A stretch of DNA of 64,000 bases from NCBI GenBank assembly GCA_004022145.1, contig RCNU01000006.1; one strand, given 5' to 3'. Position 1 is the first letter of the stretch. Every line of letters starts with the position of its first letter. Origin of the DNA: Paecilomyces variotii (lineage: Eukaryota). Position numbers and translations under genes: made by a program. Below the pieces are notes generated by a model. It saw nothing but the letters and a program-made list of their open reading frames with translations. It was not told where the DNA came from and searched no databases. This document shows, piece by piece, positions 1 through 64,000 of this stretch.

Positions 1-254
1 GCACTGTACGCCAGGCACAATTTAGGTCAAAATACACTCTAGAACACCGTTGTGTGAACCTGTTGTGTCCCAAACATTAACATCATGAATGTCTAGGTGT
101 TAATCTAACACTTTTCCCCGTCCCCCCAACCTCTTCCCGCTTCGTAAAACAGGTATGTCTATGGCATGGTAGGAACGTCCCGTCTAACATCTCGTGCTTT
201 AAGCAGATACATAATACCACCGCAAATATATCTCGCGAACGCTGTACGTCCCGT

Positions 255-1424
255 TTAGAAGCAGAAGACCTGGTCCTCGAGCTTGCTGACGGGGCGAGCC
301 TTGGTGTAGCCGAGGGACTCGGTTGCCTTCTTCATAGCACTGACCATGGGAGGAGGACCGCAGAGAAGGATCTTGATGTCACTAGCCGGGGCGGGGAGAC
401 GCTCCTGTGAAGAAAATTAGTATCAATACGGATGTACAATGACCACGAGAAAACGAACCTTGATCATATCCGCAGTAACGAAACCAACACCACCGTTCCA
501 GCCCTCGGGCGGGTTGTTCAGCACGTAGTACACACGGAAGCCGTCGTCCTCCTGTGCCAGAGCGTCCAGTTCGTCCTTGAGCAAGATATCCTCCGGGTTG
601 ACGTTGGCAAAGATCAGGTCAACCTGGGTGGTGTCGTTGCCTCCGTTGCGGGGTCTGTTACGGATGATGGCCTTGATGACCTGGAGCATGGGGGTGATAC
701 CGGTACCACCAGCGATCATACCAATGTGTCTGCACATGTTGGGGGTGTAGACCATGGCTCCCTTGGGTCCGCGCACCTTCATCTTATCTCCGATCTTCAT
801 GTTGGCCAGGTACCTGGAGATATTGCCCTGGGGGTATTCCTTGACCAGCAGATCGAAGTAACCGGCCTCATTGTCAGAGGAGATAGGGGTGTACGAGCGC
901 ACAACCTCCTTGGGGTTTCCGGCGATCGTAGCAGCGAGAGAGATGTGCTGGCCGATGGGCAGTCCCAGGATGTCCGTGGGACGCGGAAGGGCGAAGCGGT
1001 AGATAGCGACATTGTGCGAGACGAGGGTCTTCTCCTTGAGCGGGAACTCCTGGAACTCATTGGGGGTGAGCACCTTGCGCGGGCCTAGATCATTCAGAGG
1101 TCGATGTTAGCTTTGCGGGCTGCCGAGAGATAATGCGACAGCGCAGTGCAGAGCAGGCATTGGGGGTTGAGAAAGCACATACGGTTGCTAACCACCTTCC
1201 AGGCAGACAGAGCAGCTGCCAGCGCAACGGCAAAAGGGACCCATTCCTTCTTCACGATCGTGGTGCCCACGACAAGAAGCACGGAGGGGATGATGACCCC
1301 GGTGATATTCTCGGTGGAGAAGAGTCCGCTAGATTCGATGAAGCAACTGTGTCAGCATCGCAAAGTTGAGAATAGCGTACACAGCGTAGTAAACCATCAC
1401 TGGCAGAAGGAGAACATACCTCAT
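255..1424 (-). CDS. cbr1: NADH-cytochrome b5 reductase 1 (4 exons: ~1420-1424, 1183-1328, 459-1084, 255-404)
   Basis: FAD-binding RSYTP, VRGPKG, NADH-binding [12 protein letters not shown]-terminal CGPPPM..DQVFCF; N-terminal membrane anchor; GT..AG introns join in frame. Confidence 0.93.
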
Positions 1425-1794
1425 CTTGACTGACTACCTGCGAGGCAAGCAACGATGCTGGGAGGGCACAAGGGCAGGTCGTGTGCTTTCGGGGGTTGAG
1501 GAGAAGCTCTCGCTTTTTAAAGTCGCTCCGTTCTGTCACGGCGCTGACGGGCGGCGAGCGGGAAGCGAGTACCCTTACTGGTAAAGTTACGCGATCGTGA
1601 CCGTAAGTTACGGCTCCCCGCGAAATGACTGAATGGAAGGAAGTAATAATAATTAACCGCTGTTCGTGATTCACTATTTGCAACTGCTGTCCTTTGTCTA
1701 CTCAGATTGATCTTCCATTCAAATTCTATAGACCTTCTCCTGGCTGGTGTATTTTAGTTTATACATATCCCAAGACGATCCACCGCAGAACAAA

Positions 1795-2757
1795 ATGGGG
1801 ACAATTTCCCCCAACAGCCCGGCGCCCTTCAACCTCACCGCGGTTGACCGCCAGATACTCTCCATGACCGACGAGGAATTCGTCCCTCACAACTGGGAGA
1901 ATCTGAAGGAACTGATCGGTATGTAGACACATAAGTTCCATTACATATTTAGAGCCATATGTCTACCCCCCAAAAAATCCATACTGCGAATTTGGAAAGA
2001 GCGTTCTCCGTGCTTCCTCAACCCCTCATGACAGATGGACAATACATATACCTATGCCTAACTTATCCGTTCTCCGAAATATATTAAACTCACACTCCGT
2101 TCCCCGCATTATTCTACAGCCCGCAATGCCCTTGATGAACTCAAGCGGAAACCATCCGATCTGCGCCGATATATGGCCTGGAGCAGCGACACCAAAGCTG
2201 TCTATGGCTCGATAACCAACTATATCTGCCAGGAGCGTCTGCGGTGGCATGAGCCGGAGCAACAGGCCAACCCGGCTGAAGAAGAAAACGGCGCCAGAAA
2301 CAAGAATGGGGGCGTCCCAACAACAGCAACAGCAACAGCAGCAGCAACGGTTTCGGCTACTGCGACGGCTGACAGCAGACCCGTGATTCCATACAAGAAC
2401 CCCGTTCCATTTGCCGATCCCGAGGATTACCGTGTTCTGCGGAATGACTGGCCCTATGGCCTCGCACCCGGGATCACCCATCTGGTCGTCTGGCTGAAGA
2501 CTCCTGTGGCTGTCAAGTCAGAGGACGGGGACGTCACGGATGAGAGCCGGTCGCTCATTGAGAATTTCGTGCAGCGCACATTTGTCGACAGGCTGAAACG
2601 CGCTGGCTTTGCGAACCCGAAGGAGCAGGTGCTGTGGTTCAAGAATCCGGTCGGGTTGCAGAGTGTGAGGGCGCTGGAGCATGTTCATGTTCTTGTAAGA
2701 GATGTGCCTGATGAAATTATCGAAGAATGGACGGGCGAAAGGATGGAGCGCCATTAA
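1795..2757 (+). CDS. GIG1/DUF3605 family protein (N-acetylglucosamine-induced protein-like), 2 exons
   Basis: Exon 1 MGTISPNS..FVPHNWENLKELI, intron ~1919-2119; motifs LRNDWPYG, HLVVWLK, WFKNPVGLQSVRALEHVHVL typical of this family. Confidence 0.8.
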
Positions 2758-3224
2758 AGATTGATGACGATTATGATGAATGATTATGCATGCTACTAGG
2801 GGTTCATAGTGAGACTCTAGACAGATCATATTATAGAGTATGTACATATAGACAGTTTTGCTGTTATCTACACGGGAACAATATATTTCACGTCATAGAA
2901 ATCGAAATGCAAGGTTAGTTCAAAGATACAGATGCCATAGATTGCTTAGTTAAGTACTTCTGGATGACTACCCAACTTTCAGTTGCAATTAATGGCATAT
3001 GAATTTTCAAAGCATATACACAGGTCCCCATCAACCGCAAATAACTAGCATTCCGTAGCGATCATTAAAAACAACTAATCCCCAGGGAACACCGTAGATA
3101 ACCTCAAGCCAGCCAAGCAGCCATCAAATAGCAACAGCAAGCAGAACTTCGAACAGATGGTATCCCGTACAAAACAAGAAGCATAGAGTCCCCACAGGCG
3201 TTGTACATGTGCGAAACTCCCGTA

Positions 3225-7039
<3,815 letters not shown>

Positions 7040-7219
7040 CTTGACGAGGCTACGCGCAGCGCGAGTAAAGTACCTAGGAAAATCACAACATCACCAGAAA
7101 GGATTATATCCCCTGGTAGTTAGTAAACAAGGAGATGGTACCCCCGTAGACGGGGTGAGTGAGCTGCTGAGAGACGAGACAAGCTGTGGTGCTTTGCGAC
7201 CGAGTAGAGCGAACTCTTT

Positions 7220-7253
7220 ACGCGTGGTCTGGCGCATCTTGTCGTTCACGCGT
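7220..7253. promoter_or_regulatory. Two MCB (ACGCGT) elements in the sudA/sudD divergent promoter
   Basis: ACGCGT at 7220-7225 and 7248-7253, about 200 bp upstream of the SMC3 start; cohesin genes are classic MBF targets in yeasts. Confidence 0.55.
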
Positions 7254-7421
7254 GTCGGCCGCACTTGACCAAAAAAGGCCCGCGGGGCTTTCCTCTAGGC
7301 GGTGAGTCCGAAATTATCATTCTGCCGCACTACTTTCCGCATCACTAGAAGTGACTTTTTCAACGCCTCCGGGTCCTCATTTTGTCCTTTTGACAACATC
7401 TTGTCTCCTCAGACTTCCACA

Positions 7422-9137
7422 ATGGCTTCAGCTGGCGGAGAGACCCGGGCTGCCGGTATTGCTGATGGCCAGGCGCCTACACACACATTTGTCCCTAACC
7501 AGGGCTATCTGAACTCTGCAGACAGCCCCGCCGCCGCGGGGCAGGACAACACAGAGGTCCAAGAAGACGGCGAAGAGGACGAGGATGAGTACTACGACGA
7601 CATTTTCGAAGACGATATTGACGCGGACGAGTTCGTCTCTGCGAACCCTGCAGACTTCACAAAATCCTACAACCGTCAGCGGCGCATAAATGAACTGTCG
7701 CAAGATCCTACTGTCCCCAAGTGGCAATATCCAAAGACGAACCCCCAGAAACCTACGGTCAACACGCTCGCTTCCGTGGATGACCAGATATCGTCTCTGT
7801 CGCGACATGCAGCCAAGATTCGTCTGGATGACAAGCAGTCGGGGTTGGGTGGCCGTGGTGAGCGTAACGTCGATAAGAGCGACAGAGCCACTTCGGAACA
7901 AGTGTTGGATCCACGAACGCGGATGATTCTGCTGCAGATGATCAACAGGAACATTGTGTCGGAAATCAACGGATGTCTCTCCACTGGAAAGGAGGCGAAT
8001 GTCTACCACGCTGTATCATTCCCGGATGACGAGGAGTCTGCGCCCGTTCAGCGCGCGATCAAAGTCTACAAGACCAGTATTCTTGTCTTCAAGGACCGAG
8101 ACAAGTATGTTACTGGAGAGTTCCGTTTCAGACAGGGATACAACAAGAGCAACAACCGAGCCATGGTGAAGGTCTGGGCAGAAAAGGAGATGCGAAACCT
8201 GCGACGTATCCACGCTGCTGGCATTCCCAGCCCAGAGCCTCTCTATCTCCGACTACACGTCCTCGTTATGGGCTTCCTCGGAAATTCCAAGGGTGTCCCA
8301 TCCCCGCGACTGAAGGACGTCCAATTCGATATTCCAGACCCCGAGACTAAGTGGCGATCGCTGTACATCGAGCTACTGGGCTACATGAGGACAATGTACC
8401 AAACATGCAGACTCGTCCACGCTGATTTGAGTGAATACAACATCCTATACCACAACGACAAGCTGTACATCATTGATGTCAGTCAGAGTGTGGAACACGA
8501 TCACCCTCGTAGTTTCGAGTTCCTCCGAATGGACATCAAGAATGTTAGCGATTTCTTCACTCGAAAGGGTGTGCACGCGTTGTCTGAACGGACTGTCTTC
8601 GAATTTATCACGTCGGCTGAAGGCCCGACTACTACACCGGAATCAAACGAGCAGATGACTGAGACCATCGAGAAATTGTTCGCTCATCGAGCCGACAATG
8701 ATGAGCAGGATGCTGCTGGTGAGGATGAGGTGGAAACCGCCGTGTTCCGTCAGCAGTATATCCCACAGACACTCGAGCAGGTCTACGACGTGGAGCGGGA
8801 CGCAGAAAAGCTTCGTACCGGCGAAGGAGACGACCTCGTCTACCGAGACCTGCTGGCGCAGAAGAAGAATACCTCCGACGATATCGCAGCCGAAGTGAAG
8901 TCAGATGAGCAGTCTGATCAGAGTGGTGGCGTCTCCGTCTCCGGTTCTGAATCCGACTCGGATGGAGAGTTGGATCCCTTCGAGAAGAAACAACCTCGCG
9001 GCAAGCGCTTCGAGGACAAGGACGCCAAGCGTGAACACAAGCGTCAAGTGAAGGAAGAGAAGCGTGAGCAGAGAGCTAAGAAGATGCCGAAGCATCTGAA
9101 GAAGAAGCTCGTCAGCCAGTCCTCCAAGAAGCGCTGA
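7422..9137 (+). CDS. sudD: RIO1 family serine/threonine kinase
   Basis: STGKEANVYH, AIKVYKTSILVFKDRDKYV, LVHADLSEYN, IIDVSQSVE; Lys-rich C-terminus; single exon. Confidence 0.95.
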   Translation: MASAGGETRAAGIADGQAPTHTFVPNQGYLNSADSPAAAGQDNTEVQEDGEEDEDEYYDDIFEDDIDADEFVSANPADFTKSYNRQRRINELSQDPTVPKWQYPKTNPQKPTVNTLASVDDQISSLSRHAAKIRLDDKQSGLGGRGERNVDKSDRATSEQVLDPRTRMILLQMINRNIVSEINGCLSTGKEANVYHAVSFPDDEESAPVQRAIKVYKTSILVFKDRDKYVTGEFRFRQGYNKSNNRAMVKVWAEKEMRNLRRIHAAGIPSPEPLYLRLHVLVMGFLGNSKGVPSPRLKDVQFDIPDPETKWRSLYIELLGYMRTMYQTCRLVHADLSEYNILYHNDKLYIIDVSQSVEHDHPRSFEFLRMDIKNVSDFFTRKGVHALSERTVFEFITSAEGPTTTPESNEQMTETIEKLFAHRADNDEQDAAGEDEVETAVFRQQYIPQTLEQVYDVERDAEKLRTGEGDDLVYRDLLAQKKNTSDDIAAEVKSDEQSDQSGGVSVSGSESDSDGELDPFEKKQPRGKRFEDKDAKREHKRQVKEEKREQRAKKMPKHLKKKLVSQSSKKR

Positions 9138-9967
9138 ATAGCTGCATCCGTTCCGGTTCATTTCTTTGTTTATAGTCTGGCCATCTTAAGCGGCGTTATG
9201 GTTGATTGTGATCTTCTTTTTTCCCTTCAATCGAATGTTACGAAATGCATGACCGAAATATCGAATTGACGTGTTCATCTTGATGGTTGGATATATATCT
9301 CATACGGTATAGAAAAGTTGCTTAAGAATATATAAATATCCTGCCGGTTCAAGTCGCAGTCTACAAATTTAAATAATTCTAAGACTCATCAAGATAACGT
9401 CATGTGATGTCACATAAATTTATAGGAGTAATATATATATTTATATATCAACCACTGCACAACCCATCAGAGCTCTCTTTGATCTTCATCTCAACCGCCA
9501 ATTACCGATATCCATGGGAATACAAGAGAAGCAAAAGTTCGTGCTTACGTCTCGAGACGCTAGATTCGGGTTCGGGAGTATGCATCCTGCTTTGTTCGCT
9601 GCATTCCTGTGGACACGGACACGGACGGATGATAAGTTTCATTGAAACATTATGAAAGTTTCGTCATTTGGGGTGTGCCAGCGGTGGGCTAGTGAGTAAC
9701 ATCATTAAATTTGGTCATGAATATAGAATGGAGAATGTAATTGAAGTGGAAGTCGTATTAAACGGTGAATGATCAAAATGGAAAACCTTTCATCTGGTTC
9801 ATCTCCCGAAGCTGTCAAGAGGAAAAAACAAGTAGTGGTCCTGGATGCAGAGGCGAGGTAAGATGGTAAAATAGATATGGTTGGTATTCCCGAAGTATAT
9901 GTTAAACAGACTAGTACCTGTGAACGCCATGCTGGCCTTGAAAAGAGCAAGTCATAAAGTGAGGAAA

Positions 9968-11587
9968 TCATAGCGTGGTAGCCTTAGCTCGTGCCTTGAG
10001 TCGTGTGATTGCTTCCTCGACAACTTGTTTGGGAAGGCTGGGGATGTAGTCGCCGTCGTCGGGCTCCGCTGTTTCTGGACCCTCCTCACCAGGGTGTGCG
10101 GCCTGGTCGTCTAGCCTACCTCCTGAGATTCTAACGAACTCTACTCTCATAGGCTCTCTCCCGACACCTGGCCAGATGTCGGATGGGAGATAGTCACCCT
10201 GTTCGACTCTGAAAGCCTCGCGAGCATTGACATCCTCTTCGTAGAGTTGGTCGAGTTTTGCCCTGGCTTCGCGCAGTATCTTTTCCACGCCTTGTCGTAC
10301 GTGCTTCCGTCGCGAAACCTCTAGGATGAGCCCGTCGTAGGCATCCAAGAATCCCAGATATAGGGAGCGAAGGTCGGAAATATCATTCATTCCAGCCCTG
10401 ATCCGTTCATGTTCTTCGCCCCAAACGCGAGCGAAATGATGGGCCTGAGCGATGTAGTTTGGTAGGCGAGTAGAAGCAAGTGACGAGAGATGCTCGAAGA
10501 TACCGGTTGTTGCGTTAGACACTGTGAGAATTGCATCTCGCTGGGCAAGCAAGGTCTCCAAAATAGATTCCATATCTCCAATATGCTCTTGGATCTCCAG
10601 TACTACATCCTCGGCCTCTGCAGCATCTTTGGTAAGAACGTTGAGCATCTCTTCGTACTCAGAGTTCGAAAGCGGCTCTAGCGCAGAATTGGAATTCACA
10701 TCACCGCCATCTTCTATCTCGTCACCGACGCGGACACCCACATTGACACCATTCGGAATGTCTCCCGTGATCGACCGGGCCGCAGCACCACCACCTTCAG
10801 TATGCTTTACGGCCGTAACGCATAGGTCGAAATGTCTCACGAGAGATTCCAAAAGGTCTGCCATCTCCTGCGCGTGCGACTCCAGAGAGCGCAGCATGGC
10901 TGGCATCGCAGCCGGAGAAGGTAGGGTGGCATTTGAATTGACTGAAGATGACGAGGAGGTAGGAGAGCGTGATGATGCTAGCTTGGTTGCAACCCGATAT
11001 CGCTCCAGGGCTTGTTGGATATGCCGCAATTCATCGTCGAACGCATAGTTGGATTCATCCAGCTGGGCCTGGGCCGCATTAATATGATCTATTGATCCCT
11101 TGAGAGCTACCTGCAGTTCTTCTACACCACGCTCGTCCACAAAGTCATGCAGGCTTTTCGGTTCTTCTCCTTCTGGACGGAATGCGGCATGGACAATAGT
11201 GTCCCGTAGTGTGTTCAAGGTCTCCCTGAGACGCGCATCAGCAGCGTCCAGCTCTTTTAGTACGGCCTCAAACTCTGCACGACCTCGATGAGATACCTCC
11301 TCGACCTCCGCACGCACACCATAGAGGAGCCGGAGCTGGTTGTTCAACCCACGGCGCAGGAATCCTGTGCGGGCTGATACCACGACGCTTTCCTCCAGGG
11401 CGGAGCGTGCTGTCGTCACTATCTCATTGGCCCGCCATACGTGATTGATCGAAGAGAGCGATCTTTTAGCCGCGACGAGATGAGACACCAAAGTCTCCAG
11501 CTGCGGCTTCGGACCTGCCTGGTCCTGGTCGAGTCCGCTATCATGGCCGGCCGCGCTGGAACCCGAGGACGACTGGGATGATGCCAT
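9968..11587 (-). CDS. atg17: Autophagy protein Atg17
   Basis: 539-aa helical protein with KSLHDFVDE, LLESLVRHFDLC, YDGLILEVSRR, GDYLPSDIWPG motifs characteristic of fungal Atg17. Confidence 0.88.
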   Translation of the reverse strand: MASSQSSSGSSAAGHDSGLDQDQAGPKPQLETLVSHLVAAKRSLSSINHVWRANEIVTTARSALEESVVVSARTGFLRRGLNNQLRLLYGVRAEVEEVSHRGRAEFEAVLKELDAADARLRETLNTLRDTIVHAAFRPEGEEPKSLHDFVDERGVEELQVALKGSIDHINAAQAQLDESNYAFDDELRHIQQALERYRVATKLASSRSPTSSSSSVNSNATLPSPAAMPAMLRSLESHAQEMADLLESLVRHFDLCVTAVKHTEGGGAAARSITGDIPNGVNVGVRVGDEIEDGGDVNSNSALEPLSNSEYEEMLNVLTKDAAEAEDVVLEIQEHIGDMESILETLLAQRDAILTVSNATTGIFEHLSSLASTRLPNYIAQAHHFARVWGEEHERIRAGMNDISDLRSLYLGFLDAYDGLILEVSRRKHVRQGVEKILREARAKLDQLYEEDVNAREAFRVEQGDYLPSDIWPGVGREPMRVEFVRISGGRLDDQAAHPGEEGPETAEPDDGDYIPSLPKQVVEEAITRLKARAKATTL

Positions 11588-12541
11588 GTCTCACCACTAT
11601 ACGTCTAATGATCTATGGATATGTTAGTTATAGCATAACAGAAGCCCCTTTTTGAGAGTAGCAGATGGCGCCAATCTACGGAACCGCGGAGGTGTAATAG
11701 TAAGAAAGACGCAAACAGCATGCCAATACTGGTTCAACTGGTAGAAAGATAGTGCATGAATGGTGCCACACCCCTGCAGAAAGCCAATCAGTTGTTAGGC
11801 CGGCCTGCTGGGCTGAGCTCGAAACATCTTTCATGCTTCCGTGTGTTGGATTCCCCGATAGGGCTAGTTGCCAATGTCCCAGGCGTCATCCATGGGCAAT
11901 GAAACAGGGATGGTTCAGGGCAGATACAGATTCAATCGAGAACAAAGGCAATACGGGTGGATCATAGTGGAAGATGGATCGTTCCGTGAGACGGGCGGGA
12001 ACTGCTGAGAGCGCCAGGATAGTCTGGATGGCACAAGAATATCCGACATGACGATATCGCCGGACCCTGTTACCCAACAGCGCGATATCATGGACTGCGG
12101 AGTCTTGGAAGTTCCAGACCATAGTGGAATGGGGGACAGAATGTGTAGAGGCCAACAGAGGTAGAACTGGAAACCACGAACCTTCCCTGGCGTTCGCTAG
12201 GATCCTGTATCAGAGCTTCCGCAGCTGTCATTTCAGCCTTTCCACTATCTCGGGAGGCGTGGCTTGATGATTTTCTGGAGAGACTGAGAAAGCCAGAGTG
12301 CCGGATTGCTAGACACCAATGTGTCGGGAAACTGCGGTGAACTGGATCGACCAAACCGCGGGGGATCGTCCATAGGCCCAGGGAGCTATCCCAACGGAGA
12401 CATCACGAAGTGGAGAGCGCAAGTTGACCTTGGAGACAATCCAGACGACAGCGCAGTGTGATTGGAAGCGACAGCACAATAGACTGAGATAGATATGAAC
12501 TAGTTGGCAGAAGTTCACGATAACTGCTAGATAACTGCTAG

Positions 12542-12581
12542 ATGGTGCCACGAGAGCGCGCGATGACGAGCGAGCACGTGA
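12542..12581. promoter_or_regulatory. Candidate sulfur-regulon sites upstream of sconB (CYS-3/MetR-like ATGGTGCCAC and Cbf1-like TCACGTG)
   Basis: ATGGTGCCAC at 12542-12551 is a 9/10 match to ATGRYRYCAT; CACGTGA at 12575-12581. Confidence 0.4.
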
Positions 12582-13140
12582 TGGTCCCCGAAGGCTCGGA
12601 CCGCCCAAAACGGTTTAGCGCATGCCGCCACAGCGATCACGCCAGAAGCGCAGCGTTCGTCGTCAGTGAAAGAGAAACAGACAGACCGAAGAGAAGAAGA
12701 GAAGAAGAGAAGAACAAGAGAGAGTCAGTCGAACACTCATGCCATATTATCATCACGCATAGCTGGTGACTCGTCGACGACGCAATCGCTCTATTGCACC
12801 ATCGCTGTGGTTTATTTAATCTTTCTCAACGGCAGAGTGTTTATATCTATCTGCCTTTCGTCTTCGTCCTTAACTAACCGCTCGTTCGTCTCCAAGTATT
12901 CACCCCGTGACCTTTAATCGCCTCCCACCCCCGGACCTCGGGGTCCTCACACAGCAATTTTACACCACCACTCCTTCTGCATATAAGGCTACGAGTCATT
13001 CTCAATTCGTGGCCTTGTCTCTGGAGACTCTGTTCTGTTGAGCACGACTGTTCACATTGTGGAGGAACTACCTCGGGGATTCTATAACCCAACTCGTGCA
13101 GTCATACCATGGTGAAAGCGGGCACCTGACCGCAGGCGCC

Positions 13141-15228
13141 ATGCAACGACACGAACGACACGCAGCTGAAGGGCCATTGCGCCACATGAACGACCACCCC
13201 GATAGCTATTTGAAAAGAGGAATGCGTGCGGAGGACCACAATACTTCTCTCTTTGGCCCAGCACAGCCTGGTGACAACGGAGACGCGGGCTCGGATTCGG
13301 GCGGCCAGGACAACAAGCCCCTGGGGAAGATGCCGGTATCCTCGTCTGCGAAGCTTGCCAACGAAAATATCGCACCGTTCCTAGCCAGACATATTCCTAA
13401 CCAGTACGCGCCCCTCGGATCGGCTTCGGACAACCCCATGGAGGGTGGCAGCGCCAATTCCAGATACTGCTACCGCCACCGACCCGATCTGAAGTGCAGA
13501 CGACAAGCGGACGAGCCATCGATGGACCAGCTCCAACGGGAGCTGGAAACACTGTCACAAGGCGATCAGCAGGGAATCGCCCATGTGTGGTCGCTCTTCT
13601 CGGCCGCTCCAGCCAAACATCGAAATCTGATGCTCCGTGGCATTCTCGCGCAGTGCTGCTTCCCTCAACTCTCCTTCATCTCCGCTACCGTGCGCGACCT
13701 GATAAGGATCGATTTTATCACAGCCCTGCCGCCGGAGATTTCATTCAAGATTCTCTGCTACCTGGACACCCCGTCACTCTGCAAGGCCGCGCAGGTCTCT
13801 CACCGTTGGAGAACCTTGGCGGATGACGATGTGGTGTGGCACCGCATGTGTGAACAACATATCCACCGCAAGTGCAAGAAGTGCGGATGGGGCTTGCCAT
13901 TGCTCGAGAGAAAGCGACTTCGCGCGTCGAAGCGCCAGATCGAATTACGCGCCAGCCAGTGGGGTAACGATGCGTCCACCGATGCGCTTCCTGCGATTGA
14001 AGCAGGCCCGTCTGGAGAGCAGGTGGAAACAGAAGCCTCCAAGACCAGTGACCTGAGCTTGGCGACGAAAAGGAAGTTGGATAACGATGATAACGATGAC
14101 ATTGCAAAACGCCAGCGGTTGTCCTCATCGCCGGAACAGAGAGATGACGACTATTACAAGACTCGATACAGGCCATGGAAGGAAGTGTATAAGGATCGGT
14201 TCAAGGTCGGAACGAATTGGAAATACGGACGGTGTTCCGTCAAGGTGTTTAAGGGTCATACTAATGGTGTCATGTGCCTACAATTTGAGGACAACATCTT
14301 GGCCACTGGTTCCTATGATGCGACTATCAAGATCTGGGATACAGACACGGGAGAGGAGCTCCGCACTCTGAGGGGCCATACCTCCGGAATCCGTTGTCTT
14401 CAATTCGACGACACGAAACTCATCAGTGGCAGTATCGATCGGACCATCAAGGTTTGGAACTGGCGCACAGGCGACTGTATTTCCACCTATACCGGCCACC
14501 GTGGTGGGGTGATTGGGTTGCACTTCGATGCGACGATCCTTGCATCTGCTTCGATGGACAAAACGGTGAAGATCTGGAACTTTGAGGATAAGTCTACATG
14601 CTTGCTCCGTGGACACACAGACTGGGTGAACGCTGTCCGAGTTGATACTGCGTCCCGTACAGTCTTTTCGGCTTCAGATGACTGCACTGTCAGGCTATGG
14701 GATCTAGACTCCAAGAGCTGTATTCGGGTCTTCGAGGGCCATGTCGGGCAAGTTCAACAAGTTGTTCCGTTGCCCCGTGAGTTCGAGTTTGAGGAGCATG
14801 ATGCGGAGTGCGAGAATGATAACAACAGCACTACCTCTGGCGACACTGAAGAGCGACGGGCTAGTTTTGAGCAGCTGACCGATTCTTCTTTCGGCCCTGA
14901 TTTCGACAATGGCAGGCCAGAGCCACCGCGCTACATGCTTACCAGTGCGTTGGATTCCACCATCCGACTGTGGGAGACATCAACAGGTCGATGCCTCCGC
15001 ACATTCTTCGGTCATCTGGAGGGCGTGTGGGCTCTGGCTGCTGACACACTGCGCATCGTCTCCGGTGCTGAAGACCGCATGGTCAAGATCTGGGATCCTC
15101 GCACGGGCAAGTGTGAACGTACCTTTACTGGCCACTCAGGTCCCGTGACCTGTATTGACCTGGGCGATAGCCGCTTTGCTACCGGCAGTGAGGACTGCGA
15201 GGTACGCATGTATAGTTTCCGGAGTTGA
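13141..15228 (+). CDS. sconB: F-box/WD40 sulfur-controller SCF subunit (Met30/SCON-2 orthologue)
   Basis: YCYRHRPD motif, F-box [23 protein letters not shown], multiple GH..WD repeats; start codon choice (13141 vs 13186) uncertain. Confidence 0.93.
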
Positions 15229-15308
15229 TTGGTTTCTTTGTTTTTATTGTATGCGATACCAGGGGCGTTCCGGTTCAACAGCTGCGAACCGAAATAGTCG
15301 CTACGGTG

Positions 15309-15394
15309 ACTTATGTTTGTTCCTCTTTACTCCTGCTGTTTATACCCTTATATCCAAATATTTACAAGGCATGGTATGCGCAGATTGGGAGTGT
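15309..15394 (+). repeat. 86-bp direct repeat, copy A (just 3' of sconB)
   Basis: Ungapped match to 29973-30058 with about 9 mismatches by eye. Confidence 0.9.
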
Positions 15395-15655
15395 CCGTGG
15401 CAGCACTTAAGTTTTTCTGGGAAGAAAATCATCAAGTTATGGTAAACAAGATGCGGGGCGTTTGGGGTTTGAGACAAAATTGTGGTGTTCAGTGGTGCTT
15501 TCTGACCTGTTTTCCGTGTCCCTATATTAGGAAAGCATAATGCATAGAAAATGATATTGATATAATATTCACATCTAATTTTCATAGCCGATGTTATGTT
15601 TATCGCCAAGTGAATTGAACCACATGTCCGACATGATTTCCCTCCACGAGGAAGG

Positions 15656-15965
15656 TCATAGAGATTTACGACGGGCGGTTTCGGCCTTCCGCTCTTCCAT
15701 AAATCCTTTTAAGATTGTCGAAATTTTCTCGATCGCCTTGTGAAATGCGACGCTGGTCAGCCCACCAAGGTGAGGCGTATTGACTTCGTCGCTGGTGAGG
15801 AAATATGGATTGATATTCGGTCCCTCTGGTAATACATTCAAGCCAGCTCGAGCGACCTTGTTCTATCCTAGCGCTTCCATCAAGCTGTGTTCATCAACGA
15901 TGACGCCGCAAGCTGTGTTTATGAGGAAGGCACCATGTTTTATGGCTGAAAAGTCTGCTTGGTAC
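15656..15965 (-). pseudogene. D-isomer-specific 2-hydroxyacid dehydrogenase, C-terminal remnant
   Basis: Frame reads DFSAIKHGAFLINTACGVIVDEHSLMEALG*NKVARAGLNVLPEGP..TPHLGG; in-frame TAG at 15863-15865; the expected N.ARG and LDV motifs are degenerate. Confidence 0.75.
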
Positions 15966-16918
15966 TCATCGCTAATATGTTTCGGTTCCCCTGAGGATAC
16001 AACATGGGGCTTAGCGGTGCCTATTTGGGACTATTATCGCACACATGTTGTCGCTGGCTATGAAACAGTGTACTTGTACTGCTTCTTCGAGCATAGTTGA
16101 AATTGTTGACCATCAATAATAATAAATAAACTCTTTGCCATCGCAGAAAATAAGGGTATAACCGAGGTTTTGCATATTGCATATTCCCCGCAGTTGCGGC
16201 GTCGGTTTATTCCGAGATAAGAAAAGCTTGGATGAACTGTACTCAACTAAGTGCATAAACAACATGAATTCATCATTATTATCAACGAACTTTTAGCGAG
16301 ATATGACCAGCACTCACCTCTGACCTCTTTCGTGATGGGATGTCGTGTAAGTGTCAGCTTCTAGCCCGCTTCTATACCGCATTTAGTTTGAATACCCCAG
16401 AGCGTTGAGCGCCAGATGGCCCGCCCACTCCGCGGACTCAACGCCGGCATCACACGAGGCATCGATGGCGACGCGCTTTGCCCCTGGATCGTCTTTGCAG
16501 CGGTGACCCCGAAAAGATCGGTCGCTGGACCCGGGTAATGGCTGAAATTAATGAGGTAGTTTATTATCATTCTGTTCGAGGATCAAATGTGACGTACAAG
16601 GCTTTGTTTACGATTCAATTGTCCAGCCTAGAAAAGCGAAGCAATTAGTGGGCTATCGTAACCCTTCTGGGGGGATGTATCAACAGCCTGGTAAGGTCGG
16701 ATCGACAATGGGCTGAAATCTTATGGAGACGGTCTGTTTTAGCTTCTGGGCTTCCCTCATCATGAATGTCTCTCTGTCCTTTCTCTCTTTTTTTTTTTGC
16801 AGCGTCGACCTTGCAGATATAAGGCGGTCGATTCATTGCTTGCCTCAGAGGACTCGTTCGTTTAAGATCCTCTGTCCAACGTCCGGAATCGTCTTGGCGA
16901 TATCTCGACCTTTACAAG

Positions 16919-18754
16919 ATGGTCGCCTTCAAATTGCCGTGGGCTCACAGACCAGCAAACGGCTCTGCAGCAGAAAACGCCCCGCTACTTGGAGCTCCAG
17001 GAAAACCTCATGCCACTAACCGAAATAGCAACCTGCATCATGAAAATGGAAATGGGAATTATGTGAATGGCCTCCCCAGGTCAAGGGTGCGATGGGAGAG
17101 CCCTACGAGACACCTGAGTTATGGAGTACAGATGCCACAGGCTCCTGGTGTTAGTCGTTATTTTGTAAGTTGGCGTATACACCCCAGGATACTGCTTGAT
17201 TAAATAATGGCATTACATTAACACCATGGAATGTGCAGATCCAAGAGCCAAACAGACGTTCGAGACTACCGGTCTTTCTACAGCTGCGAGGGAGCGTCAT
17301 GCCGAAAATGATATTCAAAACTGCTTTCGTAGCAGTCTGGTCCGCCTTGGTTACCACCATCTCTATTTATGCTTATGACCGTATGTGAGATATCTTCTGA
17401 TATACGTCGACGATAGAGAAGTGGTTGCTGATTTGAATATACCTATAGTTAGCATCAACAACATTCTGTTGACAGTTCTGGGTGTTGTTGTTGGTCTGGC
17501 TTTGTCTTTTCGGAGCTCAACTGCATATGACAGGTAAATAGTATATATATACCATGACTGCTGTGAAATACACTGACATCGAGCTCAGATTTAGTGATGG
17601 ACGCAAGTACTGGGCATTGCTGACCCAGACTTGTCGGGACCTTGCCCGTGTCATTTGGGTTAGCGTTGAAGAACGATCTGGGGAGCAGGGAAAGGATGAC
17701 GTACTAGGAAAACTGTATGATTTCTCAATGGAAAACCAGGGAGCATTTACTGACTGTCTAGTAGAACCGCATTGAACCTGATCCTTGCATTCACTATTGC
17801 ACTAAAACATAAATTGCGCTTTGAGCCTCTCATCTGCTATGAAGATTTGACCGGGCTCATTGGCTATCTCGACACATTCCTAAAGGAGCAGAATCTCCTC
17901 CGTGCAAATCAGAACGGAAACGTGCCGCATGACCCGCGCAAGAAGGCGAACGGTGCCCATGGGCTTCAGTTTCCTGCGTTTGGCTCCCAGAAGTTGATCA
18001 GAGAGTCCGAAAAGCCGCTGGAGCAGCTTCCTCTGGAGATCCTCAATCATATCTCAGCATATATCGACTACGTTTCTAAGAATGGCACTTTGGTATCAAC
18101 TCACCAGGGAGAATGCGGTAAGTCTCATTAGATCTGGTCTATATATTGCGTCTCTGACGAAGATAGTGTCGGCCGTTGCTACGCTGAATGAAGTATTGAC
18201 TGGCACCGAGCGAGTTTTGGAAACGCCTCTTCCAGCAGCATATACAATCGCCATATCGCAGATTACATGGGTTTACGTCCTCCTTCTTCCTTTCCAACTA
18301 TTCAGTTACCTAGGCTGGATAACTATTCCTGGTTCCATTGGTAATCACACCCTCATATCTACACTAGTCTGGTCATTAAACTAACACGGATATAGTCGGA
18401 GCATACATTATTCTTGGTCTTTCCGCCATCGGCGAAGAAGTGGAGAATCCATTTGGCCACGATGCGAACGATCTTCCCTTGGACTACTACTGTGAACGCC
18501 TGGCTAGAGAGTTCAGCGTTATGACGGCAACACCGCCTCCGAGATACAACGAGTTTGCTGAACGCGAGGACAACTATGTCCTGTACCCATTGAGTCTCAG
18601 CGGATTCACGGAGTGGAAGACCCGCTCTATGACGGATATCCGTGCAGCATTGAGAACGAACGCAGCTCTTGACACCCCCATCTTTACTATCAGCAGTCCT
18701 GTACTTGAGGAGGAAGAATTTGATCAGCACCCAGCACCTACTCAAACTGTTTAA
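16919..18754 (+). CDS. Bestrophin-like (UPF0187/YneE/VCCN-type) anion channel, multi-exon
   Basis: LRGSVMPKM, LLTVLGVVVGLALSFRSSTAYDRFSDGRKYW, ERVLETPLPAAYTIAISQITWVY, IGEEVENPFGHDANDLPLD across about 6 introns. Confidence 0.85.
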
Positions 18755-19648
18755 AAGCGGGATTTCAGGGGACTATACTAAGAGTGCTTCTAATGTCGCC
18801 CTCGTCATGTTCGCATCGACTAACTAGTTTAAATATGTGCATACATCTCGGCGTAGTTCCAAATTAACTCGGCGTGGTTCCGAATCCTGCCAGTGCTTTT
18901 TGCCTTCCTAAAGTAAACCCAAACTGTGCTGCGGCTTCTCTGAGCATATGAAGAAAACGGTGAGAAGCTTGCTTTCTCGTTGGGATGCCGGCTCATCGTG
19001 GTCTAAATTCTGGCGGTGAAACGGTATGCTGGTAGTTTGGTTTCTATTCCGTGAGTGTAATCCAAATTCCTGTGAAGCATGCCAGTATGCTGATGTTCCC
19101 CAGGCGAACTCCCTCAATAATGGCTCTATACGACCGGGGAGGTACAGAAGACAGGGCAGTGTTTCTAGGAGTTTCTAGAATATTTATCCGACGGCTGATT
19201 TGTTTCATGATTTAGGATGATCGCCAAGGCAGAAGTAGCATGGATGTGGCTACTCACCGAGGCCATGGTAATCACCAGCTTAAGGTAATAGGGACACGAT
19301 CTGTTAGGGAAGTAGGAACCGCATCGAGGACCTCTTTGATCGTTCAATGACTGGCTATTTTACATAAAGATATACCTCTTTCGGTACCAACCCCAGCATT
19401 CTAATGTTTTGATTCAGTAGAATGAAACTTCCCTGCATTTACTGACATCAGCGTTCCTATGTACTCGCTATTAATGATAGATACTCAGTCATATTCCACA
19501 AGCAAGGAAATGTATTAATTAGACATAAGCTTTGTGAGTATTAAACAATTAATAATAGATGAATATAATCCCAAGTCATCCGACATACGCAAAGTCGGAA
19601 AATCAGCACTAGAGGTCTTCTTGGTCATCACGGCTGATGAACCACAGC

Positions 19649-21371
19649 CTAGTATCGGTGCTGTTCGTGATGTTGGTCTGGAATCTGGATAGTCTGGCCA
19701 CTTTTAAGAGCCCCATTCACCACCACGCCTCCTGCAACGCCACTGACACCCCGATAAAGATGATTGTCACCGCTCTTGACTGTGAAATTGGCTAGCGAAA
19801 TCTCGCCGGGATTGCGAGTCATAATGGTAGGCATGCCAAAGTATTGGGCCTCAACTTCCTTTGGAGTGATATGCAGCTCAAAGTAGCCACGATAGTATAG
19901 TTCCGACCATTGCAGCTCTCTATTTATAGCAATAAGTGCCTTAGAGGCTTCAACAGAGAGTTCAATACTAATACTCTGCCCATATGGAGAAGGCGAGCTG
20001 ATAGCAGTACCGGCAAATTCAACACCAACTGATCCTATCCCAGTTGCCGGGTTATAAGGACTCTAATCAAGCCAGACCAAGTCACTCACCCAGTTAGCAT
20101 GGGAATCACCGGCAATCATGATAGTGTTCTCAATCTTATTATCATAAAGAGTTTTCAGTGTTCGGTTTCGGTTTGCCTGATATCCATCCCATTGGTCGTA
20201 GTTGAGTGGGTTCTTATCCCCATAAGCTACAGACTGATCGATATGAGAAAAGACTAGTCGATGGTTAATTCGATAGTTGCATGAATTCATTCAAGACTTG
20301 CCTGTTTGACTGCCAATTATCCGCCACGAGGCTCCCCGTTGGGCTGATTCCAGCAGGGAATGGTAGAACCAACTTTCCTGACGGGCTCCCATCATAGAAC
20401 GGCCAGCGTCATTAGACAACTCATGAACATAGTCTGTGTTCCAGTACAGATCTGTAATAGAGCGGTTGTAATTTCGGGTGTCTAACATGATTAGATCCAC
20501 AGGATTTCCTAGCTTAAAATTCCTCCAGATGCGAAGATTATCATCCATATCTGCCTGGCTATTTAGTTGTTAGCCTAAATAAGGACATAATAAAGTCCCC
20601 AGTTAACTTACCGAATGGGCATCCATTCAAAATACGCACGAACTGCATTCATTTTCCGCTGGTCAACAGAGACACCACCATCATTAATAAATGAAACTTC
20701 GGTATTATTTAACTCAGAAGAACCATCTCGATAGGTATTGTCTGCAACATCTATTGATTCTTACAGTCTATTTATCATACTTTAGCTTGAAACATACCGT
20801 GATCATCCCAGACTGGAATCCAGGCAAATTTTTCATGGTTCGCAAGTAGGTCCAGGTCAGTTCGGTATGTTGCCAGGCGCTTTCGATAATCATAAAGTGT
20901 GTAGATCTCTCTGCCGGGCAGTGGGACGCGCCCAATACTGTTTCCCCAACCGCTAGATAAATACTATTAGTATCCCCTAGTAATACTATTCTCCTCCCCT
21001 GAGACCACTTACTACGTAGTCCCCATTCTTATATTCATAAATGTAGTCGCTGCCATTCCTGTCAACTTTCATCATGACGTCGTTTTGATGTTAATTGCCC
21101 TTACCCAAGATGCAAGACATAGTCCACGGAGTCCTTTCGCACAGGGTTTCCAAATGCGTTAAAGAAACCAAATGCTAGTAAAATAATCAGTATAAAGCAG
21201 CTTCAAGTAAGTAGAGATAGAGTACATACGGTAGTTACTGCATGAATAGACAGCAAGATTGATGTTTTGCACAGAATCCTGTGCAGCAGGCGAAGTCTTT
21301 GTACGTCCAATTGGACTTGGAACTGGTAGTAATATGGGGTAAACGATTGCAGGTTGTTGAACTAACTGCAT
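19649..21371 (-). pseudogene. Alkaline phosphatase D (PhoD) family, disrupted
   Basis: SPIGRTKT, LAVYSCSNY, HLGDYIYEY, WDDH, LDTRNY, DQWDGY, GDSHANW; in-frame TAG at 20063-20065; no signal peptide or N-terminal domain found upstream. Confidence 0.82.
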
Positions 21372-22637
21372 GGTAAAAATGCCAGTTTGCAGGCGATCGC
21401 TCCCCAGCCTGGCTGTCCACTGAGTAAGTATGCCAAGTAATTATCAAGAGTTAACAAATTTTCATTAGAATTAATAATTTATTTTCATATGGCACCATTG
21501 TCTTCGATTTTATGTTTATGCCATGTCAGCCGGGGAGCATGAGTCTCAGCATTCCTCGTTATAAACTCATAGAATGTCCCGGGGTTTTCGGTCTGAGGTA
21601 GCGGAATTAAGCTCTCATGATGGATATGAAATGTCGAATCTCCAGACATATGGCGGGAACTTCCCGTGGTCAAGTAACAGATAAGACCAGCATCGCCTAA
21701 ACGTCAACCAGACAACAGTAAACGCTCACTGATGAATCTGTGGAGAGATTCCGTCCCGTCATTCATCTGCCTTTGAAGTGCGTTCTACTTGACTCAAGGG
21801 TCATACCGTGTCGTATGACTTCGCTCTGGGAACTTTGATTCTCATCTAGGTCCCTTCCCGTTCACTGGTTCTTGTCCGGTCAATTAGTGCAACCGGAAGA
21901 GTACCATAGCCACTTAAAGTACTTCACTATCGCGGCCGATACCTCGGGCGGCTCAAAGATAAGAGGCACAGAGTGTTCGTTGACTTCAGTTCGTACCCAT
22001 CCTATGTCGAAGTGGAAATCGAGTGCTGAGATCTCCATACGATGATGCCCAATGTTTCCTGTCGGCACTAACGTATGAGATCCATGGATACGTATCCGAA
22101 TTCCCGGAATGAAATGACGGCACGTAAGCTGGTTATCTACACGGGCTGTTCCAGAATACGAATCATCACCAACTTAGTTAAGCTCCACACTAAGTAGGTA
22201 ATCCAGTTGCAGAGAGCCTAACCACTTCCAGACTGGCTTCATACAGACTCGGAGCGTATGGTACAGGAAACGGCAACCATATCAGGGTAAACGTGGATGA
22301 AAGTAGAACAGGAGTGATTCCCTATGACAGGTCGTAGAAACATCTGTCGGAGATATACGGTGTTTTATCTTATTTAACTCCGCAAACCCATACTAGAGTA
22401 GTAGGTATGTACATTACATCGGACATAGCTATATGGTCCCATCGGATATAGCTCTATGGTCTTGTGACATGGCAATTACCGGTCGTGAGGGTGAAGAGCT
22501 ACATATAAGAGAGATTTCTGGGCGATTACTTCTTTAGCAATAGTCCCTCTTGATTCTCTTCAAACTTTGCTTTGCTCACCAGCCTATATCCTTTTCTACT
22601 GTTCACCCGTACGAACTTCATTACTGCAAACGCCAGC

Positions 22638-23838
22638 ATGGTCAATGCAATCCAATTCCGTGGATCTCCCGAGGGGAAGGTCGTGCAAACAACGTTCACT
22701 CTTCCTGCTATCCAGGCAGATGAGGTTCTGGTGCGAGTAACCCACAGTGGACTTTGCGGTAGTGACATTCACGCGCTCAACAAGCCATTGGTGCTTGGAC
22801 ATGAAGGTTAGTAGCATACAGATTATTATCCAAAGGGTCTACATGGGACAAATAATGAGCTTACGTTGGTAGGGATTGGAATTATCGAGGAACTTGGCTC
22901 CGCAGTCACCCTCTTCAAGGTTGGAGACAGAGTTGGCTGGGGTCCACTAAACTCAACGTGCAGCTTATGCGAGTTCTGTCGCACTGGCCGGGATGCGTAT
23001 TGTCCAGAAGCGAGGACGTATAGCATGGTCGATTTCGATACCTTGGGATCTGTGTGCAGTCATGCCGTGCGCAAGCAACAGTGGATCTTCCACATTCCTG
23101 ATGCGCTCTCCTCGGAAAACGCCGCTCCTCTCATGTGTGAGTTTCAAAGAATATCAGTCTGTTCATCTACGTTACTGGTTTTCTCTAATTATTCTTTCTC
23201 CAGGTGGTGGTGGCACCGTGTGGGTTCCTCTGGTCGAGCAGTGCAGACCTTACGAGCGCGTTGGGATCGTCGGCATCGGTGGTCTCGGTCATCTCACCAT
23301 TCAATATGCCAGTAAGATGGGTTGCGACGTCGTGGCGTTTTCCTCCACGGAAGAAAAGCGGGAGGAAGCTCTAAAACTCGGTGCGAACGAGTTTTATGCC
23401 ACAAAGGGGATCGAAGATTACTCTCTCCTAGGCCTGAAAAAGCCAGTGGACCGCCTTCTGATTACCACTTCCGCGAAGTTGGACATCGGGATCTTCTATC
23501 CAATCTTGAATCGTAACGCCACTATTGTGCCACTTTCAGTCGACGGGGGCAACTTCACCGCACCATACTTTCCAACAGTCTATCATGGACAGAGAATTAT
23601 CGGCAGTTGTGTCTGTAGTCAGTTTCTTCAGTATGTGTGACTATATGAAAACCACATTGGCAGGGCCCATGGCTAATTTTCTGATTGCAGAGACAAAGCT
23701 TTAGACTTTGCAGCGCGAAACAAAATCTATGTCGTTGCCGAGAGGTTCCCCATGACATTGGAAGGGGTCACAGCATGTGTGGAAAAACTAGCTAGCGGGA
23801 AGATGCGCTATCGCGGAGTTCTCAGTTGGGAGTATTAA
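22638..23838 (+). CDS. Zinc-dependent (cinnamyl-type, probably NADP) alcohol dehydrogenase, 4 exons
   Basis: GLCGSD, GHEG, GDRVG, CSLCEFC..C structural Zn site, GIGGLG, C-terminal GKMRYRGVL. Confidence 0.9.
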
Positions 23839-24436
23839 CTACATCCATTCCTGTAGTTCTCATGCTGGTTTGTGTACTATTTCCACTTATCATCTATTCT
23901 ATAAGTGGAGTAGGGAAATACAAAAGCGTTGCAAATATGCTGCTGCCTACATGCAAAGCTGAGACCACCGAGATAGGATAAAGCAGTGAATACATCTATG
24001 GACTCAACTTTTGTTTCAAGAACTAGCTAGTAGTATAGTAGCGCAATATTCGATAATGCTTTATTTAGAGACATTGATCTTACGGAAGAAGAGAAACGAG
24101 AGAATTCTCGTGCTGTGTTACCGAGACAATAACCCCGCGGTATCCTCCTGCCTTATGTTAATCATCCCTCAATTAATCTATACCCCAAGGCTATCTTACG
24201 CCTCTTATTGTATAGCTTACTAGATTTTATTGAGAGCAGCTATCGCTGTAGCCAGGCTCTGCATCCCAATAGATTCAATTCTATGCTTCAATAAAATTGA
24301 GATGGTCGAGGTTAAGCATGTAGATTCCCCTATCGACTGAAGCAGCGGGTCCGTATTATGGAATCAAAGATAAGATGGATGCTCAAAAGTGATTTTCGAC
24401 GCTCATATACTACTTTTCCTCTACGAGCATCCGACT

Positions 24437-25729
24437 TCAGTGTCCCACCAACGCCTGCTGTGCGGGAGCATATCTGTTGCCGTGCGGCTTGGCGGCATCA
24501 ATGACTTTCCTCATCTCTCGTTTCTCTTCTTCCGTAAGATCAATGTCTCTAGACGCCCAATTTTCCTCCAATCGCTTTGCTTTGGTTGTGCCTGGTATGG
24601 CAATCATTCCTTGCGCAGCAACCCAGGCCAGAGCAATTTGAGCTGTAGTGCAACCTCTTTTTAAAGCAAGCTTTGTAATTTCTTCAACGATGGCTCGATT
24701 TTTATAAAAGTTCTCGCCTTGGAACTTGGGAACTAGAGACCAGCAAGTTCGGTGTGAGAGCTTTGTTACGGATGGCTCGGCAGATATGATTGGAATGGAG
24801 ACTCACTCTTCCGTCGGAAATCATCGGGCGCAAAATCATCGGGGGACTTGTATTGGAATTCATCAACCAGCCAGCCGTGGCCCAAGGGGCTGTAAGCCAC
24901 GTAGGCCACACCAAGTTCCCTCGCAGTCTCGATGAGACCATCCGTCTCGTGCAAGGTCTCAAAAGCTGAATATTCCGCTTGAACGGCATCAATCTTGGCA
25001 ACTACGAGTGAGAGTCAGTGCCGCGTTCAATGTTGAAAAAAATGGCGAGGAAGAATCTCACTCGAATTGGCCTTACGCAGTGTAGCGGCAGAACATTCAG
25101 AGAGACCAATGTATTTCGTTTTCCCTGCCTTTCGGAGTTCATCAAGCGCGGGAATCGACTCTTCGAGAGGGGTTCCTGTCGAGGTTTTCATCAGTAGACG
25201 AAATAACAGTACAGATGGCGAGACGCACTTGGATCAATCCGATGAAGATAGTAGAGGTCTGGTGCAAAACCAAGTCTCTCAATGGTACCTTCGATGTACT
25301 CTTTGATGTGAGAGGCCGAGTTCGTGACATTCCCATCGCCACCGAAGACATCGAAACCACATTTTGAGGCGACTAGTGACCCGAGATGCGTTAGAAGTCG
25401 CCGTGGTGGACCAAGGAGGTGTGTGCAACATACTGAAGACCTTGTCGCGCACGTTATATTTCCTGATAAAATCTCCCAGGAGTTTCTCATTGACACCAGC
25501 TTCGTAGACAACCTTCCACAGCCATCAACCTTCTGTGCGACTACTGACAAGAGAAAGCGTCTTGACTCACCGCCGTGTCCCAAAAGGTGCATCCCAGCTC
25601 AATTGCTTTCCGCAGCACCGGTTCAGCCTCGTCGAGACTGAGATGGTTTCCTAAACCAAAGCTCAGACCCATTGCCCCGAAGCCGGGGGAAGGGACGTGA
25701 AAATCTCCAAAGGGGAGTGTCTTGACCAT
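24437..25729 (-). CDS. Aldo-keto reductase (AKR13/YakC-like), multi-exon
   Basis: [55 protein letters not shown]. Confidence 0.88.
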
Positions 25730-26601
25730 GGTGGCTTAACAGCAAAGAATTGCCAGAGCACGTGAGGGATCGTTGGCCGGCGTTGTCTTGATGACAGAGG
25801 AGTCCTGACTGAATCGATGCTAACGCGAGGGATCGAGATCCTCAAATACCCTGTTGTTGTCCCGTGCGGGCTTAATCCCTGTGAGATGTCTGCAATACTG
25901 TTGTTGTAATGTCCGAGGAGATGGGATAGCAAGCCCCCAGAGCGTTCTTCCTGTCTCTTTGTCTTGATGGGCATTTTTCGGACTTTAGCTATATCCGTGA
26001 CTGGTAGCTTACCCTTCGTCGAGCTGAGCCACGGATGGTAATCAGTAACTAACATTGCATGTACTGTAGCAATGGCGTGGCGAAGACATCATCGACCACA
26101 GAAAGGAATACTACTACTATCTATACTACAGACATGTCTTTAAAGCGTATTGACTATTGGCTATAATATTAATAATAATTGAGTTGCAGGACAGCATCAG
26201 GTACGTACTAGTACAACTAAGGTATGTGGGTAGTGTCAGCCGGTTGCATTAGCGCAATCTGAATACGGTAGTTAAAGCCTTATTAGGCCCACTATCTATC
26301 TACAGAGAAATTCTAGAATTCCTTTTCTTGTTTGTTTGTTCTTTTTTTTTTCTGCTTCAATTTCCCAAACAGGTCACATCAGAGCTCTATGAGTTTGACT
26401 AGAGTTGCTAATAGCACTAAACAAGCCTATAAAAAAAACAAAAAAAAAAAAACTAGTTCTCATGATTGTGGATAGACAGTTAAATGAGCATAATATTAAT
26501 GATGTGGGGGAAGCTTCTGGTCTGTGAGGTCTATGCGTTAACGCTCCCGCAATATCCTAGCTTTGGGCGGTTAGTTCCGGATCGTCTAAGTAATGAATTC
26601 C

Positions 26602-28649
26602 ACACGCTAGTAATATTACTTTTTAATAATACGCAATACATAGCTTGGACGGAAGGTTGTCGTGTTTGCTTCGCTTTATACGGCGAGTAGGCACAGCAAC
26701 GGTGGGTTGGTCGCGAGGTCGCGAGGCGGCGTCTCGCGAGGTGGCGAGGTTTTTGTTACCAGTAGAGTACTAGTAAATTACTATTTTATATTAAAATTAT
26801 ATTAATATATATTAATAGGGAATAAAATCTAAAATTTTAAAATCTGGCGGGGTGGTAAGTATAGGTAAATCTTATCTCGCGGGGCGGTAAGATTGTAATT
26901 GCTGTATTTTATACTAGATATTGCTAAATTTACTAATAGAATTAAAACAGTTTAGTTATAAATTACAATTATACTACCCCGCGAGACCAGGTAAATAACT
27001 GTTAGATCTGTATTAAAATTAAGCAAATACAGGCTATTAGTGCTACTAAATAAATCTGGATTTACTAATAATATTTAATATTTTTTAATAAATATTAAAT
27101 AATAGATTATTAATATATATTAATATTTATTAATATATATTAATATTTATTAATATATATTAGTAATTATTTAATATATTAGTATTTTACTAATAATATT
27201 TAATTATATTAAGTTATAATTAATAATAATTTTAAGATTAAATATATTCTCTCTTTTTTTTCTATAGTATATATTATAAATATATAAAGTATATAGAATT
27301 GAAATTTAAAAAAGAATAAATATTATAATTTATATTAATATAATTTAAAACTTTAAATATTATAATATAAAATAATAAAATATAGTATTACTAGTAAATA
27401 TTAAAATAATTATAAATAAATATAAATTATATTAATAAAATTTAAATATATTAATATTTATTAAAATTATAAAAGAGTATATATTATTTAATTTATTTAG
27501 TTAAATATTAATATATTTAAAATTATTAGTATAATTAGTATAATTTATAGCGACTTTAATATTTATAAAAAACGATTAAGTTTATTATGAGATCTTATAA
27601 TAAATTAAATATTTAATAGTTATTAAAATAAAATAAATAATTATATCTTTTAGAATTTTAGTAAATATTAGATATTTAAAATTTATTATATTAATTAGTA
27701 CTTACTTATAGCTATTTAATATAAAAAAAATATTAGTTAATTTATATTATTATACTAATAAAATTTAAATATATTAATATAAATAAATTAAATTAAATAA
27801 TATATCTCTTTTATAATTTAATAATATTAAATATATTTAAATTTATTAATATAATTATATTATTTATAATTATTTTAATATTTACTAGTATACTATATTT
27901 TATTATTTAAGATTATAATATTTAAAGTTTTAAATTATATTAATATAAATTATAATATATTATTCTTTTTTAAATTTAAAATTATAATTATACTTTATAT
28001 ATTTATAATATATATATATATAGAAAAAAAGAGAGAATATATTTAATCTTAAAATTATTATTAATTATAACTTAATATAATTAAATATTATTAGTAAAAT
28101 ACTAATATATTAAATAATTACTAATATATATTAATAAATATTAATATATATTAATAAATATTAATATATATTAATAAATATTAATATATATTAATAATCT
28201 ATTATTTAATATTTATTAAAAAATATTAAATATTATTAGTAAATCCAGATTTATTTAGTAGCACTAATAGCCTGTATTTGCTTAATTTTAATACAGATCT
28301 AACAGTTATTTACTTAGTCTCGCGGGGTAGTATAATAGTAATTTATAACTAAGCTATTTTAATAGTAATTAGACTTTACTAATAAAACTAGTAATATTTA
28401 GTATAAAATATAAAAATTATAATCTTACCGCCCCGCGAGATAAGATTTATCTGTACTTACCACCCTGCGAGATTTAAAAATTTTAGATTTTATTCTCTAT
28501 TAGTATATATTAGTATAATTTTAATATAAAATAATAATTTACCAGTAACCTACTGGTAACAAAAACCTCGCGACCTCGCGAGACGCCACCTCGCGACCTC
28601 GCGACCCATATAACCGGCACAGCAAGAACAATTAATATTACTAGCGTGT
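26602..28649. repeat. Outer 17-bp perfect inverted repeat ACACGCTAGTAATATTA (26602-26618 / 28633-28649), possible older MITE of about 120 bp
   Basis: Exact reverse-complement pair lying outside the TSDs of the foldback element. Confidence 0.65.
26700..28616. mobile_element. Non-autonomous foldback / Mutator-like DNA transposon, AT-rich
   Basis: Termini CGGT..ACCG; direct repeat GCACAGCAA at 26691-26699 and 28617-28625; inverted arms of about 850 bp (26700-~27545, ~27740-28616); GC-rich TCGCGAGG subterminal repeats; no ORF. Confidence 0.88.
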
Positions 28650-28893
28650 AAATTAAAAATCATTTCATTTCAAGACAGCTTTGACAAACATACAGTATTA
28701 TATGGTATATGGTGTACGGCCTGCAGAGATGAGGCACGTGCGCAACCCTTCTATAAAGGGCAGTGGCTCATCCACTCTGATCTCTGCGCTCCCCTTTCAT
28801 AAGCCAGTTGCATATAAGCTAGTTATTCTTCGTTGTGCTGCACCCACAGTCCGCCAAGTAACAGTCAGTACTTTTCGCTGTCTCGCTCCAAAG

Positions 28894-29886
28894 ATGGATA
28901 CAAATGCAGATGGCTATCTAGTAGCCTCCTTTCTCAGACCGGGGAGTATGCTTCGACAAATAGCAGAAGTACGGGACATCAGGGATGATTGGACGGGAGT
29001 GACAAGCACGGCAGAGAGGAAAAAGCGCCAGAACCGTCTCAATCAGAGGGCACATCGTAGGCTAATCCCCATTGCGCATTATCCGGGCGCTGATCGCTGA
29101 CATATCGCGCTCTTCCCTGCAGGAAGAAGGCAGCACGCCCAGCAGAGACATGCTCTTGTCACTCCAAGTGAGTCCGCGGCGCGCGGCCATCAACTTCCAC
29201 TAGACCAGCAGCAAGACAGCAGGGACAGCGAGAATAAGCTTGCCGCCAAAGATGAAAGCAACCTGGGTAAGGGCTATCTCCTCCTAGCTTCACCCCATCA
29301 ACGTGCTTGGATCCGCGCCTTTATGCGGAAAACCTATGAGCATTACAGCCTGAACTCGCCACAACCGACACAATTACCAATGCTGATCCGGTTAAATGTC
29401 CTCAACGCCCTGTCACACAATGCTACCCTACTCGGCATTCCGGTCGAAGGGCTATGTCGCGATGAGTTTATATCGCCCTTCAGCGAACAAGGCCCGTGTT
29501 CCTCAGACGCAATCCCGCCATCACCATCCTGTGCCGCAAATCTTCTCCCCACAGTCTTACAGAAGACAGTCAAACATCATCCTTGGATTGACCTCTTTCC
29601 CATTCCGCGGATGCGGGACAATATTCTCAGCGCGATTGTTGCCGGTGTCTTTGATGAAGATGAGCTGTGTGGTGATCTCCTTAGCGTAGAAGATGACGGT
29701 CAAGGTGAGAAGCCGGCTCTTATTGTCTGGGGGGAACCGTGGGATCCCCGGAGCTGGGAGGCCAGTGATGCCTTCTTGATAAAGTGGGGTTGGCTAATCG
29801 AGGGATGTCCCGAGATTCTCGAGGCAACCAACTTCTGGCGCCAGAGGAGGAGAGAGAAGAAGTTTATCTTTAAAATGTTCCGGTAA
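28894..29886 (+). CDS. bZIP-like / DUF3425 putative transcription factor, 2 exons
   Basis: DDWTGVTSTAERKKRQNRLNQRAHR basic region; LLPTVLQ..HHPWIDLFPIPRMRDN, LIVWGEPWDPRSWE, TNFWRQRR. Confidence 0.85.
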
Positions 29887-29972
29887 TATACCAGTGGCGG
29901 ATCCGACGGGGGTTTGGGGGTTCTTCGGGGGCGATTGTTTTTCAGATTCGGTTTAGGTCTTACAGGAGATAA

Positions 29973-30058
29973 ACTTATGTTTGTTCCTTCTTACTCCTGC
30001 TGCTTATACCCTTATATCCTACTGTTTACAAGGCGTAGTATGGGCAGATTGGGAGTGT
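29973..30058 (+). repeat. 86-bp direct repeat, copy B
   Basis: About 90% identical to 15309-15394. Confidence 0.9.
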
Positions 30059-30299
30059 AAGCGTGCGAAGGGGATAAGAAGGTTAGATTCTGCCAAGTGC
30101 TGCTTACTACGGGCGCCAATATACAGCAGCTTGTTTATTTATGATTTAATAAAAAGCTAAAGTTATAATAATATTTCCCCTCTTTTGTTAAGCTTGTTTT
30201 TAGATTATTTGTCACGGTGTCGCTCCCAGGGTGTATTCCGGGTCTAAACCGCTGCACCAGCCCCCCAGGTTATTGACGGCATTCGGCTGGTTTCGAAAG

Positions 30300-31275
30300 C
30301 GACTATCATGAACTCCGAGAATATCCACCACATAGGAGTCAACGGTCGAATAGGTTTAATCAGAGTGTAGATGTGTTGGGATCTCCTCGTTCTCCAACTG
30401 TTGTATGCCAATTGATAAGGGTCGATTTGTTAAACTTAAGAACCCATTGCTAATCGATAGTGAAGGAACGGATTTGTGGCGGAGGAATTCGACTGATGCT
30501 TAATAAGACCCGAGAGAGACCACGAAAGAAATTGGCGCGTAATTTGAGATAATGCCGTTTGTCCGACCACGTTTGGGAAAGCATTCCCCCTTGTATTTCC
30601 CCAATATATTGTATCAACAAGTAACCAGCACCCTTGACGCCATCACCAACATGTCTTCCACGAAACACGTAACTCGAAGGAACTGGACGTCCTAGCAATG
30701 ACAGCAGTCTATAACGCAAGGACTGAAAGCGCCAGATAAGGAACGGTAGGTTTTCAAGCCTGGTGAACTAAGCTCCGTTAGTGAGTGTAGGAAGTTGTGA
30801 GCACAGTCGGCTATTTACAGTTTAACCTACGGAAGTGGAAAAGCCGTACAGTCGTGGAATTGGCACGTCTGGACAGTTCCCTTGCAACCATGCATAGGTT
30901 CCTGCTTCGCACCGAATCTTCTCGTCCCCATGTCCGGACCTGAAGGATTCACCGATGCGATGAAAGGAGAGGAAATCAAAGGAGGACACGTCGGCCTGGT
31001 TGCTGTCTCCCTGTCCAGTTACCAAGAGTCACTGGAACGCAGAGATTAAAGCTTCCATGAAGCCAATCCTTTATTTCTGCGACCTGACATGCAGCAGCTG
31101 ATAAAAGGCCTAGATGATAAGCAACTATAACCTTCATCCAACTGCGTTTGCTTTCGAGGCGAGCAAAGAATCGGACCTGTTGATCGTAATAGCTTAGCTT
31201 CTGAAGGATGTTAACTTCCTCCTCCTTCGGGATCGAGTAGATGTCCTTTCCCAAGAGACGGTGCTTTTTTGGCAT
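30300..31275 (-). pseudogene. Fungal aminoglycoside-phosphotransferase (APH/kinase-like) family remnant
   Basis: WLHGSFNLCVPV, GDEKIRCEAGTYAWLQ..PDVPIPRLYGF, GYLLIQYI; stop at 30976-30978 plus a frame change, a further stop near 30450, and 3' truncation. Confidence 0.78.
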
Positions 31276-31779
31276 GCTGGTAGACATATATTCCTATACA
31301 GCAAAGGCACAAGCGATTTCACAAGAAAGACTCTTGTATGAGAAAGCCGGAATTTTTCCATATTTAAAGATGATGCAATATAAAAGACTGCTTCAATATT
31401 TCGGGATTAGACTGGTACAGCAGAGCAGGTCTGGATGGACGAGTACTTACTGCAAGTCTGCCACGCGGATCTACAAAGGTCTGTGCGAGGTGAGATCACC
31501 TGCAACTATCCTGTTGCTATGCGTCATCCCTCGTTTTAATAATGCCGCCTTCTTCTAACTATGCATTCTAGTTGATCTTATATTAATATTATTGATACAA
31601 GTCTCTTTTGCATTAACAATGGGTAATTTTCAAGTATTCACACAGTAGCATCTAGGTAACCTCATTCTGGTTTGTAAAGTATTGTATAAAGCTAACTGTG
31701 CAAGGAGAGAATGAACTCTGAAATTCAATCATAAGAGAAACGCCAGCTATATATGAGATTAAGTATCGTGTAACCTCCC

Positions 31780-34388
31780 CTATTGCCCGTCCTGCCTTTG
31801 GAATGCAGGAACCTTCCTTTCTTCGTTCTCATTGGCATTGTTCAAAATGATATCCTTCAAGATGATATCATCTTGTGCAGGTTGAAATTCAAGTTGCTTT
31901 TGCTTTCCTTTTTCTGATGATGGTTTCTCTGAGGATGACGGCGATGTCGATGGCTCCGGCACGATATCTTCTGCTGCATCTTTCTTAGAGGCAGAATCAG
32001 GCTGGGAAACAGATTCGGCCAAAGAAACAGCGTCCTCAGCGATGACCTTTCTGGTCTTTCCCCATCCAAAAGAGTCCATGTTCCAGCATGAATATAGTAG
32101 AACGGAAATATTAATGAATGGACCACAGAAAGTATACAGGGCACAACCGGCCCAGAATTGGAAACGGTCACGCCAGGCCTTGCACAACCACAATGGGATG
32201 CACAGGTAGTAAACAAGAGGGATCAACATAACGCTGACAAAACACATGATGATCCAGGCAGGAGTGTCTAATACGCAGTTAGTGGTTCTGTCATCAAGTC
32301 TCTTGGCGTTAGGTGCTTTTACTTACGGGTCATAGCGAAGATGAAACTGACAACGCTTGCAAAAATGAAGAAATTCAGGAACCAGGTAAGGCAGTTCACG
32401 ACAGCGATGATTCTCTCGAACCATTGGACACCGGGCGCCCACACCAGGAGCAAGTCGTTAGACGTGGCACCAAGTGACCAACGTCTGCGCTGGGATAAGA
32501 ATACAGACCATGTGTACGGGACGTCGGTGTAGGCCTTCGCCTTCAAAGCTTGACGGGTCTGGACTTTGGGACGCATAGAGAGCATGTGGCATACGTGGTT
32601 ACGGTCCTCACTGGCTGTAGCCCGGATTTGGGTCAACATGCCATCGGTCAGTGTGGGACAATAACCGAACTTTTCGACCAGGACTTCCTGACCACAGGTC
32701 TCTTCACATATCTTCAGCAGTTGACAGCACCCCGGAAGACAGGACACTTTATGAGTGGCAATAGATTGATGCAGACGACGAAGACCTTGCGCAATAGTGT
32801 ACTCTGCAGATTGGTATAGACGCCACGGATCCCAGTGGCCGTCTTTCCAGTCGACAGCGACGTAACCGCAGACTCCAACTGTGTGGGGGTACCGCGACTC
32901 CTTAAGGAGCTCGGAGATGCAGTAGTCGTCGAAAACCGTGTCCGCGTCCATTCCGACCAGGTGGTCAACGTTGTCAATGCCCGCCTCCTTCAGGAACGAA
33001 GCCATGAATCCGAAGAACCTGGGAGAGAAGATGGTTTCAGGATGCTCCGCGCGCACATTGTAGTTGTAGAGGAACGAGCGGACAACAATGAGACTGTCCC
33101 GCTTTCCTTGGTTCTGCTGCTTCACAATGCAGAAGTACGGGACGCCTCGGTAGGTGCCCTTCTGGACAACAACATCCATGAATTCCTGGTCCCAGGCTAG
33201 GTATGCGCCGCGAATGCGAACACGGTAGTCTTTCTGCACGAGAATGTCTTCGAATAGATAATCTGCTGTCGTCTTATCCATCCCAGGGCCGCGCACCTTA
33301 CCGTCACAGATAATCATAACTGCTTGGGGATGCTGGCCAATGTCCTTCTGTGTGACAAGGGAGTCCAGTGACTTGGTCATCTCCTCCATGGTCTCATTAT
33401 AGCACGGGATGAGGAGCACCAGGTTTTCGGGCTTCTCAGGCATGATTTGTTTTTCCGGGAAAATGCGATGCCAGATAACATGAGCGCCGATCGAGAAGAC
33501 CATTATGCTGTTCAGTGCGACAGTAGCGGTGATGAATGGAAGGAGGACATAAGCGAATCTAGGCCACCACCAGGTGACAAAGATGAAAAAGCCATTCATC
33601 AGGACGACTGCTGCTTGCATGAGGTGTTTTTGGGAGACAATGGTCCTTCTGCCTCGTCGGCGAACCTTTGGAGTATCCTCAACCCGAGCCTTGGGTGTTG
33701 CAGTTGTAATGCAATCTTGCCATTCCTCAATGGAGGGTTCTGACGGACCATGGGCTTGGAGATTCTTCTCCTCGGTACTCGACCCGGGTAGTGTTTCGAC
33801 AGCAGCAGCAGCTGACTCTTCTTCGATGTCGATATCCCAGCTGCCTCGCGGCCCTGCTGGTGGCACAAATGGCTGTGCCAGGGGCTCTGGGGTAATCAAG
33901 GAGCTCTTTCGTTTGCCCTTGAGCGTGAGATCAGGCGAGGAAACGCTGGTAAGTGAAGAGTCATCCTTGAGCTCTAAGCTGTGAGCGGTCTCATATCGAC
34001 TGATCACGTCAAATGAAACTGGCGACGAGGTCCTTCGCTGGCCGAAACCATCTGGGACCGTTGATTTTGAAGAGGGCGAAGAACTGCTCTGGGCATTGGA
34101 GGATTGCGTCGTAGTAGGCTCTATAGCTACCTCAGCACTGCGGGTAGATGAGCCCGAGGCAGATCGACCGGATGAGATTGAGCGAGTAGAAACTATCGGT
34201 ATTTTGGACGGCAGCGTGGAGAACACTTTCCCTAGAATCGACCTTCTGCCCCTGCTATGGCTGCTTTTCACTTTCGCGATCGCAACTTTTTGAGGCAAAG
34301 TGATGGTCTTGACTGCGATGGGCAGCCCATCTTGGTCGGCTGATTGAAACACCACCTCTCCGTTCTGAGGTCCGATGGTACACATCAT
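31780..34388 (-). CDS. Divergent chitin-synthase-like processive glycosyltransferase (GT2); exons 32327-34388 and 31780-32267
   Basis: IPCYNE, ICDG, NQGKRDS, MDADT, QSAEY, SCLPGC, SEDR, SQRRRW and SFGWGKTR motifs; 2 N-terminal and several C-terminal TM segments; Ser-rich N-terminus. Confidence 0.92.
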
Positions 34389-35137
34389 GAGACGTTACCG
34401 ATGGCGGCGACGGGAAGAATAGTAAACAAAGTATGAGTACTATTTGTGTATGGGGGTATTCTTTCGTCTTGTGGAATTGAAGGTATCCTTCCGCCTGCGG
34501 GAGACCTTAAGAATTGCACGATTGACGTCGGGCGTGGCAATCAATGGTCATATACCTGGAGGTCCTGGGTGGGAGGCAAATTTCAGAGACCTCTGGCCCT
34601 GGAAATAACAACAGAAAAGACAGAGACTGCTCGTGGATAATGGCGTGCGCATTGCGTCCAGGGATTTCTGGCCCGTGTTTACTCGATTAGTTTCTGGCCA
34701 AAGTATCTGGCCAGGCTCGCGGAGCCCTTTGTCACGATCGACACTATGAAGCCCATGTCCACTAGCTGCTGGGCGAATAGGAATCCCAAGGTCTAGATCA
34801 TACTCACGAACCGTGGATCTGACAGTTCTGCGCCTCCAACGTTATTTTAACTTTGGATCGTTCGCTGGTTTCGCCAACTTCCGAATATGGCCATTACCGT
34901 CAATACAAGGGCAAAACACATCGCGTAAAATTCCCTAGGATCACAATCTCAGTAATGATATTATCATCATCTCTGAACGGAGGCAAACATGCTTCCTTGG
35001 CCTACGAGGCCTACCTGACGGATCTGGCTTCAGGCCAAGACCTTAAGAATATTGCCCATCACCCGTTCATCCTACCTATACCTCATTGTAACTCACAAAG
35101 AACAAACGTACAGATTAACGGAGAAGAAATAACGACA

Positions 35138-36379
35138 ATGGACTATTTCCCTTTTGTCCACGGCTCCTATTACCCTTCCTGGAAGGTTTACAGAGGGCAA
35201 ACGCCCTCGACACTGGACCTAACCGCCACAACTCATGTTTTCTATGCTTTCTTGAGGTGAGTTACATACCACCGTCTATTCTGGGGGAGGGAGGAGCCAC
35301 AGACTAACTATTCCTCGTTGGGTAGACTTCTCCCCAATGGCGACATTCAGGTAAGCTTGACCAGATGCGACCCACGTTCCACCTAACTGACTGTTCGCTT
35401 AGCATCTGGACGAAAAGGCTGACCTTGAGTACCCCACTGACGGGACAAAGGGCTGTCTGAATGCTCTGTCACTCCTCAAGCGTGAGAGGTTCCCCCATCT
35501 GAAGCTCATAGTGTCTCTTGGGGGTGGCAGTGGAAGTGGTCCATTCGCGGAACTCGCTGCTGTCCCTGAAAGCCGCGCTAGACTTGCGCAATCTGTGCGC
35601 AAGTTCGTTGATCAATATGGATTCGACGGCGTCGATGGTATGAAAACTCATTCTTTTACTCCCTCATCCTCACATTCCCTCATGGCATATTGACCAACAT
35701 CGACCTAGTCGACTGGGAGCACCCATCCACACCGGAGCAGGGCAAGAACTACGTTATTCTCCTCGGGGAGCTCCGAAAAAGCCTCCCCGCCCCCAGGTAT
35801 CTTCTTACCACGGCTTTGCCGGTTGGTGAATGGAGTCTGCGCCACATTAATCTAAAGACCGTGGGACAGCTAGTCGACCTAGTCAATCTGATGTGCTATG
35901 ACTTTGCTGGCCCGTGGACTAAAATGTCAGGCCACCAGAGTCAACTGTACTCACCTACACGACCCCACAATGACTTTGCGAAGCGATCCGTCCATGGGGC
36001 TGTGACTTATTTTCTCTCTCACGGAGTTCATCCTCGCAAGATCGTACTCGGGATTCCACTTTATGGCCGGCAGTTTCCGGGCCTGGACCGTGTTGGGCAG
36101 AGCTTCCATCGTTATGCTGGAGACGGAGGTATACTAGACTACAAGGACCTTCCTCCACCAGGTGCGCAGGAGTTTGTTGACCAAAAGCTCGGTGCCGCCT
36201 ATTGTGTCTCCAAGGATGCGGGATTTATTACCTATGACAACCCGACTACAGTAGCTGCTAAGGCGCAGTACGTGAAGGCGCACAAGTTAGGAGGACTATT
36301 CTACTGGACAGGCACTGCAGATGCTCCGCCAGGGCCTCGTAGCCTTATCACTACAGGATCGCGGGAACTGTTTTCTTAG
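35138..36379 (+). CDS. GH18 chitinase-like hydrolase without signal peptide, 4 exons
   Basis: YYPSW, THVFYAF, SLGGG, spliced FDGVDVDWEHP (DxxDxDxE), NLMCYDF, LGIPLYG, LGGLFYW. Confidence 0.9.
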
Positions 36380-36883
36380 TGAAGAGCATACCATGTTGCT
36401 CAAATTACATTGTGGCAGTGAAATTATTGTTTATAACCGTGTGATGTAGCCTTTTTCTGGACTAGAAGTTGAGATAATTCGATGCCCAACAATTCAATCT
36501 TGATTCATTGGGAGCTAGGAGAGGAGAAGAAGCATTACCTGTGCGGGCACTAAAGACTCTTGCACCAGCCGTCCAAACATAATTTCCAAGGATCTCTACT
36601 GGGTACAGTACAATGAAAAAGACTATCTGCACGGTTCAAGGTATATTCACTATTATGAAGTAATTCCAAGGAGAGATATGGTACGTTTTTCTTTTTAGAA
36701 AACCTGTTACGAATGCTCATTCTTATAATAGCGGAGACCTAAGTAGATAAACTATATAACAAATCATTATTTCAGTATATTTAAACCGTCCAACCTATCT
36801 ATCCAATGATGACAGCAATCAGGACATATACATGAATCGTTAAACTAAACGCCTCAAACCAAAGTCATTTTCATTCTTTTTCT

Positions 36884-38254
36884 TCACGATGCCGTAAAGT
36901 TCTCGACGTGGACTCCATCAAGATTCCGTAGGACATCCATATCCAGCCCCACCTGGTTCACAGCGACGATGATAATATCGAACTGCTCCTCAAGAGATTC
37001 TTTGTTCCAGTCCTTCTGGTCATCCAGTCTGGGGACGTAGGGAACCGCTTCTTCACTGACAAGGGGATCGGCAAACTCTACGTATGCCTCCCACTCGTCG
37101 AGCAAGTGGCGGGTGAGAGCAAGGCCAGGAGAGTTGCTCAGGACGGATTGACCACGCTTGAAGCCGACTCCAACTACGAGAACTCGAGTTCGGTCTGACT
37201 TTGGAGGTCCCGTCCAAGAAGCCTTCCGACGATTGAGGTATCTTCTCATCACACGATCACCCAATGTAGCAGGGCGATTAGCCATCTTCTCACTTGCTGC
37301 CTTGAGGAGAGGGAAGTCACAGTTGGAGAGAAGATAGTATGGGTTGACAGGAATGCAATGTCCGCCAACACCAAGCCCAGGAGAGTAGGGCATGTAGCCG
37401 AATGGCTTCGAGGCAGCAGCAGCAGACACTTCGTGTGGGTTGATCCCAAGAGTATGGCACGCATCGGCCATTTCGTTTGCGTGCGCAATGCAGACCATGC
37501 GCTGGCAGTTCTCGTAAAGCTTTGTCATCTCTGCGACCTCGGGGGAAGAGACAGGAACAAGGTTTCGGAATACTTGTTCGTATAGTTCTTGGATGCTGGA
37601 TAGTGAGCCGGGAACGATGTCATCAAGACCAGAAATGATCTTGGGAATGTGTTCAAGAGGGGGATCGGTGCGGCCAGGGTCAACGCGCTCAGGCGACATG
37701 CCTGCCTTGAGACCCTTCAGAAGCATGACCTCCTTCAGCAGGTCTCTGCTCATGCCCACTGCAACGGAGCTCTCGATTACGACTGTGGAGCCAGGTCGTG
37801 CGTATTGTGCAACAAGATCAATGGCACTTCTGAGATGTTGTGTATCCACAGTGTTGTCATGGTGCAGCCGTGTAGGAACGGAGATCAAGAAGTGTGTTGC
37901 AATCGCCAGTTCTTCCGGGTTGGTGGTACAGTGGACCTTCAGGTTGGCCATCAGGGGCTCAATCTCACTGAGACGACGTTGATCGACATCGAAGGCAATA
38001 ACGTCGTGGACTCTCCCGAATGCAGTAGCAAGTTGGTAGCCGATGTAACCGACTCCAATAACAGCAACGATACTGCGACTTTCTCGGGGTGGTGGTGTGA
38101 CCTCGATAATAGGCACGTCGAAGAAGTATTCATCTGCCTTCTCGAGATTGCCATTCGGAGGCGGCGTGGGGAGACCAGTATTAGAGCGCATCAAGCCCAT
38201 GAGTGACCTTTTGTCCTCATAGACCGGAGTTGTAAACGACGGAACGAAATCCAT
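36884..38254 (-). CDS. Nucleotide-sugar dehydrogenase (UDP-glucose/GDP-mannose DH family, UDP-N-acetylhexosamine DH-like), intronless
   Basis: VIGVGYIG, ISVPT, IESSV, SPERVDPG, AEMTKLYEN, GVGGHCIPVNP (catalytic Cys), GVGFK. Confidence 0.92.
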   Translation of the reverse strand: MDFVPSFTTPVYEDKRSLMGLMRSNTGLPTPPPNGNLEKADEYFFDVPIIEVTPPPRESRSIVAVIGVGYIGYQLATAFGRVHDVIAFDVDQRRLSEIEPLMANLKVHCTTNPEELAIATHFLISVPTRLHHDNTVDTQHLRSAIDLVAQYARPGSTVVIESSVAVGMSRDLLKEVMLLKGLKAGMSPERVDPGRTDPPLEHIPKIISGLDDIVPGSLSSIQELYEQVFRNLVPVSSPEVAEMTKLYENCQRMVCIAHANEMADACHTLGINPHEVSAAAASKPFGYMPYSPGLGVGGHCIPVNPYYLLSNCDFPLLKAASEKMANRPATLGDRVMRRYLNRRKASWTGPPKSDRTRVLVVGVGFKRGQSVLSNSPGLALTRHLLDEWEAYVEFADPLVSEEAVPYVPRLDDQKDWNKESLEEQFDIIIVAVNQVGLDMDVLRNLDGVHVENFTAS

Positions 38255-41200
38255 TGTATAATATGAAGATATGTTTTGATTCACTGTACGGCTCACAGGT
38301 TCAAGTATTGGATTATGTCTTTATAAAGCTTACTCAGGGGATGTTTCAAGTATTGAAGTTTGCAGATTCCTTAGTATTATATATGTGTTTCGAAATCTGA
38401 AGGGCAATATCAATGACTGCCTGTCCCCAAGGAGCCAAGAATGCTCTCACGCCACTTTCCAGATGTCCATGATCCTCTGTTGTAATCTCGCCCCAGCTTC
38501 TAGGCGGGTCCAGATTCCTGAGGTTTAAGCCTTAGCTCCTCTCCTCGTCTTCGTTGACCTCCTTCTGCATCGCAAGACAATCACTAAGTTGCGGAGGCAG
38601 ATGACCGCATTAGTTCAATAAGGTGGTTAGACAGATCCCCTCGGACGCTAATTTGTCAATGTGTATGTAGAGGTAGATCGCTTACAATAACCCTCGCCTA
38701 GATAGGATCTATCAGGTGGTCATCATAGCCGGTGGTTAACGTATAAACTTAGCTTTGTAACGGCGAATCTCATACTGTCTGTATTCTACTGTACGAGGCG
38801 GTAACAGAGTACGCGGATAAAACCATGGATCTTCCCGTTCTTAACCACGGTATGTAATCACGACCATTCTACTATAGTTCACAATAGGGCTGAAAAACTT
38901 TTTCCCGAGCAATCTAGATTTATGTCTGGCCCATAACCGTCGATTATGTCCCCGCAGTGTTTACAGGCAAAACGGCCCGACCGGTGTCATGGCGCTGGAC
39001 AATGGAACTCTTTGAACTGTTGATCATGAATTCAGAGTTGACTTCAAGCTTGGCTACTGGTCTGATATCAGGCGGCTTTCATCGTTCTTGCTATCGTTTT
39101 TCCTATCAGATGATAGTTATAGTAGTATGATACAATATCCCAAGGATGTAGAGTCAGTATTGGAGACAGAAGAACTAAGCATCAATTGGTTACTTACTTC
39201 CAGTTGCCGGTTAGTTGGTATGAAAAAGGTATTCTATCTAAACATTGATGCCTGACTGCACACATCCTACCCATTAGAGCCGAACAAAACCATTTCCCTT
39301 GATTTTCCTCGAAGTTGAACAGTGGTCTGTTCTATAGAGCGAACGAATGCAGCCGTTCGCGGGTTAGTTGCGAACTGTGGGTCCGTCGAAGTTTAAGCGA
39401 GTTCCTGCATTGAGCTTAATCCAACTGCTGCCAAGACTTCATCACCGGATTCGTGTTGAGCCGGCAAAAAAGGGGGTGACAGTAGCCGACCAACCATCAT
39501 AGTAGTACATTCCAATATTATGGTGCAAGCGGCGTGGAGAGGATCTACCGTATTCTCCGAGACAGGTACGCTATATTCCGGCCATGTCCAGTGTAGAAAA
39601 GAATCTATTTCATGGGCCTAGCTGTATGCGGCTGTCATCGAGCGCTTTCATCGTCTAGAACTCGTCCAGACACAACAGTCTAGCCCTATACAAGAAAATA
39701 TAAGCAGAAAAGACTAAGGTGATTTGATTTCAGTCTTCTAGTGAACCACGGGAGAGTAACAATTAGGGTAAAGGTTCCGTTTTCTTCCTATCTTCAGCAT
39801 CGCCGGAAATGGAAATAATTGGGGCTGCAATGGGGAAATCCCAAAGAAAGAAGCGCTCTAGCTTCGGGAAGCTCCGAATGCGAAAAGCTAAGAAATAGTT
39901 GAAATTTCCCTCGCTAGAGCACCCATCGTTACTGGTCGTAACCAGGGCCTTTCGTTGAAGCCACGGCGTCCAGATGTCTGGCGCTTGAGAAAAACTCACC
40001 ACGTGCTCAACAATGGCCCGAATTGTCCACGCCTTCCTCCACGTTTTCGAACAATTCAACTATGGACGGAACACCCCAACAATAGCTTACATCTCTAGGA
40101 ACGTTAGTCGCGGAGATCTCCGCAGCCATATGGTGCAGGGGTCTTCATCCTTCTAGAACCCGGTCTAAAGCCGCCACATGTCAGGAAGATCTATTGATGG
40201 TAGGGTTTGAGCAGAAAACTTTCTCCTTTGAAATCGGTCGAGGAAAACGTTGTACTACGTCTGGAACATGAAAGAGTGTGCGATGATCTGCGCCATGTTG
40301 TGAGCATATCTTCCTCCAAGCAATGCTGGCAAGCAAGTCCTCCTCGAAGAAGAGAGTATTCGGGCATGGAGAACACATTATCGGCAATTTTGGGTGATCA
40401 TTATGAGATCACTCACCCCACTGCCACTGAATGCAGCACGCACCTTGGTAAAATTACGAGCAGGACAATTCATTGTTCAAGTTACGAGAACCTCTTCTAT
40501 TGACTTTTACGTTCTACACCCCTATCAATATTTCCATTTATCTCTGATTTTTCTCCTTGACTGCCTGGCAAATAATCGGTAGCACAGTCTCGCTTTCTCT
40601 TGCGTTTGGGGGATTATGACATTTTTAAGTCATTATTCCTCCCAGGGGCACTTTACGGCAGCATGGTAACTTTGTCCCATGAAATCATTTCCCCATATAT
40701 ATCAAAGCTACACACACTCCATCAACATGGCACAGGTCAAGGTTACACCCGTATGTCTATGCGCACCGTTACCGTTCAGGGGAGGCGGGATAAGCGCAGG
40801 TATGCGTTCAGTGGCACTTTAATCGCCTATATACTTTGACCTTTCCAACTCAATCGAGTAGATGTTGCATCACCTTCGTCATATTAGAGTTGATGTGTGC
40901 CTGAGGATACCAAGGCCTTTCACGGTTGCTTTCTACTAGGGTTGTTACCTCTGCGTCATAGGGAGAGGCCATGTCACATATGACGATAAGTCACATTATA
41001 GAACATGCACATATCCTGAGTCTCACTGAATGTGAATCATGGTAATTGCGACCCAAGGCTTGGCATTTAGATCTAGCCTGTGATGACCGCAGAGCTTCTG
41101 CTCAGTACATGACATCTAGCGAAGAAGGATTTGACGTTGTTGAACCAAAAGGAAATGAAGGCAATGCACTGATGTCACATGCACAAGGATATATACTTGG

Positions 41201-43940
41201 AAATCTACAATACACAATAGTGACATAGAGATGCATAAATCCATTATCGACCTGGGTCAGCTGTAGATATAGATAAGGTATTCTGATTTCGTCATCGCTA
41301 ATCCGAGACTGAGAATTGTATCATGATCGAGTATACTATGGCACGTTGGACGACGCTGACAAGCTTGGGTATTCACTCCTCATGTAATATTCTGCTGTTC
41401 CTATGCTACTATTAGCTTCTCAGTAGAGCCACTTAGTAAACGATCAGTCTAAGGACTGTTTCCTATGATATTATTTCCCAAGTAATAGAACAATACTATG
41501 TCGATGGCTCGAGTATTGAAGGTCTTGCAGCGAGTGCTATCTAGTTTACATGACTACCAGTGTCAAACTCACACTTCTTCCAGAGAAGAATATGTAGCAT
41601 AATCTTGGCTTCCGTATCGACACGCGTCGGTAGGAAAATGCCAAAGCCGCATGTATTCTGTTCTGCTTGTATGTTTTCTTAGTGGCGATCAACACAAATA
41701 TCGCAGAAAGGGGCAGATCCATTCATTTGCGGTGGTGCGAGTCGGAAAAAAAAAACAAATTCTACCCTTTTATTAAAAGTATGATATCCTTGAGGGGAAA
41801 TTTGAAGCTGTTCATTCACCTACTCGTGACGGAAGGATCGGCATTCTGTCTAGATGAAATATTAATTCGCCTTATTGGTAATTTATTGCTCGCTCTGTCT
41901 ATACTGGAGGTTGACAATTTCTACCTAAGTATACTCCAGGAATACGATATCTTGAACCCTTGTGAGGAATTGATGGTTCTGGCAGGTCTATGTTTGCTAT
42001 TTTAGAACAGAAAAGCCCCGGTAAATGGGATTTCTACGGTACATATTTCGCAACACTTGAAAGTAGTAGTACGATAGCTGTCTCAATTCCATGAGGAGCG
42101 AGAATGCGCCGACCCATTCTAGCTTCTGTTTATGAGTTGTCAAACTGTAAGTGGCACGGAAGCGAAGGTATATCTGGAGCCTCTAGCGCAGTTGACGGTT
42201 AATTGCTCGAGCTGGATCTGGACCTTGGCCATATATTCATCTCCTAGTTACGCAAAGAACTTAGAGCCGAACTGTTCAACATGTTCTAATATACAAAGCA
42301 GTACAAAACACCTGATGCGAACATATGTTATGATAAGTTACCATGCTCGCAGCCATTGTGCACTGAGACAAGCAAATATGCTGGTTCAGAGTATAGTAAA
42401 GAGCTAATACCAGAGGATACTGCTGTTAGCATATAAAGTGTTCGTTGTGTGAATCTCTTCCTCCTATATGATATATTCTCTTCAAACAAAATAAGTAGAC
42501 TGACAAATGTAAGATTTTGTCTAATTGACAACTATATTATAGGGCGCCCACCTCCCAAATGTTTTCCTCACATTGTCTGATCCCATTAATTATATATCGA
42601 TACTATAATCGGATCTCTTTTTATCTGTGGCAAGGGAAGGACACGCAGTTGGTGCTTAAGGTAATCTGTTAGTGGCGCTAATATCGTGTAGTAACTTATA
42701 TTGGCCTATATAGAGATTTACTGTCCACTTTGTTCTTATGATATTACTATAGAATGGTGCTAGAAGTTTCTACTCGGAATGAAGCAATTAAATCGCGCCA
42801 TTGTTCATTTGAAAGTGAGTGACTATCTAATATCTAGAGTCGTCTGCTGATTATAAATGAAACATTGGAGGGAGTATAAAATTAATAACAAATTAGCTTA
42901 TCCTAGGAACTATGGCTGACTTGTCCCCCGTATCAGACCAGAAAGATATAGTCCTTTGCTTACCGAACCTCGCTTTCGATCAATTCTATATAATTACATG
43001 TCGGAGCCTGCCTACAGGCAGACCTCCTGTCGTGTTTCTCCCACGCCTTCTAGCTCCACCCACAGGGATAAATAGGCTGAGCTAGCTGCTAGAGAATTCA
43101 AGCTCAGCGAGCTTCTCTCCAGATTACATGCTGCGTACTAGGCTCTTTCAACCTCTAAAATCTCCCATTGTGATTCTTTTCGACTGCATATAGATCCATG
43201 ATAGCTAAACGTTACACGTATGATCATGATCTACCTGGGCTCTAGACTTAATCTAGAAATATAGTAGACCTCTCAGATACCAGGTTTAGCATGAATATTA
43301 CGCTATTCTTTCTTCCATCAGATGCTCTGAAGGGACAGTCAACAATTAAAATGGGTTTCTAGGTAGCTTACGGAACTGTGTCCATAACCACGGACTTCTG
43401 TGTAAATGCCCATCGATTCCTACTCAGAGGTAAAAATTCATAGGTATCTAAGTCTCCAAATGCATGTTTGAGCCGCGGTTTCCGTCGAAATAGCCATAGT
43501 GTAAGGAATGAACAACTTGCCTATCTTAATAAACGATGGGAAGGAAGGCGCATCCACCCTAGAACAGCGAATATGGCCGTCTTTCTCGCCATCTATGAAA
43601 TCAAATCTCTGGCTTTCAATCCTTGACGTGCGTTTAGTTGTCCATTGCTGCTTGCAGCGAAGCGTGGAAGGCTAAACAGGCATCCTCACGCGTCTAGCCT
43701 TACAACTCGTGAGTTCATGAGGTACCTAGGTAGGTATGTACCTACCTATGCCTATAACTACCTAATTAGGGCTAACTGCGGATGGATCCATAAGTAACTA
43801 GATTAGCGTGTACTTTACCTATGCATGTCATGTATTCCTAATACAGACAATGCAATGTGCATAACCAACTATCATTTCAGCCCCCAAATAATACTAACTA
43901 CCTAGTAGGTATGTATGTACTTGCAATACGTTGGACCTTT

Positions 43941-43977
43941 ACCTCTACATGCCTCTACATGCCTCTACATGGTCTAC
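43941..43977 (+). repeat. Short tandem repeat (CTCTACATGC)x3 next to a TAGG/TATG-rich tract
   Basis: acctctacat gcctctacat gcctctacat ggtctac, directly 3' of the helicase gene. Confidence 0.7.
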
Positions 43978-44040
43978 GGAAACATAATATCATGAGGTAC
44001 AGGATTGTCAAGGTAAAACGATCTTATTGACGACACCTGT

Positions 44041-47000
44041 CTATCCACGTCTCTCCTCGTCCCCAGGACTTCTTCTCCCCTCGGCTTCCCGGCTGTCCAG
44101 TTCCATCTGATACAGTTCGATCAGATACAATGACCGATTTGCTCTCTCTTGCAGAACTCTTCTCCGCAGTTCGTAAGTCGATAGCGATCCTGCATCTACT
44201 AGCCGGTGATCGAGGCTACTGCGAACATCAGGTGTCCGATCGCGATAGTCGGCCACGGAGAAAGCAGAGTCGCGTGTTGGACTGCGCTCACGGTGTCGGT
44301 CGGCATCTCTCTGGGTCTCTGTCAGCCACTGGGCCCTTTCCTCGTCAGTCGGAGGTCTATAGGCAGGTTCGCTCCACGAAAGGTTCACTCGCGGAAGCGT
44401 TGGAGACCCAGGCGGCGAAACGTCTGGGAAACCCTCTGTCTCCTGCTCCTGCGACTCGGCCGATTGCTGGAGTGGACCTTGCTGCTGCAGTTGTGGTTGC
44501 GGTTGCTGTCGGACTGACTGTTGCTGCCGCTGCTGTTGCCGCCGTCCAACTGTTTGCTGCGGCGCGGCTGGTTGCTGAGCTGTAGACGTCCTCAGTTTCC
44601 GACGGTCACCGTCGTGAGGCCCATAACCGTAGTTGTGGAAGTTGGCGGGCTGGTCGATCTCGGTGACCGTTCGCCGATCACACCAGGTCAGGGTATCGCC
44701 CTTCTCAGATACATCCCGAAGCAGAGACACCAGGAAACGAGTCCCCTTATCCTGGGAGAGTCTGGCTATCGCCCCCTTGTTCTAGATACTGAGATTGCCA
44801 ACGATAATCAAGACTTTCCGAGCGCGGCTCAACGCAACATTCAGTCGTTGGCTGTCCGCCACGAAGCCCGCGCTCTTCCCGTCTGAGTCCGACGGCTTGG
44901 TCATCAAGAAGATGACAATATTTGCCTCTGAACCCTGGCAGGCGTCCACAGTTAGATTATCGCGGCACCTCAGGTTTTCATCTTGCAGCAACTCGTCGAC
45001 AAGGTGTTTCTGGTCCTTATAGGGACTGATGATCATCACATCCTCTGGCGTGATCTGTTCCCCGCGGGTTGATCGGAACAAGTAAAGCTCTGTCAAAAGC
45101 TGTATCGCAACATGCGCTTGGGCGGGGTTTTGCCATGATAGGCTATTGCCCGAATGATGGGCTAGACCATTTACACTGATGAAGACTCTCCGGTGCCCTT
45201 CAAGTCCCTGTTTATAGAAATAATGGCGCGATCCAGTAAACTCATCCCACGTATTACCAACACGCTCTGCCGCCGCATTGCCAGAAGCCACCTTAAGCTT
45301 TCCGCTATACACCTGCTTGTTATATAAGTCCAGGATATCCGGATGGTTTCTGTAGTTGGTCTGGAGAGTAGTCAACGGGTACCCTGCCGTATATAGCCTA
45401 TCCATGAGGGAGCGCTTAAGGAAAAACGCATTCTCATTGTTCAGGTTCTCAGAGATCACAGTCGGAGGGAGCTGCTTCGGGTTACCAAGAAGAATCACCA
45501 CTTTGATTGATGGCATTGTCATGGCAATCATGTGGTCACCTTCAAGGCATTGGCCGGACTCGTCGCACATGAGGACCTGAGGTTCGAAGACCCCGGGGAT
45601 CCGCAGGATATCCTGAGACGCGTTGTTCAGGGTCGTCGCGACAATCTTGGCTCTTTGCAGCTCCTCCCTTGAAAGTTGCTCAAGACAGTTCTTGAGCTCC
45701 TTTGTCTGCGAGCGGCTGAGACCTTGGTCTCTGTCGGCTTGCAAGAGGTTGAGGAATCTCTGTCGCGTCTCTACCTCCTTGGCAGTCGTTTCTCGTTCCG
45801 GCTCGCTTTCGGCACGAGCAAGGACCAACTGCTCCATCTGAACCCGAAGCAGTTCCATCTCGTCTTCACTCGGCTTCTTGAATGGTCCCTTGCCCTTCTC
45901 TTGCATGGCCGAGAGCTGGTAAGCGGGAGATCGGAAGCGTATGACCTTGCCACACCAACTGCTGATGAAAGCATCCTTTTTGACAGCTTTCACGACAGCT
46001 GCTGCCAAGTTATCCACCCCTTTGTTGGATCCTGCGGCGATGAGGACACGGATACCGAGACACGCAAAGGCGAGGATAATGACCAACGCTGTGTGTGTCT
46101 TGCCAGTCCCCGGTGGGCCCTGGATCAGGTGTATCCCAGCCACAATTTGGCGGACAGACCGGTTGAAAGCCTTGCGTTGCGTTTCGTCCAGCGGGAACTT
46201 GTCCAGAATATAGCGCAAGCGATGTTCTTTCTGATCTCGTTCGACGTTTGACAGTTTATAGATGTCTAGTTCGAAGTAGTCGTCGCTATTCGGGTTAAGC
46301 TCTTGTCCGTGGGCCAGGATGGTCTTGTGGAGAGAGTATCCTTCACGAGCGTGGCCTTCCATGTCTCCCCAGACCCGGTCCGTGTGAGCCCTTTGCAAGG
46401 CATCGATCTGGCGATCAACGGCCTGGAGGTTTGGTTTTATCACCACAACAATGGAGACCCGGTCAGGGTTCATCGCAAAGTCCACCTCCGGCAATTTTGA
46501 GCGCAGGACAAAGTCAGCTCTTGTTTTCCGGTGCACAACAACACCGGTATATTTGAGATCGGTCTTCTTGGTCTCTGCGATACTTTCAGTATCAACAAAA
46601 GCGAACTCCGCTTCTACTGGAGGACTAATCTCCGGAATAAAGAATCCTTCTTCGACGACGTCAGCCCCTATTTTCACGTGAATTAAGCGCTCACCGGCTT
46701 TCTGCTCTTCGTCGAACCAGAAACTGTGGCGTCGCTCCGTGGAAAAGATGCTCGTGATCGCCTGGTACTGCGTGGCTCTCTCGGCTCGCATTCCCTCGAT
46801 TAGCATCCATTTTCTCTCCTCGTTGGTGGAAAAGAAAGGTTCCTTAGGGATAATCTTGGTATACGATTTCCGCTCTTTGTCCCAGAGCCACATAAGTTCG
46901 GGGTACCGCCCCTCCGAGTTGTCCGCGAGTCTCGATGGCTCTGCGTTTTTGTAGGCCCAAAAGGTCTCTCCTTTTGATTGCAAGACTGCATACCATGAAT

Positions 47001-47526
47001 GGATCTCTCGCCTTAACTTGTGTCCAGGGTTGTATTCCTTGCAGATCAAGATTCTGACCTTATCTTTCATGGCCTCTTCGTATAGTTTGTCCCAGGGCTG
47101 CCTGAACTTTTCTTCGAGTTCCCAGCTTTTCCCAGTCCGAAGTGGAGAACTTAGCATGTCAACAACCCAGAACTCTGTCTGATTCCAACCATTGCACAGC
47201 CGTGGCCTATTCTTGCGAACATTCTGAATCCTCTCGTAGCCGGGATTGCCCTGGACTTCAATTCCCATATCGGCCCGGCTGTTTTCGAGACTGAATATCA
47301 TCTGAGCACTGGGCTTATCCGGACCTTGATCTCCGATATCGAGAATGATCCTTGGATTCTGAGAATCTAGGAGAATACGGCCTCTGCACTCGACATAGCT
47401 GTCATCTTGCCAGTCGGCGTCAAAGGTTACACGAACTGGCCTCCGCTGTGAAGCTTGTCCAGCAAGCCCTGCAGGATAGTCAAAACCCTGAGGAGTGTCA
47501 AACCACTCAGCTCCGGGAAGCTCCAT
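44041..47526 (-). pseudogene. SF1 UPF1/DNA2-NAM7-like helicase (about 1160 codons) interrupted by one in-frame TAG
   Basis: QGPPGTGKT, SNKGVDNL, DESGQ, GNPKQLPP, NYRNHP, ISPYKDQ, TVDACQGSE, RLNVALSRAR; TAG at 44782-44784 with the same frame continuing to 44041. Confidence 0.85.
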
Positions 47527-47621
47527 CCTAGAAAGTGTGAGTACTATGGAAAGTATATAATGGTAAGCAGGTGTTCTTACTTTCTTTATTGCGTGGTAAG
47601 GAGCAAAGCGTTTTCGGACCT

Positions 47622-47882
47622 CAGCACCTAAAACCGAATTGGCTGTCAAGAACGCCAGCACCTAAAAAGGCCTGACAACAAGACGAAACCGATTCTGTTG
47701 ATTGAGGACCCCAGCACCTAAAAGGCCTGAGAAAAGAAAGAAACCGAATTGGCTGTCAAGAACACCAGCACCCAAGAAGGCCTGATAACAAGACAAAACC
47801 GATTCTGTCAATTGAGAACCCCGGCACCTAAAAGGCCGGAGAAAGAAAAAGGTGTAGAACCCCGGTACCTAAAGAGGCCCGA
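47622..47882. repeat. Hierarchical tandem repeat: two ~110-bp units containing a recurring CAGCACCTAAAAGGCC-like core
   Basis: Units ~47632-47741 and ~47742-47850 align closely; core motif occurs about six times. Confidence 0.85.
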
Positions 47883-48582
47883 GAAAAAGACAGGGTACCT
47901 CGACGCCTCGAAAGGAACCGAGAAGGGCATGACAGTGCAGTGAAGTCAGGAAAGGAAAGGGAGGGGAGGGCAGGGGATGGGCAAGCGGCGTGGTGTGGTT
48001 GAGAAAGAGAAAGAAAAAAGAAAAGAGAAGAGACGGGAGGAAATAAAATTGAGGTGAGGTTGTGGGAGAAGGAATCAAAGAAATGACGCGCGCGTCAGGT
48101 GTTGTTGTCAGACGCGTACCTTCACCCAGATCTCTGCTTCAAGGCTGTTATTGCGACAGACACCTAGATATCAGGTATCTTTTACAGGAAAGTATTCAAA
48201 GGACGATCTCCAATATTATTTAGTGCAGGACAAACCCTTTATGCTTATAAGCTTCCAAGAGAGAAGATCTAACACATCGATACCTATTGTTTTTTGTGCC
48301 TAGAGTCTGCAGAGATTGCGAAGGTACTCCCTCCACCCTGGATATAAATTAAACAGCTTATGTCTCCTAATCTACAAATGCTACAGGACTTGGCCTGAAA
48401 GCGGAGAGCTGCCTAATACAGTACCGTGGCTCTCTTACTAGGCTGCTTCCGCCCCTGCAGTCGATTCATTATTGGAATTCATACTCTGCAACGTATCCAT
48501 TTTATCCCATACCTCTTACTATCGGTTGTCTATTTGTTATAATACCCCTTATCTACCATCACTGCTGGACTACTTTCATCAA

Positions 48583-49622
48583 ATGCCGCTCACGACGCGT
48601 ACAGAGTCTCCGGGTCCACAAACCGAAAATCAAAGACTTTACATGGAATGGATCACAAAACTGGGAAAAGTTCTTGATGAAGTTTTCAAACATTATGATA
48701 ATCTCACCCGTCGTGGTCAAGTTTATCTCAGTCAACAGGACTTAGACAGACTGGGAATCGAGATATCTGAAATGGATCTCAGTACTGGTGTTCCCCTCTC
48801 TTCAGGCTTCGCCCAATATTTCAAGCTTACCGAGAAGAGCGAACGGGAGTTAAAATATACGGAGGAACGAGATGGTTGTATATGTGGTGCCGCATGTGGT
48901 TGTGCACTTTTTTGTGCTGTGGAGAAACGCTTGCGTACACTACGTGAAACGAATAGTGATATTTGCCAATGGGAACCTATATCGTGAGTCCTAAGTATAG
49001 TTTACTATAACTTTTCCGGTTTATAGCAGAAGGGCTGATGGTTTATGTTCTTCCAGGGACGATAACTTTTTAGATAAAACATACTGCACATGGCCTGACC
49101 TTGCTGAAACGAAAGCCGCTTACCAAGCTGCTAAGGAAAGAAAGCCACATCTTATGTTGGTGATGGATCTTCCTGATAAAGCACAGGAAGGAAAGCTAGC
49201 AGTATCTGAAGTCTTTCACATTATCTACTATATGTGGTCAGCAATGAAACGCGATATCATTACTACCAAGGCTACTGAATCGCTTGAAGAAGTCGGATTG
49301 CCTGATGATTCTACATTTCAGCTAATACATCCTGTTAGTCGATCCCTATCTTGATTTAGTCACTTGAGAAAGGTACTGATCGCATACGCCATAGGTACTT
49401 GCTTTCTCAGTGCTTGAAACGGCCCATGGTCGATTCATACAAGCTTATTTTGATGGGAAACTGAAAATTCAATATAGTGAATATCAGGATTTTAATGCGC
49501 CACAGTTTCCACAACTCTTTGAGACAACCTTGAGATGGTGTAACTCTATTCCGTGCGGAGATACTATGTCTATAAAACCAGAAGACCTCATAAAGCATAT
49601 GGGAGCTCTTCAGTTTAGATAG
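48583..49622 (+). CDS. Hypothetical fungal protein, 3 exons
   Basis: Three ORF segments joined by plausible introns (~48984-49055, ~49334-49393); C-terminal HGRFIQAYFDG..RWCNSIPCGDT resembles uncharacterised Eurotiales proteins. Confidence 0.6.
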
Positions 49623-50813
49623 TGGTACTGAGATAGTTGTTTTTAGAGGTTTTCTTCAAGGGAGCACCAGAAAAGAAGTGTCTATAATTAAGGGTGCCTA
49701 AGGGGACTTCGCGAGGACAGATTCTAAATTTGTTTAGAGATAATTGCTAAGAGATTTGAGAATAACAAATTATGCTTTTTTATAGCTAAAGTAGCACTCC
49801 CTTTATACTATTTAGCGGCGACCACTAGCCGTGAAGAGCGCTGATTAAATTTAGACCTCCCGAGCTGTCCGTTCTTCTGTATCCGGCTCTGCAACTCGGC
49901 CTGTTCTGACTTCTTGATAAGACTACATTTCTATCGTAAGTCGCCGGTCAATCACAAAAATGCAATAATTATACCCTCGCTTCTTTGCCCCTAATTGTGG
50001 TAAATATACGTCCTCTTCATGTCAGGTAAACAGACTGAAACAAGATCTTTACGGTTACCTTCAGAAATAATATCGATAAAGAAGTATACGAGAATGTAAC
50101 CGGCTGTTGCCTCTACTCAAAGTCAAAAACTATTTGCTATTTATGGATATAGCTACTGAGTCGTCCGCATTATCCCCGTCCTAGAATAGAGTCTATCAAG
50201 CTCTCTGCGTAATTGGATTCGATTCGCTTGATTATTGATAGGATGATTACAGTTTATAGTTTCTGCGAGTACAACTGCATCATCTCTCATATAAATAAAC
50301 TCAAATAAAGTGAAGTTCTGCGATTCAAAGAAACTCACATGGCACTGTCCTTTGTCATCGAATACAAGGCTATTCTTGCACCGACAAAAGACACACCGAG
50401 AACAGGCGTCATATACCGACATGATATAATGGAATTTTCCGCTCCGGAATCCAGTATTTCTTAGAGAACTTCTCCAGTGGCATGGGCCCTCCGCATCGTC
50501 CAAACAAAAGTGAAAGTGCATTGACGATCAACATTTACTGCCGCTATATACCTTCAATACCTGATGGGCACAGTCTGGATAATGAAATTCCACAATGCTG
50601 GGATTCATTGTATAGCATACTTGACTGCACAATTCCTCCTTGTTCTGTGTCATCATGTCGGTTCCTTCACTCTCCCAAGGATAACAAAGTTGAGTCATTG
50701 GAGTCATGTCTATTAGATATTTCTCGTTCGTCTTCCTCCTTCGCCCTCTTGTCTCATTATCATTCAGTTGGTTCTATATCGTCGTTCAGTTTCATACATT
50801 ACAATATTTGACA

Positions 50814-51461
50814 ATGTTTCCGGGAATGGGAGGTTATGGCGGCTTTGGGGGAGGATATGGAGGATATGGGGGCTATGGTGGTGGCTACGGTGATGACTAC
50901 GGGTATGGATGGTCTCCGTACGACGAGTATGGGTATAGGCAATCTCGGCGCCAACGAAGGCATTCGATGCACGAGGGCTATCCAGGAGCTGGCTCTTCCA
51001 GGCGCCGACGCGGACGCGATTCTTCTTGGTATTACAATGAAGATGGTGGCAAAACTTACCTGCCAGTCGAGGTCGAGGAGCCTCCGGAAGAGCCACTAGG
51101 AGGAGGAAGAGGAGTGCATTTTGACCTTCCGGATGATCATGATTATGCGCGCGAATTCTCTGGGCATAGGAGACGCCATCGCCGTCATCACTCTGGGCGC
51201 TCAAGATCCGGCTCTTTCGGTGGTTATGGATCAGATTACTACTATTCTGGTGGCTCAGAATCATACCATCCCGACTTCGCAGGGCGACACAGGAGTCATA
51301 GCCATCCTTCCGGATCCCGAGCCCATTCTGAATATGGATACGATGACTACGGTGAAAGTGGACGGAGACGCCATCATCACCACCGCCGGAGAAGTCACGG
51401 CCATCACAGCGACCACTCGAGTCATTGGTATTCTAATAGCCCATTCAACCGATCAAGGTAA
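50814..51461 (+). CDS. Hypothetical Gly/Tyr/His/Arg/Ser-rich low-complexity protein
   Basis: ACAATG start context, GGYGG repeats, His/Arg tracts; possible intron donor GTAAGT at the 3' end, so the true stop may lie further on. Confidence 0.6.
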   Translation: MFPGMGGYGGFGGGYGGYGGYGGGYGDDYGYGWSPYDEYGYRQSRRQRRHSMHEGYPGAGSSRRRRGRDSSWYYNEDGGKTYLPVEVEEPPEEPLGGGRGVHFDLPDDHDYAREFSGHRRRHRRHHSGRSRSGSFGGYGSDYYYSGGSESYHPDFAGRHRSHSHPSGSRAHSEYGYDDYGESGRRRHHHHRRRSHGHHSDHSSHWYSNSPFNRSR

Positions 51462-52695
51462 GTGTTCGAGTGTTCCCTCCTCTCCTTGTTGATGGAAACT
51501 TCCTGTGCTATCGACATCAGTGCATCGATTATCTAGACTAGACTAACCCCTGAACTTTGCAGCCACCGACACGCCCAACATCCATCCGGGTGCGTGCTCA
51601 GCTGATACTTTTTGAATGTTTCGAGGGACGTTTGGAGGGCTGGTCCTGCCATAGTCGAGATATACAAATAATATACTCCTTCGGGCTGGTCCCGTTGTCT
51701 TAATCTGGAATGAAAGCTTTTCACTGTTTGGTACTCCGTGTGTCTTTCGCAATCAAAGTAGAAGTGCAGGTTTTCCGAGTAAAGGCCAACGCTTGGCTCT
51801 GCTAGCGACATCTATCAAAGGAAAAGATCGCTTCGACCCCTTTATCCACCGAGTCATGGGGTCTGCATGTCATATGAGTGGCGAGCCCATATTTTCTCCG
51901 ATCGGAAGATAAATGCGTGCAATTCACATGTTGATGATTACCCATTTGGTTAGGAATTGCACGCATATCAAAATTACACCGCGGAGATAGATCTCGGTTA
52001 TCCCAGGTAGCCAAGGAAGTACGAGCAAGAAGGGCCATTTCTTACGGGGTATAATGTAGGGATCATTCGGACTCTTTGTGAAATGTACGGAACAGTTTAG
52101 ATACAGTAGGTATATTTGTGGCCGCACAAAGACGTGTGCAGGTGGTCTGTCATGTCGTTTGTTTTCGGCGGGTTCGATTTATGGACTAAAGATTCTTCGT
52201 ATCCAGGTTCTTTGTGTGATTCGGAGATAAATATGGAAGCAACCTAGCTACTCGTTGGAGGGTTCAAATCATACCGTTGTTTCCGTGCACTTCATGATTC
52301 GGCAATATCCACGTAGGTAAATATATATTCTCAGCGACAGTACCTGTGCTACCTGCATAAGTACCATCATTGTATGTTCTGTCGTATATGGCTACACCAC
52401 AGTCTCTTCACTATCTCTCTTGGAAGAGTCAAACCGATGACTCGCGTAGGACAAAGGTATTTGAGTCAAAGACGTTGGAAACTTCCTACATTCACCTGAT
52501 GGAGATTATTTGAACGTACACGAATATACATACCTATGTCTTTGTTCTGTTTCGTTGTACAGTTTACATCATTCCTAACCTCAGAGCTGCGATCCGTTCA
52601 CTTCACGATATCCACTTATTCTACATCAGAATATTCCGAGTCTCTGCCCTCCACGTATCAAACTCGATAAGAGAAAATAAACTTTTAACAAAACA

Positions 52696-53241
52696 ATGTT
52701 CAGCGCCGGGGGCCATCCACGACCAGGCCAACACTACGGTGGCGGCCATGGCAGGGGACGTCGTCGCAGTTTTCACGTTCATAATTCTCGACACTTCGGT
52801 CAAGGCTCTGGTCAAGGATTCGAGCAAGAATTTAGTCAAGAATTCAGTCAAGACTTCGGTCAGGGATTCGGTCAACAGCTAGGTCACGGATTGGGTCAAG
52901 GATTCGGCCAAGGCGCATACGGCTTTCCTATGCCACAAGGATACGCATACGACGATGCCCACGTTAGAGGGTATGGAAGAATGCCTCCTCGTCGTGGGAG
53001 ACGGGCACAGTCAGTCCCCCCTTTCGGTGCAGGAGCGAATCCATACATTATGCCCACTGGACATCCTCATGGAATGATCCCTGGACAGTATCAGACTCCC
53101 ATGGGTCAATTTGTGGGACAGCATCAACCTGGCTTTGCGAGCGGTACGCGACTTGGAGGAGGAAGAGGAAGAAGAAGAAGGGCAGCATACATGGAGCCCT
53201 ATCAGGAAGGTGGCTTTAGTCGGTCCAGACGAAGACGGTAA
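52696..53241 (+). CDS. Hypothetical Gly/Gln/Arg-rich low-complexity protein
   Basis: ACAATG start context, 181-aa ORF with GQGF-type tetrapeptide repeats and Arg clusters. Confidence 0.6.
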   Translation: MFSAGGHPRPGQHYGGGHGRGRRRSFHVHNSRHFGQGSGQGFEQEFSQEFSQDFGQGFGQQLGHGLGQGFGQGAYGFPMPQGYAYDDAHVRGYGRMPPRRGRRAQSVPPFGAGANPYIMPTGHPHGMIPGQYQTPMGQFVGQHQPGFASGTRLGGGRGRRRRAAYMEPYQEGGFSRSRRRR

Positions 53242-53971
53242 GGCATGCGCTCTTTTCCCTCTCTAATCCTTGTTTGTTTTCTGGTTTCGTTCTGGTGGCT
53301 CCTTATGGAACAGTTATCGCTGCTGAGATCTGCAGTTTTCTCGTTGCTGAACGATAATATGAATGAGTCTTTTTCTGCGTGCGATTTCGAAACAACCGTT
53401 ACATTACATCTGCTGCAGCCAAAGGAACACCCCGCACGTTCTTCTGTATCTACACCGCTTGAAGAACTTTGTCAGAATTCCAGTGTGCCTCGATTGGTGA
53501 TCGTCGTTCGGTGGTTACTCGCTAACTTCATTGTGTTGATAGTGAATCGCATTGCATCGTGTCGTGAAGACGCATCTTTGTGCGACGCCACCGGCGGGTA
53601 CCTTCTTACCAGAACAGATTGTTGAATGAATAACTAGAGGGGTATTCCCGTGAAGTGATTCGATCTTCTTTTTTTCTCATTCACACCTCGGCGCTTTACT
53701 TAGCTGCATTCATTCAGTATCTAGAGTAACTTGTCTAATTTCTGATTAGTGCCTTATCCACTTCTTGATGCTCAGTATCTAGCTTCTTCACCTGAAAGTC
53801 CTACCGGAACAGGATTTAGGAAAACTGTGCTGTATCCTGTAGCTCGATAAGCATTTTACCTCTTCCAAAGGCTGGGTGCTTCTGTCCCCTCGGTAGAACA
53901 GGTACCATAGGTACCCGGGAGCTCGTTCAGTAGGGAAGCCATCGAAAACAGTGACCGACCCATCTCGAGCC

Positions 53972-54652
53972 ATGGAACGGAACGAGATATCCTTGAGATC
54001 TCTCCGGGGCTCCAGACCGGAAAGCAATGCCTCTATGCGTCCCGAACACCAGAGTCTCCAGTCATCCGTCACGCACTTCCCTGGTCCTCAGTCCACTCCA
54101 GTCCCGAATAACGAGAGCTGGGTCCACCCTGCTTTTCGAACAAACAGAGATTCTTATGCGGTCTTCCACAGACCCGGCGAAGAAGAAGAACAAGAACATA
54201 GTCTCAAAACAGGCCCTGGTTCGCCGCACGAGTTTCGGAAGTCAGATGGGCTTGCATCTTCGCCTTCGCTGTTGTATCGCATCGCCTGGAGCCGGGGCTG
54301 CAAGGTTGCGACGGCACTGGCTGTGGTAGCGGTGCTAATCACTATCTTGACGCTGTCTATCTGTATCCCGAGGGGGTGTTTTCAGCACAGGAATGGGACT
54401 ACCGAGATTGGACTTGACGGTCGCACAGCCCTGACCACCACTGCTACTACTGGCCCATCTGCTGCTGAAGATACCAGCGTGTTGGCAGCCTGGCCGACTA
54501 TCACTGCCAGTGCAAGTAACATCATCCATGTCCACATGGATGCAGCGAGGGCGCAGAGTGAGCCTACAACCTTGCTGTCTGCAATCGCCCCTGGTACCTC
54601 TCCTGCGACTACTGTTGGTGTGGCAGCGACCAGCACAGATCGGGCCTTCTAG
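53972..54652 (+). CDS. Hypothetical single-pass membrane protein with Thr/Ala/Ser-rich C-terminus
   Basis: Hydrophobic VATALAVVAVLITILTLSICI segment between a polar N-terminal part and a T/A-rich tail. Confidence 0.55.
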   Translation: MERNEISLRSLRGSRPESNASMRPEHQSLQSSVTHFPGPQSTPVPNNESWVHPAFRTNRDSYAVFHRPGEEEEQEHSLKTGPGSPHEFRKSDGLASSPSLLYRIAWSRGCKVATALAVVAVLITILTLSICIPRGCFQHRNGTTEIGLDGRTALTTTATTGPSAAEDTSVLAAWPTITASASNIIHVHMDAARAQSEPTTLLSAIAPGTSPATTVGVAATSTDRAF

Positions 54653-56704
54653 ATGAGATGTTGGCGGACGCTCATTCCCAGCGGGTCTTTGCGTGATACT
54701 AGTTAAAGCTTGTCTCACACTGGGCATTGCTTTAGGGAATTAGACTGCCCAATAATGCGAGAGTAGAGGTAATTCCGGCATCGAAAAGCCCCGGGTTCGG
54801 ACGCCCGGAGATCCTGGAGAATCGTCACTTACTCACAGCCGGTACACTAAATGATTCGGAACCGGGGAGGTTATGGGGTTAGGACCACAAGAGGTGCGAA
54901 AGGCAATAATAATAATAATAAGTTCAGGAGGCCAATAGTTCGAGAACCCAGAGAACCGAGTACGATACTTACTCGACCAGGGGGAGTAGATAGTTAGATG
55001 GATGGACAGCCGGGGGAGATCTTGTTCGAGTTTAGCTGGGTCGACAGGCTCGACGATGGGGTTGAGACAAAGGATGATCGACGGCACTTGCTTGCTGGCG
55101 CTTATTTTTTAAATGGACCTCGTGAAGATCATGATGGGATGTTCGGGGAGAGCCCTAATTACGGTTTCAGAGGCATAGAGTTAATATCACCACTGGTTGC
55201 AGAAAGCTTAAGCAAACCAGGTATTGAGACGATGATGCACTGCTCAAGACTGGTTATAGACCATTAGAAAAATTGATTAAGCAAGAACCAGCATGATAGA
55301 GGACCCAGTACCTTCAACCTAATAAGTATGGCATTGAGCTATTATTCGTAGAAATAGCTCTTTGTCGTCTGATACGCATCGACGGGGCGTTTCGGTCGCG
55401 ATTCAGCCTCGGCATTGCAATCACGACATACACCGATCAATGAGGCGACCGTTCGTTTAATTTTTCTACTATCTGCTCCGTATTTCCCCTGAAGATAATG
55501 AGGTTCTAGACTAACCTGAGGCTCTGCCGTTATTATGCGCGCTCCAAACTGACGGGGCAACGTTGGCGTGCAATCGCTTGAGCTGTTGTGTGATCCTCGC
55601 CCGCATGGAGCAAACGCCCTTGTTGCCGAGGACGAGGATCACGTAGAGATCGACGAGGCAGATTATGTGCCCACAGTTAAGTCTGACCCAGCACATCCGC
55701 CTAGACTAGATAGCCCCGCTACCGCTTACGCTTGTGCGATGGAGTCGTGTGGGCAAAGCAAAAGCTCATGGAATGTGAGACCGGCCCGCGAATGCGGTCA
55801 TAGCTGTTTCCAGAACGTGTTTGTGAAACAGAGAAGACCAATATGAATGGTGCAAAAACGCCTCTCCCGCTGCACTGACGCTGGAAGCCAAAATAAACAA
55901 CAGGAAGGGAAGCTTGATCGTATCTATTGGTTTGGTCAGTAGTAGTCATAACTATCAATAGATTACCCTAACTACAACGTGGGCGCAACAAGCTCACCAC
56001 GGAGAGCACTGTTGCCGGACTCTGATCTCGCACCTTCGCTAATATACCTGGAGCTTCTTTTTTTCGAACGATTGAGGTCGCAAAAAAGGGTGAAGGATCG
56101 ACGGTCCGGCGCGGAACTAAACAAGAAAAGAGACAAAGTAAACTCCCCCCGGGGCCGCCGTCAACATAAAAGCGCCCTGAGACGAAGGTCCCACTGATCC
56201 GCCGGAAGCCAAACTGGTTGCTTGATAGTGTCTCCAGTCTGACCAGCGATCGTTGTCCCCAGGCCCCGTCTGATCGAGTGCGCAGCCGTTTCTTCCGCGC
56301 CCAGAAGTAAAATCACCGTGCAGCCCCAAACGGCACTGAGCAGTGAGGGGAATAGGTATCAGGTCGAGGATCGTGGAGCTTTGCAAGTGGGCGCCGGCCC
56401 GCGTTCGTTCAACCACCGGCGTAAGGAGCAAAGATGGATCTTCCTTGCATTCCAGGCGGCCACAGCATGTTAGTTCAATGACGTCCCCCAGACCAAGAGG
56501 TATCGCGCCGGCGATAATGAGTTTCTACCCCGTACATGGTTCTGAAAACGAGGTTAAGGAGAAATAATAGACAGTCCATAGTTCAGGATGATCGCTTCAC
56601 GGCCCTCGTATATAGCTCTGCCACAGACGCCTGCTGAAGAGAAGGATGGATGTCCGACTCGGGTCCTGCTGTTGTCTCGTTGGAACGTTCGCCGTGCCGT
56701 CAAG

Positions 56705-57913
56705 ATGCTCGTGGTACTCTTCTTACTCTCCTTAACCTCCCTTTGCTATTCCTTGACCGTGCCTTTGAAGGCTCGCGATGCGGACACCACTGCCGGTCCT
56801 GGGGGCTATGCCCATACGCATCCCACAGATCTCATGATCCATGACCCGAGTGTCATCAAGTACGGCGACAAGTACTACGCGTACGGCGTGGGCGTGTATA
56901 TCAACATCTGGGAATCATGGACTATGGACGGACCTTGGAACCTCACTGGAAGCTTGTTAGATGGGCCAGCAGCCATCAATAAAGGTGCTAACACCGAACC
57001 TTGGGCTCCCAACACGATCCAGGTCGGAGACACCTTCTACTGCTACTACGCCGTCAGCGAGGCAGGCAGCCGTGACAGTGCTATCGGTGTGGCGACCTCG
57101 AGCCATCCCGGCCCAGGTGGATGGACCGATCATGGACTGGTTTTGCAGACTGGATCCGGTGTTGGATCGCAGCAATATCCCATGAACGTGTCGAATGCCA
57201 TCGACCCCACTATCCTGATTGCGGACGTTCCTTACCTGATCTATGGTAGCTACTGGACCGGTATCTACCAGGTTCCGCTGTCAGAGGACATGCTCTCCAT
57301 GGCCGACCCCCAGTCTCCGGATGCCACTCATCTCGTCTATGCTCCCCAGGGCATTCACCCCGCCGAAGGCAGCTTTGCGACTTACCATGCTCCTTACTAT
57401 TATCTCTGGTTCAGCCATGGTCAATGCTGTGACCTGAACGCCAACGCGCTCCCCGCCGCTGGACATGAGTGAGTCGCCCTCCCAAACCTTTCATAAAGAC
57501 GAAGCTCCCTGCTTATAATAAATTTCCAAACAGATACAGTATTCGTGTCGGAAGGTCGATGGACCCCCGAGGACCGTACCTGGACAAGGATGGCACGGAC
57601 CTGGTCAATGGAGGTGGCACTATTGTGTACGCTTCCAACGACGATGTTTACGCTCCTGGCGGCGAGGGTGTCTTGAACGACGGCCAGAACGATATCCTCT
57701 TCTACCACTATGGTACGCATAACCCCTATATTATTCAAACCCCCAGGGGCAATAAAACACAACAGAAAACTAATTCTTTCCACAGTCAACACGACAGTCG
57801 GCTACGGCTTCAACCAGACCAGCATGGGCTGGAACTTCCTCGACTATCCAGACGGATGGCCAGTCGCGACATACAACCGTCCTTCAACGTCCTCCTCTTC
57901 CTACTTCTGGTGA
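56705..57913 (+). CDS. Secreted GH43 endo-1,5-alpha-L-arabinanase, 3 exons
   Basis: Signal peptide; [47 protein letters not shown]. Confidence 0.9.
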
Positions 57914-59018
57914 ACGAAGTCCGCAATTCCACTCCCTCGTCGATTATCGTCTCCTTCCACGCCCTCCTTTACCGATCCGACCTTATACATAATCTAATCC
58001 GCACATATACCGTCCCATCATCTCTATACATACTCGCGTCTATGTCATCATTTTCATATAGACCATTCATTGTCACTCGTTGCATTGGGGCGCAGCTACA
58101 TACAACCTCAGGGATTATATAGGCGTTATTTTTGGGATATTACTTTTTTTTTGCTTTTTGCGAAAGAAAAGATCGGGAACTGCGATCTGATCTGATCTTT
58201 ACGGAGATATTATAGTTCCTACATATATATAGACTTCTTGGCGAGACATTTTGGATACACATACTTGGTTTTTAATTTCTTGTTTACGTGCGCTTTTGGG
58301 AAAGTCCTCAAGGTCGAACCGAGTCAGCACAGAAAGAAAGCAGGTGTCGCGCATTTTTTGAGAATCTATCGACTTTATCTACAAAGATACCTATTCTTCA
58401 GGAAACCCTTATTTGATTTGATTTGAGTTCTTTAAGGACATTCAGCATTATTATTGTTGTTATTAATATTATAATCTTGTAAATGGACTGTACTGACGTC
58501 ACGAGATGTTTTGTTCCTTGCTTGAACTTGTTTATTTACTCCGAATATAGCCGAGGAAAAGGAGAATCGAAGAGGACGGAAGAACGCGGCAGATGACGAG
58601 GTACCCGTTCATGATATTCGGTGTCATGGAGAGCTCGTGATTGTGATATTTCTTTTTTTAGATATGAAAGGCCTTGATAATGATTGGCGTTGTTGTACAG
58701 ATGGCACAGCATGTGGGCCAATTGACTACCAGAAAATGATAATGATTTAAGTACAACGTCCATGCCTGAGGCATCTGCTCGAACATAGTTGCCGGAAAGA
58801 GTAAAGCCCAGGGGGCGGGTCTCTGACTGGTCGTTGGGCAAGTCGATCCGAGCAATATCAGATACTAACTGTTAGTAACTACTGGTGTGAAGGACGGCTT
58901 GATGGAGGAATAGGAGATGTCGATGTCGATGTAGACGTGGATTCAAATGCAGTCCCTGACGATCAGAGGGCGTGTCTAACAGGGGTATCTCTAACGTACA
59001 GAATCATGGCGCGCCGGC

Positions 59019-59868
59019 CTACAAGAAAAACAACCTGAAATGCAAGAAATTAAAAGTGAAGTCATCCAGTCATGAAAAATTGTGACGGTGTATAAAGTGA
59101 CCCAGTGAGCAGATGACCAAGCAATAGATAGACCTGAACCGCGAACTGCAAAACAACTAACCGCTCTTCTTGGGGCCTTTCATGAAAAGGATTTCCTATT
59201 GGCAACGGTTAGTCAGTCGATATGATGTTTGAAAGAAACAGTGAAGTGAAGAATGCTCATACCTCTTCGTCTTCCTCAGAGCTCGACGAGAAGTTGCGAT
59301 AATCATACTGCTCGTTCTCCTTGTCGTTCCCAGTTGCGTCCGCTTGCTGGTCCCTCGGGCACGGATCATGCTGGCGGGTGGTGGTGCTGATGTCCGTAAG
59401 AGAGACAGGACAAGAGGTCGGCAGAACCTTCGCGGCAGAGTTGCGTCGGTTGAGGCGAGGTTGTCGCCCACGCTTCTGGGAGTCATCATCATTGCTGGTC
59501 ATGCTAGGCCCGATGTCTAGCGAACTGACGTCGCTGCTGTTTGGGTGGGCAACGGCGAGGCGAGCGGCCAGACGAGACATTGAAGGTGCGGACGCCCCAG
59601 CCGAAGGACCAGGCTGGTTGGCGTTTGTCTCGTCCAATTCCATGTCGAAGATACGCTCACTGCCCTCGACATCGACGCTCTTGTTAGAGCCGTCGGAGGA
59701 GACGTCTGAACCCTCGTCGGAATCAGCTGCCCCAGCCAGTGGGATCTGGCTAGCTGCCAGTTCTGGGCGACGGGGCGGCGAGCCTGGGAGGAGGATCGCG
59801 GCCTGCACAGATGCAGGCTCGACGACCTCCTCCCCACGTCCTGGAACGTCGATGGGAACTGAACTCAT
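59019..59868 (-). CDS. Hypothetical acidic/disordered protein (203-aa first exon plus probable short 3' exons)
   Basis: GC-rich ORF with ATG; donor GTATGA at ~59262 and downstream acceptors give EILFMKRPQEER..; 3' end uncertain. Confidence 0.5.
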
Positions 59869-61863
59869 GACGCGGAGTTAGAAAATGAAGAACGGAGGCA
59901 GACGAGACTGAAGAGACAGTTGATCCCAAGATTTAAAGATGGAAACAGTGAAGCAGACGGAAGTGGGCTGAGTTCCTCGATGGCAGGCTGCTTTGAGGTG
60001 AAGGTGTTGTAGAGGACAAAGAGGAGAAACAATAAATAGAGGTTCGAGGAAATATAACAGACAGGATACTGACTCACGTCGTCGTCTCGGCGATGATGTC
60101 GCCGCCCTGCCATTCACAGATGAAAGGGGCCTCTTTGGGTCTTCCCAAACATGACTGCACCCTCCTTCACCTTTGTCGACACAATCTACAGGAGCTATGC
60201 CCTTGGCCCATTCCCAATGGGCCTTCTCCAGACTTGCAGACTTCCCTCCACCATGCCACAAAGGGCATTTTTTGCGGCCAGGTAGGGCCTTATCCCGAGC
60301 CTGTGCCTGTGCCTCATATAATTCGATAGATGCTCTATTCCGACCACGTCCCATACTCTTTGGATGGGAACAGCTCCCGGGAGAAATTTCTCCCGAAGAA
60401 GGAACAGTATCGAGAGAAGAACCACGCACAGGGGTACAGGTCAAGGGCTTTTGGGCCACCCTTTCTGAGATGTCGCAAGGAGGGCCCAAGGAAGCTTGTC
60501 CAGAAGACAGGTAAGCTGAGTGGTATATATACCATGAAAGGAAATATCCAGTAGATAGGTATCCACCCTAGTGACCAAAAGGATATATATCGAAGTAAAA
60601 GGAATCAAGGTATATATGGCTATCAAAGAGGGCCAAAGGAATAGAAAGGCTGATTGTGAAGACAGGAGAAGACAGCCAAGAAGGTATATACAGCCCACGA
60701 GGGCATGTTCATCACTGATTATCTTCCGTGGTGTTCCAGGCTCGCGATTTGCTCAACCATCGTCACATGTTACCGTGCAAGAGGATAGTCTCTGGATCTC
60801 TAGCTAGAGAGCATATATATATGCACTGTACATGAGACAGTGTCATGATTATATCAAAGGAAAAAGAAGACTGAAATGACTGAAAATCAGTCATCCTTCT
60901 GGGGTTATCTTTTAAGATAGATCATATGTCTCGCTCTTCAGGTGCAGGTGATGGTGTTCTTCTTGCTCAGTGAGAGGAAAGACGAGGTCATTTGGTCTTT
61001 GGTTCTGCTGGTGAACTACGCTATCCCGTTCTGGGAGGATAGTATCACGTGATGAAGAACAAAGGAGCACGTGAGGATGTTGCTTTATCTTCAGATAATC
61101 ATTATTATGGGACTCTACGCAGATCTATGACTGGTAACAATCTGAGACAGCCAGCATGCGAGAGCTAGAAAGCATAGTCAATATGAAAGTAGTGCCTCTC
61201 GTGTATTGCGATGCCACTCAATACCTCGCATCAGCGAAGAGCTTTCTAAGGAAAATACATACTTAACAAGCACAGAAGAGAGCGAACAACATGTCTAATA
61301 GAATGATCAAATTCCTCTCAGTCAGGAGATAACCACCAGGCTGATTCTAATGACACGATAGAACAGTCACATGCAACGTATTTGGAATATAAAACCGCCT
61401 ATCTGTGTCAAAAAGCAAACGAGATATGGGAATTACACTTTTGGCACAACGCTCAAGAGCGCTGGTCGGCCAACTCTTTCAGTTGACCGACTATACAGAC
61501 GCATCAACAATCAGATCAGATGGACACAGGCAAGGTATGCTCTCAACACCCTCCAATAATATCATCCATTCCGCCTTCTGCGGCGGTTTGACATAAATTC
61601 GACTCGAGCCAGTGTCCGGCTCTGCACGATCAAAGATAAAAAGTAGACAAGATAAACACCAAGAAAACAGCCGAAGGACATTGAAAAGTAATAGAGTATT
61701 ACATGGTCACTGAAGTCCAGCGAACACAGAAGTGTATACGATCAAGCAGCAACAGGAAAATCATACACTGAGCCAGGATGCACAAGTGATGCATTACGCA
61801 TTACCCGTTGAAGAAGGATTCCCAAAACCAAATACTACCAGGTATTGAACTGACAAAGTCCTA

Positions 61864-64000
61864 TTATTCCTTGTCGGGGACTATCTTGTCCTCTTCGTCG
61901 ACACGCAGCTCGATGACCGGTAGATCGTCATCATCGTCTGCGTCCAAGGGCGGTGGGATATTCTGAATGGAGGAATCCTCGAAAGTCGTGTCTGTGTAAG
62001 AGGCCCCCGGGCCCTCGGAACTATCGCCCAATGCAGCAAGCCGAATATCTGAATCGCTGAGGTCGCCTCCTCCAACTGCCTTATTGCTCGCATCGTCGTC
62101 GAATAGGTCTTCGTCTTCACCGTCAAAGTAGGATCCCGGAGGCGCCGCGGTCATCTGCGAAGGGCCATGAGCATCTGACGCTCGATCGAAGGACCATAAA
62201 GGTTCAGTCGGGAAATTGAGGGGATTTGGGCGCATTTCGCCGCCGAAGTATTCATCTTCAAGGTCCATACCTTCCAATCGGTCTGCATGTTCGAGGCTCT
62301 GTTCCCCGGATGGAAGACCGTTGAAGTATCCCGGAGGCATGTCGTCGTCGTCATCAGCCTCCACGCTCCTCACTTGGGTTACGGCTTGCGAACCACCATC
62401 TCCCGCTTGGTGAGCTGCTCCGACTCCTGCTAAAGCGCTCGACGACCCATTGCGGGAGGAGCCGCCGAGCCGCCGGTCTTCCCCCGACGGCGAGGGAGCC
62501 CGCGAGTCCGTCTGCGAGTCAGAGTCGGTGGCTCCGCCGCGAGTCGCGGACTCGACAATTTCCTCGAGGACCTTGCCACCCAAAGGGCGGTCGGATCGAC
62601 GGCGGTAGAAGAGCAGATAGGCGGCAGAAGTTATGACCTTCTGGGGATCAATCGGCTTGGAGACATGGGAATCTAGAAGAATTAGTGCAGAGTTCAGAAA
62701 AAGATGGGCCTGCAGAAGGTGAGCTAAGCATACCATTATATTCGTTCCATTCATTAGTCATGAAATTCTTCGCAAACGCGGTGTAGTGACCTCCTCCGAG
62801 GCCACCGTAGTGATTGTCGACAGCAAAGAGATCGTAGATCATACTCTTTCCTTCTTCAGGAGCGGCTACACGACCGGTGAGGTCCAGTCCCTCGATTGGG
62901 AAGTCGACGACCACATCAATCTTGTCTCTGAAGCCACGGTTGGCGCTGAACCTCTTGAGGTGCATGACGAGAATGTCAGGCGTCTTCCAGAGCTCGAACT
63001 TCTTGCTGGCACGGCGATGTTCCTTGCAACGGGGACAGTACCACGCGTCGTTCTCCGACAGGATTTCCTCTTTTCCGAACTCGTCCAGACACTCGTTGAG
63101 TGTGATACCCTTCTTCTTGCGCGACTGTCGTAGTTGACGCTTCTTGTAGAGTTCGGGGTCCGGAACGTGTTCGACATTGGTCCATGTCGGGGCACCGCGC
63201 AACGGGTCACGATCTTTCGGAGACGCACCAAACAAGGCATCGTGAGCCTGCTCATTCCAGTCAAGCACGATTCCTTCGCCAGGGCGGATCAACGGAAGTG
63301 ATTTGCCCTTCTTCGATTCCACGATGTTTGGTCGTCCCTTACGGCTAGGTACCCGGGTGTAGTCGTCAGATCCACTCTCAGAATCATTGTTGGACCGCGT
63401 CTCGCGGCTGTCAGAGTCATCAGACTCCTCAGCAGCCTTCTGAGAGCTGGCGTCCACTGGGACACCTTCAGAGGCGTCGGCGAGCTCATCGTCACTGCTA
63501 ACAGGGCTGTTGGTACCGTCTGGGAAATGCTTCGCCTGACCTTTACCCTCCGTTCGCTTTTCGTTGACTTTCTTGATGCGAGAAGACATTAGTGGGAAGT
63601 CCTTGTTCTCGTCCACAGAGGAGAAGCCGAGAGGGACCACCTCATTGGATCGGACAATCTTCATCTGGAAGAGGTTCCGGTGACCAGCAGGAATCGCAGT
63701 TCCTGGGCGTAGGAGGTAAGGAACTGGACTTGAGTTGCTAGAAGCCTCAGGAGCCCGATCCGCATCACGCATGGAGACGTCGACGAGACCATCCTCGCCT
63801 TCCACAGACGCGGTCTTGATCTTGGAGTCGGCAGATTGAGCGTCATCATCGTTCATAACGACGGTGTCAGAATCCTCCTGTGTGCCATCGAGTTCCCCGC
63901 CAAGATCCTCGTTCAGAAGGTCACGGGTAGTCAGGGTGTCTACTTCGGCCAAAACCTTGCGGAAGATAGCATCATAATCATAGGCCTCCTCGCGGGTGAT
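61864..64000 (-). CDS. ubp12: Ubiquitin C-terminal hydrolase (USP family, Ubp12-like), 5' part outside the window
   Basis: WYCPRCKEHRRASK, PDILVMHLKRF, YDLFAVDNHYGGLGGGHYTA His box, AAYLLFYRRR; intron ~62673-62733. Confidence 0.9.

Follow-up and report, generated by a model that had tools for sequence, protein, structure and literature searches.

A fungal cluster joining a chitin-synthase-like gene to a UDP-GlcNAc dehydrogenase-type gene (CHSL-UNGD) was described by Chen 2014 (PMC4059230), and according to that paper the two genes are adjacent in every genome examined. One class of such synthases has been named ‘CV’ (chlorovirus-like) (Goncalves 2016; FgCHS8, PMC5122149), and a Trichoderma cluster has the order chs8-cda1-UNGD (PMC7053769). 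Linkage of synthase and dehydrogenase is on record in PMC5122149, PMC7053769 and PMC12653383 as well as in PMC4059230. According to a 2025 review (PMC12653383), a product has been identified for none of the fungal CV-class synthases. Loss of FgCHS8 lowers chitin content and CHS activity (PMC5122149), and GlcNAc in a Trichoderma chs8 mutant stood at 87% of wild type (PMC7053769). In chlorovirus CVK2, the chs gene adjoins a second UDP-sugar dehydrogenase gene and the fibres are chitinase-sensitive (PMC9614988).

Here, we analysed a 64-kb stretch of Paecilomyces variotii DNA (the window; 64,000 nucleotides), which contains a three-gene locus at 31780–38254: a GT2 gene on the minus strand, a GH18 gene on the plus strand and a dehydrogenase gene on the minus strand. 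We consider it quite probable that P. variotii here carries its own form of the ‘virus-like’ chitin synthase cluster known from the literature (CV-class synthase plus UNGD) and that its enzymes divide the labour as proposed below; the judgement is a joint one and does not extend to an acidic product. The synthase–dehydrogenase pairing is already published and, as the earlier note had rightly suggested for virus-related synthase clades, not new. What is possibly new is the accessory gene, a GH18 where most described fungi have a secreted CE4 deacetylase; no CE4 deacetylase was found anywhere within the 64-kb window. We regard the locus as a lineage-specific form of a cluster already known, and as such of modest interest.

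Gene structure and transcription of the locus

The positions and spacing given in the earlier note for three intact genes were confirmed: all frames are free of internal stops, GT2 and GH18 diverge with 749 bp between their start codons (34389..35137), and GH18 and the dehydrogenase converge with 504 bp between gene ends (36380..36883). The region between GT2 and GH18 is a possible shared promoter. Transcript contigs from runs X4 and X7, taken from two studies, demonstrate that all three genes are transcribed; the depth of these contigs is no measure of co-expression.

The chitin-synthase-like GT2 gene (exons 34388–32327 and 32267–31780, minus strand) encodes 849 aa and has one intron (32268–32326; 59 nt, GT..AG), joined in spliced contigs of both X4 and X7. 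The model is identical to the NCBI P. variotii protein P0001 at 840 of 848 positions. All processive synthase motifs that had been claimed (DADT, EDR, QRRRW, WG.TR) are present, in P0001 numbering at 480 (DADT), 593 (EDR), 632 (QRRRW) and 755 (WGKTR). A Pfam scan identified Chitin_synth_2 (PF03142; 8e-28) and no myosin, cytochrome b5 or DEK domain, which upholds the claimed lack of myosin and cytochrome-b5 domains; the assignment as a non-canonical chitin-synthase-like enzyme was right. The Ser-rich N-terminal 255 aa are followed by two hydrophobic segments, the catalytic domain and C-terminal hydrophobic segments.

The GH18 gene, encoding a class V chitinase of 349 aa, has four exons on the plus strand (35138–35256, 35326–35350, 35403–35637 and 35709–36379), and its model agrees with P. 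variotii protein P0121 at 345 of 349 residues. Introns 1 and 2 of the three are joined in X4 and X7, intron 3 in X7 only. An X4 contig spans 35005–35164, and the 5' UTR therefore extends into the GT2/GH18 intergenic region. The protein matches Glyco_hydro_18 (PF00704; 1e-41), contains the catalytic motif FDGVDVDWE and has fungal and bacterial family 18 chitinases as its nearest solved structures. The description of GH18 as leaderless also held: the N-terminus, MDYFPFVHGSYYPSW, lacks a hydrophobic leader and passes directly into barrel strand 1.

The dehydrogenase gene (‘UNGD’; 36884..38254, minus strand, 456 aa) is unspliced, is covered by unspliced contigs of X4 and X7, and differs from P. 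variotii protein P0241 at a single position (455/456 identical). It carries the motifs SPERVDPG and GGHC and all three UDPG_MGDP_dh domains of Pfam (N-terminal, central and C-terminal), and scores 236 bits against TIGR03026 (cut-off 190). Models of UDP-ManNAc and UDP-GlcNAc dehydrogenases gave 131, 114 and 103 bits, compared with 57, 39 and 28 bits for UDP-glucose dehydrogenase models. By these profile scores the enzyme is a nucleotide-sugar 6-dehydrogenase of the UDP-N-acetylhexosamine type and not of the UDP-glucose type, in agreement with the original assignment. Among equivalog models, UDP-ManNAc dehydrogenase and TviB come nearest, with every equivalog score below its cut-off, and UDP-ManNAc models score slightly higher than UDP-GlcNAc models. 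In the PDB it is matched best by 4r16 and Cap5O, and the closest solved relatives are a UDP-ManNAcA dehydrogenase and Cap5O.

The flanks (26–31.8 kb and 38.3–44.8 kb) hold few ORFs and may be decayed DNA. A Pfam scan of 30 flank ORFs gave no match over the curated cut-off, the sole match being Pombe_5TM at 17 bits (cut-off 27), and recognised no broken genes directly beside the module, so that a setting ‘among pseudogenes’, as described in the earlier note, was not borne out. Further out, at 18–23.6 kb, there are partial PhoD and bestrophin matches and an ADH broken up between two frames.

Synthase class and conservation of the linkage

GT2 shares 62% identity over 99% of the catalytic region with P0109, which, compared by eye, matches CV_Gibmon_10332, a CV-labelled entry of the Goncalves 2016 supplement, and long motif runs are common to GT2 and the CV-labelled sequences of that supplement. 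From these comparisons, we assign GT2 to the CV class, to which by sequence it belongs. In the GT2 phylogeny, all 65 fungal rows, including P0109 and the window, form one clade (support 100), and 15 giant-virus-like rows stand apart. The ESV class (Ectocarpus siliculosus virus-like, that of Wangiella dermatitidis CHSL) was rejected on motifs. The window has no deacetylase, and in Chen 2014 (PMC4059230) a deacetylase accompanies the clade without W. dermatitidis, which would fit an ESV assignment. However, the ESV-labelled sequences of the Goncalves supplement differ in motifs throughout (e.g. IPAYSESEEQ, VILDGKPRD, HQRRRWGSN), and the probability of this assignment is practically negligible.

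Of 19 fungal-like metagenome loci, eight extend 2.3 kb or more upstream, and in every one of these the dehydrogenase is linked to the synthase; the upstream flank of the remaining 11 is 1.7 kb or shorter and holds no dehydrogenase. Neighbouring synthase and dehydrogenase locus tags were also found in Boeremia (OPT61_g839/g840), an Elasticomyces/Exophiala record (LTR10_021726/7), Neocucurbitaria (061330/061320) and Diplodia (SLS54_003623/3621). GH18 lies beside the pair in two of the eight informative loci, L024 and L026, and was not found at the other six. L020 and L021 are two near-identical copies of a related locus without GH18, and L021 has no GH18 within 10 kb on either side. The ‘self-contained three-gene module’ of the earlier note is thus retained in part: the synthase–dehydrogenase pair is constant, and GH18 is a lineage-specific accessory. 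L024 and L026 encode in addition a CE4 with a chitin-binding module and a signal-like N-terminus; the sequences of this CE4 and of GH18 suggest that both accessory enzymes are chitin-active.

The same GH18 subfamily appears beside the pair in several Penicillium/Paecilomyces-like contigs, as inferred from equally sized contigs. In the GH18 tree, 12 of 12 cluster-linked rows fall in one 20-row clade (support 91), where linkage was seen directly in DNA for the window, L024 and L026 only and most labels derive from contigs of equal size across separate search outputs. A separate 28-row ChiB-type clade (support 99) includes a second P. variotii paralogue, P0134. A Lys-Arg (‘FAKRS’) is kept in all 11 linked-clade rows and is absent from the three aligned ChiB-type rows; the catalytic D-W-E is invariant in 14 of 14 aligned rows. 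The window GH18 is a member of a subfamily found beside CV-type synthase/dehydrogenase pairs, apart from ordinary ChiB-type chitinases.

Proposed product and alternative readings

Judging from its family, the cytosolic dehydrogenase would convert UDP-GlcNAc and NAD+ to UDP-GlcNAcA. The motifs and class of the synthase suggest that it would polymerise beta-1,4-linked HexNAc at the cytosolic face of the membrane and extrude the chain. This chain may be chitin-based and contain or carry GlcNAcA from the linked dehydrogenase, a reading that we hold tentatively and place somewhat short of probable. GH18 may hydrolyse or transglycosylate GlcNAc-containing chains or oligomers, either intracellularly or after their release; a cytosolic GH18 cannot reach the polymer once extruded. 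The linkage papers already speculate on an acidic product, chitin-like or hyaluronan-like, so the idea is not new; nor has it been refuted. Chlorovirus CVK2, the one relative to have been characterised, reportedly makes chitin (PMC9614988), which counts against the main reading.

It is a real possibility, if less than probable, that the cluster makes plain beta-1,4-GlcNAc chitin needed at particular times or sites (stress, spores, interaction), with the dehydrogenase product going to another acceptor or serving regulation, and GH18 acting as a co-regulated ordinary remodelling or autolytic chitinase. Consistent with this, the CVK2 relative yields chitinase-sensitive chitin fibres (PMC9614988), FgCHS8 loss cuts chitin and CHS activity (PMC5122149), both accessory enzymes are chitin enzymes by sequence, GT2 retains all processive CHS motifs, and the solved structures in the PDB that its family profile matches are chitin synthases only. 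Moreover, the dehydrogenase lies beside the synthase in just 2 of 61 virus-like metagenome loci and 1 of 19 IMG/VR loci, so a synthase lacking this partner can exist. Plain chitin, however, needs no dedicated dehydrogenase, because UDP-GlcNAc is abundant, and yet the two genes have stayed neighbours in Eurotiomycetes, Dothideomycetes, Sordariomycetes and Leotiomycetes. A hyaluronan-like polymer, in which GT2 would alternate GlcNAc and glucuronic acid in the manner of class I hyaluronan synthases, is very unlikely. Kappel 2020 (PMC7053769) pointed out that chs8 is homologous to hyaluronan synthases and speculated on two substrates, and a language-model search placed a cluster ‘Hyaluronan synthase, putative’ at rank 17 (score 0.92). 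The nearest clusters in that search are nevertheless chitin synthases (0.98–0.99), the PDB profile search to E 0.01 matches no hyaluronan synthase, and the linked dehydrogenase reaches at most 57 bits with UDP-glucose models against 103–131 for HexNAc types, all of which weakens the ‘hyaluronan-like’ part of the earlier proposal. Fungal HAS are mainly from Basidiomycota and nearest to class VI CHS, according to the abstract of a 2026 preprint.

The absence of GH18 at L021 and at six of eight informative loci means that its link to the pair may be regulatory or accidental, and a duplicated ChiB-like chitinase may simply have landed by the pair in some Eurotiomycetes. L020 and L021 lack GH18 and yet their GT2 falls in the same subclade; the window GH18 lies between the pair on the opposite strand, and in L024 and L026 it is downstream of the synthase on the same strand. 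The entire ChiB-type group is leaderless, so the lack of a leader does not set the cluster apart. On the other hand, the linked GH18s group together and away from ChiB orthologues, retain the catalytic D-W-E, and recur with the pair in differing arrangements and lineages (the window; L024/L026, the L024 GT2 being nearly identical to that of Lithohypha), as well as on short contigs (6444, 4597 and 7470 nt), as inferred from equal sizes. We consider an accidental neighbour rather unlikely.

Comparison with known systems

Bacterial PNAG, alginate and Pel loci and the Aspergillus galactosaminogalactan locus combine a polymerase, a sugar- or sugar-nucleotide-modifying enzyme and a glycoside hydrolase, and in such synthase-dependent exopolysaccharide loci hydrolysis and deacetylation take place outside the cytoplasm. 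The analogy drawn in the earlier note stands for the logic of gene content, with GT2 as the only family in common; it is weaker for the hydrolases, which are extracytoplasmic there, whereas the window GH18 has no leader. ChiB-type GH18 enzymes of Aspergillus and Penicillium (e.g. AfChiB1, PDB 1w9p; E 2.7e-57) share its fold family, catalytic motif and lack of a signal peptide, but GH18 falls outside the clade of the ChiB orthologues, and P. variotii has its own ChiB-type paralogue in P0134.

Chlorovirus CVK2 chs with udp-gdh2 (Kawasaki 2002, as reviewed in PMC9614988) belongs to the same wider CHS group and is associated with extracellular fibres, but its synthase has 516 aa compared with 849 aa for GT2. 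Giant-virus-like sequences share 30–48% identity with GT2, and very few have a dehydrogenase beside them. The Trichoderma atroviride chs8-cda1-UNGD cluster and FgCHS8 (PMC7053769, PMC5122149) resemble the locus in synthase class, going by the labelled sequences and the tree, and in the type of linked dehydrogenase, and their synthases are likewise short, with a CS2 domain between hydrophobic segments and no myosin, cytochrome b5 or DEK domain. Unlike the Trichoderma/Fusarium CHS8 cluster, the locus has GH18 between the two genes and no CE4 in 64 kb. GT2 has QRRRW where the Trichoderma enzyme has QRKRW (Kappel, PMC7053769), and no Trichoderma GT2 is among the best 120 matches to the window GT2, which therefore probably represents another orthologue group. 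Chen 2014 (PMC4059230) by its description places the W. dermatitidis synthase in the brown-algal-virus (ESV) clade, unlike GT2, and has a deacetylase as third gene and no mention of a chitinase, where the window has GH18. W. dermatitidis CHSL-UNGD and the P. variotii locus have in common the pairing of a chitin-synthase-like GT2 gene and one of the UDP-GlcNAc 6-dehydrogenase type, a patchy distribution, algal-virus relatives and the logic of a dehydrogenase that feeds a transferase.

Organisation and transcription of the module

The three genes of the module are packed into positions 31780–38254 of the window. The GT2 chitin-synthase-like gene (849 aa) occupies 34388–31780 on the minus strand and has a single 59-nt intron at 32268–32326. 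The GH18 gene (349 aa), plus strand, spans 35138–36379 and is divided by three introns (35257–35325, 35351–35402 and 35638–35708), while the nucleotide-sugar dehydrogenase gene (456 aa), at 38254–36884 on the minus strand, is intronless. GT2 and GH18 diverge from starts 749 bp apart, and GH18 and the dehydrogenase converge on ends 504 bp apart; the dehydrogenase thereby sits 2.5 kb upstream of GT2 on the same strand. All three reading frames are open and every intron is GT..AG. The predicted proteins are identical to NCBI Paecilomyces variotii proteins at 840 of 848 (GT2), 345 of 349 (GH18) and 455 of 456 residues (dehydrogenase), where they are named 'CAZyme family GT2', 'CAZyme family GH18' and hypothetical protein, respectively. 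The open frames, the regular introns and these near-identical matches confirm the three intact genes described in an earlier note, and their spacing is as claimed there. Judged from its protein matches, the source of the window is P. variotii or a very close relative.

Evidence for transcription comes from two assembly runs of different studies, X4 and X7. Contigs of both runs have the GT2 intron and introns 1 and 2 of GH18 spliced out, and both also cover the dehydrogenase; the third GH18 intron is spliced out in X7. As they carry spliced forms, these contigs are RNA-derived and the module genes are therefore transcribed; parts of the locus that they leave uncovered are uninformative, and their depths cannot rank the module genes. 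Two metatranscriptome libraries, X2 and X3, contain a single unspliced contig over the whole 7 kb and unspliced pieces, respectively, which reflect DNA sequence and say nothing on expression. The X7 assembly lacks 15 bases at position 31919, within the C-terminal tail of GT2, and departs from the window at many single sites. These differences indicate that P. variotii strains or sibling species diverge noticeably at this locus. In P. variotii No. 5, GT2 is only 93% and the dehydrogenase only 90% identical to the window.

Ordinary genes occupy the left 15 kb of the window; they comprise SMC, RIO1 kinase, ATG17, an F-box/WD40 gene and one resembling cytochrome b5 reductase. The stretch at 16–31 kb contains partial bestrophin and PhoD matches, a split alcohol dehydrogenase, a 2-kb block of low G+C content and a DUF3425 gene. 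The partial matches, at 17998–18381 and 19652–20062, cover bestrophin model positions 181–243 of 288 and PhoD positions 277–343 of 343, and might be remnants or else exons belonging to split genes. For the alcohol dehydrogenase, the N- and C-terminal domains occupy two overlapping frames at 22815–23640, which could be due to an intron or a frameshift. At 26001–28000 the G+C content falls to 22.7%, against 41–56% elsewhere in the window, as would fit a decayed repeat. To the right of the module, about 6 kb without recognisable ORFs are followed by a 959-aa open frame for an SF1 helicase (44782–47661; domains AAA_11 and AAA_12). The module had been described as lying among pseudogenes. Its setting fits a gene-poor, possibly decayed region, but no broken genes turned up next to it when the flanks were scanned with Pfam. 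Among the scanned window ORFs outside the module, there were no epimerase, deacetylase or other sugar-nucleotide genes.

Assignment of the three enzymes

Both GT2 exons were recognised by Pfam as Chitin_synth_2, with matches limited to PF03142, PF13632 and PF00535; no myosin, cytochrome b5 or DEK domain was found in the protein by Pfam. The architecture is short, with the CS2 domain placed between membrane segments. In the numbering of P0001, the NCBI P. variotii counterpart of GT2, two hydrophobic segments lie at 255–299 and further ones at 665–710. The motifs DADT (480), EDR (593), QRRRW (632) and WGKTR (755) are invariant at these positions in A1, an alignment of 14 GT2 sequences. Motif positions and Pfam thus agree with the earlier reading of a processive synthase lacking myosin and cytochrome b5 domains. 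Residues 1–255 (window 33624–34388) form a long N-terminal extension rich in serine (18%) and poorly conserved among relatives, which may have a regulatory role or be disordered.

Two classes of virus-like chitin synthase, CV (chlorovirus-like) and ESV (Ectocarpus siliculosus virus-like), served as references for the class of the window GT2. Over 99% of the catalytic region, it is 62% identical to the Fusarium verticillioides protein P0109, which by eye matches CV_Gibmon_10332 across the whole part shown of the labelled FASTA file of Goncalves et al. 2016. CV_Gibmon_10332, CV_Gibzea_12297 and the window GT2 have in common, in the visible part of that file, the WWWPRYYY stretch, PCYNET, CDGxVRGPGMxKTT, QNQGKRDSLIV and MDADTVF, and also CISELLKES, AEYTIAQGLRRLHQSIAT, ASEDRNH and SQRRRWxLGATSNDLLL. 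In a GT2 tree of 80 rows, built from 65 fungal and 15 giant-virus-like sequences, all 65 fungal rows, P0109 and the window among them, form one clade (SH-aLRT 100), with the 15 giant-virus-like rows standing outside it. A language-model search returned Ascomycota (0.99) and Nucleocytoviricota (0.98) chitin synthases as the nearest clusters. Because of the CV-labelled match through P0109, the shared motif runs, the tree and the language-model neighbours, we assign the window GT2 to the CV class, with predicted chitin synthase activity, in keeping with its first description as an atypical chitin-synthase-like enzyme.

Two other assignments were rejected. ESV-labelled fungal and viral sequences, in the part of the file available, differ from the window GT2 throughout the catalytic core. 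Searching the PDB with the GT2 exon (phmmer) returned no match, and the profile of A1 gave three weak matches, all to chitin synthases; on this result, and on a dehydrogenase that is not of the UDP-glucose type, a class I hyaluronan synthase was discarded.

The dehydrogenase contains the N-terminal, central and C-terminal UDPG_MGDP_dh domains (Pfam) and, within its ORF, GGHC, the GGxC motif of the catalytic cysteine. It passes the general nucleotide-sugar dehydrogenase model TIGR03026 at 236 bits, above its cut-off of 190. Models of UDP-ManNAc dehydrogenases gave 131 and 114 bits (cut-offs 750 and 459), that of TviB, a UDP-GlcNAc dehydrogenase, gave 103 bits (cut-off 592), and those of UDP-glucose dehydrogenases at most 57 bits. 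No equivalog cut-off was reached, and the protein is a member of no bacterial or archaeal equivalog. Among solved structures, it is closest to a UDP-ManNAcA dehydrogenase (4r16) and to Cap5O. Owing to the model scores and these relatives, the enzyme is placed closer to HexNAc-type than to UDP-glucose-type dehydrogenases, as a putative UDP-HexNAc dehydrogenase, the type for which it had originally been taken. No epimerase that would supply UDP-ManNAc or UDP-GalNAc was found among the scanned window ORFs.

The GH18 protein matches PF00704 at 1e-41 and keeps the catalytic motif DGVDVDWE, in which D128, W129 and E130 are invariant in 14 aligned rows. In the PDB it best matches family 18 chitinases of bacteria and fungi, among them Coccidioides CTS1 and ChiB1 of Aspergillus fumigatus. 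By hydropathy and inspection, rather than a signal-peptide predictor, no hydrophobic N-terminal leader is present in the window protein or in those of Penicillium taxi, P. malachiteum and the metagenome loci L024 and L026; the first barrel strand opens the protein directly. The leaderless start noted earlier is therefore upheld on these means. ChiB-type proteins are likewise leaderless, and the missing leader is thus a trait of the wider group.

Database matches of GH18 fall into an upper tier of 61–88% identity (P. taxi, P. malachiteum, P. macrosclerotiorum and other contigs) and a lower tier of at most 59%, made up of broad class V ChiB-type chitinases that include P0134, another P. variotii paralogue. 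The GH18 tree comprised 120 rows, with P0200, a cluster-labelled protein shorter than 215 aa, left out; in it all 12 cluster-labelled rows fall within one 20-row clade (support 91), separate from a 28-row Eurotiales ChiB clade (support 99); most of these labels of linkage rest on equal contig sizes and not on inspected DNA. A Lys-Arg pair ('FAKRS'), Lys218/Arg219 within the 'PHNxFAKRS' stretch at residues 212–220 of the window GH18 (35138–36379), occurs in 11 of 11 cluster-linked rows and is absent from three aligned ChiB-type rows. As for the sizes, source contigs of 30185 nt were returned for GT2, GH18 and the dehydrogenase, contigs of 40885 and 6444 nt for GT2 and GH18, and contigs of 7470, 4597 and 205662 nt for GH18 and the dehydrogenase. 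The chromosomes of P. taxi and P. malachiteum agree in size across all three genes, and the GH18 match on a 997732-nt contig is L026. Equal sizes, especially of short contigs, are indirect evidence that the genes probably share a contig.

Conservation of the gene neighbourhood

A metagenome scan yielded 80 loci with related synthases, 19 fungal-like (52–70% identity) and 61 giant-virus-like (35–48%). By tblastn, the dehydrogenase was found in eight of the 19 fungal-like loci, precisely those with at least 2.3 kb of upstream flank; in the remaining 11, where the flank is 1.7 kb or shorter, it was not seen. The linkage of synthase and dehydrogenase therefore holds in 8/8 informative fungal loci. 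Locus tags also place the two genes next to each other in Boeremia, Neocucurbitaria and an Elasticomyces/Exophiala record, and one gene apart in Diplodia. The dehydrogenase was present in two of the 61 virus-like metagenome loci and in one of 19 giant-virus loci from IMG/VR, the latter on the same contig as one of the two.

Many of the giant-virus-like contigs (L001–L019 and L038–L099) encode a CV-like synthase 30–48% identical to the fungal one. Two of them, L057 and L001 (a contig also listed as L039), are the only ones in which the dehydrogenase adjoins the synthase; none carries the GH18 or, by fungal queries, a CE4 deacetylase.

The remaining genes of the fungal neighbourhoods vary. Of the 19 fungal-like loci, two (L024 and L026) carry a GH18 58–60% identical to that of the window, and five (L023, L024, L026, L028 and L035) carry a CE4 gene. 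Pfam annotation covered five long loci. L024 and L026 contain four-gene clusters (L024:2197–14310 and L026:1685–14181) in the order dehydrogenase, CE4 with a chitin-binding module and a signal-like start, synthase and GH18, the dehydrogenase being on the minus strand and the GH18 leaderless. The L024 GT2 is near-identical to the Lithohypha guttulata protein P0015. In L023, the dehydrogenase and synthase are accompanied by two CE4 genes and a GH16 gene; in L021, the dehydrogenase lies directly upstream of the synthase, with no CE4 or GH18 within 10 kb on either side. Three CE4 queries, from L023, L024 and L026, had no tblastn match in the 64-kb window at E values up to 1e-4, and PF01522 had no Pfam match among the scanned window ORFs.

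In the GT2 tree, the ten GH18-linked rows fall into one 34-row subclade (support 91) composed of Eurotiales, a Lithohypha-like lineage and Dothideomycete rows; L020 and L021, which are without GH18, also lie inside it. These layouts indicate that the synthase–dehydrogenase pair is the constant core, to which a varying chitin-active accessory gene is added. Thus, of the three-gene unit first proposed, the pair is conserved in every informative fungal locus, whereas GH18 is not.

Candidate products and relation to known clusters

Cytosolic NAD-dependent dehydrogenases of this family make UDP-HexNAc-uronic acid, processive GT2 enzymes polymerise at the cytosolic face and extrude the chain, and GH18 enzymes cut GlcNAc-containing chains, for which the sugar in the −1 subsite needs its N-acetyl group. 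In the module, the cytosolic dehydrogenase would accordingly use NAD to form a UDP-HexNAc-uronic acid, GT2 would polymerise on the cytosolic face and extrude the chain, and GH18 would cut GlcNAc-containing chains. The role of the leaderless GH18 is the weakest step, because an exported chain is out of its reach unless the enzyme is released by another route.

A chitin-based chain is favoured because the accessory enzymes are chitin enzymes and because fibres of chlorovirus CVK2 are chitinase-sensitive. The CVK2 synthase gene adjoins a second UDP-sugar dehydrogenase gene, according to the accessible text of PMC9614988. The same fibres, made by a relative of the window enzyme, speak for plain chitin, the dehydrogenase then having another purpose. 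No dehydrogenase would be required for plain chitin, yet the fungal linkage is persistent, which argues that the dehydrogenase product matters to the polymer. We tentatively propose a chitin-type polymer containing GlcNAcA, at somewhat less than an even chance; plain chitin is about equally likely, and the rest of the probability goes to other readings. Among these, a hyaluronan-like product, raised in the earlier note, is unlikely, given a dehydrogenase that is not of the UDP-glucose type and a family profile that finds only chitin synthases among solved structures. For the GlcNAcA-containing polymer, a more specific version is rather doubtful: a 'chitouronan' that the fungal CV-class synthase would make with UDP-GlcNAcA supplied by its linked dehydrogenase, with a GH18 subfamily recruited in Eurotiomycetes to cut or prime it. 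If true, this would be a beta-1,4 HexNAc polymer with C6-carboxylated residues, chemically undescribed from fungi, and the GH18 subfamily would be marked by the conserved Lys-Arg pair absent from the aligned ChiB-type chitinases.

The locus brings no new principle. Virus-like chitin synthases are the least understood group of fungal CHS. Their constant pairing with a UDP-HexNAc dehydrogenase points to a polymer of wall or matrix other than plain chitin, which, if real, would bear on immune recognition and antifungal targets. The statement in the earlier note that such a linkage had already been observed proved right (PMC4059230, PMC5122149, PMC7053769). In the sections available, Chen et al. 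2014 describe a two-gene cluster of a chitin-synthase-like gene and a UDP-GlcNAc 6-dehydrogenase, 'UNGD', in Wangiella dermatitidis, Fusarium, two Aspergillus species, Ustilaginomycetes and algal viruses, with two clades, one of which also has a polysaccharide deacetylase (PMC4059230). Goncalves et al. 2016 named the synthase classes ESV and CV, with a UNGD neighbour in both and, for CV, a deacetylase neighbour in 'nearly all species' (PMC5122149, excerpts). The chs8-cda1-UNGD genes of Trichoderma atroviride are induced during mycoparasitism, and a chitin- or hyaluronan-like protective polymer was the authors' speculation (Kappel et al. 2020, PMC7053769, excerpts). The idea of an acidic or hyaluronan-like product repeats a hypothesis already in the literature. 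According to excerpts of two of these papers, virus-like synthases of plant-pathogenic and mycoparasitic fungi affect virulence or are induced in attack (PMC5122149, PMC7053769). A review of November 2025, in the portion available, still leaves virus-like synthases unclassified and gives no product (PMC12653383). In the partial texts searched, we found no identified product of the cluster and no mention of a GH18 in a CV-type cluster.

The comparison with synthase-dependent exopolysaccharide loci breaks down at the hydrolase: there the hydrolase acts outside the cytoplasm, whereas the window GH18 has no hydrophobic leader. The closer counterpart is the CV cluster, which typically, though not by definition, includes a deacetylase, whereas the window has no CE4. 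A GH18 subfamily that replaces or joins CE4 in the CV-type cluster of some Eurotiomycetes may be new, a small novelty. The accessory 'polymer-handling' gene is interchangeable by lineage, being a secreted CE4, a leaderless GH18 or, as in L024 and L026, both. Beside these clusters, the P. variotii locus is a compact three-gene version, with transcription evident from two RNA-derived data sets, in a fungus that would allow its study.
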